A stretch of DNA of 64,000 nt. It comes from Blastocladiella emersonii ATCC 22665. Its lineage: Eukaryota > Fungi > Blastocladiomycota. Made by a program: the position numbers and the translations under genes. Location: NCBI GenBank assembly GCA_025594325.1, contig JANHCV010000009.1:1-64000 (forward strand), read 5' to 3'. Each line of letters starts with the position of its first letter. Position 1 is the first letter of the stretch. Below, piece after piece: positions 1 to 64,000 of the stretch. The notes beneath the pieces are model-generated. The model searched no databases. It was given only the letters and a program-made list of their open reading frames with translations, and was not told where the DNA came from.

Positions 1-1000
1 AATTTGTAATCATTGTTTTTTTCGCCAGATTAAAATATTACGTAATCCTGCTTTACGAATACACTCCACGTAATATATTTGAATTTATAAAATTATACAC
101 AAGACGATTGTCCAGTCAGAACTGCGTAATCCTTATCACGTTCCGCCGTCCATTTCGAAAAGTGTGTTTGGCGTTATTATTTCATTGTTTTCTGCTCTAC
201 TCTCGTTTTCTATTCTCCTCTATCACTCGCATTGATTGCTGTTCAGGTTTACCCGCTACATGAAGCACTAAGTCTACGACATTTGCTGCTCATGCAATTC
301 GCAACCAAGTCGTACCACGCCGACCTTCTTCTGCGCAGGTTCTATTAGTGGACAGTCATTCGTATCACTGTGCGGGCCTTTTAATAATGAATCGTGGGGA
401 TTCGTTCACAATCCTCGTTTTCGCTTGAGTTCGCTTGCGCCGCAGCACTTGGTTTGCCTCAATTCTGCTCAAGTTTCGCACTTTTCTCTTCGCCCAGTAC
501 GACTTCTTCTGGATTGCTGGCACCGTGTGGCTATTCTATTTATCCACACTTATCCGCGTTGACTTGCTCTGTAACGCATGCTCGTAAAGTCGATTCTCAG
601 CCCCCTTGCATTAGATCCGTCACGCGGTCTCGAAGTATTTACGGAATGCCTGCACCGACTCCCAGAGGCCCATCCTCCCTCTCAAGAGTCTACAGTTTAA
701 AACGCGGGGTGTACAGACGCGCGCGCGTGCAGAACTTTGCAATCACGCTTTGCTTCGCTTCCACGCGGAAGACCGACCCATGGCTCTCTCGTTGTCCAGC
801 GCAACCTTTTTGTGATTTCTGGCCGCGTTTTGGCTCGTTGATGGCGCGCTCCATACACATGTAGACTCGCGTCGCGCGTGGGTTTGAGATGCACTTTGAC
901 CAGGTCCGATCCCCTTAGTCGTCCAAGCCCACGTCCCACACATTTTCTGAGGCAACAACGCGCCGTTAATACCCTGCTTTATAAGTTTCTTTCTTCGCTT
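1..1000. other. Relatively AT-rich non-coding segment at the window start
   Basis: Visibly richer in A/T (e.g. taaaatattacgtaat, gaatttataaaattatac) than the rest of the window. ORFs 394..864, 697..939 and 743..958 show no recognisable motif. The right boundary is approximate. Confidence 0.5.
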
Positions 1001-2959
1001 TGCTTTCTATTTGCTGCGTGAGCGCGGCGTGTGGGGCGCAGATGCGCTAAGAGTGCGTGATCCCGCTCAGTTCTTGCGCATCCTAGCAGCGAGGCCATCG
1101 CGTAACGATGCTCCGCGCCGTTTGTTCAGTGCGCAAGCGTTCGCCAATACCGCATCGCGAGACAGGGAAGCGTGACAGTTGTAGTACTCGTTGATGAGCG
1201 CGCACACGCGCTGCAAGTTGATGGGCGTGGCTGCGAACGCGTCCGCCGCTATGAGGCCAGGCGGCGGCGCAGATGATGCTGGTACGGAGCTGCAGCAGTT
1301 GACTGAGAGTAAGGCAGCTGTGTTGGTCGCGCATGCAGCGTCTCCGATTCCGTTACAACAGCTTTCAGAGGCTCACAAGTCCAATCGCGACGGCCGCGGG
1401 GCGAGGAAAAGCGTATCTACACACCCGGCGACGCGGCAAGCAGTTGCGCCACGAAGATCGCGTGGTTGCAACGCAGTTTGCTATTGACGCGGCGCGGCTG
1501 ACGTGAGGTCGAGTAGCTCTTTGCTGCTTCAGGGCGCACTCGCCGCGCGCTCTGTCCAAATTGCGTCCTATTTGCGGCGCGACGGCGGACTCACAGTCGC
1601 AATCAAGGCAGACGGCCATGGCAGTGGCGCGCGGGTCACGCAATCGGGTGCACGGGTCGACCTAGCAGGCGAGTCATATGCGCGGGCTCACAATCGCGAT
1701 AAGAATAAGCGCGCAAGAGCAGCGACACGCCCGCGACCACGACCGCTGGCGGAGCGATGCCCGCGAGCAACGCGGCATCGAACAGCACCGCTGCACTGCC
1801 CTCAGCGCTACTCCCGTATACAACGCGACGAGCACACAGTCCCTGCACGCGCTCGGTCGAATCGCGTGCGGGCGTTGCGCGCACTGATGGGTCAAACGCG
1901 GTGGTGAATGGCGCATGCAGACGGGTGTGACGGGCGCGACGGCAGCTGGCGCACGCGGCGGGAAAAGCACATGGGCAGGGCGAGCTCGCGTCACGCGACG
2001 GGTGCGCGCGGGAAGATGCACCGCGCGGTCGGTGTGATGGGCACGTGCACCACGGCGAGCGCGAGCGGGACCTAGGGCGACAAGAACGTGGTCCCTGTAC
2101 ACGCAACAATGGACCGCGCCCGTGGGCGGCGGGACGAGCGCGCAGGCGAACGGGACAAGCGAGCGAGCGAGCGGGTGAGGCGAGTTCACGGCCGCGATTG
2201 CAAGGGACGGCGACGGGACGGGTACTGGTTGATCGTGTGCGTGGCGAGCGCGCTTTGTTGCGGCGCAGCGGGCGCGCAACTGCGACCTGCTTGAGCCCCG
2301 TCGCGCAGCGCTGTGAGCGCCGCGGGCTCGAACGCCAGGTCGATATCAAGCGAGGGCCGCCCTATCATGGTTGCGTAGACACAGCGGGGAGCGGCAAGAA
2401 CGAGCGACTCGCCGTCTTGGCGGCGAGCGCCGCCACCTTGTCTCACGGACGGTTGGCGGATTGCGACATGTCCCGCACGCGATACTGCCCGCATCCCGCG
2501 GTGCGCCGTGTACACGCGGCGACGCACGGCTCCGCCCCGACGCGCAGGGCCAGCTCCGTGGTCTCATTGGAAGGGCGGACAAGTCGCAGCAAGAGAGGTC
2601 ATGTATCATTTGCGACAAGTTGCATAGAGTGCGGTAGAGTTCCAAGCCAGTAAGAGGGAGGGGACGAGGGAGTGGAGAGGGAGAGGGAACCAGGAGCGGC
2701 GCGGCCTCGCGTGGCTGCGGATTGAAGTGACAGGAGCCCCTTCGGCTGGTGTTGTGCGACCCGCTCCCGCCGCCTCTCTCTGCACCTACTCCAAACCTGT
2801 GTGCTCCCTACTCGCCCTCACCTCTCGCAACTTGCTGCAATGCTATCAACCAAACATCGCCAATCTGCACTTCGCCCGCACCGTCCTCGCCGCTGCCGCA
2901 AGTGAGTCGGCTGCACCTGGCCCGGACACCCTCTCCACCCTCGCTTCTCCTTCCCCGAG

Positions 2960-3900
2960 TCTGCGCCATCACCGCTGGACCGCCACGCCAAGGAGGCCGC
3001 CTTCACCGCGCTCGCTGCCGTGCTCGCCGACCCGCACTTCACCCGCGCCGTCGTCGCCGCGTGCTGCCCGCTCGTCCTCGACCTCGTCGCACTCATCGTG
3101 CACGCCGCTCTGCAGAACGAGTCGCCCTCCCGCAGCCCCGCCAAGTCGGCTCCCGGCAAGCGCCGCCGGACCGCTTCGCTCAGCGGTGCATCTGAGGATG
3201 CCAACGGTGCGCTCGCTGCGCGCGCAATCCGCCACATAACTCGTCCCTGATGTCCGAACTCGGCCCCCTCTCTCTCTAGCCATGGACGTGGATGCCGCGC
3301 CACCGACCGACCGCGTCGTCCATCGCCGCACCGACGGCGCACGAGTCGATGGGCATCGCGCTCGCCACGCACCGCCTGCTCGCACATGCCCCTGCGGTCT
3401 GCGGCATGTGGAACATGCACCCGCTCCGCTGAACGTGCTCGTCGACTCGCCCGTCCTCGCTCCGCGCGCGCGTGATCGTCACGCGCATCCTCGCCGAGTG
3501 CTTTGCAGTCGCCGGCGCCGAGCGTGTGGTGATTGTCTGCGGCGCGCCCGACGGCGACGCCGACTACGCATTTGAGTTCGCCGCGCGTAACACCCGTCGT
3601 GAGCGGGTTCGCTGCCGTTCCCGCCGAGAACCCGCCAACGAGGGCCCGATTATCCCGCGCCCGCCCCTCCTCCTGCGCCACTCGCTCGCGTCACTCGTCC
3701 ACTCGCCCGTCCTCGCCCCGCACGCGCGCGTGCCCAACACGCACCTCGCGCCCGCCGCCGACGGCCTGATCGAGCGCGCGGGCGTCAAGCGGTGGCGCCC
3801 GCTCCTCGCCGCGCGGGTGGACTGGCGCGCGTAGAGCCCCGCGCTCGCGCCGCTCCGCGTCAGCGGCGACAGCCTCGCGGTGCTCCTCGACCGCATGGCC
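2960..3900 (+). pseudogene. Midasin (MDN1/Rea1)-like N-terminal fragment, degenerate
   Basis: Peptides AFTALAAVLADPHFTRAVVAACCPLVLDLVA, ALATHRLLAHAPAVCGMWNMHPL and VIVTRILAECF resemble the midasin N-terminal motifs as recalled (L..LL.P..T..I...FRP.LLDL.ARW; YRLL...LWDWSPL; VR.LA..L). A phase-compatible intron lies at 3207-3279 (gtgcgc...ctctag). There are frameshifts and in-frame stops (e.g. TAG 3832-3834). Family call is from memory, with no database search. Confidence 0.55.
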
Positions 3901-3961
3901 GCGGCGAACTCCGCCCGCGGCAACCACGTGCGTCATCATTGCGGCGCGCGCGGCGTGCGAC

Positions 3962-5862
3962 ATGGGCGTGGCGAGCCGCCGCCTCGAGGAGCGCACCGAC
4001 GCGCGCGACGACCAGTTCGAGCACAAGCTGCGCTGTCTCATCGACTCGGCGACGCGGACCAGGCGCGCGCAGGCGACCGTCGACCACGTCCAGTGCCCCG
4101 CCCCGCCCGACGGCGACGCTGGGGACGGCCCGATCATCACGCGCGAGCCCGCCGAGGTCAGGCGTGTCGTCGCCGAGCAGGTCCAGGGCTGGTTCAGCCG
4201 ATACGAGGACGGCGACGGCGACCCCGACGCGCAGCTGCCCGGCCGGTGGCAGCACGCGTTTGCGCCGCTCCAGCGCATCATCGACGACGTGTGGGACGGG
4301 CTCATGGCCGCGCCGACGCACAAGGAGCTCACCGACGTGCTCGCCGCGTCGGGCAAGGACAAGGCGCCCGGCGGCACCGGGCTCACGGTCCGGCTCCTCG
4401 AGCGGGCCGGCGAGAAGACGCACACGGCGCTGCTCGCCCTGCTCGCGGCGTGCCTGCGCACGCGGTCCGCGCCCGCGTCGTGGAAGACGGGCCTCATCTA
4501 CCTGATCCCCAAGACGAGCGCCGGGTTCACGGGCAACGCGACCAACTCGCGCCCCTTCACGCTGCTCGAGACCGCGTCCAAGGTGCTCATGAAGATCCTG
4601 CTCGAGCGCATGCACCCGGTCCTGCGCGAGCACGACGTCCTGCAGGGCGCGCGGTACTCGGCGATCCCGGGCACCGACACGACGACGATCCTGCACGCCG
4701 CCGCGCTCAAGGCGCGCATCGAGGACGGTCCGCTGTGGGCCTACTTCGAGGACAAGTCCAAGGCGTTCGACTCGGTGCCGCACGCCCTGCTCAAGCGCGC
4801 CATGCGGCGCATCCGGCTGCCGCCCGAGTTTGTCGACTTCTACTTTGACGGCATGCTGCACGGGCGCACGGCGCGCGTGCTCACAGCGTACGGCCTGTCG
4901 GACGAGGTCCGCATCGAGCGCGGGTTCCCGCAGGGCGCCGTCGAGTCACCGCTGCTGTGAACCTGTGCGAGATCAACCGGCTCACGGTCGAGACGGGCGA
5001 CGCCGACCACGACGAGGACGCGCGCGGGTTCGGCATCACGCTCGAGGCCGGGTCGGGGCTGCGCCACGTCGGGCCCAACCGCGGGTTTGCGGCGCCGCCG
5101 TTCACGTTTCGCGCGTCGCACCGCCAGCTCGACACGCTCCGCGTCGCCGCCGTCGCCTACATGGACGACGCCGTCTTCTATGCATCCGACCGCGACCACC
5201 TGCAACGCATCGTCGACATTGTGGACGACTTCAACGGGCTCACGCGCATCAACGCGAACCCGGCCAAGGGTGCGGTCCTCCGCATGCTCTCCAAGTGGGA
5301 CGACGGCGTGCTCACGGGCGGGCCCAACGACCCGCGGAACGCGCCCATCGTCGTGCGCGGCGTCCCCGTCCCCTGGGTCGGCAAGTCGTCCCGCTACCTG
5401 GGCGTGTTCATTGACCACGCCATGCTCGGCCGCGAAGCAGCCAATACGTGCCTCGCCCTGCTCAAGGACCGCCGCATCACGGGCAAGGCCGCCGTGTACC
5501 TGCTCAACGCCGTCTTCTTCACCGCCGCAGCGTACTGCTCGCTGTTCCGCGTGCCGTCGCTCGCGCAGCTTGACCGCATTGACCAGTCAGCGCGCGCGCT
5601 CGTGCGCCGCAAGTACAAGCTGCCCAACACGTTCCCCACAGCCATGCTGCACGACCGCGACATCATCGGCCTGCATTCGCTGGCCGACCTGATCACGCAG
5701 CAGCACGTCACCGACCTGTGCGTGATGCTCAACGACCCGCGCCCGCACGGCGTGCCTGCGCGCTACGAGCTCGGCATCCTCCAGTTCCAGACGCAGTGCG
5801 CGTTCTCGCCGCTCGAGTGGCCCGACCTCGCGCTCGTGCCCATGTCCAACCAGCTGCCGTGA
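3962..5862 (+). pseudogene. Reverse transcriptase domain of the LINE, split by a frameshift/deletion at ~4958
   Basis: ORF 3962..4960 ends at SPLL-TGA, where SPLLW... is expected. ORF 4957..5862 continues in another frame with the YMDD catalytic motif and the YLG thumb motif. Confidence 0.85.
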
Positions 5863-6458
5863 GTGTGGTTCGACAACTAGCTGCTGCTCATGCGGCGGCG
5901 CAGGATGTCGATCGTGGACCGCCGCCGCGACTACAACCTCATCGTCGCCGGCAACTGCACGCCCACGGTCCTCGTCGCGCCTGACATGACGGTGCGCGGC
6001 AAGAAGAACCAGGACCGCGTCTGGACCAAGAACCTGATCCGGTGGCTGCCCCTGTACACGCTCGAGACGCTGCTCGAGTACCCACCCGACAACGACGACG
6101 GCCTCATCGGGCGCAAGTACACGCTGCCGATGCTCCGCCGCATGGAGACCAAGGACGTGCGGCAGCTCGTCAAGGAGTTCCACGTGCCGCTCACGGACAA
6201 CGGCAACGCGCGCATGAACGCCGACGACCGCCACGTCGCCCAGATCCTGCTCGACGTGGCGAACCGCAACCACGCCCGGATCACGGACATCAGCCACGGC
6301 CAGGAAATGTACCCGCCCGCGCCGCCCATGGACGACGATCCGCCGCGCCCGCCGGCGCGCCGTCGCTCGTCTTCCGCCACACCCGCCCCCGCCCCGCCGC
6401 CGCGCTCATCGATCCTGTCCGCGCCGTCGGGTTCCAGATCATGCCCACCCCGGGCAAC

Positions 6459-6966
6459 GTCGTCCTCGCGTACACGGACGGCTCGTACTACGCGGACCGC
6501 CCGGGCCCCGAGGGCGTCGCGCGCGCGGGCTCCGCCGCCGTGTTCCCGCTGCCCGACGACTACGACACGGCCACGCGCCACGATGCTGATTGCCGCGCGG
6601 CCGCCAACGGCGTCACGGACGACGACGTGGGCCACATCGCCGCCGCCAAGCTGCCGCCCGGCCCGTTCTCGTTGACGCGCGCCGAGATCCAAGCGTTCGT
6701 CCTCGCCATGTCGCAAGTCGCCGCCGGGACCGCGCTGCACATCTACTCGGACTCGCAGGCCGCCATCGAGGCCGCGCGCACGCAGCTCTCGCCGACGGCG
6801 ACGGTGCGCCAGCGCGTCCGGTGCGCGTCGAGCGACCTGTGGTCCGCGCTCCGCCTCGCGCTGCGCGACCGCAACGTCAAGGTCACCTTCTCGTGGGTCC
6901 GCGGCCACGCTGACGACCCGACCACGCCCAACAACGCCGCCGACTGCGCCGCCAAGGCCGCGGCGA
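6459..6966 (+). pseudogene. RNase H domain of the LINE
   Basis: In ORF 6042..8513: VVLAYTDGS ... TRAEIQAFVLA ... IYSDSQAAI ... FSWVRGH ... NNAADCAAKAAA, which gives the full D-E-D-H-D RNase HI signature. Confidence 0.85.
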
Positions 6967-8131
6967 ACCAGCCGTCCGCCACCGACGCGTACTTTTCGAA
7001 ACGCACGCGCACCGAGTCGGACCTCCACCACGTTCCAGCCTGTTTCGACCACGAGATTGGCGGCGACTCGCGCAAGTTCATGCGCGACCTCGCGCAGGCC
7101 GACGCGGTGCTCGCCGAGAACGTGGCGCACCTCGCGCTCGCGCAGCCGCCGCCGCCCGAGCCCGTACCCACCAACGCCGCTGCAGCCGCCGCTGTAGCAG
7201 CTGCGAACGCCGCCGCCGCCCAGGCCGAGGAGCTCGACTGGGAGGCGACCGCGCTCGCGCCCCACGGCGGGTCGCGCCCACTCGTGCGCCGCACCTCGCG
7301 CGACCAGAACAAGGAGACGTTGTTCCGCCTGCGCGCGCTCGCCAACAAGCTGCCGTGCCGCGAGTCGCTGCACTCGGTCGGCCGCATCGCTGTGCCCACC
7401 TGCGGCAGGGCCAAGTGCGCCGCCGAGCCGAACCCCAAGGCCCGCTGCATCCAGTGCTGGGACGCCGACTTCAAGGCATCTCGGTGCTCGTGCGGCCTGC
7501 AGGATACGCCGTTCCACTGGTTCCAGTGCAAGCTCGTGGACGAGCAGCGCGTCGAGACGCTCAACCAGATCTCCGAGTCGTGGCTCAGCCAGCTCACGTC
7601 TGTCGGCGCGGCCAAGCACGACGCCGCCCTGAACCCCGCCGCCGGCACGCTGATCGACGCGCTGCTCGGCCCTGACCTGCTGCACGTCATGCACCTCGAC
7701 GTCAACACGCTGCGCGCCGACCGCGACGCAGCGTTCGCGACCCGCGTCGCGGCGATCCCTGCCTGGGCGATCGCGCGCCGCGACGTAAAGGAGGCTGGTC
7801 TGTCGATCCCGGGCGAGGACGCGCTGCCGCCGCTTCTCGACCTGCCCGATGCCGCCGCAATTCGCCTGTTCTCCCGCGCCATCACGCGTGGCGCGGTGCA
7901 CGCGCGCCGCGAGTTCCTGGGCAGCCTGGCCGCCGCCGCTGCCGCGATCGCGCTCCACCCGCTCCCGTCCCCGCACCACCTCGAGGTCAAGGGTATTCGC
8001 GGCCCCGCCCTGCGGAAGCCCATGCTCACCTGGTTCGCCCGCGGCCACGCGGCCCGCGAGTTCATTACAGCCGCCGTCGCGCCTGCCTGCATGCTCCACC
8101 ACGGGCTCGACGCCGACGACGCCGACGACGC

Positions 8132-9600
8132 CGTCATGAGCGGGTTCGCCGCCGTCCCCGCCGAGCTCGTCAACGAAGGTCAAGTCGTCCCGCACCCGCC
8201 GCTGCTCCTGCACCACTCGTCGTGCCACTGTACCCGCTCCTCGGCGCACTCGAAGCCGGCATGGCCGCCGCGATGCTCGATTCCGCGGTTTTGGGGGACG
8301 CCCACGCCGCGCTCCCCGTCCTCCTGTGGGCGTGGTCCATGTGGTCGCAGTGCCTCGTGCAGCACGAGCTCAACCTGCAGCTCGACCTCACCGCGCTCTA
8401 GCGCGACCTCGTCGCCGCCCGCATGCACCTTTTGCGCAACGTGCCCGCGACGTGACCGCGACGCGGATCGCGAGCGCGACCGAGATTGTCTCGACCGCGA
8501 CGTCGAACCTTGAGCAGCTCGGGCTCGCCTGGATCCACCTCGTGCTCGCGTTCATGGAGCTACCACTACATGCGCCAGCTGCAGGGAAGCCTCGAGCTCG
8601 AGCTGCAGGTGCGCCTCGCGCTGCAGATCCGCGAAAACGACATGTCCACCAACCCGACCATCGAGTGGCTCCGCGCGCGCCTCGCGGCGGTCCCGAGCCG
8701 CTGCTGCCCATCATCACCCAGAAGAGCGACGCGCTGTCCCACAACCAGAACACGCCCGACCTCCCCGCGCCCACCACGTCCGCGTTTGGCCACGCGCTCC
8801 ACCACTACCCGGAGCCGTGCGCCACGCAGCTCGCCGCCGCGCGCGCGTACCACGACGCCCGACTCGGCCCGATCCTGTCCCGGTTGGTGCAGCTCGCGTG
8901 CGTCGCCGAGGTCCCGCTCCCGCTCGCCGAGCTCATGGCGGAGCTCACCATGCACGAGGCGTCGACTCTGCTGCAGGTGCGCAAGAAGGCGTTGGCCGAC
9001 CCAAGCACTTCCGCGACATGGGCCTGTCGTGGCGCCACGCACACATCCCCGTGTCCGAGGACGTGGTCGTGCTGCCGCCCATCGCCGCGCGTCGCCTTCA
9101 AGCCGCTCGTCGACGAGGTGACCGTCTACCACCTCCGCCTCGTCGCGCTCATGACGACGACGGCCAAGGTGCTCAGGAATCGCTCGCACGCCATCCAGCA
9201 CAACCAGGTCGAACGCGCCGTCGGGTACGCCGCCGACCTGTACAAGCTCGTCGTCACGGAACGCCGCGCGCTCGCGCCGGTCATCGCCCTCGTCGCGGAC
9301 CTTGACGCGCTCACGGCCGTCGACGCCCCTTCGGGCCACTGGACCGCGGACCCCGCCATCGTCCGCGAGCTCCTCGCGCTCAGCTCCATCGTGCTCGTCA
9401 CCAAGCTCGTCCTCGCGCTCGACCTGCGCAGTCCGCGCGCCGCGCCCGCCGTAAACGGCGCTCCGCGACGCCTGCACCGACTTCCTCGGCCGCTTCCGCG
9501 CCGCGTACCCGAGCGATACGGAAGCGGTGTCTGTCCTCAACGCGGCCCTCCCGCGCGAGTGGTTCGCGGCCAAGGCCCCCGCCTGCGCTGAACTCGAATC
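8132..9600 (+). pseudogene. Degenerate gene fragment resembling the midasin linker region
   Basis: GC3-rich, coding-like sequence broken by stops (e.g. TAG ~8398) and frameshifts. Peptides LGLAWIHLVLAFMEL and YMRQLQGSLELELQVRLALQIRENDMSTNPTIEWLRARL resemble the recalled midasin linker motif (G..WI.LG....L.P..DPA.K...K..Y....L..E...R). Confidence 0.4.
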
Positions 9601-9767
9601 GCACGCGCGCACAGCGGCCCCGTTTCTACTTTAGGGCCCGTTTGGTTCCGGGGTGAATCAGGTGGATCAATCGATTTTACACGGTCCGGTGTTCACCCAG
9701 CTGAAACGTGGCATTTTCACCCCGTCGCGTTCATCGCGGCGTTTGGGTCGACCCCCGGATGAGCTGA

Positions 9768-10232
9768 ATGGAACCCTCGTCGCTGAATTGCCCGTCTGCT
9801 CGCCCCCGAAACCTTCAGGCTGTGCTTCCCGGCCTATATAAACGCTGTTTTCCTTCGTGGGGCGGCTCGACCACCACCGGCGAGTACTCGCACCTCGAGC
9901 AGGACGGCAAGGAGTCTGGTGACGTGGAAGGTGTCGATGGTCAAGACGACGCGGCCCCCGCCAGCAAGCGCAGCCGCACTTCGGACAGCAGCTCGCGTCG
10001 CCTCTCGGACTCGGAATTCCTCATGGGCATCAAGGAGGTGTTCCAGAGCGTCGCGACCGCCGACTCCAAGCCCGTCCTGACCGCCGCACTTGAATGGGTC
10101 CAGGACGCGTACAACGACAATGAAGAGTACCAGATCGACGTCGCCACCCGCCTGACCGAGGATCAAGCGCTTCGCGTCATGGCCGTGTCCGAATCGAAGC
10201 GCAAGCGCATCCTCGAGATTTTCATTCAGTAG
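9768..10232 (+). CDS. Harbinger accessory ORF, apparently only the C-terminal part of the Myb/SANT-like DNA-binding protein
   Basis: 154 aa lying inside the TIRs, convergent with the transposase. Contains GGSTTTGEYS (like the post-Myb .G..ATG..A motif), an acidic/NLS-like stretch (ASKRSR) and a helical C-terminus. No Trp-spaced Myb helices are visible. Confidence 0.55.
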   Translation: MEPSSLNCPSARPRNLQAVLPGLYKRCFPSWGGSTTTGEYSHLEQDGKESGDVEGVDGQDDAAPASKRSRTSDSSSRRLSDSEFLMGIKEVFQSVATADSKPVLTAALEWVQDAYNDNEEYQIDVATRLTEDQALRVMAVSESKRKRILEIFIQ

Positions 10233-10545
10233 CTCACTCGCACATGTCCCCCTCCCCTCGCGTTGCTTCCTGGCCTTGTTCTCGCCCATTTGTGTCCAAT
10301 ACATCTGGCTTTGTGTCCATCGTATCTTCAATCGTTACCCTTCGCTCGAAAATGACGCGACTCGTTGAGAAACGCGTGGTTCGCAAAGTGTCTCACACGT
10401 CACGTGATTGATCGACGCGTCTCCACCGATGCGTTCTGACCTCAGCGACGCGTCAAATCATCTAGAATCGCTTATATAACATTATAGTACTTGACAAATC
10501 AGTATATTACAGCATGCATGCGGGTACAACAATTATTTCGCGCCT

Positions 10546-11863
10546 TCAAAGACGGGTCCCACGAGCGGCCATGACGCGCCTGTACTCGGTCCAAAGAACA
10601 TTTGCGATGCGGTTCCGAAGCGAGATACCGCGCTGACGAGCTCCGTCCAGCGAGGCCTCGAGGACAGCGGCCTCGTCGTCCTCCTCGTTCTCGTCGTTCA
10701 GGGGCTCGCGCCCACGCACACGCGCCTCACGCGCCGCGTCCCGCGCGCGCCGGAGCTCCGTCTCGGCGTCGCGAAAGAAGGCGTCGCCGCCTTGGTTCCA
10801 CTTGTTGATCATGTTGTGCAGCGTGCAGAGCGCGTACACAAGCTTGACTTGAGTCTTGATTGGGTAGGCCGCGCCAATCGAGAGGACGCGGAACCGCTTC
10901 TTGAGCACGCCAAAGATACGCTCAACAGAGTTGCGGAGCGACGCGTGACGCAGATTGAAAAGCTCCTCGCGGTTCTTAACTCTACGTACGTTGATGAAGC
11001 GGATGAGATGGCGCCAACGTGATGGTCATGGCAGTGAGAACGTACCCATCCTTGCCGCGGGCAAGCTTGCGAAGATGATAGCGGGTACCGCGGAAGGGCA
11101 CGATGATGGACGTGCGGTTTGCGTAGCCGCCGTCGGCGAGGTAGAAGCGGCCGGCGGGGATCTTGAACCCACGGGCGAAGGCGTCCGAGAGCACGCGCGA
11201 GTCATGCGCCTTGCCCTCCCACCCTGCGAGAACATAGGTGAAGTTCAAGTCAAAGTCGCAGGCAGCGAGGACATTTGAGGATATGGTCCCCTTGCGGTTT
11301 CGGAACGAGTCGTGAAGCTTAGTGGGCACAACAAACGGGATGTGCGTTCCGTCAAGCGCGCCGACCGCGTTCTGGAACGGAGCGTATTTCGGGTCGTGGG
11401 CGATGCGCTCATGCACGGGCGTAGAATCGGACGGCTGGACAATGAACTCGGGCATCAGGCGGTACAGAGCGTCGAGCACTTGCTTCAGAACCCTGGACGC
11501 GGTCTCGCCAGAGATTTGGAACCGCTCCCTGAGGTTGCGGTTGGTGCTGCCCTCGCCGGCCATGACAAGAAAAACCATGAAGCGCGCCTCGACGGACAGC
11601 TCGCGGCCGTCGGCGAGAAGGCCACGGTCGCGGAACAGGCGGCAGATGGCCTTGAAGGTCTCGCGGGGCATACGGGCGATTTCCGAAAAACGCGTTTCGC
11701 TGTTGCACGTCAGCAGCTCTTGAACCCACGACTCGCCAGAAAGCGTGGACGTGCGGATAGGCTCCCACGAGCGGCGCTCGTTGCGCGCAGCGAGACGTCG
11801 CAGGAGAGCGAGGGCGGCCGTGAGCATGAGGCCGCGCAGCTTGCGGTTGTATCCCTTGCCCAT
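10546..11863 (-). CDS. PIF/Harbinger transposase (DDE_Tnp_4 type), 417 aa, join(11863..11046,10981..10546)
   Basis: ALDGTHIP, FRNRKG, NVLAACD, AGWEGKAHDSRVL, YLADGGY, then after a 64-nt intron (10982-11045, gtacgt...cgtag) KNREELFNLRHASLRNSVERIFGVLKKRF and LCTLHN. Splicing restores a single open frame with all three D/D/E residues. Confidence 0.95.
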
Positions 11864-12159
11864 GTTGTTTGAGGGCTCGAGAACACGATGCGTGAGGTTA
11901 GGTGTTGATTCGTTGCAATAAGTGCGGCTGCAAAGAGGTGGGAAAGATTTTATTGCGGGGGGGGGGGGGGGTCATCCAGCGGGGCGTTTGGTTCGCACGG
12001 CCGCTGAGATGAACGGGGGTGAGGTGAAACGTGGCAACTTTTTCAGCTGATCCACCTGATCTGAACCAAACGGGCCCTTATGTCGACCGTCCTCGCTTTC
12101 TGATCAACTTCGTTGACTCGAGTTGAGGGCAAGCCTAAAACTCGGGACAGCGGCAGGTC

Positions 12160-12531
12160 GTGATCGAAGTTTGGCGGCAGTCTCTTCGCTCGGACGCTCG
12201 CTCCCCCCGAGAATCTGACTACACCGTACCGTTCGCCGGCGTTCTTCGCGACGCGCTCGATGCCACCGACGCAAAACTCGAGTACCAGTGCGCTACCATG
12301 CTCGAGCTCTATGACGACGCGTTTCCCGTCCCCCACGTCGCACTCTTCTGTCCGCCGCACGCGCATGAGCCAAGCTGCCAGTTCTCGCGCCACCCGTTCA
12401 CGACCACGGGCCACGCGAAATGCCTGCCCGAGCGCATAAATGTCGCCGTTGCCACGATCAAGCCCGTACGGCTCGTCGGGCCGTGCCCGTTCTCCACCCC
12501 ACGCAGCTACCGTGGCCTTTTGCTTAGATAA
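12160..12531 (+). pseudogene. Coding-like fragment of unknown origin next to the Harbinger right end
   Basis: GC3-rich codons over DYTVPFAGVLRDALDATDAKLEYQCATMLELYDDAFP. The start is non-ATG and no family was recognised. Confidence 0.25.
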
Positions 12532-12601
12532 ATGCGGTCTTGGGGCAAATGTGAGCATTCAGGTTCGTCAGAGAACCTACTTGGACACGGGCAGGAGGCA
12601 A

Positions 12602-13170
12602 ACCGCGCGAATTCGGGTCGCCGTCGGCACGCACGCGCGAGGTAAGCGTGAGTACGCTGAGCAACGGACGCATCCTAAGGCCTCGCTCGGGCCGCGCGGC
12701 GAAAGCGTGAATCAACGCGGTACGGCGGGTGCACGCGCACGTCAAGGGCGACGATCCAGGGGGTTCCCGCCGCCGTGGCCGCCAGTTGAGCGAGGCGGCA
12801 GCACCCATGCTCTCGCGAAGCAGCAAGCCGCCCGCCAGCTGGGCTAGGCTACGAAAGCGCAAGGTCATAAAGCAGCAGGTGCGAAAGGCGGCGATTGCGG
12901 CCGACGAGCAGCAGCGGACCCCGAAGCGCACCGAACCGCGGTAGCCGCTCGCGGCGGCGCACCTCGCGCGCACCTCGCGCGCACCTCGCGCGCACCTCGC
13001 GCGCACACCAAACGCTGGCCCCGCTCGTGCGTGCGCGTGTGGCGACGACTCACCTGGCCCGCCATGAAGTTGCCGAGGCTGTGAGCACGTCCATGTAGGT
13101 CGGCTCGAACGGAGGTCGTGCGGCTCGGGAATGCATGCCAGCGGGGGACGAGCAGGTGGCTGGCGAGGAC
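12602..13170 (+). repeat. Long direct repeat, copy 1 (569 bp), containing 4 x 11-bp GCACCTCGCGC
   Basis: Matches 17571-18194 from accgcgcgaattcggg to caggtggc, with two mismatches in the last 10 bp. The VNTR spans 12959-13002. Confidence 0.95.
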
Positions 13171-15922
13171 GACGAAGCGGTCACGGTGGTCGGGTGAGGT
13201 TCGGCAGTGCAGATCGGCGGCGTGGGGCGACAGGGGGACCGGAACGAGGCGAGCGAGCGAGGGACGCTGGCTAGCGGGGCCCGCCGCTGAAGCAAACGTT
13301 CGCGCGCGACTAACGTAGGGCACGGCAAGCGGAAGGCGGCGTTCCCGACAAGGACGACGGGGACGGACGAGCTGCATCTGCATAGCTGACGAAGCAGTCC
13401 GACTGACGCTCAGCTCAGTCATACAGTAGTAGCGGTACAGCAGATGCGGCTGGGCACCTCACGACGGCGCCGATCCGCGTCAGGGCCTGTCCGGCGTGAT
13501 GTTGCACCAAGTTATCACGTTGCATCGGCTTTCATGGTCATGGTGCATGGGGCGTCAGTCGGCGAAGAGAGAGAAGAAGAGGAAGGCTCGGGCCTCCTCA
13601 CCTCTCCCTCCCGAAGCGCGCCCCGCGACGCGTCAGTCGCCGTCAGCTGACAAGGACGCGCAGCGCGGCGGCCACGGCCATGGCCACCGCGTGGCGTGGC
13701 GCGGCCTCGGTCGGTCAGGCACCCCGCTCAACAAGGCAAGGCACGACGTGGCACTGTAACTTGATGGAATCGCATGAACCTCGCCCGCAGCGTGCTCCGC
13801 GGGCTGCTCGCCCCTTGGGATCGCTCTCGCTCGCGCTCGCGCTCGCGCTCGGGCGCTGCAGCAACCGCTCGCCGGTTCCAAAGAGCAGCACAGCTGGTGG
13901 TCCTCTCCTCGTTCCGTATGCATGTGGCCGAGCGGTTGCTGTCGCATGCGCCGCGCTTGCCCGCCGCGCTTGCCCGCCGCGCTTGCCCGCCGCCGCCACC
14001 ACCACCACTCCACGCTCTACGTGCCAGCCAGCGCGTTTGCCCTCGCCCGCGAGCTCGACGGCCTTCGCACGCGCACGTCCGCGCCGTCGACCTCGGTCGT
14101 CGCCACTCCTCCGTGTGCAACCCAACGCGCGCGTCGCCCTGCTCTGCTCCACCGCGTCCGGCTTGACCTGCTGCCCCCGTCAGTCGCGCCGACCGACGTT
14201 TCCGCTCACGGCCGTGCACCGCTTTGAGTGTCGTTTGCGCGCCATCGCCCTTGACCACCGCCCGTCCTCGACGCTGCGGACCCCTGCTTCGAATCAGCTC
14301 GCCCTGCCCTCCCCAACTCGGCGCACCTCGAGTCGAGTCGAGTCGTCGCTGCCGAGCTGGTGCCGAGCTGCTGCTCCTGCTCGCACACGCCCTCTTCTTC
14401 CCCCAAAGTCTGAACGACGGTCGGAGCTCGAGCGGCGCGCGCGCCATCCGCTGTCGCCGCCCCCGTCGCGGACTACCAGCAGGCCCGTCGTCTCTCGCTA
14501 CAGCTACCTCTCTCGGCTTGTACTTTATGTGTCCGCGGCTTCTGGCCCTCGTTTCTTCCTCGCGCGGCGCGCCCGCTGCAGCAGCGGCTGGGCGCACCGA
14601 CGACCTCCGATTCTCGCTCGGCTCGGTGTGGGCCGCCCCCGAACGTTGCCGCCCTGAGCGAACGAGCGCGGCGCAGCTGTGGGATCAACGTCGGCATGTC
14701 CGTGGACGCAGCCGGCCGGCCAGCTGAGCAACGTCTCGGCCGTCACGCTGGCTGGTGGTACCGTACGGCGCGGCGAAGCGCCATCGAAACGGCCGCGCCG
14801 GGCGTGCGTGCTGCTGTGCTGCGCCCGCAGCCTTACGATGCCTTTCGATGCCTTTCGATGCCTTCGCCCGAACCTGACGCTTGGCCGCTCAAGCGTTCCC
14901 GCGTCGTTGCATTCGCCGCTTGCGAGCGCGCGCGGGTGCGTGCGTGTGATCGCGAAGCCGCGGTCAGCCGTCCCGGCTCGCGAGCCATGCCGGCGTCGCG
15001 AGCGCGATCGACCTCACCCATGCGGTCGACCCGGTGGTCCAAGATGCGTGCGCAGCCTGTTCGTCGTCGCTGTCAAGTCGGGCGTGACCTGCGCACCACG
15101 GGCCAAGCGACCGCGCCGCCGACCGACGACCGACGACCTCCCACGGCGAGCTCCAGTCGCCCGCAGCCGAGGCCGCCGCGGCGGTGGTTCGGCTTCGGAC
15201 CCCGCCGTATCCTGCTCGTGCTCGCTGCTCGCTGCTCGCTGCTTGCGTCAGAGCGCCAGAGTCCTTGTCGGTGGCGGTGGCCGCGTGGCAGGCAGCAGGG
15301 GCGCGGCGCGGGCGGAGTATAAAGGGCGCCTCGTCGCCGCGCGCGGCCCTCGCTCTCTCGCCTGATCACGACCCGCTATATTACCTCACCACTCCATGAA
15401 ACGCATCCATGTATACCACATCAACACGTCGCACATGCCGCGGCGGCACCATGCGCCCATGACCTCGTCGCTTGTTGTCGCTGGCGGGGCGCGCCAAACC
15501 TCGAGCGACTTGCCCTCGCGCGCATCGCCCCCTCGCTGCGGCCGTTGTGCTGGAGCGGCTGCGGTCGGTGGCATGGCCGTCCCGCGCGCACGCGACACTC
15601 TGCCCGCTGCCGCTGCCGCTGCCCCCGCGTGTGCCGGCACACGCCAGCTGCACACCCGTTGTAAGCCGCCGCCGCCCCTTGGATCGTTGCCACCCGAAGC
15701 AGCGCCAGCAGCAGCACGCTTTGGCTCGGTCGCTCGCGAGCCTGGCGGCGGGCGCCGTGGTTGCTTGATCTCTCGCCTTCGGCGTTCCGTGCTCCGTCCA
15801 GCCTTCACGACGTCCTCCGCCACCGTGCTCCTCGACCGCTTGCTACTGCTTTGCCGTCTGGATGAAGCCTCGCTCTCGCTCTCGCGCTCAGGTGCGCGCG
15901 TTCAACCTGTCGCCGTCCACGC

Positions 15923-16375
15923 TCAACCTTGCTGCGTCCAAACATGCTCCCCGCTACCCGGCGAGAGCGTCGCCGTCCTCGAGCGCCGCTGCGTGCCGCG
16001 GCTCATCCTGGCAGCCGGCCCCGCTTCTACTTTATGCTGCCGTCGTCGCGTCGGGCCAGGTCCCTCTTGGACGCGTGCCACATCGGCAACCCTTTTCCGC
16101 GCGGCGCGGCTCGGCGCGAATCTCGCGTACTTGGTGGCGCCCAAGCCGCGATGCTTCGTGCCGGCCACATCGCCGTCCTCCTCGGAGCTCATGTCCTCGC
16201 GCGACAGCAGGTCGACGCCAAACAGCGCCGACGGCTCCTTCGCCGCGGACCGCCCCGCTTCTTGGCGATGCGTGGCGATGCGCGTGAGGTCGGCCGACCG
16301 CAGGACGCGAGTCGGGTGGGGATCTTCGTTCTCGTCAACCAGCTCGGCGGCGGTCGGCATGCCGAACTTCCGAAC
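15923..16375 (-). pseudogene. Coding-like remnant with an LLSREDMSSEED...Y..FAP motif, possibly a DNA-transposon accessory ORF
   Basis: GC3-rich codons in ORF 15923..16360. The motif recalls the dxMSSEES...Y....P pattern of transposon-associated hypothetical proteins. The downstream frame is broken by stops. Confidence 0.3.
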
Positions 16376-17570
16376 TTGCGCGCGCGCCGTCGCGGGGGCG
16401 CGATCGCGGGCGACGACAGGTTGGACGACGACAGGTTGGGCGCGCGCCGGACGGGAACATCAAACGGACGCAACGGGTTAGCTTAGCTCGCGGACGGCGA
16501 GCTCATGAACGTCGGGCAACCCGCCGCTCGTTCCTCCCGCGTACGAGGCGGCGCACACACCTCCTCGCGCGCGCGCGCCTTGGAACGGCCACCGCCGCCA
16601 CTACAGCGCCCGTGTCTCGCGCGTCGCCGCCGCGTCGACCACACGCACGCCGCCCCTCGAGGCGCCACTGCGCGACCAGCAGAACAGCCCCGCCCCGCCG
16701 CATGCATAGCTCGAGTGAAGCGCACACGCAGGTCCAGGACCCGGCGGTCGGCCATGTTGCTTGCTGCTTCTTCGCCTTGGTCGTCGACCCGGCGGCCATG
16801 TTGCCGCGCTTTGCCTTGGTCGACCCGGCGGCGGTCATGATGCTGATTAGCGGCGATTGTGATCGTGGGCAAAGGATGGCGAGCGAAGCCAGTGGACGCG
16901 GTCGCGGGCCCGAGCAGTGGGAGCAGAGTGCCGCCCGGCCCTATGGCCAACCCAGTGAGCGAGCGAGGTGGAGCTCGAATACGTGAACTAACCACCCCCC
17001 GATGCGTGCAGGGCCGTCAAACGACGCCGTAAAATTATGCTCACTAGTCTAAAATATCTCATGATATATCAGAAGATTACGTGCAAAGTTTGAGCCAGAT
17101 CCGAGACAGGTCGGGAGCTGCCAGATTGAGCGTTACGTGCTTGAATTGCCATCCCGCGCCGCGAGCTCGTCGCGACGACCGCGAGTGAAAAACTTTTTCG
17201 CCTCGGCGCGCCCGAACACGATCTCAACACCCCCATGCTTTGACTCGGGGATTTTTGCATTTCTGGGGTCCCTGATGGTCCCTGATCACGATTCAGTGAT
17301 AAACAAGAATTATTGTTTTTGGGGGTTGAATTCATGTGTCTAAGTCGGCGGGCGGCGGGTGGCGGGCGGCGGGCTGGCTGGGCCGGGCGGCGGCCAGCGT
17401 CCCCGCCGCGCCATCGTGGCGCACGCGCGCGAGCGCGCAAGTCCAGACAGACGCCTTTCTGGCCCGAGCGTCGTAACAAAGGCGCCGCACATTATCACCA
17501 CGCGTGCGTGCCTCCCTCCGCTCACTCAGTCTCGTCAGAGTGTCGGCATGGGTGGCGGGGAGGGTAGTAG

Positions 17571-18194
17571 ACCGCGCGAATTCGGGTCGCCGTCGGCACG
17601 CACGCGCGAGGTAAGCGTGAGTACGCTGAGCAACGGACGCATCCTAAGGCCTCGCTCGGGCCGCGCGGCGAAAGCGTGAATCAACGCGGTACGGCGGGTG
17701 CACGCGCACGTCAAGGGCGACGATCCAGGGGGTTCCCGCCGCCGTGGCCGCCAGTTGAGCGAGGCGGCAGCACCCATGCTCTCGCGAAGCAGCAAGCCGC
17801 CCGCCAGCTGGGCTAGGCTACGAAAGCGCAAGGTCATAAAGCAGCAGGTGCGAAAGGCGGCGATTGCGGCCGACGAGCAGCAGCGGACCCCGAAGCGCAC
17901 CGAACCGCGGTAGCCGCTCGCGGCGGCGCACCTCGCGCGCACCTCGCGCGCACCTCGCGCGCACCTCGCGCGCACCTCGCGCGCACCTCGCGCGCACCTC
18001 GCGCGCACCTCGCGCGCACCTCGCGCGCACACCAAACGCTGGCCCCGCTCGTGCGTGCGCGTGTGGCGACGACTCACCTGGCCCGCCATGAAGTTGCCGA
18101 GGCTGTGAGCACGTCCATGTAGGTCGGCTCGAACGGAGGTCGTGCGGCTCGGGAATGCATGCCAGCGGGGGACGAGCAGGTGGCCGGTGAGGAC
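17571..18194 (+). repeat. Long direct repeat, copy 2 (624 bp), containing 9 x 11-bp GCACCTCGCGC
   Basis: Same sequence as 12602-13170. The 55-bp length difference is exactly five extra VNTR units (17928-18026). Confidence 0.95.
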
Positions 18195-18586
18195 CAGGCA
18201 AAAGCAGTTACCAAAGCACGACATTCGATGGCATCCTGCCACCCAGGTCAAGATCGGGTTTGACTCGACAGTATATCACTCTGGACGGCGCGTTGCAAGT
18301 CGGCCATAATCTTCCTCGCAGTGTCAAAGCGGTTGCCGCCGGCTCCTGTGACAGCTCTTCTTCATGTTGGTCACGTACGACGACGACTTGGTCTGTCAAC
18401 ATTGTGTTGCATCAGCTTGCATCCTGTCATCATTAAGGGGAGAGAAGCAGTGAGAAGGCAAGTGCTCGCTGTGTCTTGGCGCGAGCGAGTCCCTCGGTCA
18501 AAACGCGACGCGTTCTCCGCGAACGGTCCTCGCTCTTCTCCCCGTTCGCCCTCCGCAACGCTGATGAATCAAATGAACTAACCGCG

Positions 18587-20216
18587 ATGCCGGCCTCTCT
18601 TCACATCCGCCACATCATCGAGCGTATCCTGGTCCCCGCCGTCCTGCTGAGCGCCCAGGACGACCCTGCGGCTCTTGTGCAGTATGCGCGCGTGATGCGC
18701 ATGGACCTGATTCCGCGTGTCCACCGCGCAATGCTCTTGTACTCGCCCTTCTACTCTGTGGAGCAGGCGACGCGTCGAGGCCACACGGCTGTTTTCGACA
18801 AGCGCGTCGCCTTGGGAATGCCAGTCTCGCTCTACCACCAAGAGTTTCTCGTCGCGCAGCACGCACGCCAGCTCCGGCCACTCGAATGGGTCCGCGACTC
18901 CGGCTTGCACGTGTCCCTAAACGACTCAGCCGCGTCTGCTCTTAGATCTACTCTGCGCCGCCCGCGTTTGCCGCTGGCGTGGATTCAGCTGCTGCGGCCA
19001 TTGTCACTGGCCAAGTCACGACCCTACGACGCGAGGAGCAGCCCTTGAGTGATGCAGGCGTCCAGCGGCTTCGCGACGCGTTCGACAGCCCGAATCAAGC
19101 GCTCACGGCGCTTGCCCTGATCGCTTGCTGCATCGACCCACCGCGCCTGTACGCGCTCCGCTTCCCCGCCACGCTAAATGAGCTCGATTTGTCGGCTAAT
19201 TGGTTTCCTCTGACCGACGGTGGTCGCTACCGCCGCGACTGGGATTGGCCTCGGCAGCTTCGCACTCTCAAGCTTAGCTCGAATCCTCTTTACCCCGCAT
19301 CGGTCCCGCTGCTCCTTCATGGCCTGCCGCCGCAGCTTTCGTCCCTGACGCTCGTGCGCTGCGGCATTGACGACGAGACCGCGCGTGCGATTTTCCCCCT
19401 TCTCCCGCGGACTCTCCGTGCCCTGGACCTTGCACACAACATGATGACGGGTCTTGGGCTCTCAATCAATTGTCGCTTACTCCCCGTCCAGCTCGAGCGC
19501 CTGGATCTATACTTCAACGAGCTTGGACAGTCCGCGAACGCCAAGGTCGAGTAGTCCTTCCCACCCTGTCTGCGCGAGGTCAATGTGGGTGAGAACGGAC
19601 TCAGCCCGTAAAAAGCAGGCGTGCTGGCGGTCCGCGTCGTCTCGAGGTACTTCGCATCTCTGGTCTGAACTACACAGAGGACTCGGCCCGCGAACTCGCA
19701 GAGCGCTTCCCTGCGGCGCTCAAGGTCCTCGACTTTGGCTTGTTCGCCGTAGACCTCGAGCTTCTCGTTATTTTCCTCGAACGCATCCCTGCTGGCGTGG
19801 AGGAGCTGGTCATCGGAACGCACGCGTGGACTCCTGACGCCTTTGCTGCAGCTGTTCCCCGCCTGCCTCGTTCGCTTCGACTGCTCTCGTTGGAAGGTTC
19901 GCTGATCGGGCTCGTCGGCGTGCGAGCGCTCGCCAAGCACTTGCTGCCGCGGCTCGAGTTCCTGGACCTGCGCGCGACGGGTCTCACTGACCCCGTTATG
20001 CAGCACCTCGTCCCCGCGCTGCCGAAGTCCCTTGTGCATTTGGATCTCCGCGTCAACGAGGACATCACGGACGCGTCGGCGGTGTTGCTCGCTCAGCACC
20101 TGCCGCCGCGCCTCGAGACACTTTGCGTTCAGGGCACGTCCATGACGGACGCTGGCCTCGCGCGGATTCGCGAGGCTGCTGGGCCGCGTCGAGTTCTCGC
20201 CATCAACAACACTTGA
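18587..20216 (+). pseudogene. RNI-like leucine-rich-repeat protein pseudogene with an ankyrin-like N-terminal patch
   Basis: LRR units LNELDLSAN, LRTLKLSSN, LRALDLAHN, LERLDLYFN, LEFLDLRAT and LVHLDLRVN, plus EQATRRGHTAVF. Frameshift near 19040. In-frame stops at 19552 (TAG) and 19609 (TAA) flank LRR-like sequence (SFPPCLREVNVGEN), so they are not intronic. Confidence 0.85.
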
Positions 20217-20534
20217 GATGATGAAGAGTTTCATTTCTCATCCGTATAATATATCCCCATTTTTTTATGACTTGAACGCAGGACCGTCGTAGCACTCGGT
20301 TGAGGCGCGACATGAACAACGCGTCCGCGGTGTGACCGCTTTCATTCCACTCGCCAGCTGACCAAGCTCTGCCCACGTCCCAGCGCCAAGAACGGTCGAG
20401 GATTACCTGTAAGGTGGGGTAGTGTATCGATAGAATGAATCAAAAAGCGGAAACACCCGCGGGACGAGTTGGACGTCGATGGGATGGGTAGATGGGAGAA
20501 GCATCGCGACCAAAAAATCGGACCAACAAAACGA

Positions 20535-23500
20535 CTAGGAAGAAGACTCGGCCGTTGCCGCCGCCGGCGACGTGGGCCTTGGTCCCGCTGCGATCGCGGC
20601 AGCGGGCTCACCGGCTCCTCGTCCGGGCGACGTCGAAGCCGCGGCGGCGCTTGGCCTGCTGGACGCGGATCTCGACTCGGCAGTCGACGAGGGCGACGCG
20701 GGCGTGCCGCGGCCCCCGCTGCTACCGGGAGTCGGCGACTTGCCCGGCCGGCGCCAGTCGCCGTCGAGGTCGCGGTGCTTGACCGACTTGCTGTGCCCGT
20801 AGTGCTGGCTGCCGTTGCCGCCGAAGGTCGTGCCGTTGGCGCCCGAGCTCGCGGTACCGCTGCTGCTCGTGGTGCTGCCGTTACCCGCGGAACCCGAGGC
20901 AGCCGCGCTTGAAGCCGGTGATGCCGCTGCACCCGACCGGCCGCGCGGGCCGCTGCTGAGCCCAGCGCTGACGCCGCCGCGCACGGGCGACGGATGCGGC
21001 GAGGACGTCGCCGAGACCGCGGACCCGCCCAGCGAGTCGGACGGCACGGGCGCCTTCTGCACCACTTGCGCCCACGAGAAGGCGCTGCCAGCGTCCGAGT
21101 TGTCGTTACCACCCGTCGACCGGGCGGCGCTACTGGCCGGCGGCGACGTGGACCGGGCGGCCGATGCAGCCGCGGGGCCCGCGGATCCGGGCGCGGGTGC
21201 ACCCGCAGCAGCGGCAGCAGCTGCCGCAATCGTAGCTGCGGCGGTCGTCGTACCCGAGTTCCACGCGTTGACCACGGGCGGCGCGGCCGGCGCGGCGACC
21301 GCGAGGTGAGCAGGCCGCGCGGGGCTCGCCGACGTCCGCGCCGACGCTGCGGAACCGGAGTTCGGCACCCCCGTGGACGCCGCGGCCCTCGCGACAATCT
21401 CGGCGGCGGTCGGAGCGCCGGGAGCGCCGAGCGTGACAATGGACGAGCGGCGCGATCCGGGCGCCGACGCGGGTGCAGGGAGCGGCCAGGACTCGACGGG
21501 CTCGGCGGGCGCCGACGCAGCGGGTGCTGCAATGGCGGTACCGACGGCGGGGACCGGGTCGTTCCACGGCTGCATCGGGATGTTGGCGGCGATGGCCGAC
21601 GCAGCGGACGCGGGGATCGTGGGGCTGGGCGCGAGGGCAGCCGATTGCCGCGCCTTCTCGGCGGCCGCGGCTGACTTTTTCTTCTTCTTCTTGCCGGTCG
21701 GCGACGCGGTGCCCAGGGTGGCTGGCGCGGACGACAGCTGCTGCTGCTGCTGCTTCTTGGCCGACCCACCGTTGCTGCTACCGCCGCCGCTCTTCTCGTC
21801 GTCAGCCTTGGCGCTGCGTTGCCGCTGCTGCTTCGGCGGCTGCTGCTGCGCTGGCGCGGGGGACGGAACCACCTCAGCCTGCGCGGTCGGTGCCGCGGCA
21901 GGCGCGGGTGGCGCACTCGCGAACAGCGCGCGCGACGCGTTGGCCTGGAGCAGCTTAACGGCGGTGGCGGTGATCGAGGACGACGCGGCGGCGGTCGACG
22001 CAATGCGGCGCTCGACCTCGTCGGCGGTCGCGGCGAGCGGGAGGATCAGGTCGCCGGCCTCGGCGGACCAGCTGCGGCGCTTGACGAGGACGGGCGTCAC
22101 CGTCGTCGAGGCGGGCGAGAGTAGTGGGCCGTGGGCGGCGGCGGCAGGTGCTGGCCCAGCGGGAGCCGCAGTCCGAGACGGCGCAGCTGGATCGTGTTGC
22201 CGGTGCGCACCGGCCGCCACCGGCGGCGCGAAACCGCGCGCACGCTGCTCCTGCTGCTGAGCGAGCGCCGCGGGCACGACGCCGCTGCGCGGGCCGGGGA
22301 CCTGGTACGCGAGCGCGTGCTGCGCGCCCTGGAACTCGTGCAGCGACGGGCGGGTACTCAGCGCGCTGCTGTACCGGCGCGCGCGCTCGGGGATCCCGGC
22401 GTTGTCGCCGCTCGTCCTACGGAAACTGGTCACGACATCCGGCGCGCGGAACGAGTCGGCGTACGAGACCGAGGCCGAGTTGGTGTGCTGCTGCTGCGGG
22501 TGCTGCGTGCTGGTGCGGCGCGGGAGGAGGAGGAACTGCTGTTGCTGGAGGTGCTGCAGCGGCTGCTGGACGTACGCGTGGCCCGCGTGGTGCTGGAGCT
22601 GGTGGTGCAGCGGATGCTGAGGTGCGGGGCGTGGATCGTCCCCGCCGGGCGCGGAGGCGGCCGCGGTGGGCGGGGGCGGGGACGAGTCTGCGGGCGACGA
22701 TGACGAAGGAGGGCTCGCGTTTCCGCTCCCCTTTCTCCGGTCGCGTCGCGCGGCAGGCGCTGGACCGACGAGTGCCGGCTGCTGCGCGCCGCCGCCGCTG
22801 TTGCCCTGGTAGTACCCGGACGAGGCGGCAGCGGCAGCGGCAGCAGCCGCGGCGGCCGCCATGGCGCTCGAGCCCGCAGCACCGGGACCGCCGGAGCCAA
22901 GTGGCGGCATGTAGTAGTACCAGACCTCGCCGTTGGCGGGCGGCGAGCCCGGGGCATTACTAGAGACACGGCGAGGGAGTGAGCAAGGCGAGTCGACGCA
23001 GGGATCAGCGACACGGCGTACCTAGCCGAACCCGGCGCGGGAGCACCAGGCGCTGGTGCCGTGGAAGGCAACGGTCGGGCGGGCGGCGAGCTGGTCGAGT
23101 ACTGGTACTGGTACTGGTGGGCAAACTGCGGCGACGTCGCGGTGCTTGCCGATCCCGATAATGGCGGCGCACCGCCGCCCGTTCCCGCCTGCGATGGCGG
23201 CGGCTGGTGGCGCGGCGACACGAGCGCGTGTCCCGGCGCGGCATACGACGGCGAGCCCTGCTGGTACTGCCCGTGGTGATGCGGGGGGTGGTGAGGGTGG
23301 TGGTGCGCGCGCGGTGAGGTTACAACCACCGGCGCCGCGGGAGCGACGGGGTGCGCGCTCTGGACCGGCGACGCGAGCGCGAGCAGCGGTGCTGGTGGCG
23401 CGGCGGGCGGCGGTAGAGAGTGCGGTCGTCCCGCAGCGACGACAGCGGGAGCGGTACCCGGCGGCGCGGGGAAGTGGAACTTTTCGCACAGGTGGCGCAT

Positions 23501-26040
23501 GTAGAAGGTGGTCGGGCTGACCTCGGCCTGACCGAGCACGACGGGTGACGTTGGGCTGCTGCTGGCGGGGGAGCCCGGCGCCGGATTTGGCGGCGCCGGC
23601 GACGCGGGCGAGTCGGGGACGGGCGGCGGGGCGAGCTCGTCGATGTAGCGCGGGTCGATGGTGAGCAGGTAGCACACGCGCCACATTTCCTTCTGGATGC
23701 CGGCGACGGTGGTGACGGTGGCGTTGTTGGCGAGGTTGCGCATCGGGTTGAGCGGGTCCTCGACGCACAGCGGGCGGTAGTCGCCGGGCGGGAGCTGGGT
23801 CGACGCCCAGAGCTTGAGCTGCTTGTGCATCTCGCGACGCGCCACGGCGTTGGCCGTCACGGCGGCGTGGTCGCGCACCATGCTGCGCACCGCATCCCAG
23901 TCGACCGTTTCCATGCCGCGGAGCGCAATGACGGTCTGGTCGTAGTTGTACTCGAGGGCAAAGAAGCGGAAGAAGCTGAAGTAGAGCGACGCGAGGGTAA
24001 GGTGGCGGTGCTGATGTTGTGGTTGTTGGCTCGGCGGGACCGCAGCGGGTCCGTTTGCCGTCGGAGCGGCACCAGCACCAGCACCAGCGCCGGCGCTGGA
24101 TCGAGGAGGATGGGGGTGCGGGAGGTGGAACACGGTGCCGGCGGGGATCGTGGGCGGTGGGGACACGACGAGCGTGGACGCGGGCGGGACGGGCGGCATT
24201 CTACGCCGCTGCGAGAGCGGGCCGCCGGGCGAGGTGGGCGGTGCCGTGGCGGGGGCCTCCCACGCGGCGAGCTCGGGGCACACGGCGGCGAGGGGCTCGA
24301 CGGGGACGACGCCGACGCGCTGCAGGTAGTAGATCATGAGGATGGTCCAGCAGTAGGACGAGAGCGAGCCGCCGGCGGCGTCGTTGAGGACGCGGCGCTG
24401 GGTCCAGTACTTGACGAGCAGCATGAAGGGGGCGACGAGCGGGTGGTGCAGCACGTAGTGCTTGACGAAGAGGGTGTTGTGGAGCGACAGCGGGTTGTTG
24501 ACGTTGATGTCGCACGACAACTTGAGGTCCGGGTCGACGAAGCGCACGACGGGGACGCGGGCGCGGGCCTTGCGGAAGTCGATGTCGCGGTAGCCGTGCT
24601 TGCGCAGGATGGCGGCAATCTCAAACATCATGTCGGACGGGTTGCGCGACATTGGTCCGCCGTGACCAGAGTGCTGGCTGCCGTGGCCGTGGTGGCCGTG
24701 GTGGCCATGGTGGTGCGGGTTGTTGCGGTTCCCGACGCCGGCGCCGCCGCCGTGGGCGTGGTTGTTGCGGGCGCGGTTCCTTGCCTCGCGGTTCGGGCGG
24801 TCGCGGGAACCAGCGGCGGCGGCAGCGGACTCGTCCTCCTCGGCGGCAGTGAGGCACACGTCGACGTCGGACTGGCGGGTGCAGAGGAGGTTGACGGCGG
24901 AGCTACGAGACGAGTTAAGGAGGTTAGACGGACTTTCGCGACAGGATCGAGAGAAGAGAAGAAAGCAGCAACGTGCCCAAAGGGGTGGACGAGGTAGCGG
25001 TGGACGGGCCACTCCTGGTCAAAGATGGACTGGAGCTTGTCGACGAGGGCGCGGCGGACGGCCACGTCGGCGTCCGAGGGGCGGAGGCGGTCGTACATGA
25101 GCCAGAGCTCGTCGTTGAGCGGGCCCTCGACCTCGGGAGCCAGCTGCGAGGGCACGAGGTCGGGCTGCGGCATGAAGTCGAGGGTGGGGGTCTGGGTCGC
25201 GGTGGTGGCGGAGAGGGGCGCGGCCGAGCCCGTGGAGCGGCGCGAAGAGGACGGCGGGTGGACGGGAGCGGCGGAAGGCGGTTGCGCGTGATGGGCGCGG
25301 TGATGTGGATGTGCAGCAGCGGGAGGGGCAGCGGAGGGCGGTATTGGCGGGGCACCGCTCGCGGAGGTGGGATCGACGGCGTCGGGCGGAGACGGCGCGG
25401 CGGCGAGCACGGCAGCGGTCCACGGGCGCACTGGAGGAGCGCCGGTGGCCGGGTCGACGATGGTGACGGCCGCCGACGCAGTCGCTGGCGGAGGGCGAAG
25501 CGACTGCGGCGGGATCGGCGAACTCGCAGCGGGCGACGGGACGGGCGAGGCATTGCCCGAGGTGCGGCGCGACGAAGAGCCCGACCGCGAGGCAACTGCT
25601 GACGCCGAGGCGGGCGGCGGGTTACGGTCGCGCTTCTCGCGCGGCGGGCGGGCGCCCGGGCCGGCGCTGGGCGGGCGCGAGCTCGCCGGGGTGGATCGAG
25701 GCGATGACGAGGCACTGCTCGAGGCGGATGCGGCCGCGGCGGAGCCGTTGGTGGCGGAGCGACGGGCCGATCCGTTGGCCGACGAGGACGAGGCGCGCTT
25801 GCCGGACGATGAGGGCGACGACGACGCGAACCCGTTGGCCGAGCCCGAGGCGGAGCCCGAGCGGTGGCGAGCGCTGCTCCGGCGATGCGCCGACGACGCT
25901 GCGGGGGCAAAGTGGGCGGTCAGGGCCGGGTGCGGGGCCTTGGCGGGCGCCGGTTGAGCCGTGGCCGGCACCGGCACAGGCGCAGCAGGATCCGCGCGGG
26001 TCGGCGGCGGAGGCGGCGAGGGCGGGCGGGCCGAGCCCAT
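20535..26040 (-). CDS. Cid1/TUTase-family non-canonical poly(A)/poly(U) polymerase, ~1789 aa, join(26040..24977,24902..23022,22959..20535)
   Basis: After splicing, PFGSAVNLLCTRQSDVDVCL carries the Pol-beta hG(S)x..DhD motif. Also ARVPVVRF, SCDINVNN, LVKYWTQRR.LND, GSLSSYCWTILMIYYLQ, and the PAP-associated FFRFFALEY and LCVEDPLNPMRNLA. Long low-complexity S/P/A/Q-rich termini. Both introns (74 and 62 nt) are phase-compatible. Confidence 0.9.
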
Positions 26041-26689
26041 GGCGGCGGCGAAGGTGGTGGCGGGCGAGGAGGGCAGCAGCAGCGTCGTGGGCGAGCGCGG
26101 CGAGTGGGGGAAGTTGGTGGCGCCGAGGGCGGGCAGGGGAGTGCGCGAGGGCACGCGATGACGGCGGGCGCGGCGCGGCGCGGGTGGCCAAGTACGACGC
26201 GATCCGCGCGACGCGTCGGGCAGGAGCGGGGGCTGGACTCGGGCGCGGGCACAGGGAGCGGACGCGTCCGGGTGCTGGCGGAGGTACGGGGCGGTGGAGG
26301 GCCGATGGAGGCAACGGCGGATCCGAAACTGGGCCGATGTAGGGACACGAACGAAGGAGGGAGGTCGGGCGAGGGGGATCCGGCGGCGGGTCGGGGGCGC
26401 AGCGCTCACGCGGCGCGGACGAGGCGAAGCGGGTCGGCGGTCCGTTGCAGGCAGTGGGGGGCGGCGCGACGGCAGCGTGCGTCGGGCGTGCGCGCGTCGG
26501 TGGTCGCTAATGAACTACGGGGGCGAGCAAGACAAGACCGCTCGACGGCAGCGAGACGGGACCGAAACGGAGCCGCGCGCGAGCCGTGGCAGGCCGGTCC
26601 CGTGCGGCCTGGCTCGGAGAAAAAGCGCGCGCCCGTCACGCGACCACGCGCTGCGCCGGCTCCGCGGTTTTGCGTCAGGTGACGCTCGC

Positions 26690-26891
26690 CCAATGGGCGG
26701 TCGCCACCGCCACGGCGCGGCGCCGGCGGGTTTTCGGTGGGCGTCGGCGCGCGCGACACGTCAAAGTGCGTGAGAGACGCGTGCGCGTGAGCGTGAGCGT
26801 GAGCGTGCGGCCGCCCATTCGCCGCCCTTCGCGCCGATCGCTCCCCTGCCTGCCACGCCCGCGACGCCCACGCCCGCTCGCGACCTATAAA
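26690..26891 (+). promoter_or_regulatory. KAR2/BiP promoter: ERSE-like CCAAT-N9-CCACC, UPRE-like GACACGTCA, TATA box
   Basis: ccaat-gggcggtcg-ccacc at 26690-26708, gacacgtca at 26755-26763 and tataaa at 26886-26891, about 200 bp upstream of the ATG at 27091. Confidence 0.55.
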
Positions 26892-27090
26892 GCGCCCGTG
26901 CCCGCCCGCGCCGGCCCGCGCTCTCGCCCTTCGCACCCTCGCGTCCCTCACACGGACACGGACTCTCCTCTTCCACACCGTCCCTCTCCCCACGACGAGC
27001 GGCACTCTGGTCGAGCCGGGCTCCTCCCCTCCCACACTCTCCTGCTACGCTATCAACAACCACCGCGACCGCGACCGCCTCTGCTGCACC

Positions 27091-27768
27091 ATGGCGCGCT
27101 CCCCCGCCACGCTGCTCGTCCGCGCCGCGGCCTTCGCCGTGCTGCTGCTCGCGCTCCTGGCCGCGCTGGTCCCGGCCGCTGCCCGCGCCGACGACGCCGC
27201 CAAGGACGCCGCCAAGGACTCCAAGGCCGCCAACAACTACGGCCCCGTCATCGGCATCGACCTCGGCACCACCTACTCGTGTGTCGCCATCTACGAGAAC
27301 GGCCGCGTCGAGGTACGCTTGCGCGCTCGCTGCTGCTGCTGCTGCTGCTGCTGCACGACCCACTCACCCCCAATCTCCCTCCCGCTACCCTCCAGATCAT
27401 CGCCAACGAGCAGGGCCACCGCATCACCCCGTCCTACGTCGCCTTCACCGACGAGGAGCGCCTCGTCGGCGACGCGGCCAAGAACCAGGCCGCCGCCAAC
27501 CCGGAGAACACCATCTACGACGCCAAGCGCCTCATTGGCCGCACCTGGGACGACAAGATGCTGCAGCAGGACATCAAGCACTTCCCCTTCAAGGTCGTGC
27601 AGAAGGACGGCAAGCCCTTCATCCAGGTCGACGTCAAGGCCGGCCAGACCAAGGAGTTTGCCCCCGAGGAGGTCTCCGCCATGGTCCTCACCAAGATGAA
27701 GGAGATTGCCGAGTCGTACCTCGGCCGCAAGGTCTCGCACGCCGTCGTCACGGTCCCCGCCTACTTCA

Positions 27769-27818
<50 letters not shown>

Positions 27819-29219
27819 AACGTGCTCCGCATGATCAACGAGCCCACGGCCGCCGCCATCGCCTACGGCCTCGACCGCGTCGAGGGCGAGCGCAACGTGC
27901 TCGTCTTCGATCTCGGCGGCGGCACCTTCGATGTCTCGCTGCTCTCCATCGACAAGGGCGTCTTCGAGGTGCTCGCCACCTCGGGCGACACCCACCTCGG
28001 CGGCGAGGACTTTGACCAGCGCCTCGTCGACTACTTTGCCAAGCTCTACAAGCGCAAGACCAAGAAGGACTGCCACAAGGACCTCAAGGCCATGGGCAAG
28101 CTCAAGCGCGAGGCCGAGAAGGCCAAGCGCGCCCTCTCGTCGCAGATGTCGGTCCGCATCGAGATCGAGGCCTTCCACGACGGCGACGACTTCTCCGAGA
28201 CCCTGACCCGCGCCAAGTTCGAGGAGCTCAACCTCGACCTGTTCAAGAAGACGATCCGCCCCGTCGAGCGCGTGCTCAAGGACGCGGGCCTCAAGAAGGC
28301 CGAGGTCGAGGACGTGGTCCTCGTCGGCGGCTCGACGCGTATCCCCAAGGTCCAGCAGCTGCTCCAGGACTTTTTCAACGGTAAGGCCCCCTCCAAGTCC
28401 ATCAACCCCGACGAGGCCGTGGCCTACGGCGCGGCCGTCCAGGGCGGCATCCTCGCCGGCGAGCAGTCCTTCTCGGACATGATCCTCATTGACGTGAACC
28501 CGCTCACGCTCGGCATCGAGACCACGGGCGGCATCATGACCAAGCTCATCCCGCGCGGCACGGTCGTCCCGACCAAGAAGTCGCAGATCTTCTCGACGGC
28601 CGCCGACAACCAGCAGACGGTGCTCATCCAGGTGTACGAGGGCGAGCGCTCGCTGACCAAGGACAACAACAAGCTCGGCGCCTTCGAGCTGACCAACATC
28701 CCCGCCGCGCCCCGTGGCGTGCCCCAGATCGAGGTCACGTTCGAGATTGACGTCGACGGCATCCTCAAGGTGGCGGCCGCCGACAAGGCGACGGGCAAGT
28801 CCAACTCGATCACGATCAACAAGGACAAGTCGCGCCTGTCGGCCGACGAGATTGAGCGCATGATCCAGGAGGCCAAGGAGTTCGAGGAGCAGGACAAGCT
28901 GGTCAAGGACAAGATCGAGGCCAAGAACGCGCTCGAGAACTACCTGTACTCGCTCAAGGGCCAGCTCGCCGACGACCTCGGCAAGAAGCTGCCCGCGGAC
29001 GAGCGCAAGGCGGCGCAGGCGGCCGTGTCCGAGGCCATGGAGTGGCTCGAGTCCAACGCGGCGACCGCGTCCAAGGAGGACTTTGAGGAGCGCAAGGCCG
29101 AGGTCGAGGAGGTGATCAAGCCCATCATCGCCAAGGCGTACCAGGGCGGGTCCTCTGGCGGCTCGGCCGAGGACGCGACGCGCGACGAGGACGACGACGA
29201 GTTCCACGACGAGCTGTAA
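27091..29219 (+). CDS. KAR2: ER Hsp70 chaperone BiP/Kar2, 681 aa, join(27091..27312,27396..29219)
   Basis: Signal peptide, then [43 protein letters not shown] and [11 protein letters not shown], ending in HDEL. An 83-nt intron (gtacgc...tccag) carries a (GCT)8 tract. Confidence 0.98.
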
Positions 29220-29383
29220 ACAAGTCATGTGCATCACACAATACAGTCATAGTTTGACCAACCATCATCTCTCCCTGACTTGGCTCGTGAGAGCGACTCG
29301 ATGAGGCGCGCGTATGTAACATGGGTGTAAATTAGAGGGACACGATGAACAAAACTCGACCAGCTGCGCAAGCGTGGCAGCGA

Positions 29384-30284
29384 CTACTGTGGCGGGCGCG
29401 GCGGGAAGGCGCCGGGCGGGAAGCCCGCGCCAGGGGGCATGGGTGGGCGGAAGCCGGGCGGCATGGGCGGCAGGCCGGCGAGTGGGAGCGGCGGCATCCC
29501 GGGCATGGCGGGGATGGGCATACCGGGGCTAGACACGAGGGTGAGGGGATCGAGTGTCAGTGGTCGCGGACGATGGACGAGGGAGTGAAGAGAACGTACC
29601 GCCAGCCGGGCGGCATGGGCGGGAGCGGCGGGCGCACGGCGCCGGCGGGGAGTGGCGGCATGCCCGGGGGCATGGGCGGCATACCGGGCGGCATCCCCAT
29701 TGGCGGCATGGCGCCGGCGGGGCCGCCGATGCGGCCGGGACCGACGAGGCCGGGGACGGGGCCCGCGGGGATGGGAGCACCGACGATGGGCATGCCGCGG
29801 CCGGCAGGGCGCGCGAGTCCTGGTCCGGCAGCGGGACCGCCGAGGCCCTGCTTGCGGTCTAGATGAGAGGGAAGGGAGGGATGTGAGCGAAAGCGGCGGG
29901 ATCCCGGAAGCCGGAGCAGCACGGACCGTCCTTTTGCGCGGGCGGCGGGCTCTCAATGGTAAAGTTGACGACGAGGTCGCCGCGCAGGATGACGAGGCCG
30001 AGGACGCGCTTCTCCTCGCGCTCGCGGCGCTCGCCCTGCTTGGCGCCCTTGATCTTGAGCTTGCGGAACTCCTCGCAGTCGGCGAGGACCAGGTTCATGT
30101 GGCGGTCAAAGGCGAGCAGCTGGCCGATCATGAGGCGGCCGTCGGTGATGGTGACGCGCAGCCGGTAGTTGAGCAGGCCCAGCATCTTGGTCGACTTTTC
30201 CACGGTCGACTACAAGCGCGGGGGCATGGTGTGAGGGGGGCGAGCGGGATGACAGTATCTGGGAGGAGAGAGACGGGTTACCAT
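29384..30284 (-). CDS. SMB1: snRNP core protein SmB, 229 aa, join(30284..30282,30209..29927,29858..29600,29528..29384)
   Basis: M|[50 protein letters not shown]...[13 protein letters not shown] is the Sm1/Sm2 fold. [13 protein letters not shown] and a Pro/Gly/Met-rich tail follow. Three GT-AG introns (72, 68 and 71 nt), all phase-compatible. Confidence 0.95.
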
Positions 30285-31302
30285 GATGGGCAGCGGATGG
30301 GGGTATCGGAGGGGTGAACAGCAAGAGTTGGGCGAGTTGGGCGAGGGCGACCGCGGGTCGGGTCGAGCGGTTGCCGTGGCGGGTGTCGATGCGTTGCAGT
30401 AAGCGTGGGGTCGGTGCGTGTGCTGCGTGGCGCGTCTGAGGTCGGTGAAGGGAGCGGGCCGTCGACGCGCGTCGTGCCGGCCGCCGAGCGAGCGAAGGAA
30501 GTGAGGGAGATCAGTCACGCGGAGCGGCTGACGGCCGTGGCACGCCGCGCCTGCGAGAGTCAGGTGATGTCTCCCTTGGTGTCTCGTCCCGCGCGCCGCG
30601 CCACGCTGCCGCCTTGCTCCCGCTGTGGCCCGCCCCGCCGCCCGCCCGCGCGCGCGCTCCGCGACTTGGCGCATCGACTCGCTCGCCCGCCGCCGGGATC
30701 GCTTCCACGGGAGACACGCACCGACGCGTCGTCGCTCTGCTCCACGCCTCACCATCGCCGCCCGCCTGCCGCGACCGCGACCGCGCCTCACCCGCATCGT
30801 CGCACCGCACGACGCGTCGACGCGCGCGCGCTTCGCTCTACCCGCCTCCTGAAACCGACTCCGCCGTCCTGCTCTGCGATCAGCACCCGCACGACGCACC
30901 GCTGCACCGCTGGACTCGGCGCACGGGACTCTCGCCGCTTCGCCTCGGCACCCGGTCGCACCCACGATTGCGCCAACGGCTGGCTGAACGCCGCCCCCGT
31001 GGTCGCGACCTCCGATCGGTACGCACCTCGGGCCAGGGTGTCCATGAATAGTGCTACAGTGAACTGACCTCGCGCTCTTCCCTCGCGTCTAGTCAGCGCC
31101 ATCGCTGCTGCCGTCTCGCGTCGCCGCACCGTGACATGGCACGCGCCGCGATCCCCTCCCTCCCAGCCGTTTGATACCACCACCATCATCCACCACCACC
31201 ACCGCTAGACTCTTGCGGCTCCGCGCTGGTCGTTGCGCCGTCACCCGCACCAACCAACCCATTCCATCCCGATACCTTGCACCCCCCGCGCCCGCCGCCA
31301 CC

Positions 31303-34300
31303 ATGAGCTCCTCGTCGTCGTCGCGGCAACGTGGCTCGTCGTCCTCGGCGGCCAGCAGACGCTCGCGCCCGACCACACCGGCCTCGCAGCAGCAGCAGAA
31401 CCAGCTCCCCGAGTCCGCCTTTGCCGAGCGCTGGTCGATGCCCTCGACCAAGACGCGCGCGAGCCCGTCCTCGATTGGCCTCGAGCGCGTCGCCCTGCAG
31501 TCCGCGTCGCCGCGCGCCGCGTCGCGTCACGGACCCGCCGCCGACTCGGGCACCCTGCCCGAGCTCCCGCCCGTCACGGCCAGCCCCGGACAGCACGTCC
31601 GCGGCCGCTCGGCCGGATCCGCTAACATGTCGCCCTCGGGCTCCGAGCACGGCTACGGCTCGCGCACTCCGCGCAGCGCTTCCTCGTCCATGGGCTACTC
31701 GCGCTCGCCTACCCACTCGGCCGGCCCGGCCGGTCCCGCTGCCGGGCTCTCGGCCGCCGGTTCCTACGCGCTGCTCAGGTACGACGGCTGGACACTGCGA
31801 CCACCACCGCATCGTTGATTGACCTCGATCGACCGCCGGTAGCCCCGAGTTCCGCCGCATGCGCATCCGCGAGAAGACGTACGACGTCAACCTCGTCTCC
31901 ACCCACATGCCCACCTACGAGCCCCTGCTCGACGAGTACCTACAGGACTACTTCAACACACCCTCCATCCGCGCCCACCTCGTCAGTCTCGGCATCGTAC
32001 GTTGCTCGCTCCACGCGTCCGTTCATCGTGCCCGAGCGCTGACCGGTTGATCCCACTCCAGATTGACCGCGACGGCTTCATCATTGACGAGCGCACCTTC
32101 AAGTACGCCCAGCTCGCCCTCGACCGCGTCGAGCGCGAGGACCAGATCGCCCGCCTCAACCAGCAGCGCGACATTGACCGCGAGGTCGAGGTCGCCCTGC
32201 GACAGGGCCAGGATCGCGCCCGCTCCGCGTCCCCGCGCAAACTGCGCGGCCATGGCGGCGACATGTGGACCAAGACCACCGAGAACTACGCCCCGACGGC
32301 ATCCTCGCCTACCGCGAACATGTCCTCGTCGTCGTCGCTCGGAGCGGTCCAGCCTGGTGCCCCTGCGTCTCCAGGGCCACCCGCGACTACACCGCCGCCG
32401 CTTCACCAGCGCAGGCAGTCGGCCGCCGCGGCCATCTCGCCGCTGCTCCCCATGACTCTCCCGCCCGTCGCCTCGCCGCCGCGCATCTCGCCCTCGGGCC
32501 TCTCGTCGCGCTACAACCTCCCGCCGCGCGCCACCAACACCACCGTCTCCCGCCCCGGCTCGCGCGCCGGATCGGGCGTCCTGCGCACGCATCCGGGCAC
32601 CTCGAGCAACAGCGCGACCGCGTCGGACCCCAGCATGGCGGCCGCGCTACCCGATACGGCGTCCATCACTGGCGCCACCATGGCCGCGGCGAGCATGAGC
32701 GCCAGCACGCCCGTGTCGCGCGAGCACTCGGCGTCGTCGTCGCCGCGGCCCGTCCACCCGGCGCGCCCCAGGTCGGCCTTCACCAAGGCGCGGCCCATGT
32801 CGCCGCGCGCCACCCACTCGACGCTCGCGCCCGCCGAGAACACGCAGCGCGACCCCGTCGCCGAGTTCTACCGCGAGTACTCGGACGACGACGACTTTGC
32901 GTCCGAGTCGGCCGACCCGCCGTCCGAGCGGTCTGCTGCCTCGGCAAAGTCCCCGCGCACGGCAACGAAGCGCCGGCCCATGTCGCCCACCTCCGAGTCG
33001 GGCGCGCAGGTCGAGCCCGAGGACGTCCCGCCCGCGACCGCCACGACGGGCACGTCGCCCGCGCGGCCCATCACGCTCGAGTCGGCGACGCAGCCGTCGA
33101 CGTCGCACCTCGCCCTGTTCCGCGACGGCGCCACGCAGGTCGACCGCCCCGCCGAGCGCCTCGCCACATCCGCGCAGACCTCGGCCCACACGCTGTACCG
33201 CGACGCGGGCGTCGAGCCGCTGCACACGGCCAAGTTCGAGTCGGGCATGCAGACCAGCGCGCTCGACCTTCGCACCCAGCCGGCGCAGACGGAGCGGCCG
33301 AGCTCGCACGACGTGTCGACTGCCGCCACCACCGCGCGCGCGTCGATCCAGGCGCAGACGAGCGCCGCCGAGGTTGGGCAGCAGCACGCGCAGACTAGTT
33401 CGGCTGAGCTGACTCAGCGCCACGCCCAGACGAGTGTCGCCGAGCTGAGCCAGCGGCACGCCCAGACCAGTGTCACGGAAGTGAACCAGCGGCACGCGCA
33501 GACCAGCAGCGCCGACGTGTCGCACCGACAGGTCCAGTCGTCGGCCCAGGCGCTCGGCGTCCACCATGGTACCTCGGCCATGCAGTTCGGCACCGACTCG
33601 GCCTCGGCCGCCGTCGGGCCCGACGCTGCGTCCGAGACGGGTCTGCCGTTCGATGTCACGGACAACACGAGGTACGCTGTTCGCTGGTCGGCTTTTGGGC
33701 GACGCATGCTGACATTTTCCCTCGCTTAGCTACCGCGCTTTCGAAATCGCCCTGCACGAGGCTACCTCGCTGCTCGACGACGCGCAGCCGGCGACCGCGC
33801 GCGACCGCGCGACGCACCTGGTCCGCGTCATGCAGTCGTCGGCGGGATTCTCGCGGCACCCGGTCCCGCGCGCCATCCTCGCCGAGGCGTACCTCGTGTG
33901 CGCGCGCGCCGCGTACCGCATGGGCGACACACCCGCCGCCGAGTCCGGCATTCTGTCGGCTATGCACTACGCCGTCGACTCGGCCGGCAGCGGCGCCCTG
34001 CTCCGCGACATTGTCGAGTTCCAGCACGTCGTCATGGCCGAGCGTGAGTTCCGCGCGCCGTCTGCGCCGCAACAGCAGCATCAGGCCGCCCAGCAGCCGC
34101 AGCAGCAGCAGGTCCCGCCGCCGCCGCAGATTGACTCGCGTCCGTCGTCGGCCGTGGTCCCCAACGCTGCCTCGCTCACGACCGCCGAGCGTCTCCTCGT
34201 CGGCTACATTGCCGCGCTCGGCGGCGACGTCCGCGAGGCGCTCGACGAGATCCAGCGCACCCGCGCCATGGCCGCTCAGGACTCGGCGCCTGCCGCGAGC

Positions 34301-37300
34301 CAGCACCGCGCGGCGGCACCGGCCCGGCCGAAGAGCGCCGCCAACCTGCTCCGCGACGAAACGACGGTCGTGCAGCAGCAGGAGCCGCAGCAGGAGAAGG
34401 AAGAGGTAGCCGCCTTAGCACCGCCCGCCGCCATCGATGAACAGCCCGCTGCCGAACCTTCTCGTCCCCCGTCGGCGCCGCGGACCCCGCGAAACGCCTC
34501 GCAGCACGCGTCGACCGAGTCGCTCGCGCGCGCCTCCCCGAAACGCCGCACGCTGACCAAGTCGCAGCCGAGCCTTCTCGCCGCGACTGGCAAGTCCGCC
34601 ACCGTCGAGCCCACGCCCGATGCCGCCCCGCTCCGCCGCCCGCGCAGCGACACGATCCGCTACGTGCAACCGGCGTCGAACGCGTCGCCGTACGCGCAGT
34701 ACGTGGTCGCGGCGCCGGCCGACGCCGCCAAGCCCGCGTCGGGCTCGGCCACGCCGTCCCGCACGTCGAAGCCCGCGAGCCGTCGCGCGTCCAAGCCCAG
34801 CAGCGTCGCCGGCTCGTCGGCCGCGCTGACCGCGCCGCGTCCCGCGTCGGCCGGCGCCATCGAGTCAGCGTTTGACGTCAAGGACATTATCCGCCAGGGC
34901 TCCCTCGTCATTGCCGAGGACCCGGCGCCTGCGCCTGCGCCAGCCCCTGCACCCGTCGTTGACTCGACGCTCAACCTCGCGTCGGGCGTCGCGCTCCCCG
35001 ACTCGGCCGCCGTGTCCACCGAGAGCATCCACGAGGACCCGCCACCACCCGCCGAGCAGCCGCACGTAGTCTCGCTCCCGCCCCTCGCTGACGCAGAGCC
35101 TGCCGTGTACGCGGCGCCTGCAGCAGACGCGTCCAAGGAGAGCCTCGAGCAGGCCGACTCGGCGAGCTCCGAATCGGTCCACGCCGCGGCGGCGGTCCCG
35201 CTGCCCGCGTCCGTCGCCGGGTCGCGCGTCCTGTTTGGCTCGACGCACTCGGTCGCTGGCTCGGAGCCTGCCCGCACCGCCGCCGCGCCTGCGAATAAGT
35301 CGCCGCTATCGGGTGCGCCGGTGACGGCAGCGCTCGGTCTCGGGCTCGGGATTGGCGCCCTCGCTGCGTCGGCGCTGTTTCGGAGCAAGGACGAGATCGC
35401 CGGCGTCGATTCCCATCCGGCCGACGCGCACGACGACAGCGTTGATCCTGCCGGCGTCCCGCTTCCGCAGTCGGTTGCGGCCTCGCTCGCGCTGCTCGCA
35501 GGCCCGGTGCCGCAAGCGGACGAGCCTACCCCAGCTGTCGCTGTCGAGGAGAAGCAGGAGCCGCTCGAACCCGTCGAGGCCGCTCCGGTGCCCAAGGAGC
35601 CCGCCGCCCCCCTGGCCCAGGTCGAGGAGGAGCGCTTCGAGCTCAATTCTGCGACGATCGCCCTGCCCGCGAGCGTTGCTGCATCGCGGACGCTGCTCGC
35701 TGAGCCCGAACCCGAACCTGCGCCGGCCGATAACTCGGCCGTCCCGGCTGAGCCTGCTGTCTCGACATCGCAGGACAATCTCGGCGTCGATCCGCACCAC
35801 GTCGTGCTCCCGGCATCCGTCGCCGCGTCCGCCCTGCTGCTAGCATCCAGTGAGCCCATGCTCGCCGAGCAGCAGCCGGACGACGAGCCCGTGCGCGAAC
35901 CCGCCTCGAAGCCCGACCACGCTGGCGCCGACGACCCGCGCTCGATTGCGCTGCCGGCCTCGGTTGCTGCCTCCGCGCTCCTGCTCGCGTCTACGGCGAG
36001 TCTGCACGACTCGGAGCGCCACGCCGAGCAGCGGTTGCAGGTGGACGTGAGCGACCCGCACTCGATTGCGCTCCCCGCGTCCGTAGCCGCCTCCGCGCTC
36101 CTCCTCGCCGCCTCGACCCAGAGCCTCGCCAGGGCGCCGAGCCAGCCCACGGTCCAGCCGACGGCGGAACCTGCGTCCGTGGCCGAGGACTCGCTCGTTG
36201 ACCCGCACTCGCTCACGCTTCCCGCCTCCGTCGCTGCCTCGGCGATGCTCCTCGCTTCTTCGTATGAGCTCGCCGAGGAACCGAGGCAGACTCCGGTCCA
36301 TGCCTCGGCGCAGCTCGAGGAAGAGTCGGTGGACCCGTCCTCGGTCGCCCTGCCTGCGTCCGTAGCCGCATCGGCCCTCCTTCTCGCCGCGTCGACGCAG
36401 AATCTGGCCAAGGCGCCGAGCCAACCGTCGGTCCGCGATGCTGCCTCGCCGCAAGACCAGACGGAGCAGTTGTCGGTCGATCCGCACTCTATCGCGCTCC
36501 CGGCCAGCGTCGCGGCCTCCCAAACGCTGTTTGCCGCCGAGCCCGCTCGGGAGCCCGCTCGTGAGCCACTTCGCGACGCGCCATCGGTTTCCGCGTCGAG
36601 CACGCACCTCGCCGCGGATCCTCACTCGATCGCCCTCCCAGCTTCCGTCGCCGGGTCGGCGATGCTGTTGGCGTCGACGCAGGACCTCGCACGGGCGCCA
36701 AGCCAGCCCTCCGTCAGCGACGCGACCGCGCTCGAGCAGTCGGTCGACCCGCACTCGATTGCGCTTCCGGCGAGTGTCGCTGCCTCGCAGACGCTGCTCA
36801 ACGAGGCGACCGCGCCCGCGCTCGCGGCTTCGGCTTCACCGTCCTCCGCCAACCTCGCAAGCGACCCACACTCGATTGCGCTACCCGCTTCAGTCGCCGC
36901 GTCGGCGCTCCTCCTCGCGTCCACGCAGGACCTGCAGCCGGCGCCGAGTCAGCAGCAGCTCGAGCAGGAGGAGGACGAGTCGGCCGACCCGCACTACGTC
37001 GCCCTTCCCGCGAGCGTAGCGGCGTCGCAGGCGCTGTTCGCCGGGCCTTCTCATGAACCCCTCCGCGAGACGCCGTCGGCCTCGGCCTCTCGGACCGATC
37101 TCGCCGCCGATCCCCACTCGATTGCTCTTCCCGCGTCGGTGGCCGCATCCGCGATGCTGCTCGCATCGGCCCAGGACCTCTCCGAGCCGCCTCACCACGC
37201 GCCTCTCCATGACACAGAGCGGAGCGAGCACGAGGACGAGTCAGCCGACCCGCACTCGATCGCGCTGCCGGCGAGCGTTGCCGCGTCGCAGGCCCTCTTC

Positions 37301-40300
37301 ACCGAGCCAGCCTCGGTCACGGAGCGCGATGCGTCGGTCCATGCGTCCAGCAGCGACGTATCGGCGGACCCGCACTCGATCGCACTTCCCGCCTCGGTTG
37401 CCGCCTCTGCGCTCCTTCTCGCGTCCAACCAGAGTCTCAGCGGCAAGGCCGTGAGCCAGTCGCAGCTGACCGCCGAGCCCGCAGCACCTGTCGCTGCCGA
37501 AGTCGACCCCCGCTCGATTGCGCTTCCGGCGTCGGTGGCGGCCTCGCAGACGCTCTTCTCCGATTCGAGCGCCGCTGCCGAGCCTGCCGGCCGACTCGAG
37601 GACCAGCAACCCGACCCGCTCTCGATTGCCCTTCCCGCGTCGGTTGCGGCCTCGGCGCTCCTGCTCGCGTCGGCACAGGACCTGCGCGAGCCGCCAGCCG
37701 CGTCGGTCGTCCGCGAGAATGTCGCCCCGCAGGAACCCGTCGATGCGGACCCGCACGCGATTGCGCTCCCGCCGAGCGTCGCGGCGTCGCAGACGCTGTT
37801 CGCCCCGCTCGCCGAGGAGTCCCGCCCTGCTCTCGCGCCATCAACCGCAACGGCCGCGTCGCGCGAGGAGCTCGACCTCGACCCGCGCTCGATTGCCCTC
37901 CCCACCTCTACCGCTGCGTCGGCACTGCTTCTCGCCTCGCGCGACGCGCTGACGGAACCCGCTGCTGAACCGGCCCTCGCACAGCGCCCCGTCGACCCGC
38001 ACGGCATCGCGCTCCCGGCATCCGTCGCCAGCTCGGCGCTGCTGTTGGCGGCATCTCGCAGTTTTGACGCAGTTGACGCCGCTGACGACGATCCCGGTGT
38101 CCGCGACGACGATGTCGACCCGCACTCGATTGCACTTCCGGGTTCCGTGGCCGCATCACTGGCCCTGCTCGGATCTGCGCGGCAGCTCACGTCCGACGAC
38201 CGCGCCGCCGCGCCGTCCGCGCAAGAAGAGCAGGGCGACCTCGTCGACCCGGCGTCTATCTCGCTCCCGGCATCCGTCGCCGGCTCCGCGCTCCTTCTCG
38301 CATCGCGGCACGACCTCGCCGATCCTGCCTCGATCGCGCTCCCGGCCTCGGTCGCCGCGTCGGCTCTGCTCCTCAACGAGCCTGACCCGATTGACGACGG
38401 CGCCGTTCGTGTCGAGGTTGACCCTGCGTCCATCCACCTGCCCGCGTCGGTCGCATCATCGGCGCTGCTGCTCGCTGCTTCGTCCCGCGACCAGCTGTCT
38501 GCGCAGGCTGACCCGGCCAGCGTTCCGCTACCTGCGTCGGTCGCCGCGTCATTGGCGCTCCTGTCCGAGCCGTCCGTCCAAACCGACTCTTCCTCAAACA
38601 CAAGCGAGCCAGCTCCGCCATCTGCCGATCCACACGCTGTTCTGCTTCCCGAGTCGGTCGCCGCATCGCAGGCCCTGTTTTCCTCGCGCGACGCGCTCGC
38701 CCAGGGTTTCTCGAGTCCGAGGGCCGCCTCGCAGGACGCGCTCGCTGCGGACCCGGCTACGATCGCGCTACCCGCGTCCGTCGCCGCGTCCATGATGCTG
38801 TTCGGTTCACGCGAGACGCTGAAGCCGCGCGAGCCCCTGGACCACGTCGATCCGCACGCCGTGTCGCTGCCCGCGTCGGTCGCGGCCTCGCAGGCGCTCT
38901 TCGCGTCCGGCGACCGTCTCGCTCAACCAACGACTCCGCCGGAACAGGTCGCCGACCATTTCGATCCTACGTTCGTCGCTCTCCCCGACTCGGTCGCTGC
39001 CTCGCAGGTTCTCTTCGCGCCCGCACCGGCGCCGGCGAGTTACGTGGCCGACGCGGCTCTCGCACCCGCGTCAGTTCCGCTCCCCGCGTCCGTCGCCGCG
39101 TCCATGGCGCTTCTCTCGTCCACGACGGCGCTCGATGCGGCGCAGCCCAACCCCGAGCCCGTCAAGCCTCACGACGACGCTGTGGATCCTGCTGCGTACG
39201 CGCTACCCGCGTCGCTTCCAGGTTCCGCGTCCATTCTCGCGGACGGTCCGGGCACCGAACCTCTCGCTGAAGCTCTCGACCCGGCCAGCGTCGCGCTCCC
39301 TGCGTCGGTGGCCGGCTCGCGCATGCTTCTCGCTTCGTCGCTCGCCCTCGACTCGACTCCGCCTGGAAGTAGCGGCCGACTCGCCAGTACGACCGCGCTC
39401 GATGCTGCGTCGATTGCGCTCCCAGCCTCGGTCGCCGGCTCGATTGCTCTTCTTTCGCAGCAGCCCGACCTCGCCGCATCGCAGCGCGCGCTGTCGGGCA
39501 AGTCGAGCGACCGTGATGTCGACCCGGCCGGAATCGCGTTTCCCGCATCGGTCGCCGGCTCGACTGTGCTCCTCGCGTCGGGCACCAACCTCGCCCGCAT
39601 CGCGTCCGTATCGGGCTCGCGCTCGATTCTCCACCACGCAGCACTCGATGCGGCGACGTACCCGCTTCCTGCCTCGGTCGCTGGGAGCCAGGCGCTGTTC
39701 GGGTCCCAGGTCACGCTGGAGCCAGCGGATCGGGCGTCTGTCGCCCATAGCCACACAGCCGATCCGGCCGCCATTGCGCTACCGGCCTCAGTCGCCGCCT
39801 CGACCGCTGCGCTCACGCCCGAGCTGCGCGAGGTGGACCAGGTCGATCCTGCCATGGTCGGCCTGCCGCCGTCTGTCGCCGGCTCGCAGGTTCTCGCCCA
39901 ATCGATGACGCAGCTGTCTCGGCCAGAGTCTACGCCAGTGCTTCGCCAGAATTCCGCGTCGACGCCCGCTCTGAACAGATCCTCGTCCGTCACACAGGTC
40001 GACCCATCCCAGATTGCACTTCCAGCGTCTGTTGCGGGATCGACCGCGTCCGTCGCTCCTCGCTCAGAGCAGCAGGACCCCGCGAGTATCGACCCTGCCT
40101 CCATCGCGCTCCCGGGCTCCGTCGCGTCCTCGAATCAGTCGCTCGCGCGGACGGCATCGCTTCCCGCTGTCGGCCCTACCCCGGTCCACCAGCACCATGG
40201 CCGCCACGGCACGTCCCCGCTTCGGCAGCAGGTCGACCTCGCTGCGACGTCGAGCGAGGAGCTCGTTGCCGCCGACCCGACCGACGTGCCGCTTCCCGCC

Positions 40301-43300
40301 TCGGTCGCCGGATCGCGCGTCCTGCTCAGTTCGACGCCCAACCTCGCTCAACCCCGCGTCGCTCAGCAGCCGCAACCGCAGGCCGTTCACGGCTCGCATC
40401 GCATGCTGGCCAAGTCGCAGCCCCATACTCGCAGCATGGGTTCCATTCCCGGGAAGTCGGCCACCGATCCCGCGTCGGTTCCGCTGCCTGCGTCCACGGC
40501 GGGCTCTCGCTCGGCCGTCGCCTCGAACGCTTCGATTACCCGCGGCCCCGCAGCGGCACAGCCACTCGACCCCGCAGCCATCGCTCTTCCCGAGTCGCGG
40601 GCGGCGTCGGTGCAGGTTCTCGCGGGCAAGGCCGCTGGATCAGCGCCGGGCTCCGCGCGAGCGTCCGCGTCCAACCTGCGCGATCGCTCCGAAATCGATC
40701 CCGCCTCGGTCGCGCTTCCCGCCTCGGTTGCTGGGTCGCAGGCGCTGTTCGGCGACGCAGCTCCCGCCGATGTCGCCGGTATCCAGCGGTCCGCTTCGCA
40801 GGGGAGCCTTCGCCGCGCCGACCGTTCCATCGAGCAGTACCCCCACACGAACACCGAGGTCGACGCGGCCAGCTACCCACTGCCCCGCTCGCTCGCAGGG
40901 TCGCGGGTTTTGCTCCACTCGCACTCGTCGCTCCCGTCGGTTAACGAGGAGCCCGAACCCGACCCGACCTCGTTTGCGCAAACCGAGTCCGTAACGGGCT
41001 CGCGCGTCCTGTTCTCCTCGCAGCAGAACCTCGCGTCCGCTCGCCATTCGCGGCCGACTAGCGCCACGAGTTCGAGCCGCGCGCTGGCCCACTTTGAGGT
41101 CGACCCCGCCATGTACGAGCTCCCGGCGTCGCTCGGCGGCTCGGCGCTGCTCCTCGCCGGTTCGCACCACGTTCTCGCACCGGTCAGCGAGACGAGCGAG
41201 TCGACTGGAAGCCAGGGTGAGTCCGACCAGCCGGATCCGTCCGAGTTCCCGCTGCCCGCATCGGTTGTCGCGTCGCACATGCTTCTCGCTGGATCGCAGG
41301 CGAGCCTCCGCGACGGACGCGCGAGCAACGAGCGGGTCGCTGACCCCGCCAGTATTGCGCTTCCGCCGTCCGCTGCGGCGTCGCAGATGCTCTTCTCGTC
41401 CAGCCCTGCCCTCGCGGGGTCGTCGACCGCTGTCAACCACGGCACGTCTGCGAGAACCGCAAGTGATGCTCTCGAACCGACATCGGTCCCGCTCCCTGCC
41501 TCGGTCGCTGCGTCGCAGAACCTGCTCACGTCTACCGCCTCGCTGAGCGAGCCGCTCGCCCATCACGACGCGACCGAGTCGACGACCGCCGGCGCCACCC
41601 GCGAAGCAGAGCCAGTCGCCGAATTTGGCCGTCTCGACGCCGCGCTCGTACCGCTCCCTGCATCCGTGGCGGCGTCGCGCAACCTCCTGGCTTCCACGCC
41701 GGCTCTCGATCAATTTCCTACGCAGCAGGCCATGGACGCCGACCCAACCTCGGTCCCGCTCCCCGCGTCCGTCGCCGCGTCCCAGAACCTCTTCACGGAG
41801 CCGGCCGATTCCGCAGACATGTTTGCGCCCGAGCCTGTTCCATTGCGTCCGAAGCGCTTGCCGGTCGAGCAGCACCAGCGGCCAGAAGCTACGACGCCCG
41901 TTTTCGATCCAGTGTACCCGTCGCTCGTCCCGCTTTCTGCCTCGGTCGCCGCGTCGCGCAACCTGCTGGCATCCACGGCAGCACTCGAGGAGCCGCTCGC
42001 GACGGTTCAGGTCATCAATGCGACCAACGAGGACCCGTCGCAGGTTCCGCTACCCGAGTCAGTTGCCGCCTCGCGGCTTCTCCTCGCCTCGAACTCGAAC
42101 CTCGGCGAGCGAGTCTCGGCGTCGACCGTCGGAATCGATGCGGCTCAGCTTCCCCTCCCTGCATCAGTCGCCGCGTCGCGCAACCTGCTCTCGTCGACAA
42201 CGGCGCTCGATGCTCATGCGCAGGACGAAGACAACGCCGCCTCGCGTATACCGCTTCCGGCCTCGGTCGCGGCATCGCAAAACCTGCTCGCGTCGGTAAC
42301 CGCGCTCAACGTGCAGCCTGAACCGCGTGCGCTTAAGACGGACGATCCCGCTGTCTCTACTGCCGCGGTGAACCCCGTCTACCCGTCGCTCGTCCCACTT
42401 CCGCCATCGGTTGCCGCGTCGCGCCACTTGCTCGCCTCCATGGACGCACTCGACTCGTCGTCCGCGGTCGACGCAGCGCACCCCGCCCTCGTCCCGCTTC
42501 CGGCCTCGACCGCCATGTCGCAGGACTTGCCGGCCTCGACCCGAGTACTCGACGCGGCGGCGCAGCAGGAGCACACATCTGCGCCCGAAGTCGAGCCGGC
42601 CGAGTTCCGCGAGGAGCAGTTTACTGCCGATCCGGCGATGGTCCCGCTTCCGCACTCGGTCGCCGGCTCTCGAGCGCTTCTTTCGTCGGAACAGCAACTC
42701 GATGTGCGGCCGCACGAGCACCTCGAGACGGGTTCCGCTCGTGCTAGCACGGATGCGCTCGACGCAGCCGCCATCGCGCTCCCGGCGTCCGTGGCCGCGT
42801 CCGCCTTCCTCCTTTCGGAATCGCCTCAAGCTCCTGTCGACGCACCGCAGCTCGCCGATGCCTCTGCTGATCTCGACGCTGAGCCCGCAACAGTGCACCG
42901 TGCGGCGAGCGGGAACGTGTACCCGTCGCTCGTTCCGCTTCCCGCCTCTGTCGCGAGCTCCCAGGTCCTTCTCGCGTCGCGAACTAACCTCGCGGCGAGC
43001 CAGATGCTTCGGCCGCAGCAACTTGCTGCCGAGCCCGAGCCGCTGCAGGAACCGGAGCTCGACCCGTCGTCGATTGCCCTCCCTCGCTCCGTTGCGGCCT
43101 CGGCTGCGCTGCTGAGTTCATCCACCGAGCTGGACTCGAGCGCTCTCGTGCGGACGGTCGCGCAGCGCGAGCACCTCGAGCAGCCCGAGACGCCCGAGAC
43201 GCCCGCGACCGCTCCGACGGCGGACTCGCCAACGGCCGCGCACGACCCGCGTCCTGCTTCCGCGGCGTCATCCCGCTCCAACTCGACGCTTCGGCTGGCC

Positions 43301-45682
43301 CTCTCGACGCGGTTGCCCGACTCGGTCGCCAGCTCCATGTCTCGACTGGCATCCGCAGCCAACCTCGCAACGTCGACCCTCTCGCGCAAGCTGTCCGGGT
43401 CAGCCCGCTCGCTCCGCAGCTCGCGCTCGAACTCGACGTCCCAGGTCCGCGCGTCGAACTCGGCCCTCGCAGCCGTGGACCCTGCTTCGATTGCGCTCCC
43501 GCTCTCGGGTGCAGCATCGCAGGAACTCGCGGGCAAAACGCTCGAGTCGCGGTCTGCTTCCGTTCCAGCTCTCGCTGAACCGGCTTCCAGCCGTGCGCCC
43601 GCTGGGCTCGCGAAGAGCATGGACACGCTCGGCGCGGCGCAGTTCGACCTTCCCGAGTCGGTCGCTGGTTCGGCCATGCTGCTGAGCCAGCCCAATCTCA
43701 CGGTTTCGGGTGCGGCCGTGGCGAACCAGCGCGCGGCCAGTCACGATGCTTCGCTCGCTGCCGCCGTGGCAGCTCCTTTGCCTGGATCGGTCGCGGCCTC
43801 GGCGCTCCTTCTCGCAGATGACGACGCGCTGCCCGCTCAACCACACGAGGAATCGACCGCCTCGTCGTCGGAGACCACGCCCGCCCCACCAACCGAGTCG
43901 GCTACCAGCGGAAGAAGCGCGTCCGTCGAGTTTGACCCAGCGACGATTGCGCTCCCGCTCTCAGTTCCTGGTTCCGCGAGTCTGCTGCGCGAGAGCACCA
44001 GTGCAACGGCACCGCCGTCAGTAGCCCACGCCACCGACGCGCCTACGCTTCCCGAACCGACGCTCCTGTCCGAGATCAACCTCGCCCTCGACCCGCAGCC
44101 TGTTGCCCTCCCCGCGTCCGTCGCCGGCTCGAGAGCTCTTCTCGCCGGCTCCGAGCCCCAGCTCGCCGAGCCGTCGCAGCAACGCGTGTCCGAATCGTCT
44201 ACCAATCTCGTGGTGCGCACTCTTACGCTTGCCCACGTTACAAGATCTCGCTGAACCCGCCCTCCGCCTCGTTTGTAGCATCAGCCCGATCCTGCGTCGA
44301 TTGCCCTCCCCGAGTCGGTCGCCAGCTCGCGCACCTCGGTCGCACCCGAGGCCGCCCCGACGAGCGCGGGGGCCGACCCCGACGCGTCCATCAACAGTAC
44401 CGACATGCGCAGCTTGCTCGACCAGCTCCCGTCCGTGGCTGGCTCACGGATGTCGCTCAAGTCGCACGGGCCCGTGGATCCCGCGTCGCTTCCGCTCCCC
44501 GCGTCCAACGCGGCCTCGCTCGACGCGCTGGGCCCCGATTCCGAGTACTTTGTTGCGCGCCGTCCCGACTCGGCCGGCTCGCAGTCGTCGGGTGACGCGC
44601 TGATCACCAGCGCGGATACGGGCCGCGTTCTGGCGATGCTTCCGTCATCCATCATGAGCCTTAACCATGGCGCGGCCGTGTCGCGGAGCGAACCGTCGCT
44701 CGACGCGGCGTCGTTCCCGCTTCCCGCGTCGGTCGCAGCGTCGCAGGTGCTCACGTCGCGCTCGGCTTCCCGTATGCTGCTCACCACGGAAAAGAGCAGT
44801 GCGATTGCTCCTCCTGCCGCGCCGGCACCACACGACGTGCACGCCTCGCTCCCGAACCTGACGGCGGCTCCCGCAACCACGACCGAGGACTCGAGCGCGC
44901 TCGCGCCGCGTGCCTCGAGCGGCGAGGAGGTCAAACCGACGCCACCAACGACGGAACGTCGGCACTCGGCGTCCGCGAGCGGCAGCTCGCCGCAGCGTGC
45001 GTCGCGGCCGGCTTCGAGCAAGTCGCGCGGTTCGGCACGGTCGGTGGCTCCCGCCGCGGCGGTGCCGTTCCTCAAGGAGACGCTTGACCAGTGGGGCATC
45101 GAGCTCGGCCCGTCGATCACGCACCTGGCGACGCTCGACGATACGGCGTCACGCCAGTCGACGGAGCCGTCCCGCGCCGCGTCCGTCCATTCCCTGGCCC
45201 ACCACGGCTCGCAGCCGGAGCTCTCAGCGACGGGACCTGCTCCCGTTTCCGCACCCACGCCTCCCGCAGCGGCTCCCTCTAGCACCGAGCAGCGCGGGTC
45301 GCGGTCCAACCTGCTCCAGCAGCGCGCGGCGAGCCAGTCCCAGCTCAAGAAGAGCGGCGGCGGGTCCATCAGCGGCGGCGGCAATTACGTCGCCGCCTCG
45401 GGGTCCACTGCAACAGCTGCGGGGATCCGCAACAAGGCGATCAACGCGGCCATCGCGGCGGCGGTGACCTCGTCGCGAGCGGCATCCAGCGGGTCGCTCC
45501 TCCCCAAGCACGACGCGCAGACGACGCCCAAGGTCGAGCCACCAGCACCGGTGCTCCCCAAGTCCGAGAGCCAGCCGATCGCAGCGCAAGAGCCAGGAGC
45601 GCCCCTCCTCGGCGCCGGTACAGCGGGCCCGTACCCGAAGGAGCTCTCCGGGTCGTTCATCACGGAGCACATTGCGCAATAA
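31303..45682 (+). CDS. Giant repeat protein, ~4708 aa, join(31303..31778,31843..31996,32062..33671,33730..44212,44279..45682)
   Basis: Four phase-compatible GT-AG introns (64, 65, 58 and 66 nt) link ORFs 31171, 31859, 32002, 33830 and 44405 into one frame of 14127 nt. It contains an ERICH3-like N-terminal motif, 12-aa HAQTS repeats, a short helical TPR-like patch and ~70 DPxSIALPASVAASxxLL repeats. Confidence 0.88.
35195..44755 (+). repeat. Coding repeat array: ~70 copies of an ~18-aa motif DPxS[IV][AP]LP[AES]SVA[AG]SxxL[LF] with variable linkers
   Basis: Hand count from the translation gives 68 copies in exon 4 and 3 in exon 5, including a few degenerate ones. Confidence 0.92.
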
Positions 45683-46036
45683 CCACCCGTCCCCATTTTG
45701 TTGCTACAATCTAAATCATTTGTCGTTTTCGTGCGTGCCCGCGACGCGTCCATGGCCATGGCCGTGGCCACGACCTTGGCCGCCGTGGCGTCGCCCTGAT
45801 CACGGTCGGTCCCCCTGTCACGGTCTGATCTGAAACGGCTATCGTCATGTGAATGTGGCGCAAACTTCTCGTCCAGCTATTGGCCAGGGCTGGCTGCACC
45901 GCTGCCAACACCGCACAGCAGTGCCGAAAATGAACCAGAGTTCTCAGGCAGGGGCGAAGGGGTGATCGCCGCCACCGCGCTGCATTCCTCTCTTCTCCTC
46001 CACCCACACTCTCGCGCCGTTGCAGCAGCGATTACC

Positions 46037-47281
46037 ATGCAGATCACGCTCCTCACGCTCGTCGCCCTCCTCGCGCTGGTCGCCCCCTACGCGGCCGAGG
46101 CCTCGACCGGCTCGACGGGCCGCGGTGGCGCCTCGTCGGCCGCGCCGACCGTCGGCGTGGCGTCGTACATGGTCAGTGCCCTCAACGCCGCCAACGCCGT
46201 GCGTGCCCAGAACGGTGCTGCGCCGCTGTGCCTCGAGGCGCACCTGATCAAGGCCGCCGAGAACCACTCGCGCGACATGGCCAACCGCCGCACCCTCTCG
46301 CACACGGGCGGCGACGGCCGCAGCCCCTTCCAGCGCATGTCGGCGCTCGGCTACAGCTACACGGCCGCTGCTGGTGCGTTCCCACGATGCAGATCGCACT
46401 GATCGCCGGCCGAGGCTAACCTTGTCGTAGAAAACATCCTGTACGGCTCCGCGACCTGCGACTCCGAGGCCGCCATCGCGCAATGGAAGGCCTCCTCCGG
46501 TCATTTCAAGAACATGATCAATCGCGCCTACACGCAAACTGGCGTGGCTATGGTCGAGGGCACCTGCCCCGGCATCAACATCAAGTGCTGCTACTGGACC
46601 GAGACGTTCGGCGCGAGCTCGGCGCCGTGCCTCAACGTCAACGTGGGCGGCTCCGGCAGTCGCCGCGGCCGCGGCCAGGTCGACGTTGAGACGCCCGCTG
46701 CCCCGGCCCCCGCTGCTGCCCCCGCGACCGTGACGCCCGCGGCCGAGCCGGCCAAGGAGGTGAGCTACGACGACGGTCTCCTCGGCACGCCGTCGATCGG
46801 CAATGACCCGGCCAAGACGGTGGCGCTGTACCAGGCCGAGTTCCTGAGCCTGCTCAACGCGCACCGCCACCACCGCGAGCTGTCGCCCGTGTGCATCAGC
46901 GTGCCGCTGCAGGTCGCCGCGCAGCGCCAGGTCGACGACGTGGCCACCACGCGCCACGAGATGACCCATCTCGGCTCGGACGGCTCGGCGCCCGCCGACC
47001 GCATCCGCCAGTCGGGCTTCACCGCCATCGAGACGGCCGAGATCATCGCCGCCGGCGACGAGAAGACGTTCGTCGACCCCGCCCAGGCCTTCCTCGTGTG
47101 GCGCGACTCGACCAAGGGCCACAACGAGGTGCTCGAGACCAAGGAGTGGACCCACGTCGGCGTCGCCAAGCAGGTCGGCGCCTGCCCCAATGACGCCGCC
47201 AAGTCGTGCACCTTCTGGATCGCCACCTTCGGCGTCAACAAGGACGCGCCGTGCGCCCCGATCGAGAAGACCGACGCCTAA
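46037..47281 (+). CDS. Secreted protein with two CAP/SCP domains, 395 aa, join(46037..46373,46431..47281)
   Basis: Signal peptide MQITLLTLVALLALVA. Domain 1: NAVRAQNG...AAENHSRDM...SHTGGDG...ENI...W..SSGHFKNM. Domain 2: NAHRHHRELSP...THLGSDG...AEII...GHNEVL...HVGVA. A 57-nt intron with branch point gctaac. Confidence 0.92.
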
Positions 47282-47743
47282 GCTCGTCGCCGTCGTCCGT
47301 CCCTCACTACCCTCACTCGCCCATTTTTGTTGATTGTCGTTCATCGCACCCTCGCACCCCTCGCACTACCATTGCTGTACCATTTGTAATAACCACGTTT
47401 CTCACTTAGCCACCCAAGCTGCTCACTCGCTGAGGGACGCTTGAAGGAGACCCTTGAGCGCGATGCAGGCCGCAAAGGACGCGACGCGCCGTCCGGTGGA
47501 GCATCACACCGGCCATCACGCAATGCGGTGCACGCCGGTGATTGGGCAGAGGCGAGAAACCATACGGCACAAGCTGGTTTTGCCTGGTTTCAGCACATGG
47601 GTGTTCAAGGTGGGGTGCTACGCCACCCGACCTTCGTGACGTCGGCGTCGCGACCGACCATCGAGCAACGTTTTGACCTCAAGGACCGACCCGCCAACGC
47701 CTGCTTCTCCTGCCCAGCAAGGATCGCTGCTAGATCATCCACC

Positions 47744-49500
47744 ATGAAGGTCCTCGCGCTCGTCGTCCTCGCGTACCTGAGCGTCTCCGCCTCGGCGTCA
47801 CCGCTCGTGACGTCCGAGGTCGCCCCCGGCCGCACGTCCAACTACGCCAAGTATGTGCGCGACAACCTCGAGGGCTACCAGGTCGAGGCACTCAACCAGG
47901 TCAACGCCTGTACGTCATGCTCTCGCTTGCCGCGACCGCGATCCGCCACCGTGATCCCGCCGCCGTGATCATGCGCTGATCCCGTCGTCGACCCTGATCC
48001 GCTTCTAGGGCGCGCGACGCAGGGCGCCGGCGCCGTGTGCCTCAACGCCATGCTCAACGAGGCTGCGCAGGTGCAGGCCGACGACATGGCCCGCCACAGC
48101 CGCCTCGAGCATACGGGCACCGACGGCCGCGACCCCTTCCAGCGCATCCGCGCCGCGGGCTACGAACACGGCGCCGCCTCTGGTACGCACTGCTATCGCT
48201 AGCTGCTGCCGATCGTGGAGCCTAACCTAACCGGTGTGTAGAGAACATTGCGTACGGCTACATCTCGGCCGGGTACGGCGGTCCGACGCCGGCCGTCAAC
48301 GCCTGGAAGAAGTCGGCCGGTCATGCCAAGAACATGCGCTCGACCGCTGTCTCGCAGATGGGCCTTGCCTACGCTGTCGGCGCGTGCCCCGACAACCGCG
48401 CCAACCAGTGCGGTTTCTGGGCCCAGGTGTTCGCGTCCAACAACAAGGGCTACCCGTGCAGCTCGCAGGCCGACAACGACCCCAAGCCGGCGCCCGAGCC
48501 CAAGCCGGAGCCGCCGAAGCCTGAGCCGAAGCCGGAGCCCCCGAAGCCCGAGCCTAAGCCTGAGCCGAAGCCGGAGCCGACGCAGGCCCCCGCCCCTGCC
48601 CCCGAGCCGACGCAGGCGCCCGCGCCCTCGCCCGTCCCCGTGAAGCCGTCGCCCATCGAGGAGCCCAAGCCGATCGAGGAGCCCAAGCCGGAGCCGACCG
48701 CGACCGAGGCCCCGAAGCCCATCGTCGAGGAGCCCAAGCCGATTGAGCAGCCAAAGCCGGTCGAGGAGCCCAAGCCCGTCGTCCCCGCCCCGCTGCAGCC
48801 GACCGAGACCCCCGCCCCCGTCGCCCCCGTCACTCCCGCGCCCGCGCCCGTCGTTCCCGCGCCCGAGCCGACCAAGACCCACGAGCACCACGAGCACGCG
48901 TCTTCCGACTCGGAGACGCTGACGGGCGCTGCTCCGCGCGCGACCCCTACCACCGCAGCCAACATGGACGTCCTCGACGGCGGTGTCGTCGGCCGCCCGA
49001 ACGTGGTCGCCCCGCCGTCGCACGTTCCCGGCTACCAGCACCGCCTGCTGTCGCTCGTCAACGCGCACCGCCAGTACCGCAACCTGTCGACCGTGTGCCT
49101 CAACGACAAGCTGACCGCGGCCGCCGTTCGCCACGCGACCGACATGGCCACCAAGCTCCGCAAGGTGCAGCACATTGGCAGCGACAACTCGACGGCCTTT
49201 GACCGCATCCACGCCGCCGGGTACCAGCGCACGTTCGCCGCCGAGATCGTCGCGGCGGGCGCGTCCAAGAAGTTCGAGTCGGCCGCGCACGCGCTGCTGC
49301 TCTGGATCGACTCGGCCAAGCACGCACACGTCCTCGAGACGCCCGAATTCAACCAGGTCGGCGTGGCCAAGGTCCAGGCCGCGTGCGACGCCGTCGTCCC
49401 CGTCACCCGCAACTGCACGTACTGGTCGGCCGTGTTCGCGCACTCGACCGTCGAGTCGTGCATCGTCGAGAAGAACGCCACCGTCGTCGCCCGCAAGTAA
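47744..49500 (+). CDS. Secreted protein with two CAP/SCP domains and a PEPK-rich linker, 532 aa, join(47744..47909,48009..48182,48242..49500)
   Basis: Signal peptide MKVLALVVLAYLSVSASA. HTGTDG, ENIAYG, WKKSAGHAKNM, then the second domain NAHRQYRNL...QHIGSD...AEIV...KHAHVL...QVGVA. Introns of 99 and 59 nt; the second is at the same position as in the neighbouring paralogue. Confidence 0.92.
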
Positions 49501-50496
49501 GCTGGTCAGTCCCTCACGGGCCAGCCCAGTCGACCCGTTGAACGGGCTCGCATCCACATCATCCTCGCGCATTTGCATCCATTGCATCTGTATCGCCGGT
49601 GCGCCTTGAGATCATGACCGCGGGTAGACCTCGCCCGCCGCCATCGTCGCGAGTAGCGCCCCCGCGAGAAGCTCGCCGTTTTGTCCTACACACCATTTGT
49701 CCCATTTGTAATGTATATGTGCCCCTAGCATACTGTTGTTCTGCTTCATGTGAGTTGGTGGAGACTGCCGGTCTGCTGGCCAAGTGTGGCGCAGCGCGTC
49801 TCACATCCCCCGCGGTGTGTCTCGCATCCCGCCGGTTCCCTTTGATCCCGCAGTTCTTCGTGCAACGTACAGCGAGGCGATGTTCATGGTCCACTACACA
49901 GGCTCTCCATGGACGGTTCTGGTAGCTGGGGACGCACGATGGCAGTGCAACCATGTTCGGCCGACCAACGAGACCGCCGTCGAGGTCGCCCGTGTTGGTC
50001 GTTGGCCGCGGCGGTTGGGGTCATGCGCGGAGCCGTGCCCGTTAGCTGTTCCAAGCCGGAGGACGCGTCATTTTGGTCGGCTTAAGCGGGGCGAACATGA
50101 GACTCACCGGCTCGCGTTGCCACTGAGCCTCGGCGCCACCCGTTCGTCTGAAGGTGCGGCTTAGCTCGGGCGTCGTGGCTGAGCGCGTTTCAGCGTCAGA
50201 TCAGCGCCACGATCAGCGCCAGCGACGCGTCGCGGGTCTTCAGTGCTTGCTCCCGACGCCTCGCGACCGCACCGCTGCCGTTGCTGCGAGCCGGCAGGGA
50301 CGGTCGAGCGCGGCGACGATAAAAGGCGCGGACACCCCGCTCCTTTCCTTTGATCCTCACCAACCAACCAACCAACCCAACCAATCTAGCGTAGATCGCC
50401 TGGAGCCACTCTACACTACATCTCTTCAAGACTCTCTGATACACGTTGATCGTGCCCACCACCACCACCACCACCACCACCCAATCAACCACCAAG

Positions 50497-51390
50497 ATGT
50501 TTGCCTCGTACACCACCATCCTCGCGCTCCTCGCCACCACCCTCCTCCTCGCAGCGTCGACGCCGTCCGTCGAGGCGCACGGCCGCCTGACCAACCCCGC
50601 TGCGCTGGCCCGCGGCGACAAGCGCGTGTCCAACAACAACCCGTGCGGTGTGGGCGGCGCCAAGACGGCGTCCGCGGCCGCGGGCGCGTCGGCCAAGTCG
50701 GTGACGGCGGGCAGCACGGCGACCTTCACGTGGACCGTGACCAACGGCGACGGCGCCGGGCCCGTGACGGTCAAGGTCGACCCGACGGGCAAGGGCACCT
50801 CGTTCCCCGTGACGCTGCAGGTCGCCAAGCAGGTGCCCGGCCAGCGCGGCCGCATCTCGGGCGTCCGCAACCAGGCCTTCCCGTTCACCGTGCAGATCCC
50901 CGCCGACCTCCAGTGCTCGGGCCCCGGCGGCGCGTGCATGATGCAGGTCACCCAGCCCGCCGGCTTCGGGTCGTGCGGCATGATCACCACGGGCGCCGGC
51001 GGCGCGGGCGGCGATGCGGGCGCGGGTGACGATGCTGGGGCCGGTGCGGGCGCGGGTAACGGCGCTCGCAACAACCTTGACGCGGGCGCTGGTGCCGGTG
51101 CGGGTGCGGCCAAGAAGCAGGCGGGCCAGAACCGCCAGCGCGGCCAGAACCGTGCGGGCGCCAAGCAGAACGCAAACGCGGTGGCCAAGAAGAACGCCAA
51201 CGCCGCGAACCGTGGCGCTGCCGCGAACCGTGGTGCGGCTGCGAACCGTGGTGCGGCTGCGAACCGCGGCGCCGCGCAGAACCGTGGTGCCGCCCAGGCT
51301 CGCAACAACGGCGCGGCCGCGGGCCAGAACCGCGCGACGCAGCAGGCTGGCGGCGCTCAGCGTCGCAACCGCGCCGCGGGCAACCAGTAG
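50497..51390 (+). CDS. Secreted Egh16/GAS1-like (DUF3129-type) protein with His at the predicted mature N-terminus and an NRGAAA-repeat tail, 297 aa
   Basis: Signal peptide ending VEA|HGRL. Motifs NGDGAGP.TVKVDPTGKG, V..QVPG, FPFTVQIPADLQCSG..G.C and FGSC match the recalled Egh16/GAS pattern. Upstream ataaaa at ~50318 and TATA-like context. Confidence 0.7.
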   Translation: MFASYTTILALLATTLLLAASTPSVEAHGRLTNPAALARGDKRVSNNNPCGVGGAKTASAAAGASAKSVTAGSTATFTWTVTNGDGAGPVTVKVDPTGKGTSFPVTLQVAKQVPGQRGRISGVRNQAFPFTVQIPADLQCSGPGGACMMQVTQPAGFGSCGMITTGAGGAGGDAGAGDDAGAGAGAGNGARNNLDAGAGAGAGAAKKQAGQNRQRGQNRAGAKQNANAVAKKNANAANRGAAANRGAAANRGAAANRGAAQNRGAAQARNNGAAAGQNRATQQAGGAQRRNRAAGNQ

Positions 51391-51697
51391 GAAGATGTTG
51401 GTGTACGCGCGCGCTGGCCGCGCGTGGGTGATGCATGATAACCTGTAAACTATATAACCAACCATTTACTTGTAACTACTCTTGGTGAGCTCATGAAGTT
51501 GAACGGAGATGATGTGTTCATGGCCATGATCGGTCGAGTGATGGCCATGGCCGTGACACAACTCGTTGGCCGCGGTGAAGGCCGGCCTTCAAGTTTGACT
51601 TTTGCTCAAGCGTTCGCAAGGTCTTGGCAGCCGAGAACGTCAACTGAGAGTTTGATTGACAAGGGACTTGAAGCGTCAACAACTCAAGAGTTAGCGT

Positions 51698-51793
51698 TGT
51701 CGGTCTCGTCCGAGACTGACAATGGCCGCTGTCGGTCTCGTCCGAGACTGACAATGGCCGCTGTCGGTCTCGTCCGAGACTGACAATGGCCGC
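51698..51793. repeat. Three perfect 32-bp tandem units, each with an internal hairpin
   Basis: TGTCGGTCTCGTCCGAGACTGACAATGGCCGC at 51698, 51730 and 51762. TGTCGGTCTCG pairs with CGAGACTGACA (11 bp, one G.T). Confidence 0.95.
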
Positions 51794-51919
51794 GATGGCC
51801 ATCGTCGCCAACGAAGCGTTCGAGACCGAACAGCGGAGTGTGCATGGATAAAAAGTACATTGCTGGCTCAAAATGGGATATCACACAACATCTTCGTCGT
51901 CTTGTCTTGACTTCGAGTA

Positions 51920-52633
51920 TCACTCGGTGCGGCGCGGGACGGGCGAGTAAGCCGGCGCCGGCGCAGGCAACTCGGGGACCGCGACGGGCCGTGAGCTTGG
52001 CCCAGGCGCCATGGCCATGAGCGCGGTGCTCGACGAGGTGCCCTCGCCGCCGTCCGGCCCGTGCAGCGTGCGCCCGAGCGACCCGCGCGCGAGCCCGAGC
52101 GGGACGAGGTCCTCCTCCTGCTGCGCGGCGGCAGCGGCCATACTCCGGCGGAGCGTCTCGCGGTGCTCGGCCTCGAGCGCGACAGCGACGGCGGCGAGCG
52201 TGTCGGGGTCCGTGACCACGACGCCGTCGACGACGACCGTCACGTCGTCGGCGCCCGCGCCGTACGGCGGCGGCGGCGCGTCGTCGGGCCCCTCGGCGTC
52301 GGGTTTTGGGTAGCCGCCGGCGAAGCCCAGGGTGCGCTCGGCGCCGTACGCGGACAGCGCGCGCTGCTGTCTTGGCAGCGACGGCTCGTCAAAGTCGCCG
52401 CGTGCGCGGCGCTGCGCCATGTGGCGCTCGTACTGGAAGTGCGGGTGGTCGTCGTCGTCCTCGCTGGACGCGCGGCGGCGGTCGCCCGTGAACATGAAGC
52501 AGCCGCGGCGGCCGAGGTCGATGCACACGGCGACCAGCGAGATGGCGAGCACCACGCCCAGCGTGATGTACGCGATGGTCGCCGGGTCGAGGCCCTCGCT
52601 CGCGCGCGATGGTGGTGCGGCGGGCGCGTCCAT
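51920..52633 (-). CDS. Single-pass membrane protein with a cytosolic PPPPY motif, ~237 aa (longer start possible)
   Basis: gccaccATG at 52633. TM segment IAYITLGVVLAISLVAVCI followed by GRRGC. PPPPY at 52262-52276. The ORF is open upstream to 52825. Confidence 0.75.
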   Translation of the reverse strand: MDAPAAPPSRASEGLDPATIAYITLGVVLAISLVAVCIDLGRRGCFMFTGDRRRASSEDDDDHPHFQYERHMAQRRARGDFDEPSLPRQQRALSAYGAERTLGFAGGYPKPDAEGPDDAPPPPYGAGADDVTVVVDGVVVTDPDTLAAVAVALEAEHRETLRRSMAAAAAQQEEDLVPLGLARGSLGRTLHGPDGGEGTSSSTALMAMAPGPSSRPVAVPELPAPAPAYSPVPRRTE

Positions 52634-53348
52634 GGTGGCGCGGCCGTGCAGGGTTGTCCGGTCGTGGTTCGTGGCAATGGACGCGACGACGAGGATGGGC
52701 GAGCGGTACGACGAGGACGACGACGCCGGTTCTGGCGGGACGCCGTCCGGGCGTAATGGTGGCGGCACGATCATGGCCGCGGGCGGAGTGTGGTGGCGAT
52801 AGCGAGAGGGGGCGGGGAGGGACAAAGTTTCCTATGAGGTGGCGCGGGTGCGAGCGATGCAGGCTCTGCGGGTTCCGTGCAGGCCGCAGCAGTCGCCAGC
52901 TGGCGAGGACGAGATGCCGGCGGAAGAGCGACGATCCCCAATGATGAGCGAGCGTCGTCGATGATGGCCTTCCAAGGGACGAGGAGGAAGGGTCGACGGA
53001 GGCCGCGCGGGTCGGGTCGCGGATCGTCGAATTCGGCGGGGCGAGGGCGGCGCGTTGCGCAGACTCGTCGTCGCCGGTCAGAGGTCGATGCGTAGCAGGA
53101 GCGCTTGGCGCTGATAATGATGAAGATGAAGTGCACCGAGAGCGAGGACGGGACGATGGGCGAGGCCAGAGGGGCAAGCCGCTCCGCCGGCCGCGACGGC
53201 TGCTGCGGCTGAGCATCGCCTGCATGAGCAGCTCATGACCGCGGCTTCTCGACGTGTTCCGAACATGGATGATCGCGATGGACGCGATGAGCGCGCAAAT
53301 GCTAGTGAATGATATCTGTTGTGATGGAAAATGTACAGCGGGAATCTC

Positions 53349-56300
53349 TCACGCCACCAAGCTCGTTGCCGCCTCCGTGGGTGCTGCGTGGGCGACGTCG
53401 AGGACGACGGCCAGCTGCCCGGCGGTCGTCCAGTGCGGGCGCTCCTGGTACTTGACGTCGACGGCGACCCCGCGCGCCTCGGCGCCGCCGGCGCCCGTCC
53501 CGCGCCCGTGGCCCGCCGCGTCGAGCAGGTCGGCGAGGTCGATCCCACACGCGCGCCGCACGTACGGCACGCGGTGCGGGTGCGCCACGTACCCGATCAG
53601 CGCGCGGAGCCGCGCCACCTCGGCCGCAGTGCGCGCCGCCGAGAAGGTGACCGATACGTGGCGGACGTGGTCGTAGTGCGGGAGGAGCGGCGCGGAGTCG
53701 GCGGCGGCAGCGGCAGGGGCAGCGAGGATGGGCATCGGGGCAACGGTGCCCTGCGGGACCGACGCAAGCAGCGTCAGGACGGCGGCGGCGCGCGGCCCGT
53801 CGCGCGGTCGGCCGCGGACGACCAGCGTGTTGAGCCCGGGGAACGCGCCGGCGCGGACGAGCCCGACGGCCTCCTCGGGGACCACCTCGAACACGGTGAG
53901 CGTGGTGACGCGCGGGAGCGCGACCACGGGGACCGTCTTGCCGGGGAACCCGCCGAGGTGCATGTCGGCGAGCGACGGCGACGCCGCCAGCGCCGACAGC
54001 AGCGACGTCCACGACGTGCGCGACAGGGGCTGCGGGCACAGCAGCGTCAGCGACCGCGTAGCGCCAATCACCTCGCGGTACTCGTCGCCGTCGCCGTCGC
54101 GGCCCTGCACGAGGAACTCGAACGACGACAGCGGTCGCGCTAGCTTCGGGTACAGGTACTGCCGCAGCGCCGCGTGGCCCGACGTCAGGAACAGACGCAG
54201 CGTGCGGATCGTCTGCGGCGGCGGCTCCTCGGTCTCGTTCGCGGCGGTGCTGGTTCCAGTCGACAGCAGCGCGGCCTCGTCGGGGTACTCGACCACCTCG
54301 CCGTGCAGCTCGAGGTCCGTGAGCGCGTTGCACCGCTGGATCGCCGCGAGGAGGCCGATCCCGATCTCGCGCGCCGCGACATGGAGCGCCTTGAGCCTTG
54401 GCGCGCGCGCGAGCATGGCGGCGACGGCGCGGTTAGCTGCGCACTGGCACGCCACGGGCTCGCGGAACCGGACCACGAGGTGCGTGACGCTGGCCGACAC
54501 GAGGTACACGACCTGCGGCAAGAACGCCGACGGGTGCGAGGCCACGTCGATGGTCAGATGCGTCAGCGCGCGGTTGCACAGGACGCGCGTCAGGACCACG
54601 CCGAGGTGCGCCATGGACGACGCCGTGAACCGCGTCGATGCGCTGCGCAGCGTCAGCTTCTTGAGCTGCCGCAGGTGCGCCAGCACCGACGCCAGCGAGT
54701 GCGGCAGCGGCTGCACGTCGATCTCGCCCGTCTCGGTCTGCACCGGCGGCAGCACGGCTGCTGAGCCGGGGCCGGGTGGTGGGTGCGGGAACATGAACGC
54801 CGAGTTCGACGGAACCGAGGAAGGCGTCGTGGTCGGGTGCGTCGAGGAAGACACCGACGACGAGGGTCCCGTCGCCGCGTCAGCTGCGAGCACCGCGGAC
54901 CCGCCCATGGGGTTGGCCGAGGTCGGGAGCGTCGGCTGCGCGTACAGCATGGCGCCAGCGCTCAGGGGGCCCGGGGCGGGCGGCGGCGGGACGGCTTCGG
55001 GTCGAGACGTGGCGGAGGCGGCGCGGCCGTAGCGCGGGGAGAGGAGGGTAGGTGGACCGGGTCGTGGGGCAGGCAGTTGTGGAGGTGTCGCGGATGACGA
55101 CGAGGAGGGTCCTGCGGCGGTTGGGTCGGGATGAGGAGGAGCCCGGCTGGCGGGACCGGCCGAGGTAGGCAGCGCGCCGCCGGGTGCGGGCGGGGGAACC
55201 GGCTGGCCGTGCGGGAGCCCGCTTGACGCCCAGTGCGACGGCGAGTCGTTCGAGTCCGACTCGTCGCCGTGGTCGTCGCCGCCGCCGAGATCACCAGGAT
55301 CACCACCGCCACCAGCACCGCATACGACAGCGGCGCGACGGCGATCAGCGCGGCGACGAACGCGCGGGACGAGCTCAGGGGTGCGCTCGCGGATCGGCTC
55401 GGGGAGCGGCGAGCTCGAGGGCGACGAGGCGACCGACACGACGGACGAGGACGCCACGCTCGACGCGTCGCCAGCGAGCGCGTCGGAAGCGAGGTGGGGA
55501 ACTGGGCCGTGCTGCGGGGTGGTGACGAGGACAAATTTGGTATAGTCGGACAGCGCGCGCGTGGTGCCGGCGTCGGAGCCGGCGCCGATCGAGGAGATGG
55601 CGTCGGCGGGTATAGTGTAGAAGGTGCTCGGGACGTGCGACGGGTCCGCGGAAGGCGGGAGTGGTGGTGGCGGCGGCGGCGGCGGGTGCGGGTGCGAGAC
55701 GGCGGGTCCCGGGCCCGCGTCCGAGTCCGAGTCGGAATCGTCGCTGTCCGAGTCGTCCGAGTCGGTCATCGAGTCCGTGTCCGTGTCCGACTCGTCCTCG
55801 TCGGACAGGTCGTCGGGCGCGCGGTGGTCGTGCTGGTTGAGGGCCTCGCACTGGAGGTCGAAGCAGAAGGTGAAGGAGCGGATGACCTGCAGGTGCGAGA
55901 CGCTGGAGAGGAGCGGCGACACGAAGTGGCGGTTGGCGGGGGCCGAGGAGGGCGGTGGTGGCGGCGGGTCGTAGGGGTGCGGGCCGGGTTGGTGGTGACG
56001 ATCGAGGGCAGCGGGAGCAGCAGCAACGGGGAGTGAGCGGGTGCTGCGCTGACGGTGCAGGGCGACGGCCGAGGCGGTGGCGGCGGCGGCGTGGCCGTCG
56101 GCCGAGTGGTGGTGGTCGGGCCCGACGAGATGGGCGAGGCCGAGGGCGGGCGCGTGGGCGAGGGCGGCGTACTCTGGGTCGAGGGCGCGCAGGAGGGTGC
56201 GCGAGGGCGCGTCGGCGCAGGTCCACTTGCCCGACTCGCAGCAGGCCCACATGGTGGTGGCGGCGGCCTGCCACAGGAACGGGTAGCCAGCGGCGAAGAG

Positions 56301-56450
56301 GGCGCGGCAGGTGCGCATGGAGGTGAGGACGGTGGCGAGGGCGTCCTCGGGGGTGCTGGTGGTGCGGACGAGGGCGGCGAAGACGGCCGTGAGCAGCTCG
56401 GGCGGCAGGCGCGGCAGCGGGCTGGCCTGCGAGCGGTTGTGGCAGCACAT
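53349..56450 (-). CDS. F-box-like protein with C-terminal LRR-like strands, 1033 aa
   Basis: N-terminal LPRLPPELLTAVF...MRTCRALF...PFLW. Acidic and Pro-rich insertions. Repeated LKKLTLRS, LTHLTIDV, VTHLVVRF, LKALHVAA and LTDLELHG. The 3.1-kb open frame has strong GC3 bias. Confidence 0.85.
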   Translation of the reverse strand: MCCHNRSQASPLPRLPPELLTAVFAALVRTTSTPEDALATVLTSMRTCRALFAAGYPFLWQAAATTMWACCESGKWTCADAPSRTLLRALDPEYAALAHAPALGLAHLVGPDHHHSADGHAAAATASAVALHRQRSTRSLPVAAAPAALDRHHQPGPHPYDPPPPPPSSAPANRHFVSPLLSSVSHLQVIRSFTFCFDLQCEALNQHDHRAPDDLSDEDESDTDTDSMTDSDDSDSDDSDSDSDAGPGPAVSHPHPPPPPPPPLPPSADPSHVPSTFYTIPADAISSIGAGSDAGTTRALSDYTKFVLVTTPQHGPVPHLASDALAGDASSVASSSVVSVASSPSSSPLPEPIRERTPELVPRVRRRADRRRAAVVCGAGGGGDPGDLGGGDDHGDESDSNDSPSHWASSGLPHGQPVPPPAPGGALPTSAGPASRAPPHPDPTAAGPSSSSSATPPQLPAPRPGPPTLLSPRYGRAASATSRPEAVPPPPAPGPLSAGAMLYAQPTLPTSANPMGGSAVLAADAATGPSSSVSSSTHPTTTPSSVPSNSAFMFPHPPPGPGSAAVLPPVQTETGEIDVQPLPHSLASVLAHLRQLKKLTLRSASTRFTASSMAHLGVVLTRVLCNRALTHLTIDVASHPSAFLPQVVYLVSASVTHLVVRFREPVACQCAANRAVAAMLARAPRLKALHVAAREIGIGLLAAIQRCNALTDLELHGEVVEYPDEAALLSTGTSTAANETEEPPPQTIRTLRLFLTSGHAALRQYLYPKLARPLSSFEFLVQGRDGDGDEYREVIGATRSLTLLCPQPLSRTSWTSLLSALAASPSLADMHLGGFPGKTVPVVALPRVTTLTVFEVVPEEAVGLVRAGAFPGLNTLVVRGRPRDGPRAAAVLTLLASVPQGTVAPMPILAAPAAAAADSAPLLPHYDHVRHVSVTFSAARTAAEVARLRALIGYVAHPHRVPYVRRACGIDLADLLDAAGHGRGTGAGGAEARGVAVDVKYQERPHWTTAGQLAVVLDVAHAAPTEAATSLVA

Positions 56451-56988
56451 GGTTTTCTGTCAAGGGCGATGGGCAGGATGATCCAGGGGTGCGTGGGGAA
56501 GCGGTGAGTGGAATGCGCCACGCGGCGGAAATCGCCGCGTCGCAAATCGAGGGCAGGCGGGGCGCGAATCGAGGCAAGCGTACCTCGCGGCTCGGCAGGA
56601 TCCGGCGGAGAGTGAACGCGTCGCGTTTCAGAATCGTGCCGCGAGTCAAACGTCGCGGGCTATTCCGGGCCGCGGCGGGCGGGGCGCGAGCAGGGCGGGG
56701 CGGGGGGCGAGGCAGTGAGTGCAAGCAAGTCGGGCGGGACTGGCGCGCGGGTCGGCGGCCGGCGACGCGATCCAGGGCCGCGGGTCGAGACAGGCGGTCG
56801 GTGCAAGGTCCATGCAGGGAGAGGGAGAGAGAGAGGGGACGAGGGTGGGAAGGGGAGCGAGAGCGGGCGGGCGGGCGGCAGGGACCGCGACCGACCGACC
56901 CGAGGCGACCGGGCCAGCGCGCGGCGAGATCCCGGCGCAGCAGCCGCGGCCGCCCTGCTGCGTACGCCCAGCAAATCGGCAACGCGAT

Positions 56989-57027
56989 GGGGTGTGGGAT
57001 GTGGGATGTGGGATGTGGGATGTGGGG
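56989..57027 (+). repeat. (GTGGGAT)n heptamer run forming a canonical G-quadruplex motif
   Basis: ggggtgtgggatgtgggatgtgggatgtgggatgtgggg has six G3+ tracts with 3-4-nt loops, about 540 bp upstream of the F-box start. Confidence 0.8.
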
Positions 57028-58990
57028 TGTGCGGAGGTCGGCGCGGGCGGCGGAGGCGCAGCAGCACGCGGCACGCGGCACGCGGCACGCGCGCGTGCGG
57101 GTCGTGTGGTCCGCCCGATGGCCACGGCCGATGCGCGGCGCCCATCGGTGGCCGCGCGCGAAGGTCGCCCGTCGCGTCGCACGCCTCGCGCCTGGCGCCG
57201 CCTTGCGCCGCCCGTCCCTGCCAGCAACCACTTCCGACTTCCGGCCGAGCGGGCGAATGCAACGCGGACGCAGCGGCGAGACGCGACGCAGCGCAACGCT
57301 GCGTGCAAGTCGAGCGGCGGAGGAGCGTGGCAGAGAAGGGCGGCATGGCGGCGGGCCGGGTCAGGGCGAGACCCCCCGTGGCGCAGGCGTCGGCGCCTCG
57401 GACACATGGAGCGGGGCGGACCGGCCGACCGTCGCGGCGCGGCTCGTGCGTCGCCGCCGTCGGGTCGCAGGTCCACTTTCCCGCAACTCAAACGGCCCGG
57501 CCGGCCGGCCCGCGTGTCGGCGGCATCCTTGTTGATGTGGGTCGCGCACGCGCGTGTGCTCGCACGGCAGAGAGGGAATGGGAGGGAGGAGGGGCGAGCG
57601 GGGCGAGCGGGGCGAGACGAGAGGGGCGTACCTCGTCGTCCTGGGCGCCTCGCCGGGGAGGGTGCAGACACGCGCGGCGTCGGGCGAGGTTGGGCCGACC
57701 GATTGCCGGCGACACGGCGAGCGATGACGGCGGGACGGGCAGATGGGCGGCAGGGCCAATCGAGTCCGCGCCGGGAGGGGGTGGGGTGTGCACGCCGGCC
57801 GGGAGGAGGGCGTGAGGCCCGGCGGATGCACGACCGTGGTGGTAGTCGTGATCGCGCTCGTGGTCGCAGCGGGATGGAGGGCGGCCGTCGTGTCCCGTGC
57901 GAGCGAGATGAGGTCGACAGCCGTGTAGACGAGGGCGGATAGGGTTACCGGGCTGCGCGGACGCCAGAGTGTCTATGGCGTGAGCGCGCGGCCCCGGCGG
58001 ACCGTGGTGTTGGAGGAGGCCGTCCGACGGGCGGGACGACGAGCGCGGTGGTCGGGGAGCGTGGTGGGCGGCGAGCGGGAGGAGCGCGTCCGTGCGTGGT
58101 GGTGGAAGCGCGAAGCGTCGAAGCGCGAAGCGTCGAAGGCCGGGATGCCTGGCCGGGTCGCTCGGGCGGCAAACGGCCAGCACGGTGAGCGCGGCGAACA
58201 GCAGAGATGCCGCGAGTGGTCGGCGGCCCGCGACGTCGCAAGTTAGCTGAGCGAGGGGAGAGAAGAGAAAGCGGCGTCCAAGCCGCATTCCGCGGCTGCG
58301 GCCAGCCAGCGGGCACGCATGCACTCCCTCCTCTCCTCTCCCCTCCTCTCTGTCTCTCCCGCTGCACCAACCCCATTCAGCCGCAACGCGCACTTGCACA
58401 TGAATCTGTCCTGCCGCCCCCCAGAGGAGCCGCCCGCCCGCCCGCCATGGCACATGCCGCATGCCTTGCCTCGCCGCTCCCACCCTCCCGCCAGCGTCTC
58501 CCGCCAGCGTCTCCCGCCTGCTGCGAACTGCGGCCGCGTGCAAGAGCAACCGCGCGCTCCTCGTCCCGACTTCCCGATCTGATAAGCCAGGCCTCGGTTG
58601 TGGACGTCTCTCACGCGTGCGAGCGCTCGAGGACAAGCCGATGGATATGTACGAGCGAGTGCGAGACGTGGACATCGCTGTTCGAAGCTTTGTGAGAGTG
58701 TGTGCAGCAGCAGGGTGACCCGACCGCGCCGCGACCATGTTACTCTTGCGCGTGGGCGCGATGCATCGCCAGGGACGCCGCGCTACGCTCCGTCGGTATT
58801 ATATCGTGATTCGCCTCGGGATGGGGCGGGCCAACGCCGCGCGCCGTGCCGGTGACGTAACCTTGGTCGCGCGCGCTCATCCGAGTGGGATGCCCTCGAT
58901 ACCCGCGCGGCCTTTCGATTGCGACGCTGCGGTCCAAGCCGTCCCTTCGCCGGCGCCAGCGTGCGACTCGGTGCAACATTCACCTCACGC

Positions 58991-59486
58991 ATGCCGCCCG
59001 CGTCCCGCCGCATCCTCGGCATCGGCGTCGACCTGCTCGACACGCGCCGCATCGCGCGCCTGCTCGCCGACGCCTCGCCCGCGCGCAGGGACCGCTTCGC
59101 CCGCCGCATCCTGACCCCGCGCGAGCGCGCCGAGCTTGGCCCGACCGACCGGTCCGTCGGGCCCAACGACGTGGCCTTCCTCGCCCTGAGGTGCGTGCGC
59201 TTGTGAGAGCGAGAGAACGCCGTCCCTGAGCCTGACCTGCGGACATAGGTGGGCCGCCAAGGAGGCCGTGTACAAGGCGTGCTACCCGGCCGCGACGCTG
59301 ACGTGGCAGGACGTCGAGGTGCTCAAGCTGGGCGGGACGCGGAAGCCCGTCGTGCGTGTGCTGCGGCCAGCATCACTGGCCGAGGCGCTCGCGAGCGTGC
59401 ACCTGTCCGTGTCACACGACGGGCCCATGCTCGTCGCCATGGTCGTTGCCGAGGAGTGGGTCGCAGAGTCCGAGCCAGAGTCATAA
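58991..59486 (+). CDS. AcpS-type 4'-phosphopantetheinyl transferase (PPT2/PptB-like), 145 aa, join(58991..59190,59249..59486)
   Basis: ILGIGVDL...RI...RFARRILT..E, RWAAKEAVYKA (formed across a 58-nt intron) and VHLSVSHDG. Confidence 0.93.
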
Positions 59487-59694
59487 ATGTGTGTATTCAT
59501 TGCGTGCGCGAGCGCCTTGTCCGAGGGGAGGAAGAACGAGACCCGGCTGAACTTGCAGAGAAATCAGGCCGGCAGTTTGTCGCTGTCTCGCACCGCCGTG
59601 ACTCCGCGCGTACAAAAGGGACCCTCACTCCCTCCCTCAAGGACTCGCTGCAACGAACAACACACACACACACTACTCCTACGCATCAACGAAC

Positions 59695-60084
59695 ATGGCG
59701 GGCGCCGCAGCAACCAACGAATCCGACTCGGGCCTGTCGCCCGCGGCCATCGAGGCAGTCGGCTACGCGGGCGGCATCGTGCTCGCCTTCTGCCTGGTGC
59801 CGCAGATCAAGCAGGTGGTGGTGACCAAGTCGGCCGAGGACATTTCGTACTCGTGGACGGTCCTGTACCTGATCGGGCTGGCCGTCACGCTCGCGTACAT
59901 GGTGTTGGTCGGCGCCGTGGCGGGCTACGTGTCGGTGGCGCTCGAGATTGCGCTGCTGCTCGTGCTCATGGCGCTCAAGTACCACTACGATCGGCTCAAG
60001 CGGCAGCAGCGCGCGGCGCTCGGCCATGCGGGCGACGGCGGCCACGGCGACAAGCGCGAGGAGGTCGGGCTGGTCGGCGCGTGA
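59695..60084 (+). CDS. Stand-alone 3-TM SemiSWEET/PQ-loop protein, 129 aa
   Basis: GYAGGIVLAFCLVPQIKQVVVTKSAEDISYSW matches the PQ...KS..DIS signature. Three hydrophobic segments, no intron, a single PQ unit. Confidence 0.85.
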   Translation: MAGAAATNESDSGLSPAAIEAVGYAGGIVLAFCLVPQIKQVVVTKSAEDISYSWTVLYLIGLAVTLAYMVLVGAVAGYVSVALEIALLLVLMALKYHYDRLKRQQRAALGHAGDGGHGDKREEVGLVGA

Positions 60085-60153
60085 GCGCAGGACAGAAGAG
60101 AGAATGTACTTGTATATATAACCACTTGAACCAATCTTGCCGCGAGCGAGCGC

Positions 60154-60698
60154 TTAGATGACGCGGCGGTCGGCGAGCACTCGCACGATGCTGCCGACGC
60201 CGGCCACCTCGACGAGCTTCTCGTGCCAGGCGAGCAGCGAGGTGCAGTTGTAGTCGGCGGGCGAGGCCATGCCGCGAAACACGTACTTGAGCAGCAGATC
60301 GTGGTCGGCCGGCGACAGGCCCGCGACGAGCGCGGCAATGTCCGTGGACCGCGCCGAGGCCAGCACGTTGGCCACGGTCTTGGTGCTCAGGTCCTTGGCG
60401 TGCGCGAGCTCGGCATGCGACGGCGCGCCGTACGGCTGCACGCCGTCGAGGCCGCGGCGCAGCGCGCCCGCGAGGTCGCCGCTACGGTAGTCCAGCAGGG
60501 GGTCAGAGGGCGGGGGTCCGTCGGTTACGCGTTGAAAGCAGGCGCATACCGCGCGAGGAGGCCAGCCACGTCGGCGGCGCGGGCCTCGGCGTCGGCCTGG
60601 ATGGCGGCGGCGTCGACGCCGGCGGTGGCCGAGGCGAGCTCGTCAAAGTCCTCGTCGTCGAGGCCGAGCGAGTCGACGTCAAGCTTGCGGTGCGACAT
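60154..60698 (-). CDS. ARPC5: Arp2/3 complex subunit 5 (p16-Arc), 158 aa, join(60698..60550,60481..60154)
   Basis: HRKLDVD, PYG, D.LLKYVFRGMASP and LLAWHEKLVEVAGVGSIVRVLADRR. A 68-nt intron (gtatgc...cgtag), phase-compatible. Confidence 0.95.
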
Positions 60699-61307
60699 GG
60701 TGTTGATGCGTAGCAGTAGCGATTGCAGCGAGTGGGTTGCGGGCGATCGCTGGGGCGGGAGAGGGAGCGGAGGAGGAGAGCGACGCGTGGGTGGGCAGAG
60801 TGGCGCACCCGCGAGGAGAAACGAGATCGCCGCCGCGCGCGCGCGTCAGCTGCGATCCACGTGCGCCTGAGGCCCACGCGTTCGCGTTGGCGCACGCGCG
60901 CTCGGCCGTCCGCGTTGGTCGTTGGTCGTTGGTCGGCCGGTGCGCTTTTTGGACCCACCGAGCGCACGCACCCGCTTGGAATGACCGCCAGTTCAGGCAG
61001 GACGACCACCATGCATCGCTTGGGAGCCGCGCGCCGCTGTCGCGCCCGCCCGCTGGCCGGCCGGTCGGCTTGCCGTGGGGAGCGCGGCGCCGCGTGGCCG
61101 AGACACACGCACGGGACCGGCGGGAGCAGGAGCGACGCTGCGCACGGCTCGACCCTACATAAGCGCGAGACCGCCGCCGGCCGCCCCGCGCTCCCTCTTG
61201 CTCGCCCCGGTCTCTGCCCTCGCTCCCTCCCGCCGCGTCCCTGATCCGCCTCGATACCCGCCCGAGACCGCCCCGACCACCACCGCCACCACCCGCCAGC
61301 ACCCACC

Positions 61308-64000
61308 ATGGCGTCCGACCCGCGCCACTTCCCCTCGGTCGCCATGGCCAACTTGCCGCCCGCCGTGCTCAACGAGCTGTCGCAGCCCAAGACCGTCTTC
61401 GCCGCCACGTGCCCGACGGCCGCGCTCGGGTCGCCCGCCGTCATCACGGTCCAGTCGCTCGGCGCCGGCACCGCCACGACCTCGCGCAACGCGGCCGGCG
61501 ACTACGTCGTGTCCCAGGTCGCGCCCGGCGGCAGCTCCATCACGGTCGTGTGCGCCAGCCAGCTCGTCAAGGAGGTGCTCGTCCCGCCGCCCACCGCGCC
61601 TACCACCACTGCGGCGACGCCGGCGACGACCAGTGCGCGCCCCGCCATCTCGGCCACGGCCGCGCCCTCCTCGGCTCCCTCGTCGAGCCGCGCGGCCCCC
61701 GCCGTGGCCCCCGCCCCCGCCACGACCACCGGCGGCGGCGACAAGGACAAGGACAAGCGCCGCCGCGTCGTCATTGCCGACGCTGGCTCCAACCTCGGTC
61801 TTTACGCCACGCGCGCCTTCATGCGCCACGAGTCCAAGGACTACCTCGTCCACGCCCTCGTCACCGACGCGTCCACGGCCACGGCGAAGCTCATTGAGAA
61901 CGAGGGTACGCTACCGCCGCCACTACCACTGCCCCTCATCACGCGTCGTATCACTCACACTCCCACTCTCCCTGCGCAACAGGTGCCAAGCTCGTCACCT
62001 ACGACCCGCTCAACGCCGACGACGTGCGCCGCGCCATCAGCTCCACGGGCGCCCCCTCGCTCATCCTCCTCCCGCCCCAGACCAAGGACCTCGTGCTGCG
62101 CACCAACACGCTGCTCACCCAGGCTGCCTTCTCCATCAAGAACGTGGTCATGTGGTCCTCGATCGGCACCGACGACGCGGCCTCGCTGCCCGACGACGAG
62201 GACGACGGCGGCGGCGACGTCGCCTCGTCCATCTCGTCGACTATCGTGCGCTCGCCCAACGCCCTGCTCATGCTCAAGGAGGCCGAGGAGCTCGTCCTGC
62301 ACGCCGGCGGCGGCGACGACGACAAGGCCATGGAGCGCGTCGTACTGCGCCTCGGCTTCCCGCTTCAGCACTTTTTCCTGCTGCAGAACCTGATCCAGAA
62401 CCGCGGCGTGGTCCCCTTCACGTCGGCCTCGGCCAAGATGGCGCCCATCACCTACGCCGACGCGGCCCGCGCCACGGTCGCGTTGCTGCGCTCGGGCGGC
62501 GACCACGCCGCCGACGGCATCCCCGACGAGTGGCGCGGCACCGTGCGCACCCTCACGGGCACCGAGGCGTTCTCGGGCCCCATGCTCGTGACCCACGCCA
62601 ACGAGGGCCTCCCGCACCCGCTCGCCTTCGCCCAGGTCGATCTCAGTGACATCCGCGCGTTTCTCGCCCAGACCCGCGTCCCGCACTTTGTCCTGTCGCT
62701 CGCCATCGCGTGGTGGCGCCTCTTCGCCGACGCCAAGCTCGAGACGGTCGCCCCCGAGCTCGCCGACCTCCTCGGCGGCGACGACAAGGTCACGGCCGTC
62801 GGCACCTTTTTCGAGAACCACGCCGACCGCTTCATGCCGCAGCCCTCGCCCGCGCTCGTCGCTGCGGGGATGGGCGGCGGGACCGACGAGATGGACGAGG
62901 TCGCCGAGCTCGCGCCATCGACGGCATCCGTGGCGCCGACCCGTTCCGCTGCGGCATCGCCGCTGCACCGCATGGTCATCGCCGACGCGTGCCGCCCGCC
63001 CTCGGCTGGTATGGCCCAGCTGCCGAGCGTCGGGTCGATCATGTCGTCGCAGCCCTCCTTCTCCTCGCCGTCGAGCACGGCTGCCAGGGTGGTCGCCGAT
63101 GCCGACGCGGGTACGGCGCGTTGTGTCCTCGCCGACACCCGTGCCTCCGAGTCCAAGGTCGCGCCCCACGTCCTCGCCGACGCTCGCGCCTCAGACTCGA
63201 AGCTGGCGCCGCACGTCCTCGCCGACACGCGCGCGACCGAGTCCAAGCTCGCCCCGCATGTCCTCGCTGACACGCGCGCGTCCGAGTCCAAGATTGCGCC
63301 TCACGTCCTCGCCGACACCCAGGCGTCGGCCTCGAAAATGGCGCCATCCGTGCTCGCCGACGCCCGCGCCTCCGAGTCGTCGATCGCGCCGCGCGTCATG
63401 GCCGACGTGCGCGCGGCGACCTCGCCCATGTCGCCGCACGTCCTCGCCGACGCCCGCGCCTCGGACTCGAAGCTCGCCCTGTACGTGCTCGCCGACGCGC
63501 AGGCCGCGCAGGCCAAGCTGGCGCCCCACGTCATTGCCGACACCCGCGTCTCCGAGTCCAAGATCGCGCCGCTCGTCCTCGCCGACGTGCAGACCGAGCA
63601 GCGCAATATGGCGCCGCATGTCCTCGCCGACACGCGGGCATCGGGCGCGACCATGCACGCCCAAGTGGTCGCCGACTCGCGCGCCCGTTCCTCGGGCGAG
63701 ATGGCTGCCCACGTCCTCGCCGAGTCACGGCGCAGCTCGACAACGCCGCTGGCGCCGCTCGTCCTGGCCGATGTGTGCGCTGCCTCGACCCCCGCGCCTG
63801 CACCCGCGCCGGCCGCAGCCACGTCCATGACCGAGCGCGCCCTCCTCGACGCGAGCGCGACGGTGCCGTGCCCGATGGCGGCCCATGTCTTTGCCGACGC
63901 GGGCGCCTCCACCAGCAACCTGGTGCCACACGTCCTCGCCGACACGCGCACCTCGACGTGCCCCATGGCCGCGCGGGTCCTCGCTGACACGCGTTCCTCG
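61308..64000 (+). CDS. NmrA-like/atypical SDR domain protein with a C-terminal 15-aa repeat array, 3'-partial, join(61308..61905,61983..>64000)
   Basis: 77-nt intron (gtacgc...aacag). Rossmann-like RRVVIADAGSNLG...VHALVTD, NVVMWSSIG, EAEELV, VLRLGF..Q, MAPITYADAARA..ALL and TLTGTEAFS. Then APHVLADTRASESK repeats. The frame is open to the window end, so it is absent from the ORF track. Confidence 0.85.

What the first reader, a model, noticed from the sequence alone, without database searches (positions are those of the whole stretch)
31303..45682. Giant ~4,700-aa protein built from ~70 copies of an unrecognised DPxSIALPASVAASxxLL motif
Seen: five exons splice into one 14127-nt frame. About two-thirds of the protein is an acidic, P/A/S-rich disordered-looking chain punctuated by ~70 conserved 18-aa motifs (Asp-Pro cap, IALP/VPLP, a short hydrophobic helix SVAASALLL) with variable linkers. 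I do not recognise the motif as any named repeat family. Inference: a multivalent scaffold, tether or molecular ruler. With the ERICH3-like head and QT repeats, it is a candidate structural component of the zoospore flagellar apparatus (rootlet, basal body or nuclear-cap tether).
Basis: partly seen in the sequence, partly recalled or inferred. Interest (0 to 1): 0.85.

Follow-up and report, generated by a model that had tools for sequence, protein, structure and literature searches.

The report
Giant motif-array protein with ERICH3-like head
A real 4,708-residue gene of a blastoclad (zoospore-forming) fungus joins a head domain shared with the animal cilium protein ERICH3 to about 70 copies of an undescribed short peptide motif; it is the largest member found here of an uncharacterised protein family of flagellated fungi, and its function is still unknown.

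Summary
Five exons (31303-45682, + strand) give one 14,127-nt frame of 4,708 aa. All four introns are 58-66 nt, GT..AG, and each carries an in-frame stop. The protein holds 70 copies of v-D-P-x-S-[IV]-[AP]-L-P-A-S-V-A-[AG]-S-x-x-L-[LF], against about 2 expected by chance. Synonymous sites between copies are fully randomised, so selection keeps the motif, not recent duplication.

There is no Pfam or PDB match. AlphaFold2 models the array as disordered, with a short low-confidence helix after each Leu-Pro.

The gene is not an orphan. Long orthologues with 27-48 motif copies occur in Sorochytrium, Catenaria, Blastocladiella britannica and Allomyces. Short paralogues carry about 6 copies. Chytrid relatives (Batrachochytrium, Quaeritorhiza, Geranomyces) carry a diverged core, LPxSxxxS. 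All share a roughly 100-aa head that matches the N-terminus of animal ERICH3 by sequence profile and by predicted fold. The named head-bearing proteins come almost entirely from flagellated lineages.

My best reading is inference: a disordered multivalent docking scaffold anchored at a ciliary or basal-body structure, possibly paired by LC8 at a conserved QT-motif cluster. I could not obtain expression, localisation or a binding partner.

The scan's earlier notes on this gene are on this same window, not on other DNA.

The parts
31303..31778 (+). Exon 1. The ATG lies in a GCCACC-ATG context. It encodes a Ser/Arg-rich N-terminal region (aa 1-158).
   Evidence: Sequence read. tblastn shows conservation with the Catenaria orthologue's N-terminus. 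Frame check.
31843..31996 (+). Exon 2, the first half of the ERICH3-like head (...EKTYDVNLV...YEPLLDEYLQDYFNTPSIRAHL..LGI).
   Evidence: An unspliced relative, P0011, has an intron at the same position.
32062..33671 (+). Exon 3. It holds the second half of the head (to about 32215), an S/P-rich region, and the QT cluster.
31844..32215 (+). ERICH3-type head domain (aa ~160-262), interrupted by intron 2 (31997-32061).
   Evidence: The head profile found 144 hits among 1.84 billion representative proteins. hhalign to the fish ERICH3 N-terminus gave 96%. The AF2 model has pLDDT 86.9. Foldseek to human and mouse ERICH3 residues 1-96 gave probability 1.00.
33172..33507 (+). Cluster of seven [AM]-Q-T-S motifs (aa 581-692). 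The last five are spaced 12 aa apart. They are candidate LC8-type sites.
   Evidence: TRF finds a period-36 repeat at 33385-33506. Clusters sit at the same place in B. britannica, Catenaria and Allomyces, and Allomyces has canonical TQT.
33730..44212 (+). Exon 4 (10,483 nt). It holds the conserved helical middle region, a hydrophobic stretch and most of the motif array.
33791..34291 (+). Conserved helical middle region, TPR-like by language-model features only. It includes the ...ERLLVGYIAALGGDV... motif shared with the chytrid relatives.
   Evidence: tblastn to Catenaria, Sorochytrium and B. britannica. The Atlas features are a weak lead.
35321..35393 (+). Gly/Ala-rich hydrophobic 20-mer (aa 1278-1300) that looks like a transmembrane segment.
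   Evidence: Kyte-Doolittle mean of 1.86 over 19 aa. An equivalent stretch occurs in Catenaria, B. britannica, Allomyces and the short paralogues. It is absent from Sorochytrium and the chytrids.
34976..44758 (+). Array of 70 copies of D-P-x-S-[IV]-[AP]-L-P-A-S-V-A-[AG]-S-x-x-L-[LF] (aa 1169-4400). It crosses intron 4 (44213-44278).
   Evidence: alignment A3. Synonymous codon identity is 0.414 observed against 0.403 expected.
36332..37940 (+). Sub-block of 11 units that strictly alternate between ..S-A-[LM]-L-L.. and ..S-Q-[TA]-L-[FL].. types, a two-unit super-repeat.
   Evidence: Unit types and lag-2 nucleotide identity of 0.68 against 0.65 at lag 1.
44279..45682 (+). Exon 5. It holds the last three or four motif copies, then a 308-aa S/A/P-rich tail and the stop codon.
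   Evidence: The frame resumes directly in a motif copy (...DPASIALPESVASS...). The motif copies match the orthologues.

Best explanation
This is one real protein-coding gene of a blastoclad fungus. The organism is probably a Blastocladiella, because the window's GC of 69% equals that of a B. emersonii ATCC 22665 locus. The gene encodes a 4,708-aa, mostly disordered protein that belongs to an uncharacterised family found across zoospore-forming fungi. The family's architecture has five parts. First is an N-terminal ~100-aa helical head homologous to the N-terminus of the animal cilium protein ERICH3, with a weaker link to SPMAP1-like sperm microtubule proteins. Second is a Ser/Pro-rich linker. 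Third, in the long blastoclad forms, is a cluster of QT motifs of the type that binds dynein light chain LC8. Fourth is a short helical middle region. Fifth is an array of a linear motif whose invariant core is L-P-x-S-x-x-x-S. Shown here are the gene structure, the motif array and selection on it, the family and the head homology. The rest is inferred. I propose that the head fixes the protein to a microtubule-based ciliary or basal-body structure of the zoospore. LC8 may pair two chains at the QT cluster. The acidic array would then act as a flexible multivalent docking platform that binds many copies of one conserved, still unknown partner through an extended peptide. The two invariant serines spaced four apart may make that binding phosphorylation-dependent.
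For: Gene model. Motif array: 70 copies against about 2 by chance. Motif columns carry 2-3 bits and linkers 0.5 bits or less. The two core Ser are invariant in 70/70 copies; the first uses both TCN and AGY codons (6 AGY), the second uses AGY once. Codon identity between copies equals random expectation, 0.414 against 0.403. TRF sees no DNA-level tandem repeat in the array. These results point to long-term purifying selection on the peptide. Orthologues: a motif HMM built from the window finds 27-48 copies in Sorochytrium, Catenaria, B. britannica and three Allomyces proteins (E 1e-94 to 1e-123). It finds 6 copies in each of three short paralogues and none in shuffled controls. Chytrid head-bearing proteins are enriched 20- to 60-fold for LPxSxxxS in the same register. 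Head. Distribution: of the 33 hits with a name or Pfam assignment, the named hits were zoosporic fungi, vertebrates, the flagellate Cantina and an unclassified eukaryote (TZLM1-RC), with no Dikarya or Mucoromycota among them. ERICH3 localises to primary cilia, affects cilium length, and the same paper cites a proteomics study that found it abundant in isolated human airway motile cilia (PMC6848114). Disorder: AF2 gave pLDDT 36 with a helix after each LP. QT cluster conserved in position.
Against: There is no expression, localisation or interaction data for this gene or for any orthologue. No RNA run holds this DNA. Metatranscriptome reads gave only 40-50-nt scraps. No paper mentions any orthologue locus tag. 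The family lacks ERICH3's DUF4590 domain and Glu-rich tail, so ciliary function is transferred through the head alone, and the role of that head is itself unknown. The head profile weakly hits Hyaloraphidium (E 9e-5), which by my own knowledge lacks flagella. Only about 30 of the 144 hits could be named. The blastoclad and chytrid motif versions are too short and too diverged for a significant profile match: hhalign gave E 0.17 and the HMM found at most 3 weak copies in Geranomyces. The QT motifs have Ala or Met where canonical LC8 sites have Thr.
Confidence: 0.45

Rival explanations
1. Self-associating 'stickers and spacers' matrix. The Ala/Ser/Leu-rich motif helices, with their small-xxx-small S-V-A-A-S face, would stick to one another across chains, and the acidic linkers would act as spacers. 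This would build a gel or condensate-like material, such as a pericentriolar or rootlet matrix, rather than docking a separate partner.
For: There are seventy weakly hydrophobic short helices in an acidic disordered chain. A two-unit alternation of motif subtypes could favour pairing. A possible LC8 pairing site lies upstream.
Against: Chytrid versions carry Pro inside the would-be helix and lack the Leu-Leu pair. The family-wide conserved element is therefore an extended L-P-x-S-x-x-x-S peptide, which is typical of binding to a folded partner. The AF2 helices have pLDDT below 55.
Confidence: 0.2
2. Membrane-linked tether. The Gly/Ala-rich hydrophobic 20-mer would be a transmembrane or membrane-embedded anchor. 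The array would then lie along or across a membrane (flagellar, nuclear-cap or side-body), linking it to the cytoskeleton through the head.
For: The hydrophobic stretch scores in the transmembrane range (KD 1.9-2.5) and is conserved just before or within the array in both blastoclad paralogue lineages. ERICH3's ciliary localisation depends on the membrane-associated ARL13B and BBSome (PMC6848114). ERICH3 has also been linked to vesicles (PMC8141066).
Against: There is no signal peptide. Motif copies lie on both sides of the stretch, in the window and in Allomyces. The stretch is absent from Sorochytrium and from all chytrid relatives. It is Gly/Ala-rich and of only marginal hydrophobicity.
Confidence: 0.1
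3. A non-ciliary role, for example in vesicle traffic or another cytoplasmic scaffold. The head would be a general protein-interaction module, and the flagellate-biased distribution would be coincidental.
For: Human ERICH3 has also been reported to associate with vesicle and clathrin machinery (PMC8141066). The head hits Hyaloraphidium, which by my own knowledge lacks flagella. Only a fifth of the head hits could be named.
Against: All strong named hits (E < 1e-20) are from zoosporic fungi. The head also links to SPMAP1-like proteins that pass Pfam's threshold, P0096 and P0126. No Dikarya or Mucoromycota proteins were seen among the named hits.
Confidence: 0.15
4. Functionless low-complexity expansion, or an annotation artefact of a 70% GC genome in which long ORFs arise easily.
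For: Many long antisense ORFs overlap the region. There is no RNA evidence.
Against: The whole architecture is conserved in five other genera. The motif is under strong positional constraint with saturated synonymous sites. Introns are needed to keep the frame open.
Confidence: 0.03

Closest known systems
ERICH3 (glutamate-rich protein 3, C1orf173) of animals
   Same: They share the N-terminal ~95-aa head, with the conserved core Y-x-x-L-x-D-x-x-L-x-x-Y-F-x-x-x-x-x-R-x-H-L-x-x-x-G-[LI]-I-x-x-x-G-x-I. Evidence is the profile E of 1e-12, hhalign at 96% and Foldseek probability of 1.00 to residues 1-96. Both are large, mostly disordered, acidic proteins. ERICH3 is a cilium protein (PMC6848114).
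   Different: The window protein has no DUF4590 domain and no Glu-rich tail. ERICH3 has no LPxSxxxS array. The window protein is three times longer.
Uncharacterised 'hypothetical proteins' of zoosporic fungi, e.g. Catenaria BCR44DRAFT_1482032, Allomyces AMAG_16691, Sorochytrium RI367_000270, B. emersonii H9P43_006233, Spizellomyces SPPG_07052 and the Batrachochytrium proteins
   Same: They share the same head, the same helical middle region with the ..LGGD.. motif, and the same motif array. These are the true orthologues and paralogues.
   Different: The window protein has the most copies seen, 70 against 6-48, and the most regular consensus. The chytrid versions keep only the L-P-x-S-x-x-x-S core, often continued as S-R-x-x-S. 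None of these proteins has been studied.
SPMAP1-like proteins (PF15075; described by Pfam as sperm microtubule associated protein 1)
   Same: The central part of the head profile significantly hits multi-repeat proteins that pass the PF15075 threshold. Seven of 37 heads give sub-threshold PF15075 matches.
   Different: The orthologue's head scores 16.5 bits against the 27-bit cut-off, and the window's own pieces gave no match at E <= 1. The structural match is weak, with E about 1-3.
Multi-site LC8 hub partners (ASCIZ and Nup159 type; recalled from my own knowledge)
   Same: Both have a tandem cluster of short Q-T-containing motifs inside a disordered region. Here there are seven, the last five spaced 12 aa apart and preceded by a basic residue at -2.
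   Different: The first anchor residue is Ala or Met, not Thr. Binding was not tested. This cluster is only a small part of the protein.
Disordered tandem binding-repeat proteins (tau/MAP repeats, Sfi1 centrin-binding repeats, bacterial FnBPA-type repeats)
   Same: The general design is the same: many short conserved peptides separated by flexible linkers, each expected to bind one copy of a partner.
   Different: There is no sequence relation. Pfam gave no hit. The array has no Trp, which Sfi1 repeats require. The Atlas likeness to Fn-binding repeats scores only 0.65.

Membership tests
ERICH3 (animal glutamate-rich protein 3) | N-terminal ~95-aa head domain | tested here: met
   The head profile hit a DUF4590-bearing fish ERICH3 at residues 3-59 with E 1.1e-12. 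hhalign gave 96%. The AF2 head model against AFDB gave probability 1.00 to human and mouse ERICH3 residues 1-96 at 29% identity. The model was built on the Catenaria orthologue's head.
ERICH3 (animal glutamate-rich protein 3) | DUF4590 domain (PF15257) | tested here: not met
   No hit at E <= 1 in any window exon, in the blastoclad orthologues or in the chytrid relatives. The same library finds the domain at E 7e-96 in the fish protein.
ERICH3 (animal glutamate-rich protein 3) | Glutamate-rich C-terminal half | tested here: not met
   The array is 4.9% Glu and is dominated by Ala, Ser, Leu and Pro.
SPMAP1-like (PF15075) | Score above Pfam's gathering threshold (27 bits) | tested here: not met
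   The Sorochytrium head scored 16.5 bits, E 0.011. The window pieces gave no hit.
Unnamed zoosporic-fungal family (ERICH3-type head plus LPxSxxxS array) | Head, helical middle region and repeated L-P-x-S-x-x-x-S motif in one protein | tested here: met
   tblastn shows collinearity with three orthologues. The motif HMM finds 27-48 copies in the orthologues. The head tree places the window with the long blastoclad forms.
LC8 (dynein light chain) multi-site partners | Several TQT-type anchor motifs in a disordered region | tested here: inconclusive
   There are seven [AM]-Q-T-S motifs. Their position is conserved in the orthologues, and Allomyces has true TQT. The first anchor residue is non-canonical here.
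LC8 (dynein light chain) multi-site partners | Physical binding of LC8 dimers | not testable with these tools
   No complex prediction or experiment was available.
Single-pass membrane proteins | One hydrophobic helix of about 20 residues with a consistent topology | tested here: inconclusive
   The Gly/Ala-rich 20-mer has a KD mean of 1.86 and is conserved in blastoclads. However, motif copies lie on both sides of it, there is no signal peptide, and it is absent from the chytrids and Sorochytrium.
Sfi1-type centrin-binding repeats | Conserved Trp in each repeat (from my own knowledge) | tested here: not met
   There is no Trp between aa 1160 and 4400.
Any named Pfam repeat or domain family | Significant Pfam-A match to the motif or array | tested here: not met
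   There was no family at E <= 1 apart from one chance LrgA match at E 0.13. The PDB profile search found nothing at E <= 10.

The most novel reading that the evidence does not exclude
The L-P-x-S-x-x-x-S array would be a periodic docking ladder for one conserved component of the zoospore flagellar apparatus, such as tubulin lattice sites, a kinetosome or rootlet protein, or an IFT/BBSome-linked factor. The ERICH3-type head would anchor it, LC8 would pair it, and phosphorylation of the two invariant serines would switch binding. Copy number, from 6 to 70 across species and paralogues, would then set the reach or capacity of the structure. This would define a new class of ciliary linear motif. 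It would also assign a first function to the ERICH3 N-terminal domain.
Probability: 0.2. Interest if true: 0.8.

Novelty: new variant of a known kind. Interest (0 to 1): 0.55.

Why it matters
The ERICH3 N-terminal head turns out to be an ancient, separable module. It is shared by animals, zoosporic fungi and some flagellate protists, and in fungi it is attached to a very different tail. The tail's motif is kept by selection in 70 copies within one protein and in relatives from two fungal phyla, so a conserved binding partner should exist and should be findable by peptide pull-down. Genetically tractable chytrids carry orthologues: Spizellomyces has one with the head but no clear array, and Batrachochytrium has 7-18 perfect repeats. 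That makes the question testable. It could shed light both on zoospore flagellar architecture and on the poorly understood human cilium protein ERICH3.

Tried and rejected
- **Pfam scans.** Scans of all exons and orthologues gave nothing for the array.
- **PDB sequence searches.** Searches with the head as a single sequence, the 37-sequence head profile and the 70-unit motif profile gave nothing significant.
- **Foldseek against PDB.** The head model gave nothing below E 1. The bovine sperm doublet chains 8otz_O and 8otz_N appear only at E 2-5.
- **ESM Atlas.** The array scored 0.76 at best, which is uninformative. The head and the middle region gave only weak cilia-like and TPR-like leads.
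- **Word-index protein searches.** Queries with a 421-aa and a 1,200-aa array fragment, meant to find shorter motif-bearing proteins, returned no hit. Sensitivity was clearly limited, because the known 1,285-aa paralogue was also missed.
- **RNA evidence.** No served RNA run holds this DNA. Laying four soil metatranscriptomes at 80% likeness gave only 40-50-nt GC-rich scraps and no credible junctions.
- **Exact look-up of a neighbouring ORF.** This was meant to name the organism, but the protein is not on record. The DNA runs that hold the window are listed only under a coded organism name.
- **Literature by orthologue locus tags.** No paper was found.
- **Tandem Repeats Finder.** It found no DNA-level tandem repeat in the array, so recent expansion or gene conversion is rejected.
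- **Motif resemblances rejected by inspection** (patterns recalled from my own knowledge; no tool run): EB1-binding SxIP, calcineurin LxVP and PxIxIT, AP-2 DPF/DPW, the ciliary targeting motif VxPx, AKAP amphipathic helices and Sfi1 repeats. None fits the invariant positions.
- **Secreted mucin or adhesin.** Rejected because there is no signal peptide and the head is of an intracellular type.

Full report

Yes. The + strand between 31303 and 45682 holds four long ORFs in compatible frames. I read the junctions directly. The exons are 31303-31778, 31843-31996, 32062-33671, 33730-44212 and 44279-45682.

The introns are 64, 65, 58 and 66 nt long and all are GT..AG. Three have GTACG donors, and all have CTGAC-like branch sites. 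Each contains an in-frame stop if read through, and three of them shift the frame. Splicing is therefore required for a continuous reading frame. The ATG lies in a GCCACC-ATG context, with in-frame stops upstream. The donor of intron 4 could also lie 3 nt upstream, which changes one codon.

No RNA evidence could be had. No served RNA run holds this DNA. Four soil metatranscriptomes laid at 80% likeness gave only 40-50-nt scraps.

Support for a single gene comes from collinearity with orthologues. The Catenaria, Sorochytrium and B. britannica proteins align across exons 1-4 in order. An unspliced relative, P0011, shows an intron at the same place as intron 2. Exon 5 opens directly inside a further motif copy.

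**2. The repeat**

A regular expression finds 70 copies between aa 1169 and 4400, which is window 34976-44758. The consensus is v-D-P-x-S-[IV]-[AP]-L-P-A-S-V-A-[AG]-S-x-x-L-[LF]-A-S-x-x-x-L.

- Both core Ser are present in 70/70 copies, and Leu and Pro each in 69/70. Asp is present in 57 copies.
- Motif columns carry 2-3 bits each, while linker columns carry 0.5 bits or less.
- The core LPxSxxxS occurs 70 times, against a mean of 2.3 and a maximum of 9 in 1,000 shuffles.
- Linkers have a median of 23 aa and range from 5 to 92.
- The array is 21% Ala, 15% Ser, 11% Leu and 11% Pro. Its net charge is about -197, and it has no Trp or Cys.

Several results show that the copies are old and held by selection.

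- Tandem Repeats Finder sees no DNA-level repeat in the array.
- Invariant residues use many different codons. The first core Ser uses both TCN and AGY codons (6 of 70 AGY); the second uses AGY once.
- The chance that two copies use the same codon for the same residue is 0.414. The expectation from codon usage outside the motifs is 0.403.

Selection on the peptide, not recent duplication or gene conversion, therefore keeps the motif.

A central block of 11 units strictly alternates two subtypes, and even-lag units there are slightly more alike. This fits an old two-unit duplication.

AlphaFold2 on a 421-aa piece gives a mean pLDDT of 36, with a short helix starting right after each Leu-Pro. 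The chain is disordered, and the helices are predicted with low confidence.

**3. Is the motif known?**

It matches no named family.

- Pfam gave nothing for any exon or orthologue.
- A PDB search with the 70-unit profile found nothing at E <= 10.
- The ESM Atlas had no meaningful neighbour, with a best score of 0.76.

**4. Relatives**

A search with the array found six long proteins, all from Blastocladiomycota. They come from Sorochytrium, Catenaria, Blastocladiella britannica and three Allomyces species. Reading them shows the same head, linker, middle region and motif array.

An HMM built only from the window's 70 units finds 27-48 copies in these proteins, with E from 1e-94 to 1e-123. It finds 6 copies in each of three shorter proteins (B. 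emersonii KAI9175869 and two from A. macrogynus). It finds none in shuffled controls.

A head tree places the window with the long forms. The short forms make their own well-supported clade (99/99), which points to a duplication inside Blastocladiomycota.

The organism is probably a Blastocladiella. The window has 69.1% GC, and the B. emersonii ATCC 22665 locus of the short paralogue has 69.7%. The DNA runs that hold the window date from 2021-2022. This identification is not proven, and the giant protein itself was not found in the protein collection.

**5. The head**

I built a 108-column profile of the blastoclad heads and ran it against 1.84 billion representative proteins. It gave 144 hits, 60 of them below 1e-10. 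I could name about 30 of them or assign them by Pfam.

- All the strong hits are from zoosporic fungi: Spizellomyces, Geranomyces, Batrachochytrium, Quaeritorhiza, Entophlyctis, Blyttiomyces, Chytriomyces, Nowakowskiella, Siphonaria and Gonapodya.
- The weaker hits include a fish ERICH3 (it carries DUF4590 at E 7e-96, and the head matches its residues 3-59 at E 1e-12).
- They also include vertebrate SPMAP1-like repeat proteins, the flagellate Cantina, an unclassified eukaryote, and Hyaloraphidium at E 9e-5. From my own knowledge, Hyaloraphidium lacks flagella.
- No Dikarya or Mucoromycota were seen among the named hits.

hhalign of the head profile against the fish ERICH3 N-terminus gives 96% probability. 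It gives none against that protein's DUF4590 region.

An AlphaFold2 model of the head, built from a 37-sequence alignment, has pLDDT 86.9. Against AFDB Swiss-Prot it finds residues 1-96 of mouse and human ERICH3 as the two top hits. Probability is 1.00, E is 3e-4 and 9e-4, and identity is 29%. SPMAP1 follows only at E of about 1. PDB gives nothing significant.

The fungal proteins lack DUF4590 and the Glu-rich tail, however, so they share a module with ERICH3 rather than being ERICH3 orthologues.

ERICH3 localises to primary cilia and affects cilium length and retrograde-IFT-linked proteins. [quoted passage not shown] It has also been linked to vesicles (PMC8141066).

**6. The motif is older than the blastoclads**

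Among head-bearing chytrid proteins, several are enriched 20- to 60-fold for LPxSxxxS in the same register.

- Quaeritorhiza has 16 copies, of the form ..A..T-P-L-P-A-S-x-P-x-S-R-x-x-S-A-R.
- Geranomyces has 10 copies, of the form D-R-A-A-x-x-P-L-P-x-S-V-A-P-S.
- Batrachochytrium has 7 to 18 perfect 39-aa tandem units, depending on the isolate.
- Nowakowskiella and one unnamed protein (P0031) have a few copies.

These versions put Pro inside the blastoclad 'helix' and lack the Leu-Leu pair. What is conserved across phyla is therefore an extended peptide: a hydrophobic residue and an Asp or Glu a few residues upstream, then L-P-x-S-x-x-x-S. In chytrids a third Ser often follows four residues on, preceded by Arg at -3. 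That gives an S-x-x-x-S-x-x-x-S ladder with a basophilic-kinase-type last site. This reading is an inference from known kinase consensus patterns.

The cross-phylum link rests on this enrichment and on the shared protein architecture. By profile alone it is not significant: hhalign gives E 0.17, and the window HMM sees only weak copies in Geranomyces.

**7. Other parts of the protein**

- A cluster of seven [AM]-Q-T-S motifs lies between the head and the middle region. The last five are spaced 12 aa apart (33172-33507). Similar clusters sit at the same place in B. britannica, Catenaria and Allomyces, and Allomyces has canonical T-Q-T. This resembles multi-site LC8 partners, but binding is untested.
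- A helical middle region with a ..LGGD.. motif is conserved into the chytrids.
- A Gly/Ala-rich hydrophobic 20-mer (35321-35393) is conserved in most blastoclad members. Motif copies lie on both sides of it, and it is missing from the chytrids and Sorochytrium. I therefore treat a membrane anchor as a minority reading.

**8. How it most likely works**

Shown here are the gene, the array and the selection on it, the family, and the head homology. The mechanism below is inferred.

The head would attach the protein to a microtubule-based ciliary or basal-body structure. LC8 may pair two chains at the QT cluster. The long acidic chain would then display up to 70 identical docking peptides for one conserved partner, and the two invariant serines may control binding through phosphorylation.

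A strict ruler is unlikely, because linker lengths and copy numbers vary widely. The rivals are a self-associating sticker-spacer matrix, a membrane tether, a non-ciliary scaffold, and a functionless expansion. The last is effectively excluded by the conservation. I put the docking-scaffold reading at about 0.45.

**9. Novelty**

The orthologues exist in public databases only as hypothetical proteins, and no paper mentions them. The motif is undescribed, and the head is an unannotated module of ERICH3.

The general design, short motifs strung on a disordered chain, is a known kind. The combination, the scale and the motif are new. I rate it a new variant of a known kind, with moderate interest, limited by the complete lack of functional data.

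The scan's earlier notes that touch this gene (ERICH3-like motif, AQTS repeats, dimer periodicity) are all on this same window.

Noticed in passing
P0025, P0148 and P0149 (Batrachochytrium dendrobatidis orthologues): The Bd orthologue carries perfect 39-aa tandem units (..SLDKAKNTALPESAPISRVSSAHNEL..). Two isolates differ by exactly 11 units, 1,394 aa against 1,823 aa. This is either real copy-number polymorphism between strains or assembly collapse. It could serve as a strain marker.
   Followed up: partly
window aa 3482, 3637 and 3817 (about 41933, 42398 and 42938); also P0008: A minority variant of the motif replaces D-P-x-S by Y-P-S-L (..V-Y-P-S-L-V-P-L-P..). The same variant occurs in the short B. 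emersonii paralogue. By pattern it resembles the YPxL motif that ALIX/PalA-type proteins bind. This was not tested.
   Followed up: no
window 35321-35393: A Gly/Ala-rich hydrophobic 20-mer with GxGxGxG spacing is conserved in most blastoclad family members, but motif copies flank it on both sides. Whether it is a membrane segment or a self-association element is unresolved.
   Followed up: partly
window 34660-36603 (-), 37192-38793 (-), 40640-41875 (-) and others: Many antisense ORFs of 300-650 aa overlap the gene. In a 70% GC region with strong GC3 (0.82 on the sense strand) these are expected by composition and should not be taken as genes.
   Followed up: no
window 34065-34129: An imperfect 27-nt repeat encodes a poly-Gln/Pro stretch in the middle region (TRF). 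Soil metatranscriptome scraps pile up here, which shows that it attracts non-specific GC-rich matches.
   Followed up: no
L001 (B. emersonii JANHCV010000007.1, 863558-873650): The short paralogue (KAI9175869, 1,285 aa) ends exactly in a motif copy (..VPLPESRSASRLLL-stop). So does the A. macrogynus short paralogue, two residues before its stop. The long forms instead have a 300-aa tail after the last copy.
   Followed up: no
P0051 (Scleropages formosus, partial): This fish ERICH3-like model contains the head plus DUF4590 unit twice (heads at about 3-56 and 581-640; DUF4590 twice). It is either a tandem duplication or a fused gene model.
   Followed up: no
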